IMG/VR virus record: IMGVR_UViG_3300027874_000006
Location: 1 to 42,304 of that record
DNA: 42,304 bases
Strand: one strand, 5' to 3'
Source of the DNA: a virus
Taxonomy: Duplodnaviria > Caudoviricetes
In this document: one piece after another, positions 1-42,304 of the stretch
Position numbering within the stretch: the first letter of the stretch is position 1
Layout: each line of letters begins with the position of its first letter
Notes under the pieces: generated by a model
Told to the model about the DNA's origin: nothing
Seen by the model: the letters and a program-made list of their open reading frames with translations, nothing else
Database searches by the model: none
Made by a program: the position numbers and the translations under genes

Positions 1-99
1 CCGCCCGTCGTCGCCGTAGTCCGAGTTCGCGACGCCCGTGCCCGGCGGGCGGTTGCGCTTGAAACTCGCCAGCCCCGTCATCACGGCGTTGATCTGCTG
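1..99 (+). repeat. Terminal direct repeat, left copy (assembly circularisation overlap)
   Basis: 1-99 (ccgcccgtcg...gatctgctg) is identical to 42206-42304 and lies inside a coding frame. Confidence 0.95.
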
Positions 100-1167
100 G
101 ACCGTCAGCATCTCGTCGATCTGGTCGAACAGATCCAAGAACCCGTACAAGACGCCCAGGCCCGCCCGCTCGGGCAGCCGGCTCCCCGTCGTCGTCCCCA
201 GGCAGTGCGCGTACGGCCCGCGCAAGGACTGCGTGACCGGATCCCCGTAGCGGTGGGTGAACGTCTTGACCAGCTCGCCCCGGCCGCGGCCGCCGTTCGA
301 CCCCGAGAACTGGTTCTGGCCGCTCAAGATGTACGCGCACCGATTCCAGGTCCACAGTTCCGTCAGCGTCAAGGTGGACGTGCCGGCCATCGCCGTGCGC
401 CACTCCGACACCGGCAGCGCCTGCCCGAGCCCCTGCGGGACGATCCGCCCCTCGCGGTCCAGCGCCATCCCGTAGCGCGTCAGCGTCTCCAGGTACGGCA
501 CCTGCTTGTGCTCGACCCCGAGCGTCAACCCGTCGTCGCCCTTCCAGTAGTACCAGGTCGCCGCGTCCACGTCGGCGGAGCGCAGCGGGTACGGCGCGAC
601 TGTTTTTTTGTAGTCCTCCGTCCGGCTGTCGTAGTACCTGTCTTTGCTGTCCGAATCCAGCGTCGCGTACTTGCCGGTCGTGAGCTCCTTCTCGAGCTCC
701 TTCGAGAAACTGGCGTAGTCCGCCCAGGCGCTCCGCGTTCTCGGAAGCGTCTTGAGCACGCCCTCGCCCCGGCACACGACCGAGTGGACGAAGCGCCGGA
801 AGAGCGGCGACTCCGCCTCCTCCTCCTGGCGCACCCACGAGGCGTCGAAGAAGTGCTCCCGCAGGGTGGCGTTCACCTGCTGCGACTCGGCCGCACCCGT
901 GACCGGGAACTGGACGGCGGGGGGATCGACGGTTAAGGCGGCGGTTATAGTATTAGTGAAGTAAATAGGGAGAGGGTTATGCCTGGGAATCCCGACACCT
1001 TTGTAGCCTTTCGGGATTTTTGTTTCGTAGCCCGTGTACAAGGTGCGGTCTATGCGCTCGTATAGTGCATCTCTTTCCTGAAACTCGCTCTTTAATGTAT
1101 CGACTAATTCAAGCGCTTGGGCGACGTAGCGCGCATCGGACGAGGTTGTCGGCAGGGTGTCGGTCAC
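1..1167 (-). CDS. Portal protein, N-terminal part (continues across the circular join into 42205-41192, about 726 aa total)
   Basis: Hand translation gives a stop-free frame from GTG 1167 (MTDTLPTTSSDARYVAQALELVDTLKSEFQERDALYERID...) to base 1, in frame with ORF 41192..42289. RBS GAGGG is 7 nt upstream. It follows terL and the HNH gene. Confidence 0.75.
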   Translation of the reverse strand, partial: MTDTLPTTSSDARYVAQALELVDTLKSEFQERDALYERIDRTLYTGYETKIPKGYKGVGIPRHNPLPIYFTNTITAALTVDPPAVQFPVTGAAESQQVNATLREHFFDASWVRQEEEAESPLFRRFVHSVVCRGEGVLKTLPRTRSAWADYASFSKELEKELTTGKYATLDSDSKDRYYDSRTEDYKKTVAPYPLRSADVDAATWYYWKGDDGLTLGVEHKQVPYLETLTRYGMALDREGRIVPQGLGQALPVSEWRTAMAGTSTLTLTELWTWNRCAYILSGQNQFSGSNGGRGRGELVKTFTHRYGDPVTQSLRGPYAHCLGTTTGSRLPERAGLGVLYGFLDLFDQIDEMLTVQQINAVMTGLASFKRNRPPGTGVANSDYGDDGR

Positions 1168-1177
1168 GCGCACGCCC

Positions 1178-1693
1178 TCAGCGGTGCAGGGTGCCCCACG
1201 CCTTGAGGCGGTACTTCGCCACCGTCCGGCACCGCTCGGAGCAGTACCGCGCCTTCTTGGAGCGGCGCGCGTACACGGTGCCGCACAACAGGCAGGTGTG
1301 CTCGATCAGTGGGTGCGTGTCCCAGTACGCCTGCTTGTAGGCTGCGTGCTTGGCGCGGTTCTCGGGTCGCTTCTGCGCCGCCGCGGCGAACGGTTGGGCG
1401 ATCTTCTGGTTGCGCCGCGCGGCGGCCTGGTGCGCGGGCGTCGAGGCGTGGTGCGCGACGTGGTCGGGTGCCGGTATCGCCTCCAGGTTCTCGATCTGGT
1501 TGTTGGTCACGTCGTGGTCGACGTGGTGGACGTGGGTCGAGCGGACGATCGGGCCGTGGTGGTGCTGCCACACCACCCGGTGCAACATCCGGCCCTGGTG
1601 CGCGAAGTAGCCGCCGCGCACGGGCCAGTAGTTGACGCCCAGGAACGATTGCTTGGTCGGAGACAGGACGAGGACGCGGGGTGTTTCCGTCAT
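1178..1693 (-). CDS. HNH homing endonuclease with C-terminal Cys4 Zn finger
   Basis: LHRVVW...VHHVDHDVTNNQIENL...H motif (HNH_3 type) and CLLC...YCSERC. Start taken at MTETPR, 5 nt after a TACAAT box. Confidence 0.85.
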   Translation of the reverse strand: MTETPRVLVLSPTKQSFLGVNYWPVRGGYFAHQGRMLHRVVWQHHHGPIVRSTHVHHVDHDVTNNQIENLEAIPAPDHVAHHASTPAHQAAARRNQKIAQPFAAAAQKRPENRAKHAAYKQAYWDTHPLIEHTCLLCGTVYARRSKKARYCSERCRTVAKYRLKAWGTLHR

Positions 1694-1698
1694 CCCCC

Positions 1699-1704
1699 AT
1701 TGTA
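1699..1704 (-). promoter_or_regulatory. -10 box (TACAAT) of a probable leaderless promoter for the HNH gene
   Basis: TACAAT-ggggg-ATG on the minus strand, with no clear -35 element. Confidence 0.45.
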
Positions 1705-1735
1705 TCCCACCAGCCAACATTCCTTGCGCGCACGG

Positions 1736-3064
1736 TTACCGCTCCCACACGACGGGCCGCGCCACCGGAGGCGGCGGACTGGCCTCGGCGACGAGTCCGT
1801 AGCGGAGGGCGTCGGCGGCGTGGTCTTCGGTCTTGACGGACTTGAGCGCGTCGGCCAGGTCCTCGGGGTCGAGCGGGTCGTGGACCATCGCCGGCAGCGT
1901 GCGCTCGAGGTTGGGGCAGCGGCCCCGCAGCAACTGCAGTTTCGGCACCCCGTCGGCCTGGTCGGCCAGGGCGTCGCGCACGACCTGCCAGCCGTGGCGG
2001 CGGTTGTTGCCGCCGGGGACCAGCGGCACGCCGCGGGCGCGGTAGACGCTCGCGATCGAGGGCTTGTCCTGCTCGGACCGCTTGGCGAACATCGACGGGT
2101 CGCCGACGTGCAGGCCGTAGAGGCGCCCGTCGCCGGCGAGGCCGAGGTCGGCGCGCTCGCGGGCGACGCGGGCGGCGACCAGGTCGGCCTGCTCGGCGTC
2201 CCGCTTGCCGGCGGCGTAGAGCTCGCCGCTCACGTAGACGCGCCGGGTCGCGGGGTCGCGGGCGAAGAAGAGCGTGCAGAACGGCGCCGCGTAGCCGTAG
2301 TCGGTCGCGGTCCAGCGCGGCCAGTGCGGCGGGACCCGGATCGGGGCGACGACGTGGCGGTCGGGGTCCCACTCGGGGAAGAACATCCCGTCGGCCGCGC
2401 ACCACTCGCCCAGGCGCAGGCGCCGGTGGCGGTAGCCGGTCAGGGCATCGAGCGCGGCGAGGCGCTCGGGGGTGATGGACGGGTTGTCCTCGTGGCGGGA
2501 GCGCAGGCGCGTGGTGGCGCCGGCGGCGCAGCGCTGGTTGAGCCAGTGGTCGGGGCCGGCGGGGTTGCAGTCGCCGATCAGTTGGCGGTAGGGCATCACG
2601 TCGTGGCGCAGGCGCGAGCGGAGGATCTCCCAGTCGCCGAGCTCGAGCTCGGTCGCCTCCTGCACGTAGGCGACGTCCAACTCCAGCGACTTGATCTTCT
2701 CGGGGTCGTCCAGGCCGGCGACGATGAGGACCGAGCCGTTGGGGTAGCGGTACTCCTGCTCCTCGTGGTGGAACCGCACGCCCGAGGGCGACGGCAGCAC
2801 CTTCTCCTCGAAGGTGACCATCGCGGTCTGCGTCAGCGATACGCGGGTCTTGCGGAACAGGCCCCCGCGCATCTTCGGGTAGTTGACCGCGCAGATGTCC
2901 AGCTTCGCCAGGCAGGCGCGGCTCTTGCCCGTGTCGGCCGGCCCCTCGATGAGCACCTCGGGGTCGCGGCAGTACATCAACGCCTGGGCGGCGCCCTTGG
3001 GTTGGTAGGCGCCCGACGACGCCGGTGGCGGCCCCTGGACGCGCTCGAGGACGGGCAGGAGCAT
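1736..3064 (-). CDS. terL: Terminase large subunit
   Basis: Walker A-like EGPADTGKS, Walker B-like VAYVQEATE, motif III DCNP, nuclease TDYGY and C-terminal DHAADALRY. Adjacent to terS. Confidence 0.92.
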   Translation of the reverse strand: MLLPVLERVQGPPPASSGAYQPKGAAQALMYCRDPEVLIEGPADTGKSRACLAKLDICAVNYPKMRGGLFRKTRVSLTQTAMVTFEEKVLPSPSGVRFHHEEQEYRYPNGSVLIVAGLDDPEKIKSLELDVAYVQEATELELGDWEILRSRLRHDVMPYRQLIGDCNPAGPDHWLNQRCAAGATTRLRSRHEDNPSITPERLAALDALTGYRHRRLRLGEWCAADGMFFPEWDPDRHVVAPIRVPPHWPRWTATDYGYAAPFCTLFFARDPATRRVYVSGELYAAGKRDAEQADLVAARVARERADLGLAGDGRLYGLHVGDPSMFAKRSEQDKPSIASVYRARGVPLVPGGNNRRHGWQVVRDALADQADGVPKLQLLRGRCPNLERTLPAMVHDPLDPEDLADALKSVKTEDHAADALRYGLVAEASPPPPVARPVVWER

Positions 3065-3459
3065 CAGACGCGGCTCGTGTCGAGGTCGCGGTACTCGCGG
3101 ACGACCTGGCTGACGGTGAGGTCGACCTTGTCGCGGTACTTCTCGGGTCGGGCGCCCTTGAGCAGGAAGATCAGCAGTGTGTCGGAGTAGCGGGTGACGG
3201 TGTGCTCGGCGCCGGCGGCGTCGACCGTGGTGACGGGGTAGCCGGTGGCGCGGCGGCGGGCCTCGGCCTCGAGCGCATCGACGGCCTGGACCTCGGCGGC
3301 GCGGTAGGCCAGGACGAAGGCGTCGTCGATCTCCTGCCAGCGGTAGACGTTCTGCCGGGGCACGCGGGCCGCGCGGCAGGCGGCGGAGACGTTGCCCGAC
3401 GCGGCGAAGGCGGCCAGGAACCGCCTTTTCTGCTGTACCGCCTGTACCTCAGTCGCCAT
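3064..3459 (-). CDS. terS: Terminase small subunit (HTH type)
   Basis: FLAAFAASGNVSAACRAARVPRQNVYRW HTH, EAEARRRA and YSDTLLIFLLKG..PEKY motifs. Its stop overlaps the terL start. Confidence 0.85.
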   Translation of the reverse strand: MATEVQAVQQKRRFLAAFAASGNVSAACRAARVPRQNVYRWQEIDDAFVLAYRAAEVQAVDALEAEARRRATGYPVTTVDAAGAEHTVTRYSDTLLIFLLKGARPEKYRDKVDLTVSQVVREYRDLDTSRV

Positions 3460-3469
3460 CCGACCCCCG

Positions 3470-3512
3470 GAAACGCGGAAAGCCCGGCTCCTCTGACGGA
3501 GGAGTCCGGGCT
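3470..3512 (-). terminator. Terminator/attenuator-like hairpin upstream of terS
   Basis: Stem AGCCCGG(a)CTCCTC-loop-GAGGAGCCGGGCT (3481-3512), followed on the minus strand by an interrupted U tract (TTCCGCGTTT). Confidence 0.6.
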
Positions 3513-3539
3513 CGGGTGCGAGGTGCGGACCTGGTCGGC

Positions 3540-3568
3540 AGTCTAGCGCCTGGCGGGGCGCGTTTCAA
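3540..3568 (-). promoter_or_regulatory. Sigma70-type late promoter
   Basis: TTGAAA (3568-3563), 17-nt spacer, TAGACT (3545-3540), directed at terS. Confidence 0.7.
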
Positions 3569-3576
3569 GCACGTCG

Positions 3577-3948
3577 CCGGCGCGCCACACCGGACCCGAC
3601 CCAACGGAACCAGACCACGACAAGCCAGGCCAGCCCACGGCTCGCCTCGCCGTGGCAGGCCGTTGCCCCGACAGGCCCGAGCACGCCTAGCCACATCCGA
3701 GCCGGCCATACCAGAACGCGAACCCACCCCGCCCATCCGCAGCCCGCCGCACCCCACCCGTGCTAGCCCCGCCGGACCCTGCCGTGCCGGACCGAACCCA
3801 AACCCACCCTGCACGAGCTGACCCGACCGAGCCATGGCCCGCCGGACCGCAGCAGAGCAGAGCAAACCGTGGCCAACCGTGCCGCGCCAGACCAGACCAG
3901 ACCCGAGCCAAGCAGACCGCGCCGGAGCCAATCGCGGCGCACCGGACC
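3577..3948 (-). repeat. Pentamer array G(G/C)Y-NN, about 74 units, putative guide-type non-coding RNA
   Basis: The minus strand directly after the stop of 3949..4557 reads ggtcc ggtgc gccgc gattg gctcc ggcgc ggtct gcttg gctcg ggtct... The first 46 units are in unbroken register: position 1 is G in 45/46, position 2 is G in 31 and C in 12, position 3 is a pyrimidine in 44/46, and positions 4-5 are free. Confidence 0.92.
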
Positions 3949-4557
3949 CTAGTCGCGCAGGACGTCGAAGGCGACGACCTGGAAGCGGCCGTAGGTGGGG
4001 CGGAAGTCGGCCAGGCCGACGAGACGGCCGGCCTCCTGCACGACGGCGTTGAGCAAGTCGGGCGGGATGTACTCCGGGGTGAGGACGCTGAGGTCGAAGG
4101 TCGCGCGCCAGCCGGGGAACAGCGCCGGGCGCGAGCGGGTCACGGCGGCCATTTGCACCTTGACGCGGTGCCGCTCGACGGCGTCCCAGTGCGCCTTGCC
4201 GGTGTCGGCCAGGATCGTGGTCGCGACGACGCCGGCCTTGAACAGGTCCTGGGCCGACTTGCGCGGCGAGCGTGGGTCCTGGCGGTACTTGGCCGCCGCG
4301 AGGACGGCGCCGCGCAGGTAGGCGCCGGGGATGCCGATGTTGCCGTTGTCGCAGCGGTAGACGTAGGACTCCACGTCGTCGGTCTTCTTGGCCTTGGAGC
4401 CCTTGGCGGCCTTGCCCTTCTCCTCGACCGCCTCGGTGTTCCAGGCGTGGAAGAGGATCGGGGCGGTGCCCTCGACGGTGACCCGCGCCGTGTACGGGGC
4501 GCTGAGGTCGATGACGGCCGCGCCGTTGTTCGAGACCGGGGTCAGCACGGAGACCAT
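3949..4557 (-). CDS. Stand-alone Cas7/RAMP-like protein (Vipr-like), 202 aa
   Basis: RAMP hallmarks: N-terminal strand RVTVEGTAPILFH, IPGAYLRGAV (compare IPGSSxKGxxR of Csm3/Cmr4/Cas7), thumb-like RHRVKVQMAAVTRSRP, and C-terminal Gly loop GRLVGLADFRPTYGRFQV. RBS GGAGGA is 7 nt upstream. Confidence 0.8.
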   Translation of the reverse strand: MVSVLTPVSNNGAAVIDLSAPYTARVTVEGTAPILFHAWNTEAVEEKGKAAKGSKAKKTDDVESYVYRCDNGNIGIPGAYLRGAVLAAAKYRQDPRSPRKSAQDLFKAGVVATTILADTGKAHWDAVERHRVKVQMAAVTRSRPALFPGWRATFDLSVLTPEYIPPDLLNAVVQEAGRLVGLADFRPTYGRFQVVAFDVLRD

Positions 4558-4584
4558 CGCATGTTCCTCCTATCGCGAGCGGTG

Positions 4585-4950
4585 TCAGAGCTCCGGCACG
4601 CGGCCGGCCTGCTCGAAGGCGTCGCGGCGCACGCGCTCGAGGAAGTCGTCCGCCGCGTCGACCAGCGCGTCGACGACGTCGCGCGCGGTGACCAGGTCGC
4701 CGCGGGCGAGCAGCAGCGCGTCCGCCGGGTCGATCGCGACCGCGACCCGGACGGGCGGGTAGCCGGCGTCGGCGGCGCGGTCGGCGACGACCTCGGGCTG
4801 CGTGGGCGGGATGAGGCCGAGGCGCACGCGGTCGGCCAGCGTGCCGAGGCCGGCCCACTCGTGCGCGTCGCCGGCCTGGATGAGGACGGCACCGGTGAAG
4901 CCGAGCGGCTCGAGGATGGGGCGTAGGTAGGCGAGCGAGTAGGTGCTCAC
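4585..4950 (-). CDS. Hypothetical protein (121 aa)
   Basis: 3' part of ORF 4585..5274. The GTG start overlaps the upstream stop (GTGA). Composition is protein-like. Confidence 0.65.
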   Translation of the reverse strand: MSTYSLAYLRPILEPLGFTGAVLIQAGDAHEWAGLGTLADRVRLGLIPPTQPEVVADRAADAGYPPVRVAVAIDPADALLLARGDLVTARDVVDALVDAADDFLERVRRDAFEQAGRVPEL

Positions 4951-5204
4951 CCGGTCGCGACCGTGACGCGGGGGCGGTCCTCCTCGAAGCGGAGGCGGAA
5001 CTGGCCGGCGCCGAGGTCGACGACGACCCTCCCGCTGCCGATGGCGCCGAGGCGGGTCTCCTCGGCGGCGAGGGCGCCGAGCAGGCGCAGCGTGCGCGGG
5101 CTGAGGGTGCCGGCGGCGACGAGCGCGACCAGCTCGGCCGCCGGCCCGCCGAGCGCGGTCGGCACGCCGCCGATCTGCACGAGCACACGGCGCTCGGTCT
5201 GCAC
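4947..5204 (-). CDS. Hypothetical protein (85 aa)
   Basis: ORF 4947..5234 trimmed to the GTG after RBS GGGAGG. Confidence 0.6.
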   Translation of the reverse strand: MQTERRVLVQIGGVPTALGGPAAELVALVAAGTLSPRTLRLLGALAAEETRLGAIGSGRVVVDLGAGQFRLRFEEDRPRVTVATG

Positions 5205-5226
5205 GCTCACCTCCCACCGCCGCCTG

Positions 5227-5235
5227 TGGCACACT
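5227..5235 (+). promoter_or_regulatory. Extended -10 (TGgCACACT), probable leaderless integrase promoter
   Basis: Lies 7 nt before the integrase ATG, with no Shine-Dalgarno sequence. Confidence 0.45.
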
Positions 5236-5242
5236 GACCGCG

Positions 5243-6382
5243 ATGCCGAAGCGGCGCGGCAAGCACGAGGGCACCCGCTACCGCCGGCCCGACGGCCTGT
5301 ACGTCGGGCGGGTGCAGTACGAGGGGCGCAAGTACTCGGTCTCCTCGACCGACCGGCTCGAGCGCGACCGGTTGCTGCGCGAGGTGATCCGCGACCTCAC
5401 CGCCGCGAAACTCCCCACGGGTGCCGGCCGGCGCAAGACGCTGCGCCAGGTGACGGAGGAGTGGCTGGCCGACCGGGCGCTCGTGAAGCCGAAGACCTAC
5501 CCGACCTGGAAGAGCTACGGCCGGCACCTGGCCGACGGGCCGCTGGGGGGCCAGGTGGTGGCGACCCTGACCGGGGCGCAGGTGACGCAGTTTTTGGCCG
5601 GGCGGGCCGCGGCGGGGTACGCGCCGTCGACGGTGCGGCAGATCCACCGGACGTTGCAGGCCTGCCTCAACTGGGCGGTCGACCAGGACGTGCCGGTGCC
5701 GGCGGCGGTGCTGCGCCTGGAGGCGCCGGCCGTCGAGGCGGTCGAGCGGGTGCAGTTGAGCCCGGCGCAGGTCGGCAACCTGTTCCGGTCCAGCCGTCTG
5801 CGGGGCGACCCGCTCGAGGCCTTCTGGCGCCTGACGTGGTATTTGGCGGCGCGCGACGGCGAGTTGCTCGCCTTGCCGTGGATCAACGTCGACCTCGGGC
5901 GCGGCGAGTGCTGGCTGATCCGCATCCTGGTCAAGTCGGTGGACGGGGTGCCGCGGGTCAACCCCGGCAAGACCAAATCGAGCCAGGCGATCCTCGCGAT
6001 CCCCGCCGACGCGGTGGACGCCTTGCGCCGGCACCACGCGGCGCAGGAGGAGCGCCGGCGCCTCTGCGGGCCGGCCTGGAAGGAGCAGCCCGGCGGGGCG
6101 CTGGTGTTCGACCGCGGGGACGGCGGGTCGTTCCGCCACGAGCAGGTGGAGCGGGCGTTCTACGCGGCGCTCGCGGCCGCCGGGCTGCCGCGGTGCCGGC
6201 TGCACGATTTGCGGGGGGCGGCGCTCTCGGCGCTGCGGGAGGCCGGCCACGACGTGCTCGACGTGCAGAAGCGGGCCCGGCACGCCTCCGTGAAGACGAC
6301 GCTGGACGCCTACGTGCGGGGCACCGACGCGGCCGACCGGCGCGCGGCCGACACGCTCGAGCGCCTGGTCGCCGAGGGGTAG
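5243..6382 (+). CDS. int: Tyrosine recombinase/integrase
   Basis: N-terminal KRRGKHEGT..RRPDG arm-binding-type start. Catalytic set: ARDGELLAL (R), KTKSS (K), LHDLR (HxxR), RHAS (H), LDAYV (Y). Confidence 0.93.
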   Translation: MPKRRGKHEGTRYRRPDGLYVGRVQYEGRKYSVSSTDRLERDRLLREVIRDLTAAKLPTGAGRRKTLRQVTEEWLADRALVKPKTYPTWKSYGRHLADGPLGGQVVATLTGAQVTQFLAGRAAAGYAPSTVRQIHRTLQACLNWAVDQDVPVPAAVLRLEAPAVEAVERVQLSPAQVGNLFRSSRLRGDPLEAFWRLTWYLAARDGELLALPWINVDLGRGECWLIRILVKSVDGVPRVNPGKTKSSQAILAIPADAVDALRRHHAAQEERRRLCGPAWKEQPGGALVFDRGDGGSFRHEQVERAFYAALAAAGLPRCRLHDLRGAALSALREAGHDVLDVQKRARHASVKTTLDAYVRGTDAADRRAADTLERLVAEG

Positions 6383-6384
6383 CA

Positions 6385-7173
6385 TCAGGACGCCTCCCCG
6401 TCGCCGCAGAAGCAGGAGAACATGTCCTCCTGCACCACCCCCGGCGGCGGCGCGTCCCGGGTGGCCAGGGCGGCCAGCGGCAGCGGGTGCCGCTGGCCGA
6501 GTCGGCGGTCGCTGACGATCGCGAAGTCGGCGCGCGGTCCGCCCTTGGCCCGCTGGGCGAGCTCCCACGCGCGGACCTCGGCGAACCGCTCCGGGAAGGC
6601 GTCGCGCAGGCGCAGCCACTCGCGGATCCCCTGCTTGACGCAGCGCCCGCCGCAGTTGTTGTGCTTAAAGCCGAGCGCGTACAGGCGGGGTGGGGTGATC
6701 CCCCACGAGCGGACGACCTCGGCGTAGGGCCGGAACTCGTAGGGCGTCCAGAGCAGCGGGAAGTCCACGTAGCGCCCCTCGGCGACCAGCGAGGCGAAAC
6801 GGGCGCGCATCCGCTCGACGCGGTGCATCTCGCGCCAGTCCAGCCCCAGGAGCGACGTGACCGGCTTCGGCCCCTCCCGGTCCATCGTGTCGAACGGCTG
6901 GATCTTCAGGATGGACGAGCAGGGCGCGATGTTGGCGTTCGGGATGATCGACTTGTCCTCGGCGACCTGGAGCGGCGTGCGCCCGTCGCGGTAGCGGAGC
7001 AGGTCGCCGCCCCAGCGCGCCATCAGGTCGTCGAGGAAGCGGTACAGATCCTCGTCCTCCCAGGACGTGTCCGCGAAGCGCAGCGCCACCGCCTCGCGCC
7101 CGTGGCGCTGGATGGCGCGCTCGGCCGACACCGCCGAGGCGACGCCGCCGGAGAGGCTCACCACGTAGCGCAT
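6385..7173 (-). CDS. PAPS-reductase-like / adenine nucleotide alpha-hydrolase (PP-loop) protein
   Basis: YVVSLSGGVAS PP-loop variant, FADTSWEDEDLYRFL, and Cys motifs CSSILK, HNNCGGRCVK, SCFC. Confidence 0.75.
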   Translation of the reverse strand: MRYVVSLSGGVASAVSAERAIQRHGREAVALRFADTSWEDEDLYRFLDDLMARWGGDLLRYRDGRTPLQVAEDKSIIPNANIAPCSSILKIQPFDTMDREGPKPVTSLLGLDWREMHRVERMRARFASLVAEGRYVDFPLLWTPYEFRPYAEVVRSWGITPPRLYALGFKHNNCGGRCVKQGIREWLRLRDAFPERFAEVRAWELAQRAKGGPRADFAIVSDRRLGQRHPLPLAALATRDAPPPGVVQEDMFSCFCGDGEAS

Positions 7174-7406
7174 GACGCACCGTCATGACACACCGCCGAG
7201 CAGGCGAGCGGCGGTTGCGAACGGAGACTATCCGGAGGATAGCGGGCGTGGGAAGTGGTACCACCACATCCGCCGCGCCGTCCCATCTCAGCCCCCACCG
7301 TCCGCCAACCGCTTTTTGAACTTGATCACCGGGTCGGAACCCGTCCGAGACCGTCCCGGCGGGGCCGTTTCCGGCGCAGGACATGACACACCGACATGAC
7401 ACACCT
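7171..7406 (+). promoter_or_regulatory. Putative attP: two tandem pairs of 12-bp direct repeats (CATGACACACCG) flanking an AT-rich core
   Basis: Copies at 7171-7182 (1 mismatch), 7184-7195, 7382-7393 and 7395-7406 (1 mismatch). AT-rich ctttttgaacttgatca lies near 7312-7328. The site is between the int and xis-like genes. Confidence 0.55.
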
Positions 7407-7569
7407 GACCCACCTGGGCGAGGGCGGAGGCCGGCACGCGGTAGCGGGTGCCGACCCGGACGTGGCGGAGCTGGCCCGACTCGACCAGGTCGCGCACGGC
7501 GCCCCAGCGGACGCCGAGCAGGCGGGCGGCTTCCTCGAGGGTGTAGAGGCGGTAGTCATCGGTGGTCAT
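7288..7569 (-). CDS. xis: Excisionase-like DNA-binding protein (HTH_17/MerR-like)
   Basis: LYTLEEAARLLGV...VRDLVESGQLRHVRVGTRYRVP, with RBS GGAGGA. Confidence 0.8.
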   Translation of the reverse strand: MTTDDYRLYTLEEAARLLGVRWGAVRDLVESGQLRHVRVGTRYRVPASALAQVGQVCHVGVSCPAPETAPPGRSRTGSDPVIKFKKRLADGGG

Positions 7570-7855
7570 CGGTCCTCCTGGGGGCGTGACGATCGGTGTA
7601 ACGGCGGCGGGACGCGCGCCAGCGGCAGCGGGGCGAGCAGTACAGGCGCGGGGCGCGGCGGCCGGGGGCGAAGCGGTTGCCGCAGGCGCAGCGCTCGGTG
7701 AGGCCGTCGGTGGGGGTCGGGACGGGGTCGTAGGCGGGGACGCCGGCGCGGACGTCGGCCCACAGGCGACCGAGGACGTGGGCCGGGCTGGTGCGCTGGA
7801 GCAGTTCGACGCACCAGGCGTCGCGCAAGCGGGCCTCCTCGAGCCGGGTGATCAC
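7556..7855 (-). CDS. Hypothetical Zn-finger protein (99 aa)
   Basis: 3' part of ORF 7556..8074, with a GTGA-coupled start and CACG...YCSPRC. Confidence 0.6.
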   Translation of the reverse strand: MITRLEEARLRDAWCVELLQRTSPAHVLGRLWADVRAGVPAYDPVPTPTDGLTERCACGNRFAPGRRAPRLYCSPRCRWRASRRRYTDRHAPRRTDDHR

Positions 7856-8301
7856 CGGGCGCACCAGGGCCAGGCACCCCAGCCTTGCCGCTCCCAGACG
7901 CCGCGGGCGGTGACGAGGTTGACGTAGGGGTCGTCGAGGTCCGATGACCCGGTCAGCTCGAGCGCGAGCCACGTCCAGCCGACGGAGACCTGCATCAGGC
8001 CGCGGTAGGAGTACGCACCGTAGACCGGATCCCAGCCGGCGTTGCGGGCACCGGGACGGCCACCCGATTCGCACTGCACGACCGCCGCGACGCGCGGGGC
8101 GAGCTCCGGCCCCCAGACCAGCGCGGCCAGGTCCGCCACCTCGGCCCGATCGAGCACGGCCGGCCGGTTACCACGGGACGTCGCCTCGTACCGTGGCACC
8201 TCGACCTCCTGCGCGCGGCAGACGGCCACGCCGGCCAGGAACGGGATGAGCGCGAGCAGCAGGGCGCGGGCGAGCGCCGGAGCGCTCCATGGGTGGGTCA
8301 T
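7852..8301 (-). CDS. Secreted lytic transglycosylase (SLT/Rpf-like)
   Basis: Hydrophobic signal-like N-terminus, QCESGG (catalytic Glu), GLMQ, DPYVN and QGWGAWPWC. RBS GGAGGA. Confidence 0.8.
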   Translation of the reverse strand: MTHPWSAPALARALLLALIPFLAGVAVCRAQEVEVPRYEATSRGNRPAVLDRAEVADLAALVWGPELAPRVAAVVQCESGGRPGARNAGWDPVYGAYSYRGLMQVSVGWTWLALELTGSSDLDDPYVNLVTARGVWERQGWGAWPWCAR

Positions 8302-8492
8302 CGGTCCTCCTCGCGCACGGTCTCGGTCCGCCACCCACGACCGCGGCAGGACGCGACCGCCTCGCCGGCGGTCGTGCCCATCAGGAGGCGGCGTCCGATC
8401 GGCGCGCAGGCGACGACGCGCCGCGTCCGGTCGTCGACGACGAAGCCGAACACGGCGTGCGGCGCCGTGACCCGGACCAGCGTGGTACTCAC
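8298..8492 (-). CDS. Hypothetical protein (64 aa)
   Basis: Coupled start/stop overlaps on both sides, RBS GGAGG. Confidence 0.6.
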   Translation of the reverse strand: MSTTLVRVTAPHAVFGFVVDDRTRRVVACAPIGRRLLMGTTAGEAVASCRGRGWRTETVREEDR

Positions 8493-8689
8493 GGGCTCAC
8501 CTCCCATCGTGTGCGGCGGGCGCGGTAGCGGCAGGCGGGCGAGCAGTAGCGCTGGCGGGGGTCGCGGGTCGCGAACGTGGCGGTGCAGGACCGCTCGGCG
8601 CAGGGGACGGCGCGCAGCGGGAGCCGCTCGTAGGGGGAGTCGACGTGGATCAGCCAGCGCTCCCGGTCGGGGGCGCGGGTCCGGGTCAT
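8489..8689 (-). CDS. Small Zn-finger protein (66 aa)
   Basis: CAERSC...YCSPAC, with an ATGA overlap with the upstream gene. Confidence 0.6.
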   Translation of the reverse strand: MTRTRAPDRERWLIHVDSPYERLPLRAVPCAERSCTATFATRDPRQRYCSPACRYRARRTRWEVSP

Positions 8690-9000
8690 GCCAGCACCGC
8701 CTGCACGGCCGGCCAGTCGACCGGCTTCCAACAAAACACCGCGACGCCCGGCACGCGCTCGAGCTCGGTCATCCAGGCGATTTGGTGCTCGGTGAGTTTG
8801 CCGTCGTGGCGCTTGAGCTCGGCGAACACGAGCCGCTCGCCCCGCACGAGCGTCAGGTCGGGGAAGCCGGCGGGACTGTGATCCGAGCGCCAGGCGAAGT
8901 AGACGCGCCAGCCGTGGAGGTGCGCGTAGTCGACGACGAGCGCCCGCCAGTCGCGCTCGGTGACCCAGACGGCCGGCGCCGGTGCGGTGGTGGTCGTCAT
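8686..9000 (-). CDS. VRR-NUC / PD-(D/E)xK nuclease (resolvase-like)
   Basis: GFPDLTLVRGERLVFAELK...GKLTEHQIAW, with an ATGA-coupled start. Confidence 0.85.
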   Translation of the reverse strand: MTTTTAPAPAVWVTERDWRALVVDYAHLHGWRVYFAWRSDHSPAGFPDLTLVRGERLVFAELKRHDGKLTEHQIAWMTELERVPGVAVFCWKPVDWPAVQAVLA

Positions 9001-9296
9001 GCCGTCTCCTCCAGCCCCGGCAGCATCGGGTGGCCGGCGGCGCGCTTGAGTTGGTCGAGGGGCGGCGGCACGAGCTCGGGGACGACGCGCTGCTCGAAGC
9101 GCAGCAGGTCGTCGAGCGCGTCGGGGACGACGACGAGCGCGAAGCGGCCCGAGAACGTCCAGGCCCGGCCCGCGTGGCCGCAGGCCGGGCACTGCCGGCG
9201 CCGGCCGTCGTGGCGGGGCGGTGTGTCGGCCGGCGGGAGCAGGGGGAAGGCCCCCGACGGGCCGCGGTGGCCGCACGATGGGCAGGTGCGGGTCAT
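8997..9296 (-). CDS. Zn-ribbon hypothetical protein (99 aa)
   Basis: CPSCGH and CPACGH motifs, coupled overlaps, RBS GGAGGA. Confidence 0.65.
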   Translation of the reverse strand: MTRTCPSCGHRGPSGAFPLLPPADTPPRHDGRRRQCPACGHAGRAWTFSGRFALVVVPDALDDLLRFEQRVVPELVPPPLDQLKRAAGHPMLPGLEETA

Positions 9297-10516
9297 AGAT
9301 CCTCCACCGTGGTGTGCTGCTCGAGGCCGAGCCGGCGCAGCTCCTGTTGGACGAGGGCGCCGAACCGGATGCGGCGCCGCGTCAGCGGGCTCCTACTCCC
9401 GGCGACGACCACCGCGACCTCGTCCACGCCGGCCTCGGCCTGCTCGACGAGGTCGATCGCGCGGGAGATCAGATCCGGCCGCTCGTCCGTCGATCGGTTC
9501 GCCGGGATCACCACCCAGACCCGCTTCGGGCCCGCGCTCCCGGACAGGACGATCCGCGCGGGCGGAGGGATGGACGGCGCCGGCACCGCCGTGGCGACCC
9601 CGGAAACGCTCGGAAGCATGCGCCGCACCTCGAACGCGCAGCGAGCGGCGTCCTCGAAGACCTCCTTGGCCGTGAAGCGCACGACCCGCCAGCCCGCGGC
9701 GGTGAGCCGGCGGTCGCGCTCGCGGTCGCGCCGGAAGGCCGCCTGGTCGCCGTGGTAGGCGAGGCCGTCGATCTCGATCGCCGTCTGCGACCCGAGGTGG
9801 GCGAAGTCGAGCCGGTAGGCGCCGCCCAGCACGACGTGCTGGACGGCGAGCTCGGGACCACCGCCGCGTTGCCAGGCCACCCAGAACGCGGCCTCGGCCG
9901 GCGACTCGAACGCCGGCGGGTGCGCGATCGCGAGCTCGCGGACCGCGGACACCGGGTCGTCGAAGCGGACGTGCTCGAGGCCCGGCAGCGCCGACGCGAA
10001 CCAGAGGTCGTCCACCGTGCATTCGCCCCCATGCCCACCCGTCGGGTCGTACAACCGATCGACGGCGTGCGGGCGGGCGACCACCACCCGACGGTCGGAC
10101 ACCCGTCCGGTCATGCAACCGAGGACGAACCCCAGCTCCACCAGCGTCCCATGCGCGGTCGGGTCGTCGAGCCAGACCAGGACGACGTCGGCCTGCCGAG
10201 CGGCCTCCAGGCACGCCCGCGCGATGCGTCCCTGCCGGTGGCGCTGCGTGGTGCTGGCGCCGTCGCACCAGAACGAGCTGTCGGCGCCGCCCCCGTGACT
10301 GCGCGGCCCGTGGTAGCACCGGCCGTGCCCGCAATCGACGAAGTACGGCCCGACGTAGTCGAACCGTCCGCCGACCGCGCCCGGTAAGCGCCGCCAGGCG
10401 TAGTGGTCGTCCTGCTCGTGCAGTCGCACGCACTCCTCCCGCAGGCCGTCGACGACGCGGTGCCGCCAGTCGCCCGCCGCGATCTTGCCGGCCAGGTAGA
10501 TCGCCGGCAGGCTCAC
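9293..10516 (-). CDS. Nucleoside 2-deoxyribosyltransferase-like domain fused to a DUF559/Vsr-like endonuclease
   Basis: IYLAGKI...ADVVLVWLDD..AHGTLVELGF (NDT-like), then ESPAE...YRLDFA...IEIDGLAYH...DRERDRRL..AGWRVVRF (DUF559). Start moved to GTG 10516. Confidence 0.75.
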   Translation of the reverse strand: MSLPAIYLAGKIAAGDWRHRVVDGLREECVRLHEQDDHYAWRRLPGAVGGRFDYVGPYFVDCGHGRCYHGPRSHGGGADSSFWCDGASTTQRHRQGRIARACLEAARQADVVLVWLDDPTAHGTLVELGFVLGCMTGRVSDRRVVVARPHAVDRLYDPTGGHGGECTVDDLWFASALPGLEHVRFDDPVSAVRELAIAHPPAFESPAEAAFWVAWQRGGGPELAVQHVVLGGAYRLDFAHLGSQTAIEIDGLAYHGDQAAFRRDRERDRRLTAAGWRVVRFTAKEVFEDAARCAFEVRRMLPSVSGVATAVPAPSIPPPARIVLSGSAGPKRVWVVIPANRSTDERPDLISRAIDLVEQAEAGVDEVAVVVAGSRSPLTRRRIRFGALVQQELRRLGLEQHTTVEDL

Positions 10517-10668
10517 GCCGGCACCGCCGGGAAAATGCCCAACCGGGCATTTACGTAAATGCCCACCACGGGCATTTTTCCGGTCCAGGTCGGCGCAGCC
10601 AGGGCCGACCGGGAAAATGCCCAACTCTTTTTTTCTATAGGGGTGGGCATTTTGTGTGCGGGGCTCAC
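10513..10668 (-). CDS. Short ORF (51 aa) running through the putative origin
   Basis: The GTG start overlaps the helicase stop and has RBS GAGGAGG. Its own stop overlaps the next GTG start. Confidence 0.4.
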   Translation of the reverse strand: MSPAHKMPTPIEKKSWAFSRSALAAPTWTGKMPVVGIYVNARLGIFPAVPA

Positions 10669-10723
10669 GCGCCCTCCTCGGGGGGGTGGAATCCGTTGGT
10701 CGCCGGGCGGTCGAAAATGCCCA
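10527..10723. promoter_or_regulatory. Putative replication origin: seven AAATGCCC iterons in both orientations plus an AT-rich tract
   Basis: Copies near 10532, 10545 (rc), 10557, 10570 (rc), 10614, 10644 (rc) and 10714. Perfect 20-bp palindrome GGGCATTTACGTAAATGCCC at 10545-10564. T-tract at 10626-10639. Located at the 3' end of the helicase gene. Confidence 0.75.
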
Positions 10724-11999
10724 CCAGCCCGTAGGCGGCGGCCTTGCCGCGCCCGCGGCCGCCGCTGAGGCGCTCGACCAGGCCGCGGTCCAGCAGCGCG
10801 TCCAGCCGGCGCATCACGGTCGTCCGGGCGGCGCCGGTCGCCTCGACCAGCTCGGCCTCCGTGCGCTGGCCGGCGCGCAATTCCGCGACGATGCGGTCGC
10901 CCAGGCGCAGGTTGGTCGAGACGGTCGCGGCCGCGAGCGGGTCGAACTGCTCGACCGAGATCGCGTAGTCCTCCGACTCGGCATCGTGGTGGCGCAGGCG
11001 CACGCCGAGGCTCCGCTGGATCGGGGCGCCGTTCATCTTGGTGTTGGTCAGCACGAGGTCGATCCGGTCGTCGCCGTCGGACGCCTCGTCGCGCCCGAGC
11101 GCCCAGGCCGCCCGCGCCCGGTTGGTGATCGTCACGTCCCCGTACATCTGCGGCGGCCCGTGCTGCTGGGCGGCCTCGAACTTGGTCAGGTGGTGGACGA
11201 TCAGGGGCGTGACCGGGAGCGACCGGAGCGCGTTGTAGAACGGCGTCGTCACCTCGGGCGCGATCGGCCCGCCGAAGGCGCCCATCAGCGAGTCCACGAC
11301 CACGGCGCCGGCGCCCAGGCGCTCCACCTGGGCGCGCACGCCGTCGAGCTCGTCGACCAGCGAGCCCGCCTGGGCGCGGTAGACCAGGCCGGCGGGGATC
11401 TCCTCGTCGAGCCAGCGGCAGACCGCCGCCACCCGCCGCGCCCACTCCGACTCGGTCGTCTCCCAGTCGAGCAGCACGACCGGCAGCGGGCCGCAGACGG
11501 GGCGGAACGGCGGCACCGCCCGCCCGGTCGCCAGCACCACCGCCAGGACGGCGACCAGCGTCGACTTGCCCGTCCCGCCGGCGGCGAAGAAGACGGTCGG
11601 GTCGCCGTGCGGCACGACGCGGTCGATCAGCCACCGCTGCGGGCGGGCCGGCACGTCCCGCAGCCGCACGAACGGCGCCCCGAGGCGCCCGACCGCGCGC
11701 ACGTCCATCCGCACCACCTCGAGCATCCGCTCCCACGGCACGCCGGTCTGCCCGTGGTCCGCGCAGAAGCCGGCCAAGAACTTCACCGCGCGGGCCTTGT
11801 CGTCGGCCCGCGCCAGGTTGAGCCGCTCCCAGAAGACGTGCCCGTTCCTGCCCTCCCCGACCGACTCGACCGTCAGCTCGGCGTACAGCCCCAGGCTCGT
11901 GCGGCGCACCTCCGACGCGGTCACGGCGAAGCCGTAGCCGGGCCAGAGGTAGGCGCGTCCGCGCGGGCCGTCGGTGACGGCGAAGTCGTTCGCACTCAC
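10665..11999 (-). CDS. AAA_25 / RepA-like replicative helicase with C-terminal winged helix
   Basis: RWLIDRVVP, Walker A AAGGTGKS, LLDWE, Walker B VVVDSL, IVHHLTK, and C-terminal HTH (EAELVEATGAARTTVMRRLDALLDRGLV). GTGA-coupled start. Confidence 0.85.
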   Translation of the reverse strand: MSANDFAVTDGPRGRAYLWPGYGFAVTASEVRRTSLGLYAELTVESVGEGRNGHVFWERLNLARADDKARAVKFLAGFCADHGQTGVPWERMLEVVRMDVRAVGRLGAPFVRLRDVPARPQRWLIDRVVPHGDPTVFFAAGGTGKSTLVAVLAVVLATGRAVPPFRPVCGPLPVVLLDWETTESEWARRVAAVCRWLDEEIPAGLVYRAQAGSLVDELDGVRAQVERLGAGAVVVDSLMGAFGGPIAPEVTTPFYNALRSLPVTPLIVHHLTKFEAAQQHGPPQMYGDVTITNRARAAWALGRDEASDGDDRIDLVLTNTKMNGAPIQRSLGVRLRHHDAESEDYAISVEQFDPLAAATVSTNLRLGDRIVAELRAGQRTEAELVEATGAARTTVMRRLDALLDRGLVERLSGGRGRGKAAAYGLVGIFDRPATNGFHPPEEGA

Positions 12000-12367
12000 T
12001 CCACCACGAGGCCCCCCGGTGGTGCGCCGGCGTAGAAGCCACGGCCGCGCCGGCCGCCGCTCGCCGCCACGACCGCCCGCGCGTAGTCGGCCGCGTAGAG
12101 CGAGCATGGGCACCAGTTGATCGCCGCGGTCAGGTTGGCCTCGCCGACGGCGGCGAGCTCACCCCGCCGCTCCAACTCCTCGACCAACGTCACGTAGTCG
12201 ACGGCGATCCCCGCGTCGTCGAGCGCCAGCGCGGCCAGGTAGACGCGCCGCGCCCGGTCGGAGCCGAAGTCGTCGGACGCCAGGACCGTCCGGACGACGC
12301 GCACCGCTGCGGGGTCGATCAGGAGCGCCCCGATCACGGCCGCCTCGGCCCGCCGGCCGGCCATCAT
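11996..12367 (-). CDS. Stand-alone DnaB-like helicase N-terminal domain protein
   Basis: AEAAVIGALLIDP...L..DDF...RRVY...L......VDYVTLVEELERRGEL..VG...YARAV matches the DnaB N-domain pattern. 3' part of ORF 11996..13243. Confidence 0.8.
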   Translation of the reverse strand: MMAGRRAEAAVIGALLIDPAAVRVVRTVLASDDFGSDRARRVYLAALALDDAGIAVDYVTLVEELERRGELAAVGEANLTAAINWCPCSLYAADYARAVVAASGGRRGRGFYAGAPPGGLVVE

Positions 12368-13302
12368 GCCGGCACCGCCGCCTCGGCCGCCCGCAGCAGC
12401 GCCACGCAGTCGTGCCACCAGGACCGCCAGGCCGGGACGCTCGACCGCTCGGCGGGGTCTGGCGGCACCATCAACTCCCGTGCCCGCAAGAGCCGCTTCA
12501 TCTTGTTGCAGGCCTCCCACAACTCCTTGCCCACCAGGCCGTCCACGTCGTCCGCCGGCACCGTCCACGGCTGCGCCCGCAGCCGCGCCGCCTCCAGCCG
12601 CTCCCCCTGCCACCGGCCCTCCGCGTCCGCCTCGGCCACGGTCGCCTCCCAGGACGCCACCGCCGCCTGCGCCCGCGGCGTCAGCTCGCCGGCGGGTGCT
12701 GGCGGTGAGGTGGCGGCCGGTGGCGGTGCGGCGTCGGGCAGCGCGGCCACCTCGACCTCGCCGCCGTCGGTCACGCGGACCGTCGCCCCCAATTCCTCGG
12801 GCGTGTACATCCCGCCCAGCGAGTCGGGGAAGGCCAGGCGCGCGACCGCCGACGTTGCTCTGGCCCGCAGCATCGCCTGCGGGTACTTCTTCCAGGTGTC
12901 GCTGGAGAGGCTGGCGTTCTTCGCGTCCTCGATCGAGAACTGGAACGACCGCCGCCCGTCCCAGTGCCGCCGCTTGTAGCTCACCCGGCAGACCAGGGGC
13001 GTCGACTCCTCGACGATCACCGCCTCGTCGCCGTGGTCGCGGTAGATGAGCGCCAGCATCAACTCCGCCGAGCAGGCCGGCTTGTTGTTGACCACGACGA
13101 TGTTCGACAGCGCGTGCAGCGGCGGCACCCGCAACTCGCGCCCCTTCAGCATGATCAGAACCGCCTGCTCGGGCGTGCGGATGGTCGACGGCAACAGCCC
13201 CGTCGGCACCATCACCTTCGCCATCTCGACGACGGTCCGCCACTCCTCCGGCGACGGCAGGGCCGCCGCCGGCGCGATCGCCAATGCGTGGGTCTCGGTC
13301 AC
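12364..13302 (-). CDS. RecT/Redbeta-like single-strand annealing protein
   Basis: GRELRVPPLHALSNIVVVNNKP...WKKYPQAMLRARA...ARLAFPDSLGGMYTPEEL. RBS AGGAGG before GTG 13302. Confidence 0.8.
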   Translation of the reverse strand: MTETHALAIAPAAALPSPEEWRTVVEMAKVMVPTGLLPSTIRTPEQAVLIMLKGRELRVPPLHALSNIVVVNNKPACSAELMLALIYRDHGDEAVIVEESTPLVCRVSYKRRHWDGRRSFQFSIEDAKNASLSSDTWKKYPQAMLRARATSAVARLAFPDSLGGMYTPEELGATVRVTDGGEVEVAALPDAAPPPAATSPPAPAGELTPRAQAAVASWEATVAEADAEGRWQGERLEAARLRAQPWTVPADDVDGLVGKELWEACNKMKRLLRARELMVPPDPAERSSVPAWRSWWHDCVALLRAAEAAVPA

Positions 13303-13315
13303 GCCCACCTCCTGT

Positions 13316-13576
13316 TCAGCCACAGTCGAACAACTCGCCGATCTCCTCGAGCGCCAGCCGGTGGCGCTCCACCTCGGACACCGCCTCCAACGCGACCGCC
13401 GCCGCCACCTCGCCCTGGTGGTGGCAGCGGCCGCGGTAGGAGAAGCCGGCGCAGCGGCACACCACCGCGCCGGTCATGGCGTACTCCGCCCGGTAGCTCG
13501 CGCCCGGCCGCGACCGGCTGTGGACCGCGAACTGCCCGCTGGCGCCGCGTTCACCCGTCAGGCGCGTCGCGCTCAC
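13316..13576 (-). CDS. SWIM-type Zn-finger protein
   Basis: VHSRSRPGASY...CRCAGFSYRGRCHH (CxC...CxH), with a GTGA-coupled start. Confidence 0.7.
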   Translation of the reverse strand: MSATRLTGERGASGQFAVHSRSRPGASYRAEYAMTGAVVCRCAGFSYRGRCHHQGEVAAAVALEAVSEVERHRLALEEIGELFDCG

Positions 13577-13749
13577 GTCGCGTCCCCGATCGGGTCGTAG
13601 CGGCGCACCAGCCCGACCAGCGTCGGCCGCCGCGCCGGCACCAGCAACGGTCCGCCGCAGCGCGGGCAGCACCACGGCGGCGGGGTGCCGTCGGGGCGCG
13701 TTCGCATCCAGCGGCAGGTCGGGTCCAGGCAGACGTCGGCGCGGGTCAT
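13573..13749 (-). CDS. Small Zn-ribbon protein
   Basis: CLDPTC...CPRCGG, and it fills the gap between coupled genes. Confidence 0.5.
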   Translation of the reverse strand: MTRADVCLDPTCRWMRTRPDGTPPPWCCPRCGGPLLVPARRPTLVGLVRRYDPIGDAT

Positions 13750-13750
13750 C

Positions 13751-13999
13751 TCAAAACTCACTGAGGTGCCCGCAGGGGTTGCACCGGACGAAGGCGCGGT
13801 AGGAGTGCTCGTCGGGGTTGTGGACGGGCCACCAGAAGCAGTCCCGCGCGCCGCAGGACGCGCAGGTCGCGGCCTCGGCGATCTCGGCGTCGATCCACTC
13901 GTTGTCGCGGTTGCCCCACGGCGGCGGTCCGGCGACGTAGCCGTTGGGCCCCAAGTCCTCGAGGAACCACTCGTGCAGGGGCCGGCACGGCTCGCTCAT
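13751..13999 (-). CDS. Zn-ribbon hypothetical protein (82 aa)
   Basis: CASCG...CNPCGH, with an ATGA-coupled start. Confidence 0.65.
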   Translation of the reverse strand: MSEPCRPLHEWFLEDLGPNGYVAGPPPWGNRDNEWIDAEIAEAATCASCGARDCFWWPVHNPDEHSYRAFVRCNPCGHLSEF

Positions 14000-14277
14000 C
14001 GCTCGGCCTCCAGCTTCGGTGCGGGCTCCGCCCGCACGACGGCGGCGAGGGCGGCCCGCTCCGCGCCCAGGTGGCTCGCGATCACGGCCCGCAGGGCGTC
14101 GCGGTCGAAGTGCTCCAAGAGCGCCGCGACCAGCACGCCGATGCCCTCGGCGGTCAGGTCGACCTCGATCCAGGCCGCCGCCTCCACGGCCCGCACGGCG
14201 AGGGTGTAGCGGCCCGTCCCCGCCGAGAGGACCGTGGCGCTGACGCCGTGGTGGGTGGTGTCCAGGGTGGCTTTCAC
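13996..14277 (-). CDS. Hypothetical protein (93 aa)
   Basis: Coupled overlaps on both sides and high-GC3 codons. Confidence 0.65.
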   Translation of the reverse strand: MKATLDTTHHGVSATVLSAGTGRYTLAVRAVEAAAWIEVDLTAEGIGVLVAALLEHFDRDALRAVIASHLGAERAALAAVVRAEPAPKLEAER

Positions 14278-14618
14278 GAGCCTGCCTCCCCGGTCGCCTT
14301 GGTGATGGCGGCACGGGCTTCGTCCGCGATTCGTGCCCAGTCAGCCCAGCCGCGCGCGTCCGACCGGGCCACCGCATCGACACGCCGCGCGAACGCCAGC
14401 AGGTCCGGTGCGGCGGCGACGAGGTCGGCGTTGGCGATGTCGGTGCCGGTGTTGGTCTCCATGTCTCCGAAGTAGAGGCGCGTGACCGAGGCGTGCAGCG
14501 CGTCGGGTAGATCGACCACCCACTCGCCCTCGTCGGTGTCGTGGCTGATCCACGGGGGCGGCGTGTGGGGCGTGCGCCACGGCCCCGGGGTGTTGTGCGG
14601 ATGCTGGATCGTGATCAC
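14274..14618 (-). CDS. Hypothetical phage early protein (114 aa)
   Basis: TPGPW...ANADLVAAAPDLL pattern common in phage early genes, with RBS AAGGAG. Confidence 0.7.
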   Translation of the reverse strand: MITIQHPHNTPGPWRTPHTPPPWISHDTDEGEWVVDLPDALHASVTRLYFGDMETNTGTDIANADLVAAAPDLLAFARRVDAVARSDARGWADWARIADEARAAITKATGEAGS

Positions 14619-14632
14619 GTTTCTCCTTGTCG

Positions 14633-14675
14633 CCCGACTGCTCGAGGGTTAGACTCGGAGTCGGGTTTTTCCTTT
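14633..14675 (+). terminator. Intrinsic terminator-like hairpin
   Basis: CCCGACT...AGTCGGG stem followed by TTTTTCCTTT on the plus strand, in the cro/early intergenic region. Confidence 0.5.
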
Positions 14676-14740
14676 CCGCGTGCCCGGTCGGTGTGCGGCG
14701 GGGGCCGCCCGCTCCATGGGCGCCCCGCCGGCCCGGCTGC

Positions 14741-15049
14741 CTAAGCCGTGCGCTCGAGCGGCGCCTCCTGTGGGGTTGACAGCGGCGTCGGATCGGCGGA
14801 CAATGCCGCCACCGCGGCTCCATCGCGGAACTGCCCCGCCGTGGGGCGTGCGATGGAGTCGCCTTGGTGGAACAACTCGGCCTCGGGCACCCCGAGCTCG
14901 GCCGCGCAGGCGGCGCGCAGCGTCGGGTTCGCGGGTCGGTGCCCGTGGAAGACCCGCGACAGGTACTTCGCGTGGTAGCCGGTGCGCCCCGCCAGCCAGA
15001 CGGCCGTGCGGCCATCGGCCTTCATGCGCGCCAGGATCGGGTGTCTCAC
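14741..15049 (-). CDS. cro: Cro-like XRE HTH regulator
   Basis: AVWLAGRTGYHAKYLSRVFHGHRP...AAELGVPEAELF. Divergent from the repressor gene. Confidence 0.75.
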   Translation of the reverse strand: MRHPILARMKADGRTAVWLAGRTGYHAKYLSRVFHGHRPANPTLRAACAAELGVPEAELFHQGDSIARPTAGQFRDGAAVAALSADPTPLSTPQEAPLERTA

Positions 15050-15072
15050 CGCGCCCCCAGGATACGTGGAAA

Positions 15073-15094
15073 TCATGGTCACTAGTAACCATGA
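15073..15094. promoter_or_regulatory. Operator-like inverted repeat
   Basis: TCATGGTC-ACTAGT-AACCATGA, a 22-bp palindrome with one mismatched pair, over the early transcription start. Confidence 0.6.
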
Positions 15095-15096
15095 CC

Positions 15097-15125
15097 AAGA
15101 TAACCGATTGGTAAACACGTGTCAA
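15097..15125 (-). promoter_or_regulatory. Early lytic promoter (PR-like)
   Basis: TTGACA (15125-15120), 17-nt spacer, TATCTT (15102-15097). Confidence 0.8.
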
Positions 15126-15136
15126 GCGGTTGCGGT

Positions 15137-15142
15137 TACCAT
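15137..15142 (+). promoter_or_regulatory. -10 box of a leaderless repressor promoter (PRM-like)
   Basis: TACCAT lies 7 nt before in-frame GTG 15150, with no SD and a poor -35. Confidence 0.5.
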
Positions 15143-15149
15143 CGACCGC

Positions 15150-15920
15150 GTGGACGCGCGCGACCGCGGGAGCCGGTTCCCGGACAAGCTGGCCCAGTAC
15201 GTCGCGGCGGAGCTGGACCGCCGCTGCTGGTCGAACCGCGAGGCCGGCCGGGCGCTGAAGCTCAGCCACGTCACGATCGCCAACCTCATCTACGGCGAGA
15301 CCCGCTACCCCGACGAGGCCACCCTGGCGAAGCTCGCGGGCTTGCGCCCCGGCGTCACGGTCGACGACCTCTTGCGCTGGCACCGCGAGCCGGCCGACCC
15401 CGCGCAGGACCCCCTGCCGCCGATCGCCGGGGCACCGCACGCCCCGGCCGCGCACGGCGCGACCGCGCAGGTCGACGACGAGCCGCCGCAATGGTTCCGC
15501 GAGTTCGTGCGCCGCTACGTCGAACGCGCACCCCCGCCGCCGTCCGCCACCACGCCCCGGAGCGCCCACGCCGGCCGGCCGGTCGGCCTGCCCGACCAGG
15601 GCGACGCGACCGACCTCGCCCGCGCCGTGATCGAGGCCGAGGGCTACGAGAACATCTTCAGCGTCCGGGTCCGCGGCGACAGCCTGAGCGACCGGACGCG
15701 CCCGGTCCTGGCCGGCGACACGATCTGGATCGACCCCACGCGCCCGTCGGCCCCCGGCCGCGCCGTCGCGGTCGTGGCCGGCGAGCGCCTGCTCCTGCGG
15801 ACCGTCGGAGCGGACGAGGTGACGCTGCACTCGGCCGACCCACGAGACCCGCCGCTGCGCCTGGATGAGGTCGACCGCGTCGTCGGCGCGATGGCCCTCG
15901 TGCAGATCACCGAGCCGTGA
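15150..15920 (+). CDS. cI: CI/LexA-like repressor (XRE HTH plus S24 domain)
   Basis: SNREAGRALKLSHVTIANLIYGETRYPDEATLAKLA HTH, an AG site (AHAGRP), and FSVRVRGDSL...GDTIWID. Confidence 0.85.
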   Translation: MDARDRGSRFPDKLAQYVAAELDRRCWSNREAGRALKLSHVTIANLIYGETRYPDEATLAKLAGLRPGVTVDDLLRWHREPADPAQDPLPPIAGAPHAPAAHGATAQVDDEPPQWFREFVRRYVERAPPPPSATTPRSAHAGRPVGLPDQGDATDLARAVIEAEGYENIFSVRVRGDSLSDRTRPVLAGDTIWIDPTRPSAPGRAVAVVAGERLLLRTVGADEVTLHSADPRDPPLRLDEVDRVVGAMALVQITEP

Positions 15921-16117
15921 GCGAGCGCTTCGTCTGCCCCTACTGCAACCGGGCGTCGAGCCACCCCGAGGACATCGCGAACCGCTACTGCTCGTGCTGC
16001 GGTTGCCCGCCCCTGCTCCCGAAGGACTGCCTGCACGTCCGCGCACGCGAGGCCGCGAGCCGGGCCGCCGGTGATCGCCTGTGGCGCATCCTGCTGCGCC
16101 CGCGGCCCGAACCCTAG
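15917..16117 (+). CDS. Small Cys-rich Zn-finger protein
   Basis: CPYC..SSHPEDIANRYCSCC, with a GTGA overlap with the repressor stop. Confidence 0.65.
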   Translation: MSERFVCPYCNRASSHPEDIANRYCSCCGCPPLLPKDCLHVRAREAASRAAGDRLWRILLRPRPEP

Positions 16118-16204
16118 CGCGCGTCCCCAGCAGGCCAGCGCGCAACTCCCCGCAAGGCCAGGCCGCCGCTGGCCCACGGGTCAGGTGCGGATTCCTTAAC
16201 GTTC

Positions 16205-16213
16205 TGGTAACCT
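16205..16213 (+). promoter_or_regulatory. Extended -10 candidate (TGgTAACCT)
   Basis: AT-richer intergenic patch upstream of 16294..16623. It contains GGTAACC, similar to half-sites in the switch region. Confidence 0.35.
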
Positions 16214-16293
16214 GAGGGCACGCGCCACCCCACCGAGCGCCCCGACCGACGGGGTGGCCGCCGCCAGGACCAGGCGGCTACCGCGCGCCCCGG

Positions 16294-16623
16294 ATGGAAG
16301 GGATGGGGAGAGGCCGCGCCCGGCCGCCCGATGAATTCGGGAGGGATGAACTCGTGCCGCTCACGCTCACCGTCGATGGCGACTGCCTCGCGCCGGACGT
16401 CAAGCCCGGCGACCACCTCGTGCTCAGCGACCGGAGGCCGCTCGCGGTGGGGGCGCTGGTCGCGGCCGAGCTCGCGTGCGGCACGGTTCTGGTCGGGGAG
16501 GCGGCCCGCTGGTCGGGCTCCTGGTGGCTGACCAACCCCCGCCACGTCCCGGTGCGCCTGGACGACGCCGTGCGCGTGCTGGGCGTCGTCGAGGCGATCG
16601 GCCGCGCCCTCTACCCGCTTTAG
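16294..16623 (+). CDS. Stand-alone degenerate S24/LexA C-terminal-like domain
   Basis: LTVDGDCLAPDVKPGDHLV...GALVAA...VRVLGVV. No HTH is present and the start is uncertain. Confidence 0.7.
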   Translation: MEGMGRGRARPPDEFGRDELVPLTLTVDGDCLAPDVKPGDHLVLSDRRPLAVGALVAAELACGTVLVGEAARWSGSWWLTNPRHVPVRLDDAVRVLGVVEAIGRALYPL

Positions 16624-16638
16624 GGCCTGGGGGGCCCG

Positions 16639-16971
16639 TTAGCCCACCCACGGCAGCCAGACCCGCACGCCGCCGGCACGCGGCGTGCGCGTCGGGTGGC
16701 GCGGCGTGCCCGTGGGCGTCGGTGACGTCGCCGGCGTCCCGGTAACCGCCGCCCCCGGTGTGGCCGTCGGCGCCAGGGTCGCCGTCGGCGACGCCGTCGT
16801 GCTCGCCGTCGCGGTCGCGGCCGTGGCCGTGCGCGCGTCGGCGGTCATCGTCGCCGCCGCGGCCGCGGTCGCCGTCATCTTGTCGTGGCCGGGGTTGGCG
16901 CCCGCGTCGTCCACCCGGCAGAGCGCCAGCACCAGGACGACGCCGGCCAGGAAGGCGAGCGTCGGGCGCAT
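16639..16971 (-). CDS. Secreted Thr/Ala/Pro-rich protein with C-terminal RVWLPWV motif
   Basis: Signal peptide, TA/TP low-complexity linker, and a terminal motif resembling the Chloroflexota VYLPLV sorting motif. Confidence 0.7.
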   Translation of the reverse strand: MRPTLAFLAGVVLVLALCRVDDAGANPGHDKMTATAAAAATMTADARTATAATATASTTASPTATLAPTATPGAAVTGTPATSPTPTGTPRHPTRTPRAGGVRVWLPWVG

Positions 16972-17073
16972 TCAGGAGCGCAGCCAGACCCCCGCCGCCA
17001 GCGCGGCCAGGATCAGCAGGATCACGACCAGGAGGAAGATCGCCTCGGGCGCGAGTCGCGGGCGTGGGCGCAC
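16972..17073 (-). CDS. Small single-TM protein (33 aa) in the lysis cassette
   Basis: MRPRPRLAPEAIFLLVVILLILAALAAGVWLRS. The start overlaps the upstream TAG. Confidence 0.5.
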   Translation of the reverse strand: MRPRPRLAPEAIFLLVVILLILAALAAGVWLRS

Positions 17074-17219
17074 TAGACCAGGCGGCTCGCCGCGACCAGG
17101 GCGATCAGCCCGAACACGATCTGCTCCCGCGCCGGCAAGACCCCGAACACGCCGAGCAGCGCCAGCACCAGCGCGACGATCGCGAGCACGAACCCGACCG
17201 TGATCGGCGGCACCTGCAT
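17073..17219 (-). CDS. Putative holin (48 aa, two TM segments)
   Basis: Hand translation MQVPPITVGFVLAIVALVLALLGVFGVLPAREQIVFGLIALVAASRLV, starting right after the endolysin stop. Not in the ORF track. Confidence 0.65.
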   Translation of the reverse strand: MQVPPITVGFVLAIVALVLALLGVFGVLPAREQIVFGLIALVAASRLV

Positions 17220-18602
17220 CTACTGGTCCCCCTTGCTCTGGGCGACGGCACTCTTCAAATTCTGACCAAACCAGGGCCAGCCGTTCTGCTCGAGCGTCTC
17301 GGCGAGCTGCCACACCTCGTCCCGCACCGCGTCCACGTCGAACGCGCTCGCCTGCCGGCACGCCAGGACGAAGCGGCTCCAGTCGAACACGCCGGCCGGC
17401 GGCACGCCCGGATCTGTCTTTTGATCCGCTCGTCCACTTTCCGAGTCTTCATGACCGAGCAACCCGTAGGCGGTCTCGCTCAAGACCCGCTCGCGGGGGA
17501 AGTCGTATTTGTCCGCCCACAACCGGCACGCCTCCGCCGCCGCCTGGTACTGGAAGTCGCTGATGGGGCTCGACATCGTCGGCTGGGCGATTTCGATGCC
17601 GAGCCACTCGGCGTTGGCCGTGCGCGCGTGCCAGGCGATGTCCTGGTCGTGGACGCAGCGCGCGACCCGGTCCGGCCCGACGACCAAATGCGCCGACACC
17701 TGCGCCTGCGGGTTCGCGAACCAGTGCTTCGTGGCGGAGTAGTCGTCGGCCGCCGAGGCCGTGCCCCCGCGGGTCGTGTGGACGACCACGCCCCTGGTCC
17801 GCTCGCGCGGGCCACGGGTGTAGTTGGCCGGGCTGGCCGGCGCGTCCTCGGTCGGCACGCCCAGGACGATGTCCCCGTTGGCGCCCCCGCCGGCCGGCGG
17901 CGTCCACTCCGTCAGCGCGTCCACAACAGAGGTTCCTTTCGCGTCGACCGGCGTCGGCAGCGATGGGGCGCCGTGCCAGACCCAGGCGAAGTAGCACACG
18001 GCCTTGATGCGCGGCTGCGTGGCGCACCAGTCGAGGAAGGGCCAGAAGGAATCCGTCGTCCAGGCATCGACGTCAACCGAATTACCCGCCCCGAAGTTGC
18101 ACTCGGTGATGTAGACGTCGCCCGAGCACTCGGTCAGCACCTCGGCGACGGTCTGCTTCATCTGCTCGAGCGTGCCGTAGGCGTGGCAGGCCTGCGGGCC
18201 GTCGCTCGAGAGCCAGTCCTGCCAGCCGGCCACGCCCGGACTCGGCGGCATCGCGAGCACCATCTCCGGGCGGTCGACCGCGGCCAGCACCGCCGCCTCG
18301 AACTGCCACCAGGCCTCGAGCCCACCCTCCCAGCCCTCGAGCGGGAGGTTCTGCTCGTTCCCAAGCTGTGTCAGGATGCCGGCCGCCGCGTTGCGGTTGC
18401 ACTTACCGACCACCCAGTCGATCGGCGGGTTGTCCACAAAATACGGCCGGTCGATCGCGAGCCGGCCCGCCGCCGCGGCCGCAACGGCCAGGCTGTAGCC
18501 GCCGTCGTCCCAGCTCTCCTCCTTGGAGACGGAGCAGATCGCCGGTAACGCGGGCGCGTCCACGTCGTTTTGGCTCAACACCACCAGGCCCTGCTGGAGC
18601 AT
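17220..18602 (-). CDS. Endolysin: GH-A-clan-like glycoside hydrolase plus Amidase_2 domain
   Basis: Amidase motifs VVVHTT, SAHLVV, AWHA, LGIEI, GHED, KTDPG. N-terminal LGNEQN and VYITECN motifs. Confidence 0.85.
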   Translation of the reverse strand: MLQQGLVVLSQNDVDAPALPAICSVSKEESWDDGGYSLAVAAAAAGRLAIDRPYFVDNPPIDWVVGKCNRNAAAGILTQLGNEQNLPLEGWEGGLEAWWQFEAAVLAAVDRPEMVLAMPPSPGVAGWQDWLSSDGPQACHAYGTLEQMKQTVAEVLTECSGDVYITECNFGAGNSVDVDAWTTDSFWPFLDWCATQPRIKAVCYFAWVWHGAPSLPTPVDAKGTSVVDALTEWTPPAGGGANGDIVLGVPTEDAPASPANYTRGPRERTRGVVVHTTRGGTASAADDYSATKHWFANPQAQVSAHLVVGPDRVARCVHDQDIAWHARTANAEWLGIEIAQPTMSSPISDFQYQAAAEACRLWADKYDFPRERVLSETAYGLLGHEDSESGRADQKTDPGVPPAGVFDWSRFVLACRQASAFDVDAVRDEVWQLAETLEQNGWPWFGQNLKSAVAQSKGDQ

Positions 18603-18612
18603 CAGCGCCTCC

Positions 18613-19248
18613 TCACGGCCCGATCGACAGGTTGTCGGCCCGCCCCGGCAGCGTGGGCGTTCCGTTCTTCGTCAGCCGCAACCCCACGCGGGTGTAGGTC
18701 GGTCCGGCGAATTTGGTGTCGCCACCCGCCAGGGTGTAGGTGAACCCGAGGGTTGAGCCCCACCAGCACTCGATGCTGGTGCCCGCGCAGACCGCGCGCA
18801 GTTGGTAGGTGGTGCCGTCGACCGGCGCCGCCACGACGACTCTGAGGTTCCCGGCCGCGCCGGCGTCGAGCTTCCACAAGCTGAGGTTCGGCTCGAGCGT
18901 GAGCCACAGGAAATTCTGTCCGTCCAGGCCCCGGAACAGGAGGCCCGGCGTGCGTTTGGTCGCGGAGGTGTACCCCCCGGTCACGTCGACCGAGAACGTG
19001 CCGTCGTTGCGCCCGCCGTCGCAACTGACCCGGTCCGTCGTCCCGTCCGACGCCGAGTACGCCTGGTTCGACGCGATGCCCCACGTCCCCGCGTGGGCCA
19101 CGTAGGCCGAGCCGTTGGGGTGGCTCCCCAGCGACGTCGCCGAGTCGGCCCGGGTGAAGTCGTCCACGTAGGTGGGCGCCGGCGGCGTCAGCGCCAGGCC
19201 GCCCGATCCGACGAGCGGCACACCCATCTCCAGCGAGGTCGGCATCAC
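18613..19248 (-). CDS. Virion-associated beta-sandwich (lectin-like) protein
   Basis: DDFTRAD start and beta-rich G/T/S composition, in the fibre/spike cluster. Confidence 0.55.
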   Translation of the reverse strand: MMPTSLEMGVPLVGSGGLALTPPAPTYVDDFTRADSATSLGSHPNGSAYVAHAGTWGIASNQAYSASDGTTDRVSCDGGRNDGTFSVDVTGGYTSATKRTPGLLFRGLDGQNFLWLTLEPNLSLWKLDAGAAGNLRVVVAAPVDGTTYQLRAVCAGTSIECWWGSTLGFTYTLAGGDTKFAGPTYTRVGLRLTKNGTPTLPGRADNLSIGP

Positions 19249-19463
19249 CAGCCCCCGATCCCGTTGCCCGGCGCGAGGTGGGTCAGCGACCGGACCGCCA
19301 CCGACGCCGGCGGCGCCGGGAACGTCCCCGCCACCTCGGCGACCACGTTCGCCACCGCGGCGTAGGCCGGACTGAACGCCACCTCGGCCGCGAGGAACGC
19401 GACCGCCTGCTGCGACCCCGTCACGGCCGCCTCACCCAGGACCGACGCGACAGACGGCGGCAT
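19245..19463 (-). CDS. Hypothetical virion-cluster protein (72 aa)
   Basis: Fills the gap between coupled minus-strand genes. Confidence 0.5.
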   Translation of the reverse strand: MPPSVASVLGEAAVTGSQQAVAFLAAEVAFSPAYAAVANVVAEVAGTFPAPPASVAVRSLTHLAPGNGIGGW

Positions 19464-19466
19464 CGG

Positions 19467-20576
19467 CTAGCCGACCGAAACGCCGAGCTGCAAGGCAGCA
19501 AGCTTGGCCGAGTCCCACGCCGCGCCCCCGCTGGGGTCGGTCTCGAGGAGCCTCGAGGTCCACCCCCAGGTCGTTTGCAGCGACACCGGCGTGCCGCTCG
19601 ACTGCCCGGCTGGCGTCTTGGTGACGAGCGCGACCGTGCCGCCGCCGCTCGCGTTGGAGGCGAGCGCCAGCACGTTCACCGCCGAGACGGATGTGGGTGC
19701 CAGGTCGGTCGTGTGGTAGAGGTCCGTCAGGCCCGCCCCGGCGCCGGTCACGTACTCGGCCGTCGAGGCGGGCACCTCGTCGCACTGGTCCCAGTTCGCG
19801 CCCGTGTCGGTCCCGCCCCGCGTGAGCTGCGTCAGGTCGCCGGGGGCGTTGGGGACGATCAGGCGGATCGACTCGTCGCCGGGGCGGCCGTTGTTGACCG
19901 TGCCGGCGGTGGAGTTGATGCGGAGGTCGTCGTAGGCGTGGACGCAGGTGGAGGTGCCGATCGTCGCGAAGACGGTCAGTCCCAGCAGCACGACCGCGTA
20001 GTTGGCCGCGGTCTGCGCCGTCCGCACGGCGGTCGCGTTGATGACCTGGACGCCGTCGAGGTAGACCTGGCAGGTGCCCGTCGCCGTGGTCGCCGCGATC
20101 AGGCGCACCTCCACGAGGTGCCAGGCGCCGGCGCTGGCCGGGGCGGACGCCGAGCCGATGGCGGTGAAGTTGGCGCTGTTGGGGTTGGCGGCCCCGGCGG
20201 TCGCGGCGTAGGCCCGGATCGTCCCCGCGTCGCAGGCGAGCATGACGTTGACGTTGCCGTCGGCGCCGAGGGTGTGCAGCATCACCCAGCAGGACCCGCC
20301 CGGCTCCGAGGAGTGCGTCCAGTAGAAGCCGACGGCGTCCCAGACCTCGGCGAGCGTCGCGTGCGGCACGCTCGTGCGCGAGTAGGCGGCGTTGAGGGTG
20401 GTGTTGCTGCCCACTCTCGAGGAGGCCGTCGCGCACTTCAAGCAGTAGCCCCCCGAGCGCGGCGTGGGCGCCGACGCCGCCGCGGCCGGCGTCAGCACGT
20501 TGGTCCCCGTCGCCCCAACCGAGCCGGCCTGTTGAGCATCGCCACTTTCCCAACCTGCTTGCACGATGCGCGTCAT
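19467..20576 (-). CDS. ConA/LamG-like virion protein, possible head fibre
   Basis: GAWHLVEVRL...GTCQVYLDGVQV...YDDLRIN. Start MTRIVQ overlaps the spike-base stop. Confidence 0.6.
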   Translation of the reverse strand: MTRIVQAGWESGDAQQAGSVGATGTNVLTPAAAASAPTPRSGGYCLKCATASSRVGSNTTLNAAYSRTSVPHATLAEVWDAVGFYWTHSSEPGGSCWVMLHTLGADGNVNVMLACDAGTIRAYAATAGAANPNSANFTAIGSASAPASAGAWHLVEVRLIAATTATGTCQVYLDGVQVINATAVRTAQTAANYAVVLLGLTVFATIGTSTCVHAYDDLRINSTAGTVNNGRPGDESIRLIVPNAPGDLTQLTRGGTDTGANWDQCDEVPASTAEYVTGAGAGLTDLYHTTDLAPTSVSAVNVLALASNASGGGTVALVTKTPAGQSSGTPVSLQTTWGWTSRLLETDPSGGAAWDSAKLAALQLGVSVG

Positions 20577-20839
20577 CAGTAACCGGCTAGGATCGAAGTC
20601 GCTGTACTGGCGGTCCCGATCCGCACCAGGCGCATCGGGTGCCACACGCCGGCCGCGACGGCGGTCAGCGTGACGTCGGTCGTCGGCGCCTTCGCGAAGC
20701 GCACCACCAGCGTCCCCGTCCCGCCGACGTAGACCGCCCGGCACACGTCGGCCAAATCCGCCGCCGCCGGCGTCACCGCGACGACCCGCTCAACCGGTCC
20801 CGTGATCCCCCCGCCCGCGTCCTGCCACTGGTCCGGCAT
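20576..20839 (-). CDS. Head-spike base protein (RcGTA Rcc01079-like)
   Basis: AVTP..ADL...RAVYVGGTGTLVV...VTL..VAAG..HPMRL.RI...STATSI matches the family pattern as I recall it. Confidence 0.7.
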   Translation of the reverse strand: MPDQWQDAGGGITGPVERVVAVTPAAADLADVCRAVYVGGTGTLVVRFAKAPTTDVTLTAVAAGVWHPMRLVRIGTASTATSILAGY

Positions 20840-20843
20840 CGCG

Positions 20844-21152
20844 TCACCTCCCTGGGATGTAGCCCGTGCCCCACAAGCGGCGGGCGAACGTCGTGAAGTC
20901 CTTGGCCGGCGTCACGTCCTCGAGCCCCGCGTAGACCCGGCGCAACTGGTCGAGGTCGGCCATCGCCGAGCGCAGCGTCGCCACGTCGGTCTCGGTGTAG
21001 CCGAGCGCGACCAGGTCCGGGTCCTGCGCCACGTCGAGGAAGGCCTTGGCGTTCTCGACGTCGATGAAGGCGCGGTTGAGCGCCTGGCAGGCGTCCCCGA
21101 TCGTGGCGTCGACCGACTGCTTGGTCAGGTTCGCGTTCAAGCCGGCGGGCAC
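20844..21152 (-). CDS. Hypothetical virion-cluster protein (102 aa)
   Basis: RBS GGAGGA and high-GC3 codons. Confidence 0.7.
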   Translation of the reverse strand: MPAGLNANLTKQSVDATIGDACQALNRAFIDVENAKAFLDVAQDPDLVALGYTETDVATLRSAMADLDQLRRVYAGLEDVTPAKDFTTFARRLWGTGYIPGR

Positions 21153-21168
21153 GGTATCCTCCTGCTCC

Positions 21169-22992
21169 TCACGGGTTCGATTCGAGGCGGATGCGCGCCG
21201 CCGCGGTCGAGTTGGCGCGCACCGTCCCGGCGTTGCCGGCGACCAGGCCCGCGGCGACCACGTACTGGACCCGCAGCGACCGCCGCGTGATCAGGCCGAT
21301 GTTGAGCGCGGTGCAGACCAGCGCCGCCCCGCCGGCGTCGAAGACCTGCCAGTCGCCCGGCGCCGAGACCGTGACCGTCGGGGCGGCGTACATCTCGACC
21401 GGGTAGCGCAGGACCAGTTGGCCGGCGGTGGTCGACACGTTCTGCCCGGTCCCGAGGAACTCGTTGGTGTCCAGGCCCCCGATCTCCTGGTAGTAACGCT
21501 GGCAGCGGATGAGCTCCTCGGCCGGGTGCAGCGGCGCGTAGGCGAGCGCGGCCGACCCGGCCCAGAGCGTCGCGTTGTCCAGGTACACCGTCCCCGTCCC
21601 GTTGGTGAGGCCGACGTAGGCGCGCAGGGCCGTCGCGGTGGCCGGCACGGCGACCGTGAGCGCGAGGGTCTCGTAGGCGGTCGTGGCGTTGTAGCCCGAG
21701 TCGTAGGTCGTCGTCCCGTCGACGAGCCGCACCCAGGCCCGGTTGGCCGCCGGCGCCTGCACCCGGACCGCGAACGTCACCGTGCGCCCGCGCAACTGCG
21801 CGTAGCCCTCGAGCGCCTGCCCGAGGTAGGCCGCCCCGCCGGCCGCGTGGGTGTAGGCCAGGGCGGCGGCCTTGCCCGAGCCGGCGTCCACGTTGGTCGT
21901 GTCGGGGGTGACCGAGAGGATCGACCCACCCGAAAGCTCGATCCGCCAGGCGTCGGGGCCGTAGGCCAGGTGGGCCGTGAACGGGCCGTTGCCCCTGGCC
22001 CAGGTCTCCAGGCCGGGGTTCGTGAGTTCGTTCTCGGCCGCCGACGCCGCGTGCGCGTGGTTGCCCGCCGCGGCCTGCTGGGCGCCCGCCCCGAGCGTCC
22101 GCAGCGACGGCGTGGCGGCCGTGCCGTCCTTGTTCGCGGCCGCCACGTCCCCATCCACGATCACACCTGGGGCGAGTTGCGGGGAGGGGTAGGTCCCGGT
22201 GAGGTCGCCGCCGGCGGCACCGTTGGGCGGCAGGCTCGACGCCGGCGTCTGCCAGGAGGGGAAGCCCCCGACGAAGGTCAGGATCTGGTTGTTGGTCCCC
22301 CCGGCCAGGCGCATCGGCTGCCCGGCCGTCCCGCCCATGACCATGTCGCCGACGGCCGACATCGGGTTGACGATCCAGGTCGGCGTCGCCCAGATGATCT
22401 GGCCCTGGTACACGATCATGACCTGGCCCTCGGCCCCGCGGGCGAAGCGGGTCGGCGTCCCGCCCGCGCCGCCCTTGATCAAGTCCTCGGGCGCCGTCAT
22501 CGGGTTCGTCATCCCGCCGCCGCCGCCACCGCCGGAGCCCATCGTGACCTGGATCAGGCAGGGCGCGTTGTTGTTGGGCGCACTCCCGCCCGAGGAGACG
22601 GGCGTGACCGGGATCTGGAACCACCCGCCCTGGTTGGTCGGGGTGGCCGTGACCTGGTAGCGCGCCCAGTTGGCGCTCGACGCCTGCGTCTGGACGTAGA
22701 GCAGGTCCCCGGCCAGGATGGAGGAGAGCACGCTCGTGACGTCGGTGCCGTTGTCGGTCACGACGTCCAGCGCCAGCGCCGTCGACGTCGTGAACAGGCC
22801 CGTGTTGATGCGGTACTGCCCCGCGCCCGGGTCGGCCATGGCCGTGTTGGCCGAGAAGCGGTAGTAGAACACGCTCGTGGAGGGGTGCGTGTGCGCGTCG
22901 ATCAGGTCCAGGTCCACCCCGAGCACCCCGAGCAGCGTGCGCTGATCCTCCGGCTTGGTCAGGTGGAGCACCGGGGTCAGCCTGCCCTCCAC
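21169..22992 (-). CDS. Tail fibre / receptor-binding protein 2
   Basis: TPVLHLTKP N-terminus, two NPM..D...GG..G.P.R repeats, a carbohydrate-binding-like ELTNPGLETW...VYLDNA region, and EELIRCQRYY. Confidence 0.75.
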   Translation of the reverse strand: MEGRLTPVLHLTKPEDQRTLLGVLGVDLDLIDAHTHPSTSVFYYRFSANTAMADPGAGQYRINTGLFTTSTALALDVVTDNGTDVTSVLSSILAGDLLYVQTQASSANWARYQVTATPTNQGGWFQIPVTPVSSGGSAPNNNAPCLIQVTMGSGGGGGGGMTNPMTAPEDLIKGGAGGTPTRFARGAEGQVMIVYQGQIIWATPTWIVNPMSAVGDMVMGGTAGQPMRLAGGTNNQILTFVGGFPSWQTPASSLPPNGAAGGDLTGTYPSPQLAPGVIVDGDVAAANKDGTAATPSLRTLGAGAQQAAAGNHAHAASAAENELTNPGLETWARGNGPFTAHLAYGPDAWRIELSGGSILSVTPDTTNVDAGSGKAAALAYTHAAGGAAYLGQALEGYAQLRGRTVTFAVRVQAPAANRAWVRLVDGTTTYDSGYNATTAYETLALTVAVPATATALRAYVGLTNGTGTVYLDNATLWAGSAALAYAPLHPAEELIRCQRYYQEIGGLDTNEFLGTGQNVSTTAGQLVLRYPVEMYAAPTVTVSAPGDWQVFDAGGAALVCTALNIGLITRRSLRVQYVVAAGLVAGNAGTVRANSTAAARIRLESNP

Positions 22993-23241
22993 CTAGCCCT
23001 CCACGACCGCGGCTTCGGGAGCGGGCTCCGCCCGCTCGCAGTGGAACCAGCCCTCGGCGTCGCGGTCGACGCGGCAGCCGGCGGGGTCGACGCCCACGCT
23101 CGCCAGGTGGACGCGCACCAGCATCCCCAGGTGCTGCCGCGCCAGGGCGAGCGCCCGCTCGTGGCCCGCGACCTCGGCCTGCGCCGCGTCCAGCAGCACG
23201 CCGACCGTCACCGGGATGCGGGTGACGACGGTCGTCGTCAC
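22993..23241 (-). CDS. Small protein between the fibres (82 aa), possible fibre chaperone
   Basis: 3' part of ORF 22993..23769, with a GTGA-coupled start. Confidence 0.55.
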   Translation of the reverse strand: MTTTVVTRIPVTVGVLLDAAQAEVAGHERALALARQHLGMLVRVHLASVGVDPAGCRVDRDAEGWFHCERAEPAPEAAVVEG

Positions 23242-24791
23242 CGCGCCTCCAGCACGGCGATCCGCGCGTGCGCGTCGTACAGGTGCATCTGCAACTGCTC
23301 GACGGTGGCCCAGAGTCCGCTCACGAGCGCCCCGAGGCTTTTCGGGCCGGTCGCGGTCCACTCGGCGCGGCCCGGCATCGTCGGGAGGTGGCGGTTCGCG
23401 CGCGTGAACGCCGCGGTCTCTTCGACGCCCAGCACCCGCGCGTCCGCCCAGCGGGGGTCGTCCGCGTCCTCGGGCCGGAGTGCCCCGTCGTAGTACAGAT
23501 CCCACAGGGCGTCTGTAAGAAGTACATTGTCGTCGTAGACGGCGACGGCGTTGATCGTGCCCGCGCCCTTGTTGCCGCCGGTCGGGGTGCCGACGACCAG
23601 GCCCGCGCCGGTGCCGAGCACCTTGACGGCGGTGTCGACCATCACCAGCGCCCCGGCCCCGGACTGGATCGAGACCAGCGTCGAGACCGACGTGCCGCCG
23701 AGCGTGATCTGGCCCGACAGCGCCGAGAGGATCTGCATGTCGCCGACGCCCGAGACCCCGCGCCCCCACAGGTCGAAGCCGTTGGCGACCCGCATCGCCC
23801 CGACGGTCGCCAGCGTCCCGGATCCGAGCGCGAGCGGCCCGGTCGTGACCGCGGCGCCGGCCGCGCCCGTGACGCTCAAGCCCCCCGCGCTCGAGACCAC
23901 CACGCCGCCACCCGAGAAGGTCGCGCCCCCGACCGAGACCGCGAGGCCGCCCGCGCCGGCGACCAGGAGCCCGTCGTCGGTCGCGAGCGTGTCGGCGGCG
24001 GTGCGGTAGAGGTTCACGTCGCCGGTCGACCCGAGGCTCAGCCCCGCCTGCGACGCCGGTCCGACCGGGCCGATCAGCACCTGGCCGGCGCCGGTCAGCC
24101 AGGCCGGCACGCCCGCCTGGATCGTCAGCACCTGGTTGGCCGACCCCGGCGCCACCCGCGTCGCCGCGCCCGACGCGCCACCCCGGATGATGTCCCCGCT
24201 CGCCGTCATGGGATTCGCGAAACCGACGTCCGGCGGCAAACTCTGCCAGGCGGCCGTCCCGCCGACCACGGTCAGCACCTGCCCGCCGGTTCCGACGCCG
24301 AGGCGGTTGGCCGCCCCCGAGGCGCCGCCGACGATCAGGTCGCCCGTGCCCGTCATCGGGTTGGTCATTCCGCCCGAGACCGGCGCCTGCCAGGTCGGCA
24401 CGCCGCCGACGACCGTCAGCACCTGGGTCGCGGCCCCGATCGCCAGGCGCGTCGCCGTCCCGCCGGCGCCCCCGACGATGAGGTCGGCCGGCGTCGTCAT
24501 CGGGTTGTTGAACCCCACGTCCGGCGGCGGCGTTTGAAAAACCGGCACGCCGCCGACCACGGTCAGGCGCTGGCCCTCGGTGCCGGCCGGCACCCGCGTC
24601 GGCGCACCGCCGGTGCCGCCCCGGATCAAATCGCCCACGCCGGTCATCGGGTTGATGACCGCGCCGACCAGCGTCCCGAAGCGGGCGTCGATGAGGTCCA
24701 TGTCGGTGTTGATCTCGCGGATGTCGGCCCGCCCGTCGAAGGCCGGCTTGATCAGCCCGACGATCGGGGTGGTGGTGTCGACGTCGCTCAC
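23238..24791 (-). CDS. Tail fibre protein 1 with four ~48-aa repeats and a C-terminal chaperone-like domain
   Basis: TPIVGLIKP N-terminus, four NPMT..D.I.GG..G...R...G...Q.LT repeats, and C-terminal NRHLPTMP...LWATVEQLQMHL coiled end. Confidence 0.78.
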   Translation of the reverse strand: MSDVDTTTPIVGLIKPAFDGRADIREINTDMDLIDARFGTLVGAVINPMTGVGDLIRGGTGGAPTRVPAGTEGQRLTVVGGVPVFQTPPPDVGFNNPMTTPADLIVGGAGGTATRLAIGAATQVLTVVGGVPTWQAPVSGGMTNPMTGTGDLIVGGASGAANRLGVGTGGQVLTVVGGTAAWQSLPPDVGFANPMTASGDIIRGGASGAATRVAPGSANQVLTIQAGVPAWLTGAGQVLIGPVGPASQAGLSLGSTGDVNLYRTAADTLATDDGLLVAGAGGLAVSVGGATFSGGGVVVSSAGGLSVTGAAGAAVTTGPLALGSGTLATVGAMRVANGFDLWGRGVSGVGDMQILSALSGQITLGGTSVSTLVSIQSGAGALVMVDTAVKVLGTGAGLVVGTPTGGNKGAGTINAVAVYDDNVLLTDALWDLYYDGALRPEDADDPRWADARVLGVEETAAFTRANRHLPTMPGRAEWTATGPKSLGALVSGLWATVEQLQMHLYDAHARIAVLEAR

Positions 24792-24801
24792 CGGAGTCCT
24801 C

Positions 24802-26793
24802 CTATCGGTGCTGGACCGCGCGCACGGCGAGATCGGCCTGGTAACCGTCCCGGCCGGCGTCCGGGGCGAGGGAATCCGTGATCTCGATCACCGCGAACCC
24901 ACCCGCGACCTCGTCCGGCGTGCGGATCCGGACGTGGCCGGGTGCCAGCGTCGCGGAGCGCCAGCGGGCCCGCTCGGCGTCGGCGGTCGTGCGGGACAGG
25001 ACCCCGTCGCGGCGCACGGCCCGGTTGCGGCAGGCGACCGTGAAGGTCCAGACCATCCGCAGGCGGGCCGGCTGGCCGGTGATGCCGCTGGCGTTGGGCC
25101 GCGCCGCCGCGTGGATCGCGACCCCGTCGAGCACGGGCGTCTTCGTCGCGTCCGTGGTCGCGAGCGTCAGCCAGAGGCGCAATTGGCGCCCGACGGCGGC
25201 GTCGCGGACAGCACCCGTCGTGAGGTCGGGGAACTCGAGGCGCTGGCCGGTCGCGGTGAAGGTGCCGAGCGTCGCGTCGCCGGTCGCGGGCCCGGTTGGA
25301 TCGACCGCCCAGCGCGCCGTCGCGGTCTGGGTGGCGGTCAGGGTGGAGCCGACCGCGGTCAGGCCGTGGAAGGCTTTCGGGTCGGCGGCGAAGCCGGCGT
25401 CGTGCAGCGGCGCGTAGAGCTGCCCCCCGCCGAGGCCCTGGAAGCGGCAGGAGGGGTCCTGGGCCGGGTCGGGCGTGCGGGCCGGCAACACGACGGAGGA
25501 CACCATCCCGTCGACGAACCCGATCCAGAGCGTCGGCCGCCCGGTGATGTAGGTCAGGTAGCTCACGTCCAGGCGCGAGACCTGCCGCCCCGAAAAGGAA
25601 GCGAGCGAGCCGTGCCAGGCGTCGGCGAATTGCCACCCCGACGCGGCGTCGCCCTCCTCCCAGGTGCCGTACTTCAGGAGGTGCGAGTCGCCGGTGACCG
25701 GGTTGAAGAGGCCCAGGTACAGGAACCAGTCGGCGTGGGGACTCGCACTGACCGGCGTCCCGCGCACGGGCGAGGTGTTGTCGACGATCCGCTCCGGGCC
25801 GATCGGCGTCAGGGACCCGTCCCGGCGCAGCGTGAACAGCGTGTCCCCGTAGGGCACCCAGAGCGCGTCCCGCCAGGCGACCGCGTTGGCGCCGTAGGTC
25901 GGCGACGCCCGCGAGCGCAATTCCGGCGTCAGGTCGTTGTCCGAGCCGTCGGCGTTCAGGGTGAACAGGCCATCCGTCTTGGAGATGAAGAGGACGTCGT
26001 CGACCGCCGTCAGGTACGTCACGTTCTCGCCGGCCTGCCCAACCCGGATCGGTCCGCCGAAGGAGGGCGGTGCGACGACCATCGGGTCGGCGGTCGCGAC
26101 GCGCACGACGTTGCCGCGGGCGATGTAGCACTCGTCGCCGACGACCGCGATGTAGGAGGCCATCTCGCCGCCCGTGAAGGCGGCCGGGCCGGCGATGCCG
26201 CCGGCGCCGTCGTAGGACCAGAGCTCCCCCGCCTCGGTCGCGATCAGGAGGCGCCGCGGCCCGGTCGTCCCCTGGAACACCACCGCCTGCAGCGGGTAGT
26301 TGGCACCCGGTCCCCAGTCCTTGATCAGGACCCAGGCGGCGGCCTCCCGCCGGTACAGCGCCGAGCCGCGCAGGCAGTACAACTGGTCGCCGGTGGGCGA
26401 GGGCCCACTCAGGAACTGGCGCACGACGGTGCCGGTCGCGGGCGCGGTGATCGGGTGGTCGGTCACCTGCGGCCCCAGGCGCGGGCGCCCCCCGATCGAG
26501 CAGTCGACGCCGAGCGCGTAGTGGTAGCGGCGGTCGTGGGCGCTCGACTGCACGGGCAGGCCGTAGCCGCCGGTCAGCTTCCCGAAGAGGAACGTCGCCT
26601 CCCGGGTCGGCATCGCCGCCCCGTACTCGTAGGTCGTCGGCGTCACCTGGGCCAGGTACTCGGGCTGGTGGCCGACCAGCAGGCCGTCCTGCCCCGGCAC
26701 CAGCATCGCCCCGTGCCAGCCCGTCCCGTCGCCCAGATCGATTTCCAAATCCCACGGATGCGGAGCGCGGCGCCGCCACGGCGAGGAGGTCAT
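24802..26793 (-). CDS. Putative tail nozzle/stabilisation protein (beta-propeller-like)
   Basis: 663 aa, beta-rich, located between the adaptor-like gene and the fibres as in podoviruses. Positional inference. Confidence 0.6.
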   Translation of the reverse strand: MTSSPWRRRAPHPWDLEIDLGDGTGWHGAMLVPGQDGLLVGHQPEYLAQVTPTTYEYGAAMPTREATFLFGKLTGGYGLPVQSSAHDRRYHYALGVDCSIGGRPRLGPQVTDHPITAPATGTVVRQFLSGPSPTGDQLYCLRGSALYRREAAAWVLIKDWGPGANYPLQAVVFQGTTGPRRLLIATEAGELWSYDGAGGIAGPAAFTGGEMASYIAVVGDECYIARGNVVRVATADPMVVAPPSFGGPIRVGQAGENVTYLTAVDDVLFISKTDGLFTLNADGSDNDLTPELRSRASPTYGANAVAWRDALWVPYGDTLFTLRRDGSLTPIGPERIVDNTSPVRGTPVSASPHADWFLYLGLFNPVTGDSHLLKYGTWEEGDAASGWQFADAWHGSLASFSGRQVSRLDVSYLTYITGRPTLWIGFVDGMVSSVVLPARTPDPAQDPSCRFQGLGGGQLYAPLHDAGFAADPKAFHGLTAVGSTLTATQTATARWAVDPTGPATGDATLGTFTATGQRLEFPDLTTGAVRDAAVGRQLRLWLTLATTDATKTPVLDGVAIHAAARPNASGITGQPARLRMVWTFTVACRNRAVRRDGVLSRTTADAERARWRSATLAPGHVRIRTPDEVAGGFAVIEITDSLAPDAGRDGYQADLAVRAVQHR

Positions 26794-27170
26794 GCCGACC
26801 CGACCCAGACGATGGCGTCGAGTCGCACGTCCAGGTGGCCGGCGACGGGGACACCGACGCCCGACGGCGACAGCAGACGCACCCAGGACACGTCCCGGTC
26901 GGGGATCGAGCTCACGTCCAGTTCGGCTTCGGCGAAGCGGACGACGGTGCCGGCGCGCAACCCGAGCGCGTAGTCGCCCACGTCAAGGAGCGCCCGGAGC
27001 AGCGTCCGCGGGTAGACCAGACGGCAGACCTCGCAGAACGGCATCTCCTCCGATTCGTGCATGCCGTCCGGTTCGCACTGCCCGCACAGGCAGGCCTGGC
27101 ACAGCAGGTGACGGCTGTCCGGGTCGATGGTCCGCCCGCGCTCGTCCTGATCCAGCAGGCGCTCGGTCAC
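26790..27170 (-). CDS. Hypothetical protein with Cys-rich N-terminus (126 aa)
   Basis: Coupled overlaps on both sides, CQACLCGQC and CEVC motifs. Confidence 0.65.
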   Translation of the reverse strand: MTERLLDQDERGRTIDPDSRHLLCQACLCGQCEPDGMHESEEMPFCEVCRLVYPRTLLRALLDVGDYALGLRAGTVVRFAEAELDVSSIPDRDVSWVRLLSPSGVGVPVAGHLDVRLDAIVWVGSA

Positions 27171-28141
27171 GCCGCGCGCTCCATCACGGCCCGCCAGATC
27201 CGGGGCTCGAGGGTGTGCCAGGTGTAGTCGCGGTCGACGGTGCGCCAGGTCGGCCAGGCCTCACGTCCCGCGTCGGGGTCGCCGAGGCGGATCCGGTCGG
27301 GGCGGTCCCAGTACCACCACTGCGCGCGCGCCTGGTGGGTGACCTCGCGCATCGCGGTCTCGCGCCCCTCGGCGTAGCCGGCCCGCGCGATCGGGCCGAG
27401 CGTGGCCGCGCAGCGGCGCCACGCCTCGGCGTGCCCGAGCGCGGCGGCGTAGCCGACCGGGCAGGCGAGCACGGCGGCGTCGGTCTGCGGCCCGTTCGGC
27501 GCGTCGGCCCCGTCGACCAGCGTCCCGTAGGGCCGCAGCGCCTCGACGACGTAGACGGCCGACGGGCTCCCGAGCCCCGACACCTCGGCCGTGACGCGCA
27601 GGCCCCCCGCCTCGGGCGCGGCGGTGGGGGCGGAGGAGGAGAGCAGTCTGTACCAGCGCAGGGGCAGACCGTGGCCGGTCCCGACACCGGCTTCGACGTC
27701 GCGGATCTGCCCCACGTCGGTGATCCACCAGAGGGCGGCCGAGAGGGCCTCGGCGACCTGGCCGGGCGTGGCCTCGACGGCCGCGCGCTCGACGAAGAAA
27801 CACCGGCGCAGGCCGCGCAGGACGGCGGGGCGTAATTCCGTGTCGGGGTCGAGGATCATCAATTCGACCGCCTCGCCCACGACCGGCGGCGTGGCCCATG
27901 CGCGGTCGACGGTGAGGGTGCCGGTCGCGGGGTCGTAGGCGGCGACGCGGCGCGTCCGGTCGTCGGGCACGGTCGCCAGGCGCCGCAGGAGGTAGCGGTC
28001 GGTGTAGCCGCCGAGCGCGATGGTCGAGCGCAGCGCGTCGACCACGACGGTCGTCGCCGTCGCGGCGGCGGCGAGGCGCAGCTCGAAGGGCCCGCAGCGC
28101 GCCGCCACCTCGGCCTCCAGGCCGGCCAACTGGACCGTCAC
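27167..28141 (-). CDS. Putative head-to-tail adaptor protein
   Basis: 324 aa, downstream of the capsid cluster and upstream of the nozzle-like gene. Positional inference. Confidence 0.5.
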   Translation of the reverse strand: MTVQLAGLEAEVAARCGPFELRLAAAATATTVVVDALRSTIALGGYTDRYLLRRLATVPDDRTRRVAAYDPATGTLTVDRAWATPPVVGEAVELMILDPDTELRPAVLRGLRRCFFVERAAVEATPGQVAEALSAALWWITDVGQIRDVEAGVGTGHGLPLRWYRLLSSSAPTAAPEAGGLRVTAEVSGLGSPSAVYVVEALRPYGTLVDGADAPNGPQTDAAVLACPVGYAAALGHAEAWRRCAATLGPIARAGYAEGRETAMREVTHQARAQWWYWDRPDRIRLGDPDAGREAWPTWRTVDRDYTWHTLEPRIWRAVMERAA

Positions 28142-28162
28142 GGACCGCTCCCGTCCACGGCG

Positions 28163-28909
28163 CTACGTCCGTCGTCCTCTCAGGCGCTCGAGCGTCGCCG
28201 TCCCGACGCCCTTGATCTCGAGCAACTCCTCGTCGGTGGCGGCGTCGATCTGCTCGGGCGTGCGGTAGCCGGCGTACTTGAGCGCCAGGAGCGGGTAGTC
28301 GTCGAGGCCGTAGGCGGCGAGCGGGTCCTCGCCGCCCGGCACGCGGTACGGCTCGATCCCGATCGGCGCCTCGGGGTCGCGGTGGCGGACGACCGGCACG
28401 TAGCCGGCGGCCACGGCGGCCTCGGCCGCCTCGGCCTCGCGGGCACGGATCTCCTCGGCCCGGGCGACGGCGCGGGCGCGCAGGTGCTCGAGGCGGGCGA
28501 TCTGGGCGTCGAAGTCGGTCGTGTCGGCGACCCGCTCGGCGTCGGTGACGACGTCGCCGTGCGTCCCGCCCGGGTACGGCTCGGCGATGCGGTTGCGGAC
28601 CCAGCGCCGGGCGGTCGGCGCGTCGAGGTAGTGGTCGTCCACCAGCACGACGAGTCCTCGGGGAAACCTGATCCCGCCGTCGGGCGCGCGGTGCTCGGTC
28701 GAGACCGTGTCGGTCAGAAGTCGGATCGTGTCGCCGGCCCGCACCGCCAGGTGGCCGGGCGCGTCGGGGGCCGGCGCGCGGTAGGCGCCGGTCGGGATCC
28801 CGGGCGGCGCCGCACCCGGCGGGCGGTAGACCGCCGCGCGCACGGCGTCGTCGGCGGTCGCCGAGCGCGGGATGTCGTCGTCGGTCAGCGTCGGGTCGTA
28901 GAGCGTCAC
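28163..28909 (-). CDS. Protein with C-terminal helix-hairpin-helix domain
   Basis: AGYRTPEQIDAATDEELLEIKGVGTATLERLR. Confidence 0.7.
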   Translation of the reverse strand: MTLYDPTLTDDDIPRSATADDAVRAAVYRPPGAAPPGIPTGAYRAPAPDAPGHLAVRAGDTIRLLTDTVSTEHRAPDGGIRFPRGLVVLVDDHYLDAPTARRWVRNRIAEPYPGGTHGDVVTDAERVADTTDFDAQIARLEHLRARAVARAEEIRAREAEAAEAAVAAGYVPVVRHRDPEAPIGIEPYRVPGGEDPLAAYGLDDYPLLALKYAGYRTPEQIDAATDEELLEIKGVGTATLERLRGRRT

Positions 28910-29154
28910 GGCGCGCGCCGCCGTTCAGGAGCACTCCGTGCTCCGGTCGCGCCGCCCGACTCCGCCGGCGCGTCCTCGGCGGGTTTCTCCGCCGCCGCCG
29001 TGCCGGCTGGCTCCGCGGCGCCGGCCGCGACCAGGCCCGCGGCCACGTCGGCGGGCAGGGTGACGGTGTCGCCGGCGGCGTGGGCGCCCCCGTAGCCGTC
29101 GGCCTCGCTGACCGAGACCTTCAGGACGACGTCGACGGTCTGCTCGTCGGCCAT
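28906..29154 (-). CDS. Small capsid-adjacent hypothetical protein (82 aa)
   Basis: AGDTVTLPADVAAGLVAAGAAE pattern typical of small post-capsid genes, with coupled overlaps. Confidence 0.65.
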   Translation of the reverse strand: MADEQTVDVVLKVSVSEADGYGGAHAAGDTVTLPADVAAGLVAAGAAEPAGTAAAEKPAEDAPAESGGATGARSAPERRRAP

Positions 29155-29291
29155 TACTTGCCCTTCTTCGGCACGCCGGCCTGCCGCATCGCGATGGCGA
29201 CCGCTTGCCGTTGCGGCTTGCCGTGCGCCATCTCGGTCTTGATGTTCTGGCTGATCGTCTTCTGGCTCGAGCCCTTCTTGAGCGGGCTCAC
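29154..29291 (-). CDS. Small basic phage protein (45 aa)
   Basis: PLKKGSSQKTISQNIKTEMAHGKPQRQAVAIA, a recurrent small phage protein pattern. 3' end of ORF 29154..29759. Confidence 0.7.
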   Translation of the reverse strand: MSPLKKGSSQKTISQNIKTEMAHGKPQRQAVAIAMRQAGVPKKGK

Positions 29292-29293
29292 CC

Positions 29294-30319
29294 TTACGGC
29301 ACCTTGACCACGGCGAACGGGGAACGCGACGCCGCCGTCGGCTGGAGCCGCGTGATCGGGTTGCTGGTGACGTAGGCCACGCGGGTCACCAACCGCATCG
29401 CGGTCGTGTCGCGTTGCGCGAGGTTCCACGTATCCGAGCCATCGACGAGCGTGGCCTGGTCGAGCATCTTGACGCGGACGTCGGTGCGGATGCCGATGAA
29501 GGCGCGGTCGAAGTCGCCGGTGATGTAGCGGGTGTTGCCGGTCGCGGTGCCGAAGGCGAGGCCCATCGCGCTCGTGTAGGCGGGCAGGTTCCAGATCTCC
29601 CCGTTTTGTCTGACGTCCCGCACGCGCGCACTGATCTCGTCGTCGTCGCCGGCGTTCTGCAGGCCGGTGTTGGCCGGCCCGCGCATCGCGTAAAGGAACT
29701 GGCGGTTCTGGTCGCGCAGGCCGCGCAGGGTTGCCTTCTCGCGCAGGTCGTAGAGCCACCCATTCGGGTAGAACCCGTCCGCCTCGACCGCGCCCATCGC
29801 GTTATTGAGATCAGCTGCGAGGTCCACGCCGGTGCCGGCGGTGACGACGTTGGGCGTCCCGGTGGTGGCGGAGGCGTGGGCGTTGATGGAGAGCGGCCAG
29901 GAGGCGGGGGCGTTGGTGCCGAAGAACACCGCCGCGTCGATGGCGGCGGCGATGGCCTCCTCGCACTCGGAGCGGATCTCGCCCCAGAGGTCGTAGGCTT
30001 GATCTTCGTAGAAGTGGTCCGGCACGATCACGATGACCGCGACCGGCTCGGCGGTCATCGTCAGGTCCGCCCAGGTCAGGCGCGAGACCGACTTTTGCCC
30101 GACGTCGGTCGAGTCGAAGGGCGCCGTCCCCGCGGTCACGAACGCCGCCGTCGGCTTGGCGGTCAGCACGCTCATGCGCTGGATCTGCCGCGTCATCCGC
30201 CGGCGCGAGAGCAGGCGCAGCGCGGCCGAGTTCTGCGTGACGTTCTTGATGATGCCTCTCGAGTAGTCTTCCGGGATTAACGAGGCGCCGACGCCGGCGG
30301 CGCGGGAGATGATCGCCAT
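29294..30319 (-). CDS. Major capsid protein (HK97 fold)
   Basis: LIPEDYSRGIIK, AIDAAVFFGTNAP, LRGLRDQN, ITGDF and NLAQRDTTAMR motifs. Follows the scaffold-like gene. Confidence 0.9.
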   Translation of the reverse strand: MAIISRAAGVGASLIPEDYSRGIIKNVTQNSAALRLLSRRRMTRQIQRMSVLTAKPTAAFVTAGTAPFDSTDVGQKSVSRLTWADLTMTAEPVAVIVIVPDHFYEDQAYDLWGEIRSECEEAIAAAIDAAVFFGTNAPASWPLSINAHASATTGTPNVVTAGTGVDLAADLNNAMGAVEADGFYPNGWLYDLREKATLRGLRDQNRQFLYAMRGPANTGLQNAGDDDEISARVRDVRQNGEIWNLPAYTSAMGLAFGTATGNTRYITGDFDRAFIGIRTDVRVKMLDQATLVDGSDTWNLAQRDTTAMRLVTRVAYVTSNPITRLQPTAASRSPFAVVKVP

Positions 30320-30331
30320 CGGTGCTCTTTC

Positions 30332-31246
30332 CTATTCGTCCGTGTCCGTGCCGGCGACCGGGAGGCCGCGCAGCAGGTCGTTCATGAAGTCGTTCTCGCG
30401 GCGCCGACTCGACGCGACGGCGGGGGCGATGTCGCCCTCCTCGCGCTCGCCGCGGAAGTAGGCGCGGAACTGCTTGTTGGCGGCCGGCACCTTCACGAGC
30501 GCCTCGCGGAAGGCGGTGGACTTGAGCAGCTGCGCGACGAAGTCCTCGTCGGCGAGCGCCTTCGTGACGGCGGCCTCGGCGGCGGTCTTCGCGGCTTCGC
30601 GCTGGATGACCTTGACGGCCTCGTCCATCGCCCGCTGGCGGCCGTCCATCCCCTGGATGCCGTCGGGGCCGACGATGCGCTGCTCCTCCGCGAGCGGGAG
30701 CGCGGCCAGGATCGGCCACACGACCGAGCGGTCGAAGTCGGCCGCGATGCCCGGCAGCGGGTCGGCGGCGGCTTTGGCCTGCTCGCGGAGTTCCCGCTCG
30801 TGGATCTCGCCGAGGGCCCAGGTCTCGCCCCGCTCGGCTAATTGCTGCTTGGCCCAGGCGTCGCCCCGCTCGGCCAGCGACCGGATGGGGGCGATGTCGC
30901 CCTGTTCGGCGCGGCCGAGGGCGTCGCGGCGGCGTTCTTGCACGAGCTCGCGGTCCTTGGCCGACTGGACGGCCCGGCGGAACTCGTCCTCCGTGAACGT
31001 GCGCGGCGCCTCGGCCGCTGGGGGTGTGACAGGTCGCTCGGGCGCTGGCTCCGCTCCTGGCTCGGACGGCGCGGGCTCCGCGGCCTCGTCGGCGGAAGGC
31101 TCCGCGTCGCGGCCCCAGCCCAGTCCCCGCAGGAACCGGTTCATCAGGCCGTTGGCGGGCTCCCGCGCGGGCGGCGAAGCGGCGGGCGTCTCCGAGGACT
31201 GAGGCTCCTCGGCCGGTTGGGCCGGGGCGTCGGTCTGCGGGTCCAC
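30332..31246 (-). CDS. Putative capsid scaffolding protein
   Basis: Acidic Pro/Ala/Glu-rich N-terminus, RTFTEDEF, helical body and MNDLLRG end. Directly upstream of the capsid gene. Confidence 0.7.
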   Translation of the reverse strand: MDPQTDAPAQPAEEPQSSETPAASPPAREPANGLMNRFLRGLGWGRDAEPSADEAAEPAPSEPGAEPAPERPVTPPAAEAPRTFTEDEFRRAVQSAKDRELVQERRRDALGRAEQGDIAPIRSLAERGDAWAKQQLAERGETWALGEIHERELREQAKAAADPLPGIAADFDRSVVWPILAALPLAEEQRIVGPDGIQGMDGRQRAMDEAVKVIQREAAKTAAEAAVTKALADEDFVAQLLKSTAFREALVKVPAANKQFRAYFRGEREEGDIAPAVASSRRRENDFMNDLLRGLPVAGTDTDE

Positions 31247-31350
31247 GCGCTCCCCCCGGAGGCGACGAGGACCCCGCCGGCGGCAGTCAGCCGCCGCGCA
31301 GGGCCCCGGTGGGGGGTGCTGCTTGGAGGTCTCTCGACCTCGTCGCGGCC

Positions 31351-31379
31351 AGTGTAGCGACCGCGCGCGGCGGGCGCAA
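31351..31379 (-). promoter_or_regulatory. Internal promoter for the scaffold/capsid genes, with a structured leader
   Basis: TTGCGC (31379-31374), 17-nt spacer, TACACT (31356-31351). Confidence 0.6.
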
Positions 31380-31384
31380 CGGGG

Positions 31385-32671
31385 CTAGTACTGCGGCGGC
31401 GCCCCCGGGCCACCGCTCAGCTGATTCAGGCGCGCGAGCGGGTCGGCCACGGGTGGCAGCCCGGTCGGGACCGCCCCACCCGGACGCGCCCCGACCGGCG
31501 GGACCGGACCGAGGCCCATCGTCGACGCCGAGGACGACGTGATGGCGCCGGCGGTCGGGAGCGGCGGCACGGTGGTCTGGTGCAGGGCGACCGCGCGCCG
31601 GACGGCGGCGTCGGCGACGGCGTCGAGGTTGGGCAGGTTGACGTTGAACGCGCCCGGTTGGAACGCTCCGGGGATGATCCGGTTGTAGATGCCCGCCAGC
31701 GACGGCGAGAAGGAGGGGTCGACCTGCATCTTCGCCAGGCCGAGCGCCTGGGTCTGGGCGTTGGAGCGGACGGTCTGCTCGAGCTCCTGCTGGCGGATGT
31801 CGTTGGCGCGGTCGGTGGCGGTCTGGGCGCGGACGTCGGCGTCGTGCTGGCGCTGGGCCTGGGTGGCGGCGTAGTCGGTGACCTCCTGGTTGGCGCGGGC
31901 GAGGGCGGGCTTGACGTTCTGCTCGAAGTCCTGAACCAGGAGCTGCTGCGCCTGCGGCCAGAAGGACGGGTCGGCGGTGGCCTTCGCCTCGAGCTGGCTC
32001 CGCAGGAGCTCGTGGGCGGCGTAGACGGCGGTGAGGTCGGTGCGCTGGCCGGGGCGGGCGGCGGGTGCCTTGCCGATGTCGCCCAGCGCCCCGGGTTTGA
32101 CGGCGGCCGGGAACTGGACGTCCCACTTGCTGGTCGCCGGGTTCCACGAGGCCAGCGAGCCGTCGGGCAGTCGCTCGAGGTTGGGGGCCTGGTTGAGGGT
32201 CGGCCCCTGCGGCTTGGTGGCGACGATGCGCCAGCCGTCGGGGGCCTGGGGGTCCTCGACGCGCAGACTCCCGTCGGGGAAGGTGCGGTAGCGGGGTTGG
32301 TCGGTCTGCCCCTCGAGCGGGGTCATCGTGTCGCCACTGACGCGGTACTTGCGCCCGTCGGGGCCGGTGATGATCCGCCCCTCGCCGCGCGCGGTCTCGC
32401 CCTTGTCCCACTCCTTCTTGACCTCGTCGTCGGTCGCGGTGCCGCGCGACACCGCGCCCTCGGCCTGCCCCGTGGTCGGGTCGGGCGGGTTCGGTCCCTC
32501 GTAGACGGTGTAGGTGCCGTCGTTGCGGGTGACCTGCCAGTGCCACCACTTCGGGACCGACCCGAGCCCGACCGCACCCAGCACGCCGGTCTGGGGCGTG
32601 CCGGGCGGTGCGTCGACCTGCTTGGGCTTGGTGACCTCGCGGATGCCCTTGGGGTCTTGCGCGCCCGGCAT
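31385..32671 (-). CDS. Putative internal virion/ejection protein (428 aa)
   Basis: RBS GGAGGAGG, Q/A-rich helical region, next to the large polyvalent protein. Confidence 0.6.
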   Translation of the reverse strand: MPGAQDPKGIREVTKPKQVDAPPGTPQTGVLGAVGLGSVPKWWHWQVTRNDGTYTVYEGPNPPDPTTGQAEGAVSRGTATDDEVKKEWDKGETARGEGRIITGPDGRKYRVSGDTMTPLEGQTDQPRYRTFPDGSLRVEDPQAPDGWRIVATKPQGPTLNQAPNLERLPDGSLASWNPATSKWDVQFPAAVKPGALGDIGKAPAARPGQRTDLTAVYAAHELLRSQLEAKATADPSFWPQAQQLLVQDFEQNVKPALARANQEVTDYAATQAQRQHDADVRAQTATDRANDIRQQELEQTVRSNAQTQALGLAKMQVDPSFSPSLAGIYNRIIPGAFQPGAFNVNLPNLDAVADAAVRRAVALHQTTVPPLPTAGAITSSSASTMGLGPVPPVGARPGGAVPTGLPPVADPLARLNQLSGGPGAPPQY

Positions 32672-32707
32672 GTGCGTCCTCCTCCGCGACTCGTCTACGA
32701 TTGCGCC

Positions 32708-32965
32708 GTGAGCAGGCAGCGTTGGCTCGACGAAGCCGCGATTCTGTGGCTGATCGGTGCCGTGGTCGCGGCGTACGTCGACCGCGCCTGGCTCTGGACG
32801 TACGCGGTCACGCTCGTGCCGTTCTTCGCCGTCGCCTGGCTCGTGTACGACTGGCGGTACGGTCCGCGGCGCCCGGTCACGGGATCCGCCGCCGCTCGCG
32901 CCGGTCGCCCGACGGGATCTCCTTCAGGATCTCCTGGGCCGCCCGCCGCCGCCCCGCCTCGATAG
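32708..32965 (+). CDS. Antisense small membrane protein (moron, possible superinfection exclusion)
   Basis: 3' end of ORF 31580..32965: MSRQRWLDEAAILWLIGAVVAAYVDRAWLWTYAVTLVPFFAVAWLVYDW... with two TM segments. TACGAT lies 6 nt before the GTG. Confidence 0.6.
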   Translation: MSRQRWLDEAAILWLIGAVVAAYVDRAWLWTYAVTLVPFFAVAWLVYDWRYGPRRPVTGSAAARAGRPTGSPSGSPGPPAAAPPR

Positions 32966-35900
32966 CGTCGGCGGCCAGTTTGCGCTTGCCGGCGTCGTCC
33001 GCGTTCTCGTAGCTCGCGCGGTTCTGCACGCGGTCGAGGTTGTCGGTCGCGTACTCCAGCGCGCGGCGTTGGTAGTCGACCCGCTCCGCCGGCTCGAGGA
33101 CCACGTTCTCCACCGCGTCGGCGACCGGACCGAAGTTGAGGCCCAGGCGCCGGGTGTCCGGCAGGTCGTAGAAGGCGCGCTGCGTCTCGGTCACAGCCGC
33201 CTCGAAGTGCGCGCGGCCGAGTTGCTGCGGGCCGACGTTGAGCGCGCCGACCAGCCCCGAGACGCCCGGCGCGCGGGCCGCCTCCTGGGCGAGCGTGGTC
33301 GCCTGGCGCCGCGCCTCGCCGGGCACCTCGGGGTGGTAGCCGAGCGCGCCCAAGCCCAGGTCGAGCGCCCAGAGGCCCTGCGCGCCCGCGCCGCCGGTGT
33401 AGTTCCTGATCGCGTACTCGATCATGCGGGGTGAGACGCCGAATTGCCGGCCGAGCGCGACCGCGGTCTCGGAGGTCTCGGGCCCGAACTGCTCCTCGGC
33501 CGGCCGGCCGGCCTCGCCCTGCGGCACGATCGGGCGCTGGCGGAACGGGTCGTAGTTGGCCTGGATCGCGGAGGCGGTCGCGGCCAGCGGCGGGGTGAGC
33601 GCCGCCGCCAGGCCCGGCACGTTCGGCTCGACCGGCGAGAGGCCGCGCGTGGCGGCCGCGCCGGCGTGCAGGAACAGCTCCGCCGCCGAGCGGTCGTTGC
33701 GCGCGTCGGCCAGGCGCAGCATGGCCTCGATGGGGGCCGACACCAGCGCGCCGGCGTCGCCCTTGGGGATCTTCACGTAGAGGGGGATCTTCTGCGGCGG
33801 CGCGTCGGGCATCCGGGGATCGGGCGCCTCCTCGGCCTCGCCGAACTGGAAGACCCAGTTGCGGTCCCACTCGGAGTCGGGGATCGACGCCGAGGAGTCG
33901 TAGCGCTTGTTCCACAGGTACGCCGCCGTCGAGAGCACCGCCGCCGGCGCCGCCGCGCGGGCGGCGAACTGGGCCTTGTTGTCGCGGGCGAGGCGCAGCG
34001 TGTTGGCGGTCCCCTGGACGCGCGCGTTCAGGAACGGGACCATCTGGTTCATCATCTTGACGAAGTTGCCCGACTTGGAGAAATCCACCGTGACGTCGCG
34101 GGCCCGCACCGCCGCCTCGCGGGTCGTCGCCCCCTCGGCGCGCGCCTTCAGGAAGGTCGCCAAGCGCGGCGCCTGCTCGGCGATCTCGTTGGCGCGCATC
34201 ACGGGCGCGGTCGCCTTGCCCAGCAGGCGCGGCAGCAGCAGCACGGCGTCGCGCGCGTCGCGGACCTCGATCCCGCCGCGCAGGGACCGGGCGCGGGCGA
34301 GGACGTCCTGCGTGCGGCGGGACTCGAGCAGGCCCCCGCCGAGGGCGCCGGATGCCGCGGCCTCGGAGAAGTCGGCGTTCTTCGCGATGGCGGCCTTCCA
34401 CCCGGCCAGCATCTCGGGCGACCAGAGCTTGATCCCCTCCTTGACGTAGGCGGACTGGGCGTCGCGCAGGATGTTGCGCGGCAGGAAGGCCAGGTTGTAG
34501 GCGGTCGCGCCGGCCCGCAGCGGCATCGCCAGCGCGGACGCGATCCGCAGGAACAGGCTCGACGGCTCGGCCTCGGACCCCTTGGCGATGTCGGCGAAGA
34601 CCTTCGGCACGTCGGCGAGTTGCTCGACGCCGGGCTGCGCGGGGTCGTAGAAGCGCACGACCCCGCGCTCGCGCGTCTCGGCGCCCCGGCCCGCGCGCTC
34701 GAGCGCCTCGCGCGTCCCGACCAGGACGTCGTGCCCGGCCCCCTGGCGGTCGGCGGCGACCAGTCCGTCGACCATCTCGCGGGACGCGCGGTTCTGGAAG
34801 ACCCGCTTCTGGGTGTCGATGAGGTCGGCCATCCAGCGCGCGACCGGGTCGTCGAGCGGCCTAGTCGACCCGACCAGGCTGCGCTTGCCCAGGTCGACCG
34901 CGCTCGCCGAGGCGGGGCCGCGGGGCGGCAGCAGGTGGCCGACGCCCTCGCCGGCGTAGTCGTAGCGGTGGAACGGCAGGTAGTGCGGGTTGTTGACGCG
35001 GTAGTCGCGGTACTGCGCGGGCGAGATCAGGCCGGCGTCGAGGAGCGGCCTCAGGCGCAACTCGTCGTTGAGCGCGTTCAGCTCGCGCATCGCCGCGTCG
35101 GCGCGGGCGACGCGCTCGGGCCCGTAGCGGCTCACCAGCGCCTTGAGTTCTTGCTGGACCCCGGCGGCCCCGTTCACGCCACCGGGGAGGCGCACGCCGG
35201 GGGAGCGGGCGGCCAGGTCCTCGGCCGACTTGAGGAACCAGAGACGCTCGAGCACGGGCACGTCGGAGCCGAGCCGGTCGAGGACCGGGAGCACGCGCGT
35301 GCGGACGAGGTCCTCGCCGGCGGCGACGGCGCCGGGGACGATCTGGGCGGCGGCGTGGGCGCCGGTCAGGCGGTCGTTGCCGACCAGCGCGTCGACCTCG
35401 CGCAGCGCGTGGTTGCGGTCGTAGGCCTCGCGCACCAGGCGATCCGCGGCGTCCTCGAGTTGCTGGGCCCGCGTGGTCGTCGGCCGCGCCAGCGCCCGCT
35501 CGGTCGCGACGCCCGGCGGGGTCACCTCAATCGGCGCCCGCTGAGCCCCGACGTCGGTCACGACCCGCTGCGGCGTGGCGCGGCCGGCGGTCTCGACGGT
35601 CTGCGCCAGGCCCTCGCCGGGGCGCCCACCCTCGACCGCGCGCAGCGCCGGCGCGGCGCCGGCCTCGGGCGGCGGCTGGGCCCAGACCGGGATCCGGCTC
35701 CGCAGCGCGGCGACATCGGCCGCGGTCGCCGGCGCCTCCTCGGAGAACAGACCCGGCTCGGTCGCGCGGGCGCGCGCCGCTTCCTCGTCGGAGACGAGGA
35801 AGCCCTCCTCGAGCGCCCGCTGCCGCGCCGCTTCCTCCTGGGCGCGCATCCCCATCGGGGAACGCTGGGCGGGTTTGGTCGGCTTGCCGGCCGCCTCGTC

Positions 35901-37868
35901 CTTCTTGCGCTGCATCCAGGCGGCGAAGTCGCCGGGGCCCGGGACGTCCTCGCCCAGGCCGGCCGCGCTGACGGCCCCGCCGACCCGCCCGCCGCCCGTC
36001 CCACCGCGCGCCTCCTGGGCGGCGGTGGTCGCCTCGGCCTCGGCGGCCGCGCCGGGGCGCAGCATCTCGGCGAGCACGCCCGGCTCGGACTGGCCCTGCC
36101 GGGTCAGGAACTGGCCGAGCAGTCCCCCGTCGAGCGCGGCGCCGACGACCTTCACGATCGACTGGACGGCCGCGCCCGGGTTCGAGAAGTCGAGCGGCTC
36201 CTCCCCGGAGGTGATGCGCTGGAGGGTGCCGGCGCCCCGGCCGACGATGTCCTCGCCGGTGGCCGGCACCTCGCCCCGCTGCACCCGCTCCTGCTCGCGC
36301 CGGGACGGCGGCGCCACGTTGGGCGAGACGTTGGGCGGCAGGTACGGCACGCGCGCGCCGAAGGGCCCGCCCAGGTTCGCCAGGCCCTCGAGCCCGAACG
36401 GCGGCCGGTTGGGCGTCAGCGGTTCCTGCTCGGCCTGGTCCTCCTCGACGACCGCCTCGGGCACGCCCGTGAACGACTTGTCCCGGAACGGGGGCGCCGG
36501 CTGCTCGAACGCGGACGGCGGCCGGTCGCCCGCGGTGCTCACGCCGTTGTCGGCGGCCACGCTCGGGGTCGGCGAGCGCGGGTTGTCGACGTAGAGCACG
36601 CCGTTGATCCCGCCGTCGAGGTCGGCGATCTCCTGCGCGCTCATCCACGCGCTCCCGCCCCGCCGCGCCTCGCCGGTCTTGCCGACCCGCAGGCGGCCCG
36701 TGGCCGCGTCGTAGCCGTTGACGTAGTAGTAGTGCCGGGGCGTCGAGACGATCACGGGGTTCCCGGAGGCGGCGTCGTGGGCGACCTCGCCGAAGTCGGG
36801 GTTGGCGTCGAGTCGGGAGGCCACGCCCAGGTCGGAGAGGAGCGCCTGCTCGTTGGCGACGCCGTTCATCCCGCCCTCGGGCGTCCACCCGCGCGCCCGC
36901 GCCAGGCGGCGTGCTTCTCCAAGGTCGGGGTTGCGCCCGTTCGCTTGCGCGAAGGCGAGCGCCGCGACCGGCCCGCAGATGGCGGCGGCCTCCTCGTAGG
37001 GCAGGCCCTGCTCGAACTGGCCGACCGCCTCGGCGCGAACGGGCGTTCGTTGGCCTTGAAACTGCGTCGATTCTGCCCCAGGAGCGGGGGCAGAGCCCAA
37101 AACCGACTCCGTGGGCGTCCCCCCACCTGGCGAGGCTCCTAGCGCGTCCTGCGCTGCCTGGTAGTTGGCGCCGGCGCGCTCGGGGTCGACGCTGCGCTGC
37201 CCGACCCGCTGCGCGTAGCTGGCGAGGTCCGCGCCGGTCAGTCCCTGGGCCTGTCCCTGCTTGATCGCCTGGCCGAGGTAGCCCGCGAGCGCCCAGCGGT
37301 TGGCCGAGTGGGGATCGGCGGCCAATTCGGCGTCGGCCTGCTGCTCGCTGATGCCGCGCGACCGCGCGTACTCGTTGCCCATCCCGCCGCCGAAGAACAG
37401 CTGGAACGTGCCGCGACTGCCGCCCTTCGCCACGTCGCCCTGCGTGCCGCCCATCCCGCCCTCGGTCGCGGCGACGGCGACGGCGGCGCGGGCGCCCGCG
37501 TCGTCCAGGCCGGCCGCCCGCGCATCGGCGTAGACGCGCTGGAGCGGATCGGCACCGACCCCCGTCGCCCCGACGGCCTCGGGCTGCGAAGCGGCCGGCG
37601 CCACCGGGGCGCGGGCGCTCGCCACCGCGGCGGCGTGCTGGTCGGCGGTGTCGTAGAAGGCACGCCGGGCGTCCGCGGTCGCCTGCTGGTCGCGGATCGC
37701 GCCCCGTTGGGCGTCGGCGGTGCGGGCGAACTCCTGCTGGGCGGCCTGGTCCTGCTGCTGCCGGGCGGCGTCCACCTGCGCGGCGTGCGCGGCGGCGGTC
37801 TGCGCGAACTGATCCTGGTTGTGCTGGTCGAACTGGTCCTGCGGGATTGGAGGAAGGGCCGTCGGCAT
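32877..37868 (-). CDS. Large polyvalent ejection protein (lysozyme-like, C39-like peptidase, LPD38-like C-terminus), 1663 aa
   Basis: ATEGG...SRGTFQL (muramidase-like), ICGPVAA...HYYYVNGYD (C39-like Cys-His-Asp), and RDVTVDFSKSG...VPFLNARVQG...PFRQRPIVP (LPD38-like). Confidence 0.75.
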   Translation of the reverse strand: MPTALPPIPQDQFDQHNQDQFAQTAAAHAAQVDAARQQQDQAAQQEFARTADAQRGAIRDQQATADARRAFYDTADQHAAAVASARAPVAPAASQPEAVGATGVGADPLQRVYADARAAGLDDAGARAAVAVAATEGGMGGTQGDVAKGGSRGTFQLFFGGGMGNEYARSRGISEQQADAELAADPHSANRWALAGYLGQAIKQGQAQGLTGADLASYAQRVGQRSVDPERAGANYQAAQDALGASPGGGTPTESVLGSAPAPGAESTQFQGQRTPVRAEAVGQFEQGLPYEEAAAICGPVAALAFAQANGRNPDLGEARRLARARGWTPEGGMNGVANEQALLSDLGVASRLDANPDFGEVAHDAASGNPVIVSTPRHYYYVNGYDAATGRLRVGKTGEARRGGSAWMSAQEIADLDGGINGVLYVDNPRSPTPSVAADNGVSTAGDRPPSAFEQPAPPFRDKSFTGVPEAVVEEDQAEQEPLTPNRPPFGLEGLANLGGPFGARVPYLPPNVSPNVAPPSRREQERVQRGEVPATGEDIVGRGAGTLQRITSGEEPLDFSNPGAAVQSIVKVVGAALDGGLLGQFLTRQGQSEPGVLAEMLRPGAAAEAEATTAAQEARGGTGGGRVGGAVSAAGLGEDVPGPGDFAAWMQRKKDEAAGKPTKPAQRSPMGMRAQEEAARQRALEEGFLVSDEEAARARATEPGLFSEEAPATAADVAALRSRIPVWAQPPPEAGAAPALRAVEGGRPGEGLAQTVETAGRATPQRVVTDVGAQRAPIEVTPPGVATERALARPTTTRAQQLEDAADRLVREAYDRNHALREVDALVGNDRLTGAHAAAQIVPGAVAAGEDLVRTRVLPVLDRLGSDVPVLERLWFLKSAEDLAARSPGVRLPGGVNGAAGVQQELKALVSRYGPERVARADAAMRELNALNDELRLRPLLDAGLISPAQYRDYRVNNPHYLPFHRYDYAGEGVGHLLPPRGPASASAVDLGKRSLVGSTRPLDDPVARWMADLIDTQKRVFQNRASREMVDGLVAADRQGAGHDVLVGTREALERAGRGAETRERGVVRFYDPAQPGVEQLADVPKVFADIAKGSEAEPSSLFLRIASALAMPLRAGATAYNLAFLPRNILRDAQSAYVKEGIKLWSPEMLAGWKAAIAKNADFSEAAASGALGGGLLESRRTQDVLARARSLRGGIEVRDARDAVLLLPRLLGKATAPVMRANEIAEQAPRLATFLKARAEGATTREAAVRARDVTVDFSKSGNFVKMMNQMVPFLNARVQGTANTLRLARDNKAQFAARAAAPAAVLSTAAYLWNKRYDSSASIPDSEWDRNWVFQFGEAEEAPDPRMPDAPPQKIPLYVKIPKGDAGALVSAPIEAMLRLADARNDRSAAELFLHAGAAATRGLSPVEPNVPGLAAALTPPLAATASAIQANYDPFRQRPIVPQGEAGRPAEEQFGPETSETAVALGRQFGVSPRMIEYAIRNYTGGAGAQGLWALDLGLGALGYHPEVPGEARRQATTLAQEAARAPGVSGLVGALNVGPQQLGRAHFEAAVTETQRAFYDLPDTRRLGLNFGPVADAVENVVLEPAERVDYQRRALEYATDNLDRVQNRASYENADDAGKRKLAADAIEAGRRRAAQEILKEIPSGDRRERRRIP

Positions 37869-37887
37869 CTCAGGCTGCCTGGCTACT

Positions 37888-37896
37888 TGCTATAAT
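37888..37896 (+). promoter_or_regulatory. Consensus extended -10 promoter (TGcTATAAT) for the HNH gene
   Basis: Perfect TGn-TATAAT in a very high-GC genome, about 64 nt upstream of ATG 37960. Confidence 0.75.
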
Positions 37897-37959
37897 GTGA
37901 GTGCTCCCGCGCTGGTGGAACAGCCGGGAGCGTGGCACCACAAACGACTGAGGTTTGCG

Positions 37960-39123
37960 ATGCAGGATGAGTCTATCCCCGCGCGCCTGATCGAGCGGCT
38001 CTGGCCGCTGATCGACAAGACCGACACCCACTGGTGGTGGACCGGCGACCGGTTCTCCGGCGGCTACGGACGCATCACGGTCGGCCGTCGCGCCTGGTGC
38101 GTCCACCGCCTGGTGTGGACGCTCCTGCGCGGGCCAATCCCGCCGGGGCTGTTCGTCTGCCACGCCTGCGACGCCGAGTTCCCGCCCGGAGACACGACCT
38201 ACCGCGCCTGCTGCAACCCCGACCACCTCTTCCTCGGCACCGTGCAGGACAACGTGGCCGACATGGTGCGGAAGGGCAGATCGACGGCGGGTGACCGCAA
38301 TCCGTCGCGGACCCGCCCCGACCGACTGGCGCGTGGCGCCCAGAACCACAAGACGAAACTGACCGAGGATCAGGTCCGCGCCATCCGGGCACGCTACGCG
38401 GCCGGCGGCGTCACGCAAGTGGATCTCGCGCGGGAGTTCGGCGTCGACAAACCCGCGATTTGGAAGATCCTGCAACACCGGACCTGGAAGTACGTGACGC
38501 CCGAGGGACACGCGGCGAGTCACGAGCCACCACCACCCCCGGCACCCAGGCCGCGAGGCCGGCCGGGACGGAAGCCACAACCACGCATCCCGTGCGTGTG
38601 CGAGGTCTGCGGCAAGGCGTTCGAGATGACGCAGGCCGACGCGCGGCGGGGACGCGGTCGGCGGTGCAGTCGATCGTGCGGCCTGACCAAACTGCTCGCA
38701 CCCAACTGCGTCTGCCCGCGGTGCGGCAGAGCCGTCTACCGCACCCCGTCGCAACTCGCGTCCCGGGCGAACGTCTACTGCAGCATCCTCTGCTCGAACC
38801 TCAGTCGCCCCACCGAGCCGCTCTGGTCGCGCATCTGGCGGCAGGTGGACTACGGCGGGGAGGGGTGCTGGGAGTGGACGGGGTGCGTGAACCCAGGAGG
38901 CTACGGCGTCCTGTCGATCACGGAGGATGGACGCACCCGGCCGTACGCCGTGACCCGACTGGTTTGGCGTCTGATCCACGGCGACTGGCCGATCTTCGCC
39001 TGCCACGCATGCGACAACCGCCGTTGTGTGCGCCCCTCGCACCTCTTCAACGGCACGGCGGCCGACAACGTGGCGGACATGTGGGCGAAGGGGAGAGGAC
39101 CGGATCGCCGGAAGAGCCATTAG
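37960..39123 (+). CDS. Double-HNH homing endonuclease (HNH - HTH - Zn fingers - HNH)
   Basis: Two W.WTG...GYG...RLVW...CHACD...C..P.HLF.GT..DNVADM..KGR domains, a KLTEDQVRAIR HTH, and CEVC/CSRSC/CPRC/CSILC. RBS GAGGT. Confidence 0.88.
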   Translation: MQDESIPARLIERLWPLIDKTDTHWWWTGDRFSGGYGRITVGRRAWCVHRLVWTLLRGPIPPGLFVCHACDAEFPPGDTTYRACCNPDHLFLGTVQDNVADMVRKGRSTAGDRNPSRTRPDRLARGAQNHKTKLTEDQVRAIRARYAAGGVTQVDLAREFGVDKPAIWKILQHRTWKYVTPEGHAASHEPPPPPAPRPRGRPGRKPQPRIPCVCEVCGKAFEMTQADARRGRGRRCSRSCGLTKLLAPNCVCPRCGRAVYRTPSQLASRANVYCSILCSNLSRPTEPLWSRIWRQVDYGGEGCWEWTGCVNPGGYGVLSITEDGRTRPYAVTRLVWRLIHGDWPIFACHACDNRRCVRPSHLFNGTAADNVADMWAKGRGPDRRKSH

Positions 39124-40496
39124 GCCGCCTGGTACGAGGCGTGGCGAGGTCCAACAGCCCGAGGCAAACTGTTCGCGTAGCGCCACTTCGCGGAGTTGAT
39201 GTCCTCGCCCTGGTGCTCCAGGCCGGCGTAGTAGAGGGACATTGCATACGGGTCAGTCCGATTCACGTCGGTCGGCGACAGTTGCGACGGGGCGGTCATC
39301 CCGGCGGCGACGGCCGGGGACGTGCGCGGGCCGTAGGCGGCGGTGGCGTACTGGTTGGCGCCGGGTTGCGGGACGTTGGCCGATTCCCAGCCGTACGGAT
39401 TGGGCCGCGTGCCCATCGGCGTGCCGGCGGCGGCCTGCGCCTGCGCCTGCGCCTGCATCTGCGCCGACTGCACCGGCGTCGTGCTGAGCGCCTGCCAGCC
39501 GGCGCCCGTGTACGTCTGCGCGGTGGCGCCCGTCTTGGGGATGCCGCTCGGGTTGTAGTTGGGCGCCGGCGCGCCGGGGTAGGTGTCGGCGTAGCCGCTG
39601 TAGCCGGGCGCGGGTCCGGTGCGCGGCCCGTAGCCGGCCGGGTACGCACCGACGGGCGCCCCAGCGCCCTGCCCGTACACGCCGACGTCCCCGAGCATCC
39701 CTCTCTGGGCCGGGTTCTGGGCGGTCAGCGGCAGGCGCCCCATCGCGGCCTGGATGTTGGCCCGCATGCTGGGCGGGATGTTCGCCAGCGTCTCGGCGTA
39801 GACGAAGGCGTTCTCCGGCCCACGCGCGCCCTGGAGGATGCGGAGCACGTCGGTGGTCGTCTGGTTCTGGAGGCGCTCGCGCTCGAGGGTCGGCGTGCCG
39901 GGCACCTGCCCGAGCACCTGCTCGACCAGTTCCTTCGAGGAGGGCTGGCCGGTCGAGGCCGTCATCGCGCGCAGGCGCTCGATGGCCGCGCGCGCCTGGG
40001 CGGGGTCCATCCCGAGCGTCTGGGCGAGCGTGTTGGCCTCCATCTGCCGGGCGGTCTCGCCGTCGTTGGCCTGGACGGCCTGCTGGTAGGCCGGGTTGGA
40101 CCGCAGCGCGGCGATGGCGTCGAGCGCCTTCTGGCCGGTGCCGGCGTAGGAGGGGCCGGGCGTGTAGCCCGACAGGGTCGCCTGGTCGTAGGCGCGCTTC
40201 CAGACGTCGCGCGCCTCCTGCAAATCGAGGGACCGCACGTCGACCAGGTTGAGGCGCATCCAGGCGATCCAGTTCGCCACCGCCGCGTCGGCGGCCGAGG
40301 CCGCCCCGGTGTTGAGGCCCGGCGGGCCGCCCGCGCTCGAGGGGCCGGCGCTGGACTGCCCGGCGCGGTCGTAGGCGCCGACCACGGACGCCTCGTCCAT
40401 CGGCCCCGAGTAGCCGGCGGCGGTGACGCCGGCGCGGACCTCGCCGAGGGTCTTCGGTCCGTCGCGGGTCTGGACGACCTTGGCGTCGTCCTCCAT
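39120..40496 (-). CDS. Putative internal virion/ejection protein (458 aa)
   Basis: A/Q/G/P-rich, located between the portal and the polyvalent protein, with a coupled start. Confidence 0.6.
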   Translation of the reverse strand: MEDDAKVVQTRDGPKTLGEVRAGVTAAGYSGPMDEASVVGAYDRAGQSSAGPSSAGGPPGLNTGAASAADAAVANWIAWMRLNLVDVRSLDLQEARDVWKRAYDQATLSGYTPGPSYAGTGQKALDAIAALRSNPAYQQAVQANDGETARQMEANTLAQTLGMDPAQARAAIERLRAMTASTGQPSSKELVEQVLGQVPGTPTLERERLQNQTTTDVLRILQGARGPENAFVYAETLANIPPSMRANIQAAMGRLPLTAQNPAQRGMLGDVGVYGQGAGAPVGAYPAGYGPRTGPAPGYSGYADTYPGAPAPNYNPSGIPKTGATAQTYTGAGWQALSTTPVQSAQMQAQAQAQAAAGTPMGTRPNPYGWESANVPQPGANQYATAAYGPRTSPAVAAGMTAPSQLSPTDVNRTDPYAMSLYYAGLEHQGEDINSAKWRYANSLPRAVGPRHASYQAA

Positions 40497-40876
40497 CAGG
40501 CGGCCTCCTGGGGTGTGGTGCGCGGGCCGAAGGTGGTCGGCGCCGCTCTCATCTCGGGCGGTCGGACCAGGCGCAGCAACCGGGCGTGGGCGTCGTGCTG
40601 GTCGCGCAATTCCTTCGCCAGCCCGCGGGCGATCTCGGCGTACTCGGCGCCGCCGACCTGCTGCACCACCTGGTCGCGCCCGGGCTGGTTGACGGCGCCG
40701 TCGGGGGTGAAGAAGTAGGGCTTCCAGTAGGCGAGCGACTGGGCGCGGGTTGGCGTGGCGACCTGGGGCGCGTAGAGGGAGCCGAGGATGGCGTCGGCGG
40801 CGGCGCTCGCGAGGCGCTCGAGGCGGTCGCTCACCTCGGCCGCGACCCGGTCGGCGGCCTGGCCCGGCCTAGGCAC
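40496..40876 (-). CDS. Hypothetical protein (126 aa)
   Basis: Overlaps neighbours at both ends and has protein-like composition. Confidence 0.65.
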   Translation of the reverse strand: MPRPGQAADRVAAEVSDRLERLASAAADAILGSLYAPQVATPTRAQSLAYWKPYFFTPDGAVNQPGRDQVVQQVGGAEYAEIARGLAKELRDQHDAHARLLRLVRPPEMRAAPTTFGPRTTPQEAA

Positions 40877-41180
40877 GGGCGCGCACCCGCGCGAAGAGGC
40901 GGCGCGCGGTCGGGCTCAGGCGCCAGGCGTCGTGGACGGCGCCGTCGGCGTCGGTGACGGGGGGCGCCGGCTCGAGCACGCCGTCCTCCACCGACTGGTC
41001 GAGGTCCGCCCGGTCGCGCTCGAGCAGGCCGCCGTGCAGGTCGATGCACGCGACGCCGTCCGCGCCCGCGCAGAGCAGGACCGGCCGCCCGTGCGCGGCC
41101 TCCGCGGCGGCGAGCGCCTCGGCGAGGTGCCAGTCGTAGAGGCGGTTGAACGCACGGGTGAACGCACGCTCCCTAGCCAC
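40869..41180 (-). CDS. Hypothetical protein (103 aa)
   Basis: 3' part of ORF 40869..42086, from GTG 41180 (MARERAFTRAFNRLYDW...) with AGGGAG upstream. Confidence 0.55.
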   Translation of the reverse strand: MARERAFTRAFNRLYDWHLAEALAAAEAAHGRPVLLCAGADGVACIDLHGGLLERDRADLDQSVEDGVLEPAPPVTDADGAVHDAWRLSPTARRLFARVRARA

Positions 41181-41191
41181 GCGAGCGCTCC

Positions 41192-42304
41192 CTAGCCACG
41201 GCCGAGCGGTCCGATCCCCGGCTGGGCCGGATTCGGCTGCACGTTCATCCCCGGCGAGAACCCCGGCGCCCCGGCCGGCGTCCCCGGCAACCCACCCGGG
41301 AAGGTCGGCGCATTCGCCGGGATCGCCGGCACGCCCGGCCCCGGCGGCGCGAACGGCATCCCCTGGCCGGCGAAGGACACGTCGCCCATGCCACCAAGAG
41401 CGGATCCCGCTTGCGGCCCACCGGGCTGCCCCACCAGCGGCATCCCCGGGGCGCCGGGTGGAGGCCCGAGCGCCCCGGGGGGAACGGGCGCCCCCGGGCC
41501 GGGGCCAGGAGGTGCGCCACCCGCGGCGACCGCGAGCGCCTGATCGGCGGCGGCGACCTGGCTCTGCTGCAACTGGCCGATCTTCTGGAGCACGCGCTGC
41601 TTCAACTGCGCCTTGATGGCGGGGTCGGCCATGATCTCCTCGACCGTGCGGGCCAACTCCACCTCCTCCCAGTTCCCCCCTAACGCCTCGATGGCCTGCG
41701 AGCGCGCCTCGAAGCCGGCCTGGACCATTTCCGCATGTTTCCTGACTTCCACCAACTCGGACGCCTTGTCCTCGGGCTCGAGGTAGACCTTGTAGCGGTG
41801 GATGCCCTTCAGGTCCGCCGGCCCGATCGCGAGCACGGTCCCCTGCGGCGCACTCCTTTCGCCGGCGCGCTTGACCGGCACGCCGACCGCGTAGACGGTC
41901 TCGCCGATCTCGTGCTCGATGCACCACGACTCGAACGACGTCCGCCGCGCCATCGCGGTCCGCAGGTTCGCCACGATCGGGTCGAACGCAACTCTTCCTA
42001 AGCGCGCCGCGAGCGCCAGCTGGTAGCCCGAGTCGGTCGTGTCGACGACGCCCTGGAGCACCTTGGGCAGGATGAGGTTGACCCACTCCATCAGCTGGGT
42101 CATGTACTCGCCCAAGGCCTGCCCGGCCCGCGGCATCTCGATCGGGCCGACGTCGTCGGGGAGCACGTAGCCGGGCATGATCGTGAGCGGCTGGCGCGCC
42201 GACTGCCGCCCGTCGTCGCCGTAGTCCGAGTTCGCGACGCCCGTGCCCGGCGGGCGGTTGCGCTTGAAACTCGCCAGCCCCGTCATCACGGCGTTGATCT
42301 GCTG
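41192..42304 (-). CDS. Portal protein, C-terminal part
   Basis: In-frame continuation of 1167-1, with LPKVLQG....SGYQLA, helical segments and a Pro/Gly-rich tail. The portal call rests mainly on size and position. Confidence 0.75.
   Translation of the reverse strand, partial: QQINAVMTGLASFKRNRPPGTGVANSDYGDDGRQSARQPLTIMPGYVLPDDVGPIEMPRAGQALGEYMTQLMEWVNLILPKVLQGVVDTTDSGYQLALAARLGRVAFDPIVANLRTAMARRTSFESWCIEHEIGETVYAVGVPVKRAGERSAPQGTVLAIGPADLKGIHRYKVYLEPEDKASELVEVRKHAEMVQAGFEARSQAIEALGGNWEEVELARTVEEIMADPAIKAQLKQRVLQKIGQLQQSQVAAADQALAVAAGGAPPGPGPGAPVPPGALGPPPGAPGMPLVGQPGGPQAGSALGGMGDVSFAGQGMPFAPPGPGVPAIPANAPTFPGGLPGTPAGAPGFSPGMNVQPNPAQPGIGPLGRG
42206..42304 (+). repeat. Terminal direct repeat, right copy (assembly overlap)
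   Basis: Identical to 1-99. Confidence 0.95.

What the first reader, a model, noticed from the sequence alone, without database searches (positions are those of the whole stretch)
3949..4557. Minimal RAMP protein lacking any effector partner
Seen: first strand plus G-x-x-P (VTVEGTAPILFH), IPGAYLRGAV helix, basic insertions (KGKAAKGSKAKK, RQDPRSPRKS) and a terminal G-loop variant (GLADFRPTYGRF), all within 202 aa. Established: these motifs occur in this order in Cas7-group RAMPs of class 1 CRISPR complexes. Inference: a phage-borne stand-alone backbone protein that could be ancestral-like or derived. An alternative role is anti-CRISPR decoy, poisoning host Cascade/Csm assembly.
Basis: partly seen in the sequence, partly recalled or inferred. 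Interest (0 to 1): 0.7.

Follow-up and report, generated by a model that had tools for sequence, protein, structure and literature searches.

The report
Phage VIPR cassette with tail-less array
The lone Cas7-like gene of this soil phage is followed directly by 73 five-base repeats, which makes it a new copy of the VIPR systems described in 2026, likely using that array as guide RNA to bind and silence the DNA of rival phages, although its targets were not found.

Summary
The 202-aa ORF and its motifs are real, and its model matches Cas7/Csm3 folds. But it has a partner. Its only PDB sequence hit is SUSP1 Vipr (E 3e-6; profile 2e-12). The base after its stop begins a 367-nt array of 73 GGY/NN-type pentamers (3948-3582). 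78 of 80 relatives carry such a tract beside the gene. All three SUSP1 residues shown essential by mutation (K33, R138, D177) have counterparts invariant in 119 of 119 sequences. It is therefore a VIPR system, published in 2026 and found by this scan on other DNA before. Local features: gene plus array form a 1.0-kb cassette that a sister phage replaces with another ORF. No accessory (vap) gene or structured tail is evident, and one block runs 47 units in phase, against 9-16 per published guide. No target was found above background, and expression is untested. The anti-CRISPR idea has no support. New member of a known kind; modest interest.

The parts
3949..4557 (-). vipr gene, 202-aa RAMP/Cas7-fold protein. 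Counterparts of SUSP1 Vipr RNA/DNA-contact residues: H37=H17, K52=K33, R143=R138, D184=D177, F185=W178, R186=R179
   Evidence: residue roles from 10.64898/2026.04.26.720927
4566..4571 (-). Shine-Dalgarno-like AGGAGG, 8 nt before the vipr ATG
3714..3948 (-). guide-array block B1: 47 in-phase pentamer units, starting at the base after the vipr stop codon
3663..3712 (-). guide-array block B2: 10 units, phase shifted by one extra base (3713)
3582..3661 (-). guide-array block B3: 16 units, phase shifted by one extra base (3662)
3571..4584 (-). whole swappable cassette (vipr + array + 11 nt); sister phage L099 has an unrelated 231-aa ORF in this slot
3540..3568 (-). sigma-70-like promoter consensus (TTGAAA-17-TAGACT) in front of terS; shared with the VIPR-less sister phage, so outside the cassette
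3480..3512 (-). strong hairpin (z -4.2) before terS; shared with the VIPR-less sister phage, so not a VIPR-specific tail; could end the array transcript (inferred)

Best explanation
The ORF encodes a Vipr-family RAMP protein followed immediately by a 73-unit GGY/NN pentamer array, forming a two-part VIPR cassette in a temperate phage, which likely works as an RNA-guided DNA-binding silencer of competing mobile elements. Shown here: protein homology and fold, conserved contact residues, the array and its statistics, co-occurrence in relatives, and the cassette boundaries. Inferred from SUSP1 (10.64898/2026.04.26.720920.720927): the array is transcribed with vipr, since no promoter consensus lies inside the cassette. 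One Vipr protomer would bind each pentamer and hide the GGY-like triplet. The NN pairs would read double-stranded DNA with every third base skipped, without a PAM, and the bound filament would block transcription, with no nuclease. Inferred and weaker: the 47-unit block holds about 3-4 guides read from one RNA without tails, the two one-base phase shifts mark guide borders, and the targets are satellites or sister phages of the same, unknown, high-GC soil host.
For: Only PDB sequence hit is SUSP1 Vipr 36pp (E 3.2e-6 single; 2.4e-12 profile over positions 30-200 of 207). Cas7/Csm3 fold. H37, K52, R143, D184 and R186 are invariant in 119 of 119 aligned sequences; F185 is F in 105, Y in 5. SUSP1 K33, R138 and D177 are each required for silencing. 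Array: position 1 G in 70 of 73 units, position 2 G in 51, position 3 pyrimidine in 70, strict GGY in 46. 78 of 80 related viral loci have a same-strand tract next to the gene (70 downstream, 56 upstream); opposite-strand tracts occur in 5 of 80. The genome is a complete temperate phage (terminal repeat; terS, terL, capsid, integrase, repressor). In the same protein clade (about 59% identical), one guide shared by L025/L026/L044/L033 matches a sibling element's helicase-like gene over 8 consecutive units under the 1-nt skip rule, antisense and with the wobble base skipped, and mismatches its own copy. Block B1 folds less stably than shuffled versions (z +2.7 and +3.5; 0 of 200 shuffles of position 3 as weakly folded), as expected for an RNA that must stay single-stranded.
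Against: No target for this phage's own guides was found above background in any search. No RNA data were available. There is no vap gene, although SUSP1 needs vap1 in natural infection (10.64898/2026.10.15.759431). There is no SUSP1-like structured tail inside the cassette (11 nt left; folds of the region z -0.85 and -1.8). Only 46 of 73 units are strict GGY, and the SUSP1 E71 counterpart is Ala here (E in 80 of 119). The clade-wide skip-rule test is only suggestive: 7 of 211 blocks had runs of 8 or more under skip 1 (3 of them one shared guide), against 2 (skip 0), 3 (skip 2) and 0-3 in 20 shuffles. The under-folding is seen in B1 only (B2 +1.3/+1.5, B3 +0.9/-0.05; 101 relatives' blocks mean +0.02/+0.40).
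Confidence: 0.86

Rival explanations
1. A decaying VIPR cassette: real in origin, but its guides have drifted and no longer have targets, or it is incomplete without a vap gene.
For: No target found. 27 of 73 units deviate from GGY. No vap. The sister phage does without the cassette.
Against: Intact ORF with GC3 0.99 and a ribosome-binding site. All key residues kept. Similar degeneracy and long tracts are common across the clade (in-phase blocks of 8 to 115 units, G at position 2 in 4,312 of 4,988 units). The likely targets (elements of an uncultured soil host) are poorly sampled: only 4 terL and 16 capsid relatives were found in the viral collection.
Confidence: 0.06
2. The guides aim at host genes or at the phage's own lysis-lysogeny or late genes rather than at rival elements.
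For: The array abuts the putative terS promoter. One B1 window matches the phage's own DNA at 17 of 20 bases under skip 1. Satellite guides that target host REP elements are published (10.64898/2026.10.15.759431).
Against: The 17/20 self match is background: skip 2 also reaches 17/20, and the best log-odds score 21.9 lies inside the shuffled range 18.7-30.2. Published vrRNAs showed no self hits at 80% or more. The host genome is unknown, so host targeting could not be tested.
Confidence: 0.04
3. Anti-CRISPR decoy: a Cas7 mimic that poisons host Cascade/Csm assembly (first reader's alternative; viral cas homologues acting as Acrs are known, 10.1101/2023.06.24.545427, abstract read).
For: Cas7/Csm3-like fold; precedent for type I-B Cas homologues that assemble into a defective complex.
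Against: Only 10-16% identity to Cas7/Csm3 in the structural matches, whereas a mimic would be expected to resemble the host subunit. It has a dedicated GGY/NN array in 78 of 80 relatives and conserved GGY-reading residues, which a decoy would not need.
Confidence: 0.03
4. Remnant of a minimal array-less class 1 system such as type IV-B (Csf2 with a CysH-like gene; recalled, not from a call), since a PAPS-reductase gene lies 1.8 kb away.
For: window 6385-7173 hits phrog_424, PAPS reductase.
Against: The PAPS gene is separated from vipr by the integrase and two other genes and occurs near 0 of 80 related vipr loci. No other Cas family among 54 genes.
Confidence: 0.01

Closest known systems
VIPR systems (Vipr + vrRNA), bioRxiv 10.64898/2026.04.26.720920; type II example Escherichia phage SUSP1, PDB 36pp; structure paper 10.64898/2026.04.26.720927
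   Same: Minimal RAMP of about 200 aa, homologous to SUSP1 Vipr, with conserved GGY- and DNA-contact residues; adjacent same-strand GGY/NN pentamer array; phage-encoded; no cas genes or CRISPR array.
   Different: No vap gene in the cassette. No tailed, separate vrRNAs: one continuous 73-unit tract with two one-base phase shifts and a 47-unit in-phase block (published guides have 9-16 units). G-loop W178 is F and E71 is A. Position 2 of the scaffold is looser (70% G).
Stand-alone vipr loci and 'staggered' vrRNA arrays (same paper, methods and fig. S18 legend); probably type I
   Same: The paper mentions stand-alone vipr genes and staggered arrays in which the end of one vrRNA is the start of the next, offset by 1 nt; this fits the one-base phase shifts seen here. 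It names vap genes for types II-VII only, so a vap-less locus is type I by elimination (my inference).
   Different: Type could not be tested: the figures, tables S2-S3 and data S4 that define the types were not visible. Whether a 47-unit unbroken block is shown there is unknown to me.
Cas7-group RAMPs of class 1 CRISPR (type VII Cas7, Csm3)
   Same: RRM core, thumb and G-loop fold.
   Different: 10-16% identity; no Cas5/6/8/10, no CRISPR array; 5-nt scaffold code instead of contiguous spacer pairing.
Viral cas homologues acting as anti-CRISPRs (10.1101/2023.06.24.545427)
   Same: Orphan Cas-like gene on a phage.
   Different: This gene carries its own guide array and belongs to the Vipr family by sequence.

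Membership tests
VIPR | Vipr protein: minimal RAMP homologous to described Viprs | tested here: met
   (SUSP1 Vipr only hit)
VIPR | Thumb and G-loop residues that read GGY and hold the skipped base (H17, K33, R138, D177, W178, R179) | tested here: met
   H37, K52, R143, D184, R186 invariant in 119 of 119; F185 aromatic; E71 counterpart is Ala
VIPR | Adjacent tandem YNNGG (GGY/NN) repeats with variable NN, 4 or more units | tested here: met
   73 units, 46 strict GGY, 30 distinct pentamers among the first 47; 78 of 80 relatives
VIPR | No CRISPR array or cas operon; viral or proviral context | tested here: met
VIPR | NN code matches DNA targets under the 1-nt skip rule | tested here: inconclusive
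   no target for this array; suggestive hit in clade relatives
VIPR | vrRNA expressed and bound by Vipr; filament; repression | not testable with these tools
   no RNA holder listed; needs bench work
VIPR type II (SUSP1/P. fulva) | vap1 gene in the operon | tested here: not met
   cassette holds vipr + array only; upstream genes are shared with the VIPR-less sister phage and occur near 0 of 80 related vipr loci
VIPR type II (SUSP1/P. fulva) | separate vrRNAs of 9-16 units, each with a conserved 3' tail | tested here: not met
   continuous tract, no repeated tail; 11 nt between last unit and cassette end
VIPR ribozyme-interspersed arrays (types I, V) | hammerhead ribozymes between vrRNAs | tested here: not met
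   no spacers between blocks; no Rfam hit at gathering score in the window or 10 related loci
VIPR type I / staggered arrays | placement in the published Vipr phylogeny and fig. S18 architecture | not testable with these tools
   type-defining figures and data files not visible
Class 1 CRISPR-Cas effector | Cas5/Cas6/large subunit and CRISPR array | tested here: not met
Cas-mimic anti-CRISPR | inhibits type I/III interference; sits in an acr/aca cluster | not testable with these tools
   no activity test possible; neighbours are terS and two unknown genes shared with the sister phage; no aca search was run

The most novel reading that the evidence does not exclude
This is the fully minimal form of VIPR: one protein and one unprocessed, tail-less RNA. 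Vipr polymerises along a 47-unit block and any run of about 10 units can act as a guide, so one transcript multiplexes several targets with no accessory protein, tail or ribozyme. Selection keeps the long RNA unfolded by choosing T or C at scaffold position 3 according to the next base (C before purine, T before pyrimidine: 52 of 70 units, odds ratio 8.3, against 2.1 for the genome background). That would be a design rule for multiplexed synthetic guides.
Probability: 0.2. Interest if true: 0.6.

Novelty: new member of a known kind. Interest (0 to 1): 0.3.

Why it matters
It turns an 'orphan RAMP' into an ordinary example of a published system, so the evolutionary claim (phage RAMP older than CRISPR) is not new. 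What this copy adds is a clean natural definition of the smallest cassette, 1.0 kb of vipr plus array with no vap and no tail, delimited by a sister phage that lacks it. It also poses an open, testable question that the characterised type II systems do not answer: how a long tail-less tract is divided into guides. If it is active alone, it is a compact multiplex repressor from a high-GC host.

Tried and rejected
Targets. (1) Own genome and 80 vipr loci, all 10-unit windows, skips 0-3: best 17/20 under skips 0, 1 and 2 alike (skip 3 finds only the array itself). (2) Sister-phage fragments L099-L102, L001 and own genome: scores inside the shuffled range. (3) 113 loci, 1.13 Mb, including RecT and capsid relatives: best 25.4/22.7/22.9 for B1/B2/B3, inside shuffled ranges. 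(4) Exact gapped-pattern scans of viral contigs: B2 units 2-9, 18 hits, none extends over both flanking units; B1 units 6-14, 0 hits; B3 units 3-11, 0 hits; B1 units 23-30, 12 hits, none extends convincingly. (5) Metagenome scan with B1 units 6-14: 35 hits, at most 5 of 10 upstream bases match. One of the 35 (L123) is a tyrosine integrase hit in codon register just before its catalytic Arg motif. That suggested an integrase-targeting first guide, but the decoded array does not score above shuffles against 146-150 integrase homologues, nor against terL or Vipr profiles: rejected as unproven. Host: genome-collection scans with the integrase and with Vipr found no relative; relatives cannot be drawn for a virus record; cluster names were uninformative; best plasmid and phage hits were below 40% identity. 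Host remains unknown; single named hits were Kouleothrix (Vipr, 63%) and an Actinomycetota bacterium (terL, 59%). Expression: no RNA holder listed; laying four DNA runs gave one near-identical full-length contig, possibly the source, and short relatives' pieces. Fold-back hairpins as processing signals in the array: not supported; B1 is under-structured and 101 relatives' blocks are near zero. Rfam: 0 hits. Pfam: 0 hits for the protein. A conserved vap in the clade: no neighbour gene is shared by more than 16 of 80 loci, and those 16 are one syntenic sub-group. A 7-of-12 GGY signal in L099 lies on the opposite strand of a proline-rich ORF and was dismissed. No complex prediction and no phylogeny were run.

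Full report
Setting. The window is a complete circular phage genome: 99-nt terminal repeat, classed as direct terminal repeats and 100% complete, GC about 73%. It carries terS (3064-3459), terL, a capsid gene, RecT, a tyrosine integrase (5243-6382) and a CI-like repressor. The runs that hold it are soil metagenomes. The host could not be determined.

The protein. The ORF at 3949-4557 (-) is 202 aa and contains every motif quoted. Codon-position GC is 0.67/0.48/0.99, and there is an AGGAGG 8 nt upstream. Pfam gives nothing; PHROGs gives phrog_4652, unknown function (E 8e-19). It belongs to a large family: 5,946 of 6,513 candidates at E<=0.001, the best at 77-83% identity. An AlphaFold2 model from a 119-sequence alignment (pLDDT 90.7, pTM 0.83) matches type VII Cas7, Csm3 and Cas7-11 at 10-16% identity, and three viral proteins at E<=2.4e-7, one named 'Cas system-associated RAMP superfamily protein'. 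By sequence, the only PDB match at E<=1 is the SUSP1 Vipr protein, 36pp (E 3.2e-6; 2.4e-12 with the profile). The structure preprint 10.64898/2026.04.26.720927 (part 1 of 6 and passages read) assigns G1 to H17 and D177, G2 to R138 and W178, Y3 to R179/E71/M72/C173, and the skipped base to K33. Alanine at D177, R138 or K33 abolishes silencing. The aligned residues here are H37, D184, R143, R186 and K52, each invariant in 119 of 119 sequences, plus F185 (F 105, H 6, Y 5), Y80, V180 and A79 (E in 80).

The base after the stop codon begins a pentamer tract on the same strand. It has three in-phase blocks, B1 3948-3714 (47 units), B2 3712-3663 (10) and B3 3661-3582 (16), separated by single extra bases. 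Of 73 units, 70 have G first, 51 G second, 70 a pyrimidine third; 46 are strict GGY; the last two positions vary. B1 has 29 GGY in phase against a shuffled mean of 7.6 and maximum of 15 in 10,000. Nothing like it occurs elsewhere in the window. Of 80 related viral loci, 70 have a tract just downstream, 56 upstream and 78 at either place; opposite-strand tracts occur in 5. Long unbroken tracts are usual in this clade (245 blocks, 8-115 units). This is the vrRNA architecture of VIPR, defined in 10.64898/2026.04.26.720920. I read its whole text and searched the supplement PDF by term only. Figures, tables and data S1-S4 were not visible and bear on type assignment.

Cassette limits. Sister phage L099 (terL 91% identical, 86-90% nucleotide identity over about 5.5 kb) matches window 5300-4594 and again from 3570 onward. 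In between it has an unrelated 231-aa ORF and no Vipr. So the two upstream genes are not accessory genes; they occur near 0 of 80 related vipr loci. The promoter-like site (3568-3540) and the strong hairpin (z -4.2) belong to the terS region. Only 11 nt lie between the last unit and the shared sequence, so there is no room for a SUSP1-type tail of about 40 nt inside the cassette. No Rfam family was hit. Across the 80 loci no neighbour is shared by more than 16, all from one syntenic sub-group. The paper names vap genes for types II-VII, mentions stand-alone vipr genes and describes staggered arrays offset by 1 nt. Type I with a staggered array is therefore my inference, not a test. L099 is a 9.4-kb fragment, so vipr elsewhere in that genome is not excluded; only this slot was compared.

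Mechanism. By homology to SUSP1, one protomer binds each pentamer and hides the triplet, and the NN pairs read dsDNA with every third base skipped. The filament represses transcription; natural targets are satellites and prophages (10.64898/2026.10.15.759431, part 1 of 8 and passages). All of this is inferred for this locus. Two observations bear on it. First, in relatives about 59% identical, a guide shared by L025, L026, L044 and L033 matches 8 consecutive units, antisense and wobble-skipped, in a helicase-like gene of siblings L024, L028, L035, L040 and L043, while the carriers' own copies mismatch (14-15 against 18-19 of 22 bases). The global test is only suggestive: 7 of 211 blocks with runs of 8 or more under skip 1, three of them the same guide, against 2 and 3 for skips 0 and 2 and 0-3 in 20 shuffles. 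Second, scaffold position 3 is coupled to the next base: C before a purine and T before a pyrimidine in 52 of 70 units (odds ratio 8.3, p 9e-5). In relatives the ratio is 3.2 (above 1 in 54 of 57 loci), but the genome background after any GG is already 2.1, so part of this is ordinary dinucleotide bias. B1 folds less stably than shuffles, B2 and B3 not significantly, relatives barely. Term searches of two of the VIPR preprints for purine/pyrimidine/GGC showed no such rule. I did not search the structure paper or any figures for it.

Targets of this array were not found. All local, sister-phage, viral-collection and metagenome searches stayed at background. A lead that the first 14 units spell an integrase helix (1 of 35 metagenome hits, L123) failed profile tests. 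The collection scans were exact-match only, and close relatives of this phage are scarce (4 terL, 13 RecT, 16 capsid loci), so the blank weighs little.

Rivals. Decayed cassette (0.06), host- or self-directed guides (0.04), Cas7-mimic anti-CRISPR (0.03; precedent 10.1101/2023.06.24.545427, abstract only) and a type IV-B-like remnant (0.01; recalled, PAPS gene near 0 of 80 relatives).

Novelty. VIPR is published; literature searches list three VIPR preprints and a language-model survey that recovers 99 VIPR-like array clusters (10.64898/2026.10.21.760802, passages). This scan has noted VIPR loci on other genomes, including staggered arrays (unchecked AI notes); none were noted on this genome. 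Verdict: new member of a known kind, interest 0.3. The bold reading, a fully minimal, unprocessed multiplex VIPR, has probability about 0.2.

Noticed in passing
L044:6013-6160, L025, L026, L033 (guides); L043 near 6490-6515, L024, L028, L035, L040 (targets): A VIPR guide shared by four related elements matches a helicase-like gene of sibling elements over 8 consecutive units (1-nt skip, antisense, wobble skipped) and mismatches the carriers' own copy: apparent sibling targeting with self-avoidance.
   Followed up: partly
L099:391-2088 and 2893-3588: The sister phage has a different integrase, with an HNH-like gene beside it, and a proline-rich 231-aa ORF in the VIPR slot: both the integration module and the slot before terS are exchangeable.
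   Followed up: partly
L180:2486-3103 (OR003939.1, phage DSL-LC04): A 53%-identical Vipr homologue in a GenBank phage is annotated 'helix-turn-helix transcriptional regulator'; likely a mis-annotation. Its array was not examined.
   Followed up: no
L013 and L052, downstream arrays: Short GAAA-loop hairpins are embedded between pentamer blocks; L059 has a repeated AT-rich spacer between blocks. Guide borders differ within the clade.
   Followed up: no
L055, L062, L074 arrays: Very long tracts, with in-phase blocks up to 115 units in the clade, far beyond the published 9-16 units per guide.
   Followed up: no
window 6385-7173 (-): PAPS-reductase-family gene (phrog_424) directly after the integrase on the opposite strand.
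   Followed up: partly
window 32877-37868 (-): 1,663-aa protein with an LPD38 domain (large polyvalent protein type), in the virion-gene region.
   Followed up: no
window 22249-22507 and 24096-24675: Diverged repeats of about 140-147 nt inside two tail-region genes, probably protein repeats.
   Followed up: no
window 9293-10624 (-): 443-aa protein combining a nucleoside deoxyribosyltransferase-like part with a DUF559/REase_MTES_1575 nuclease domain.
   Followed up: no
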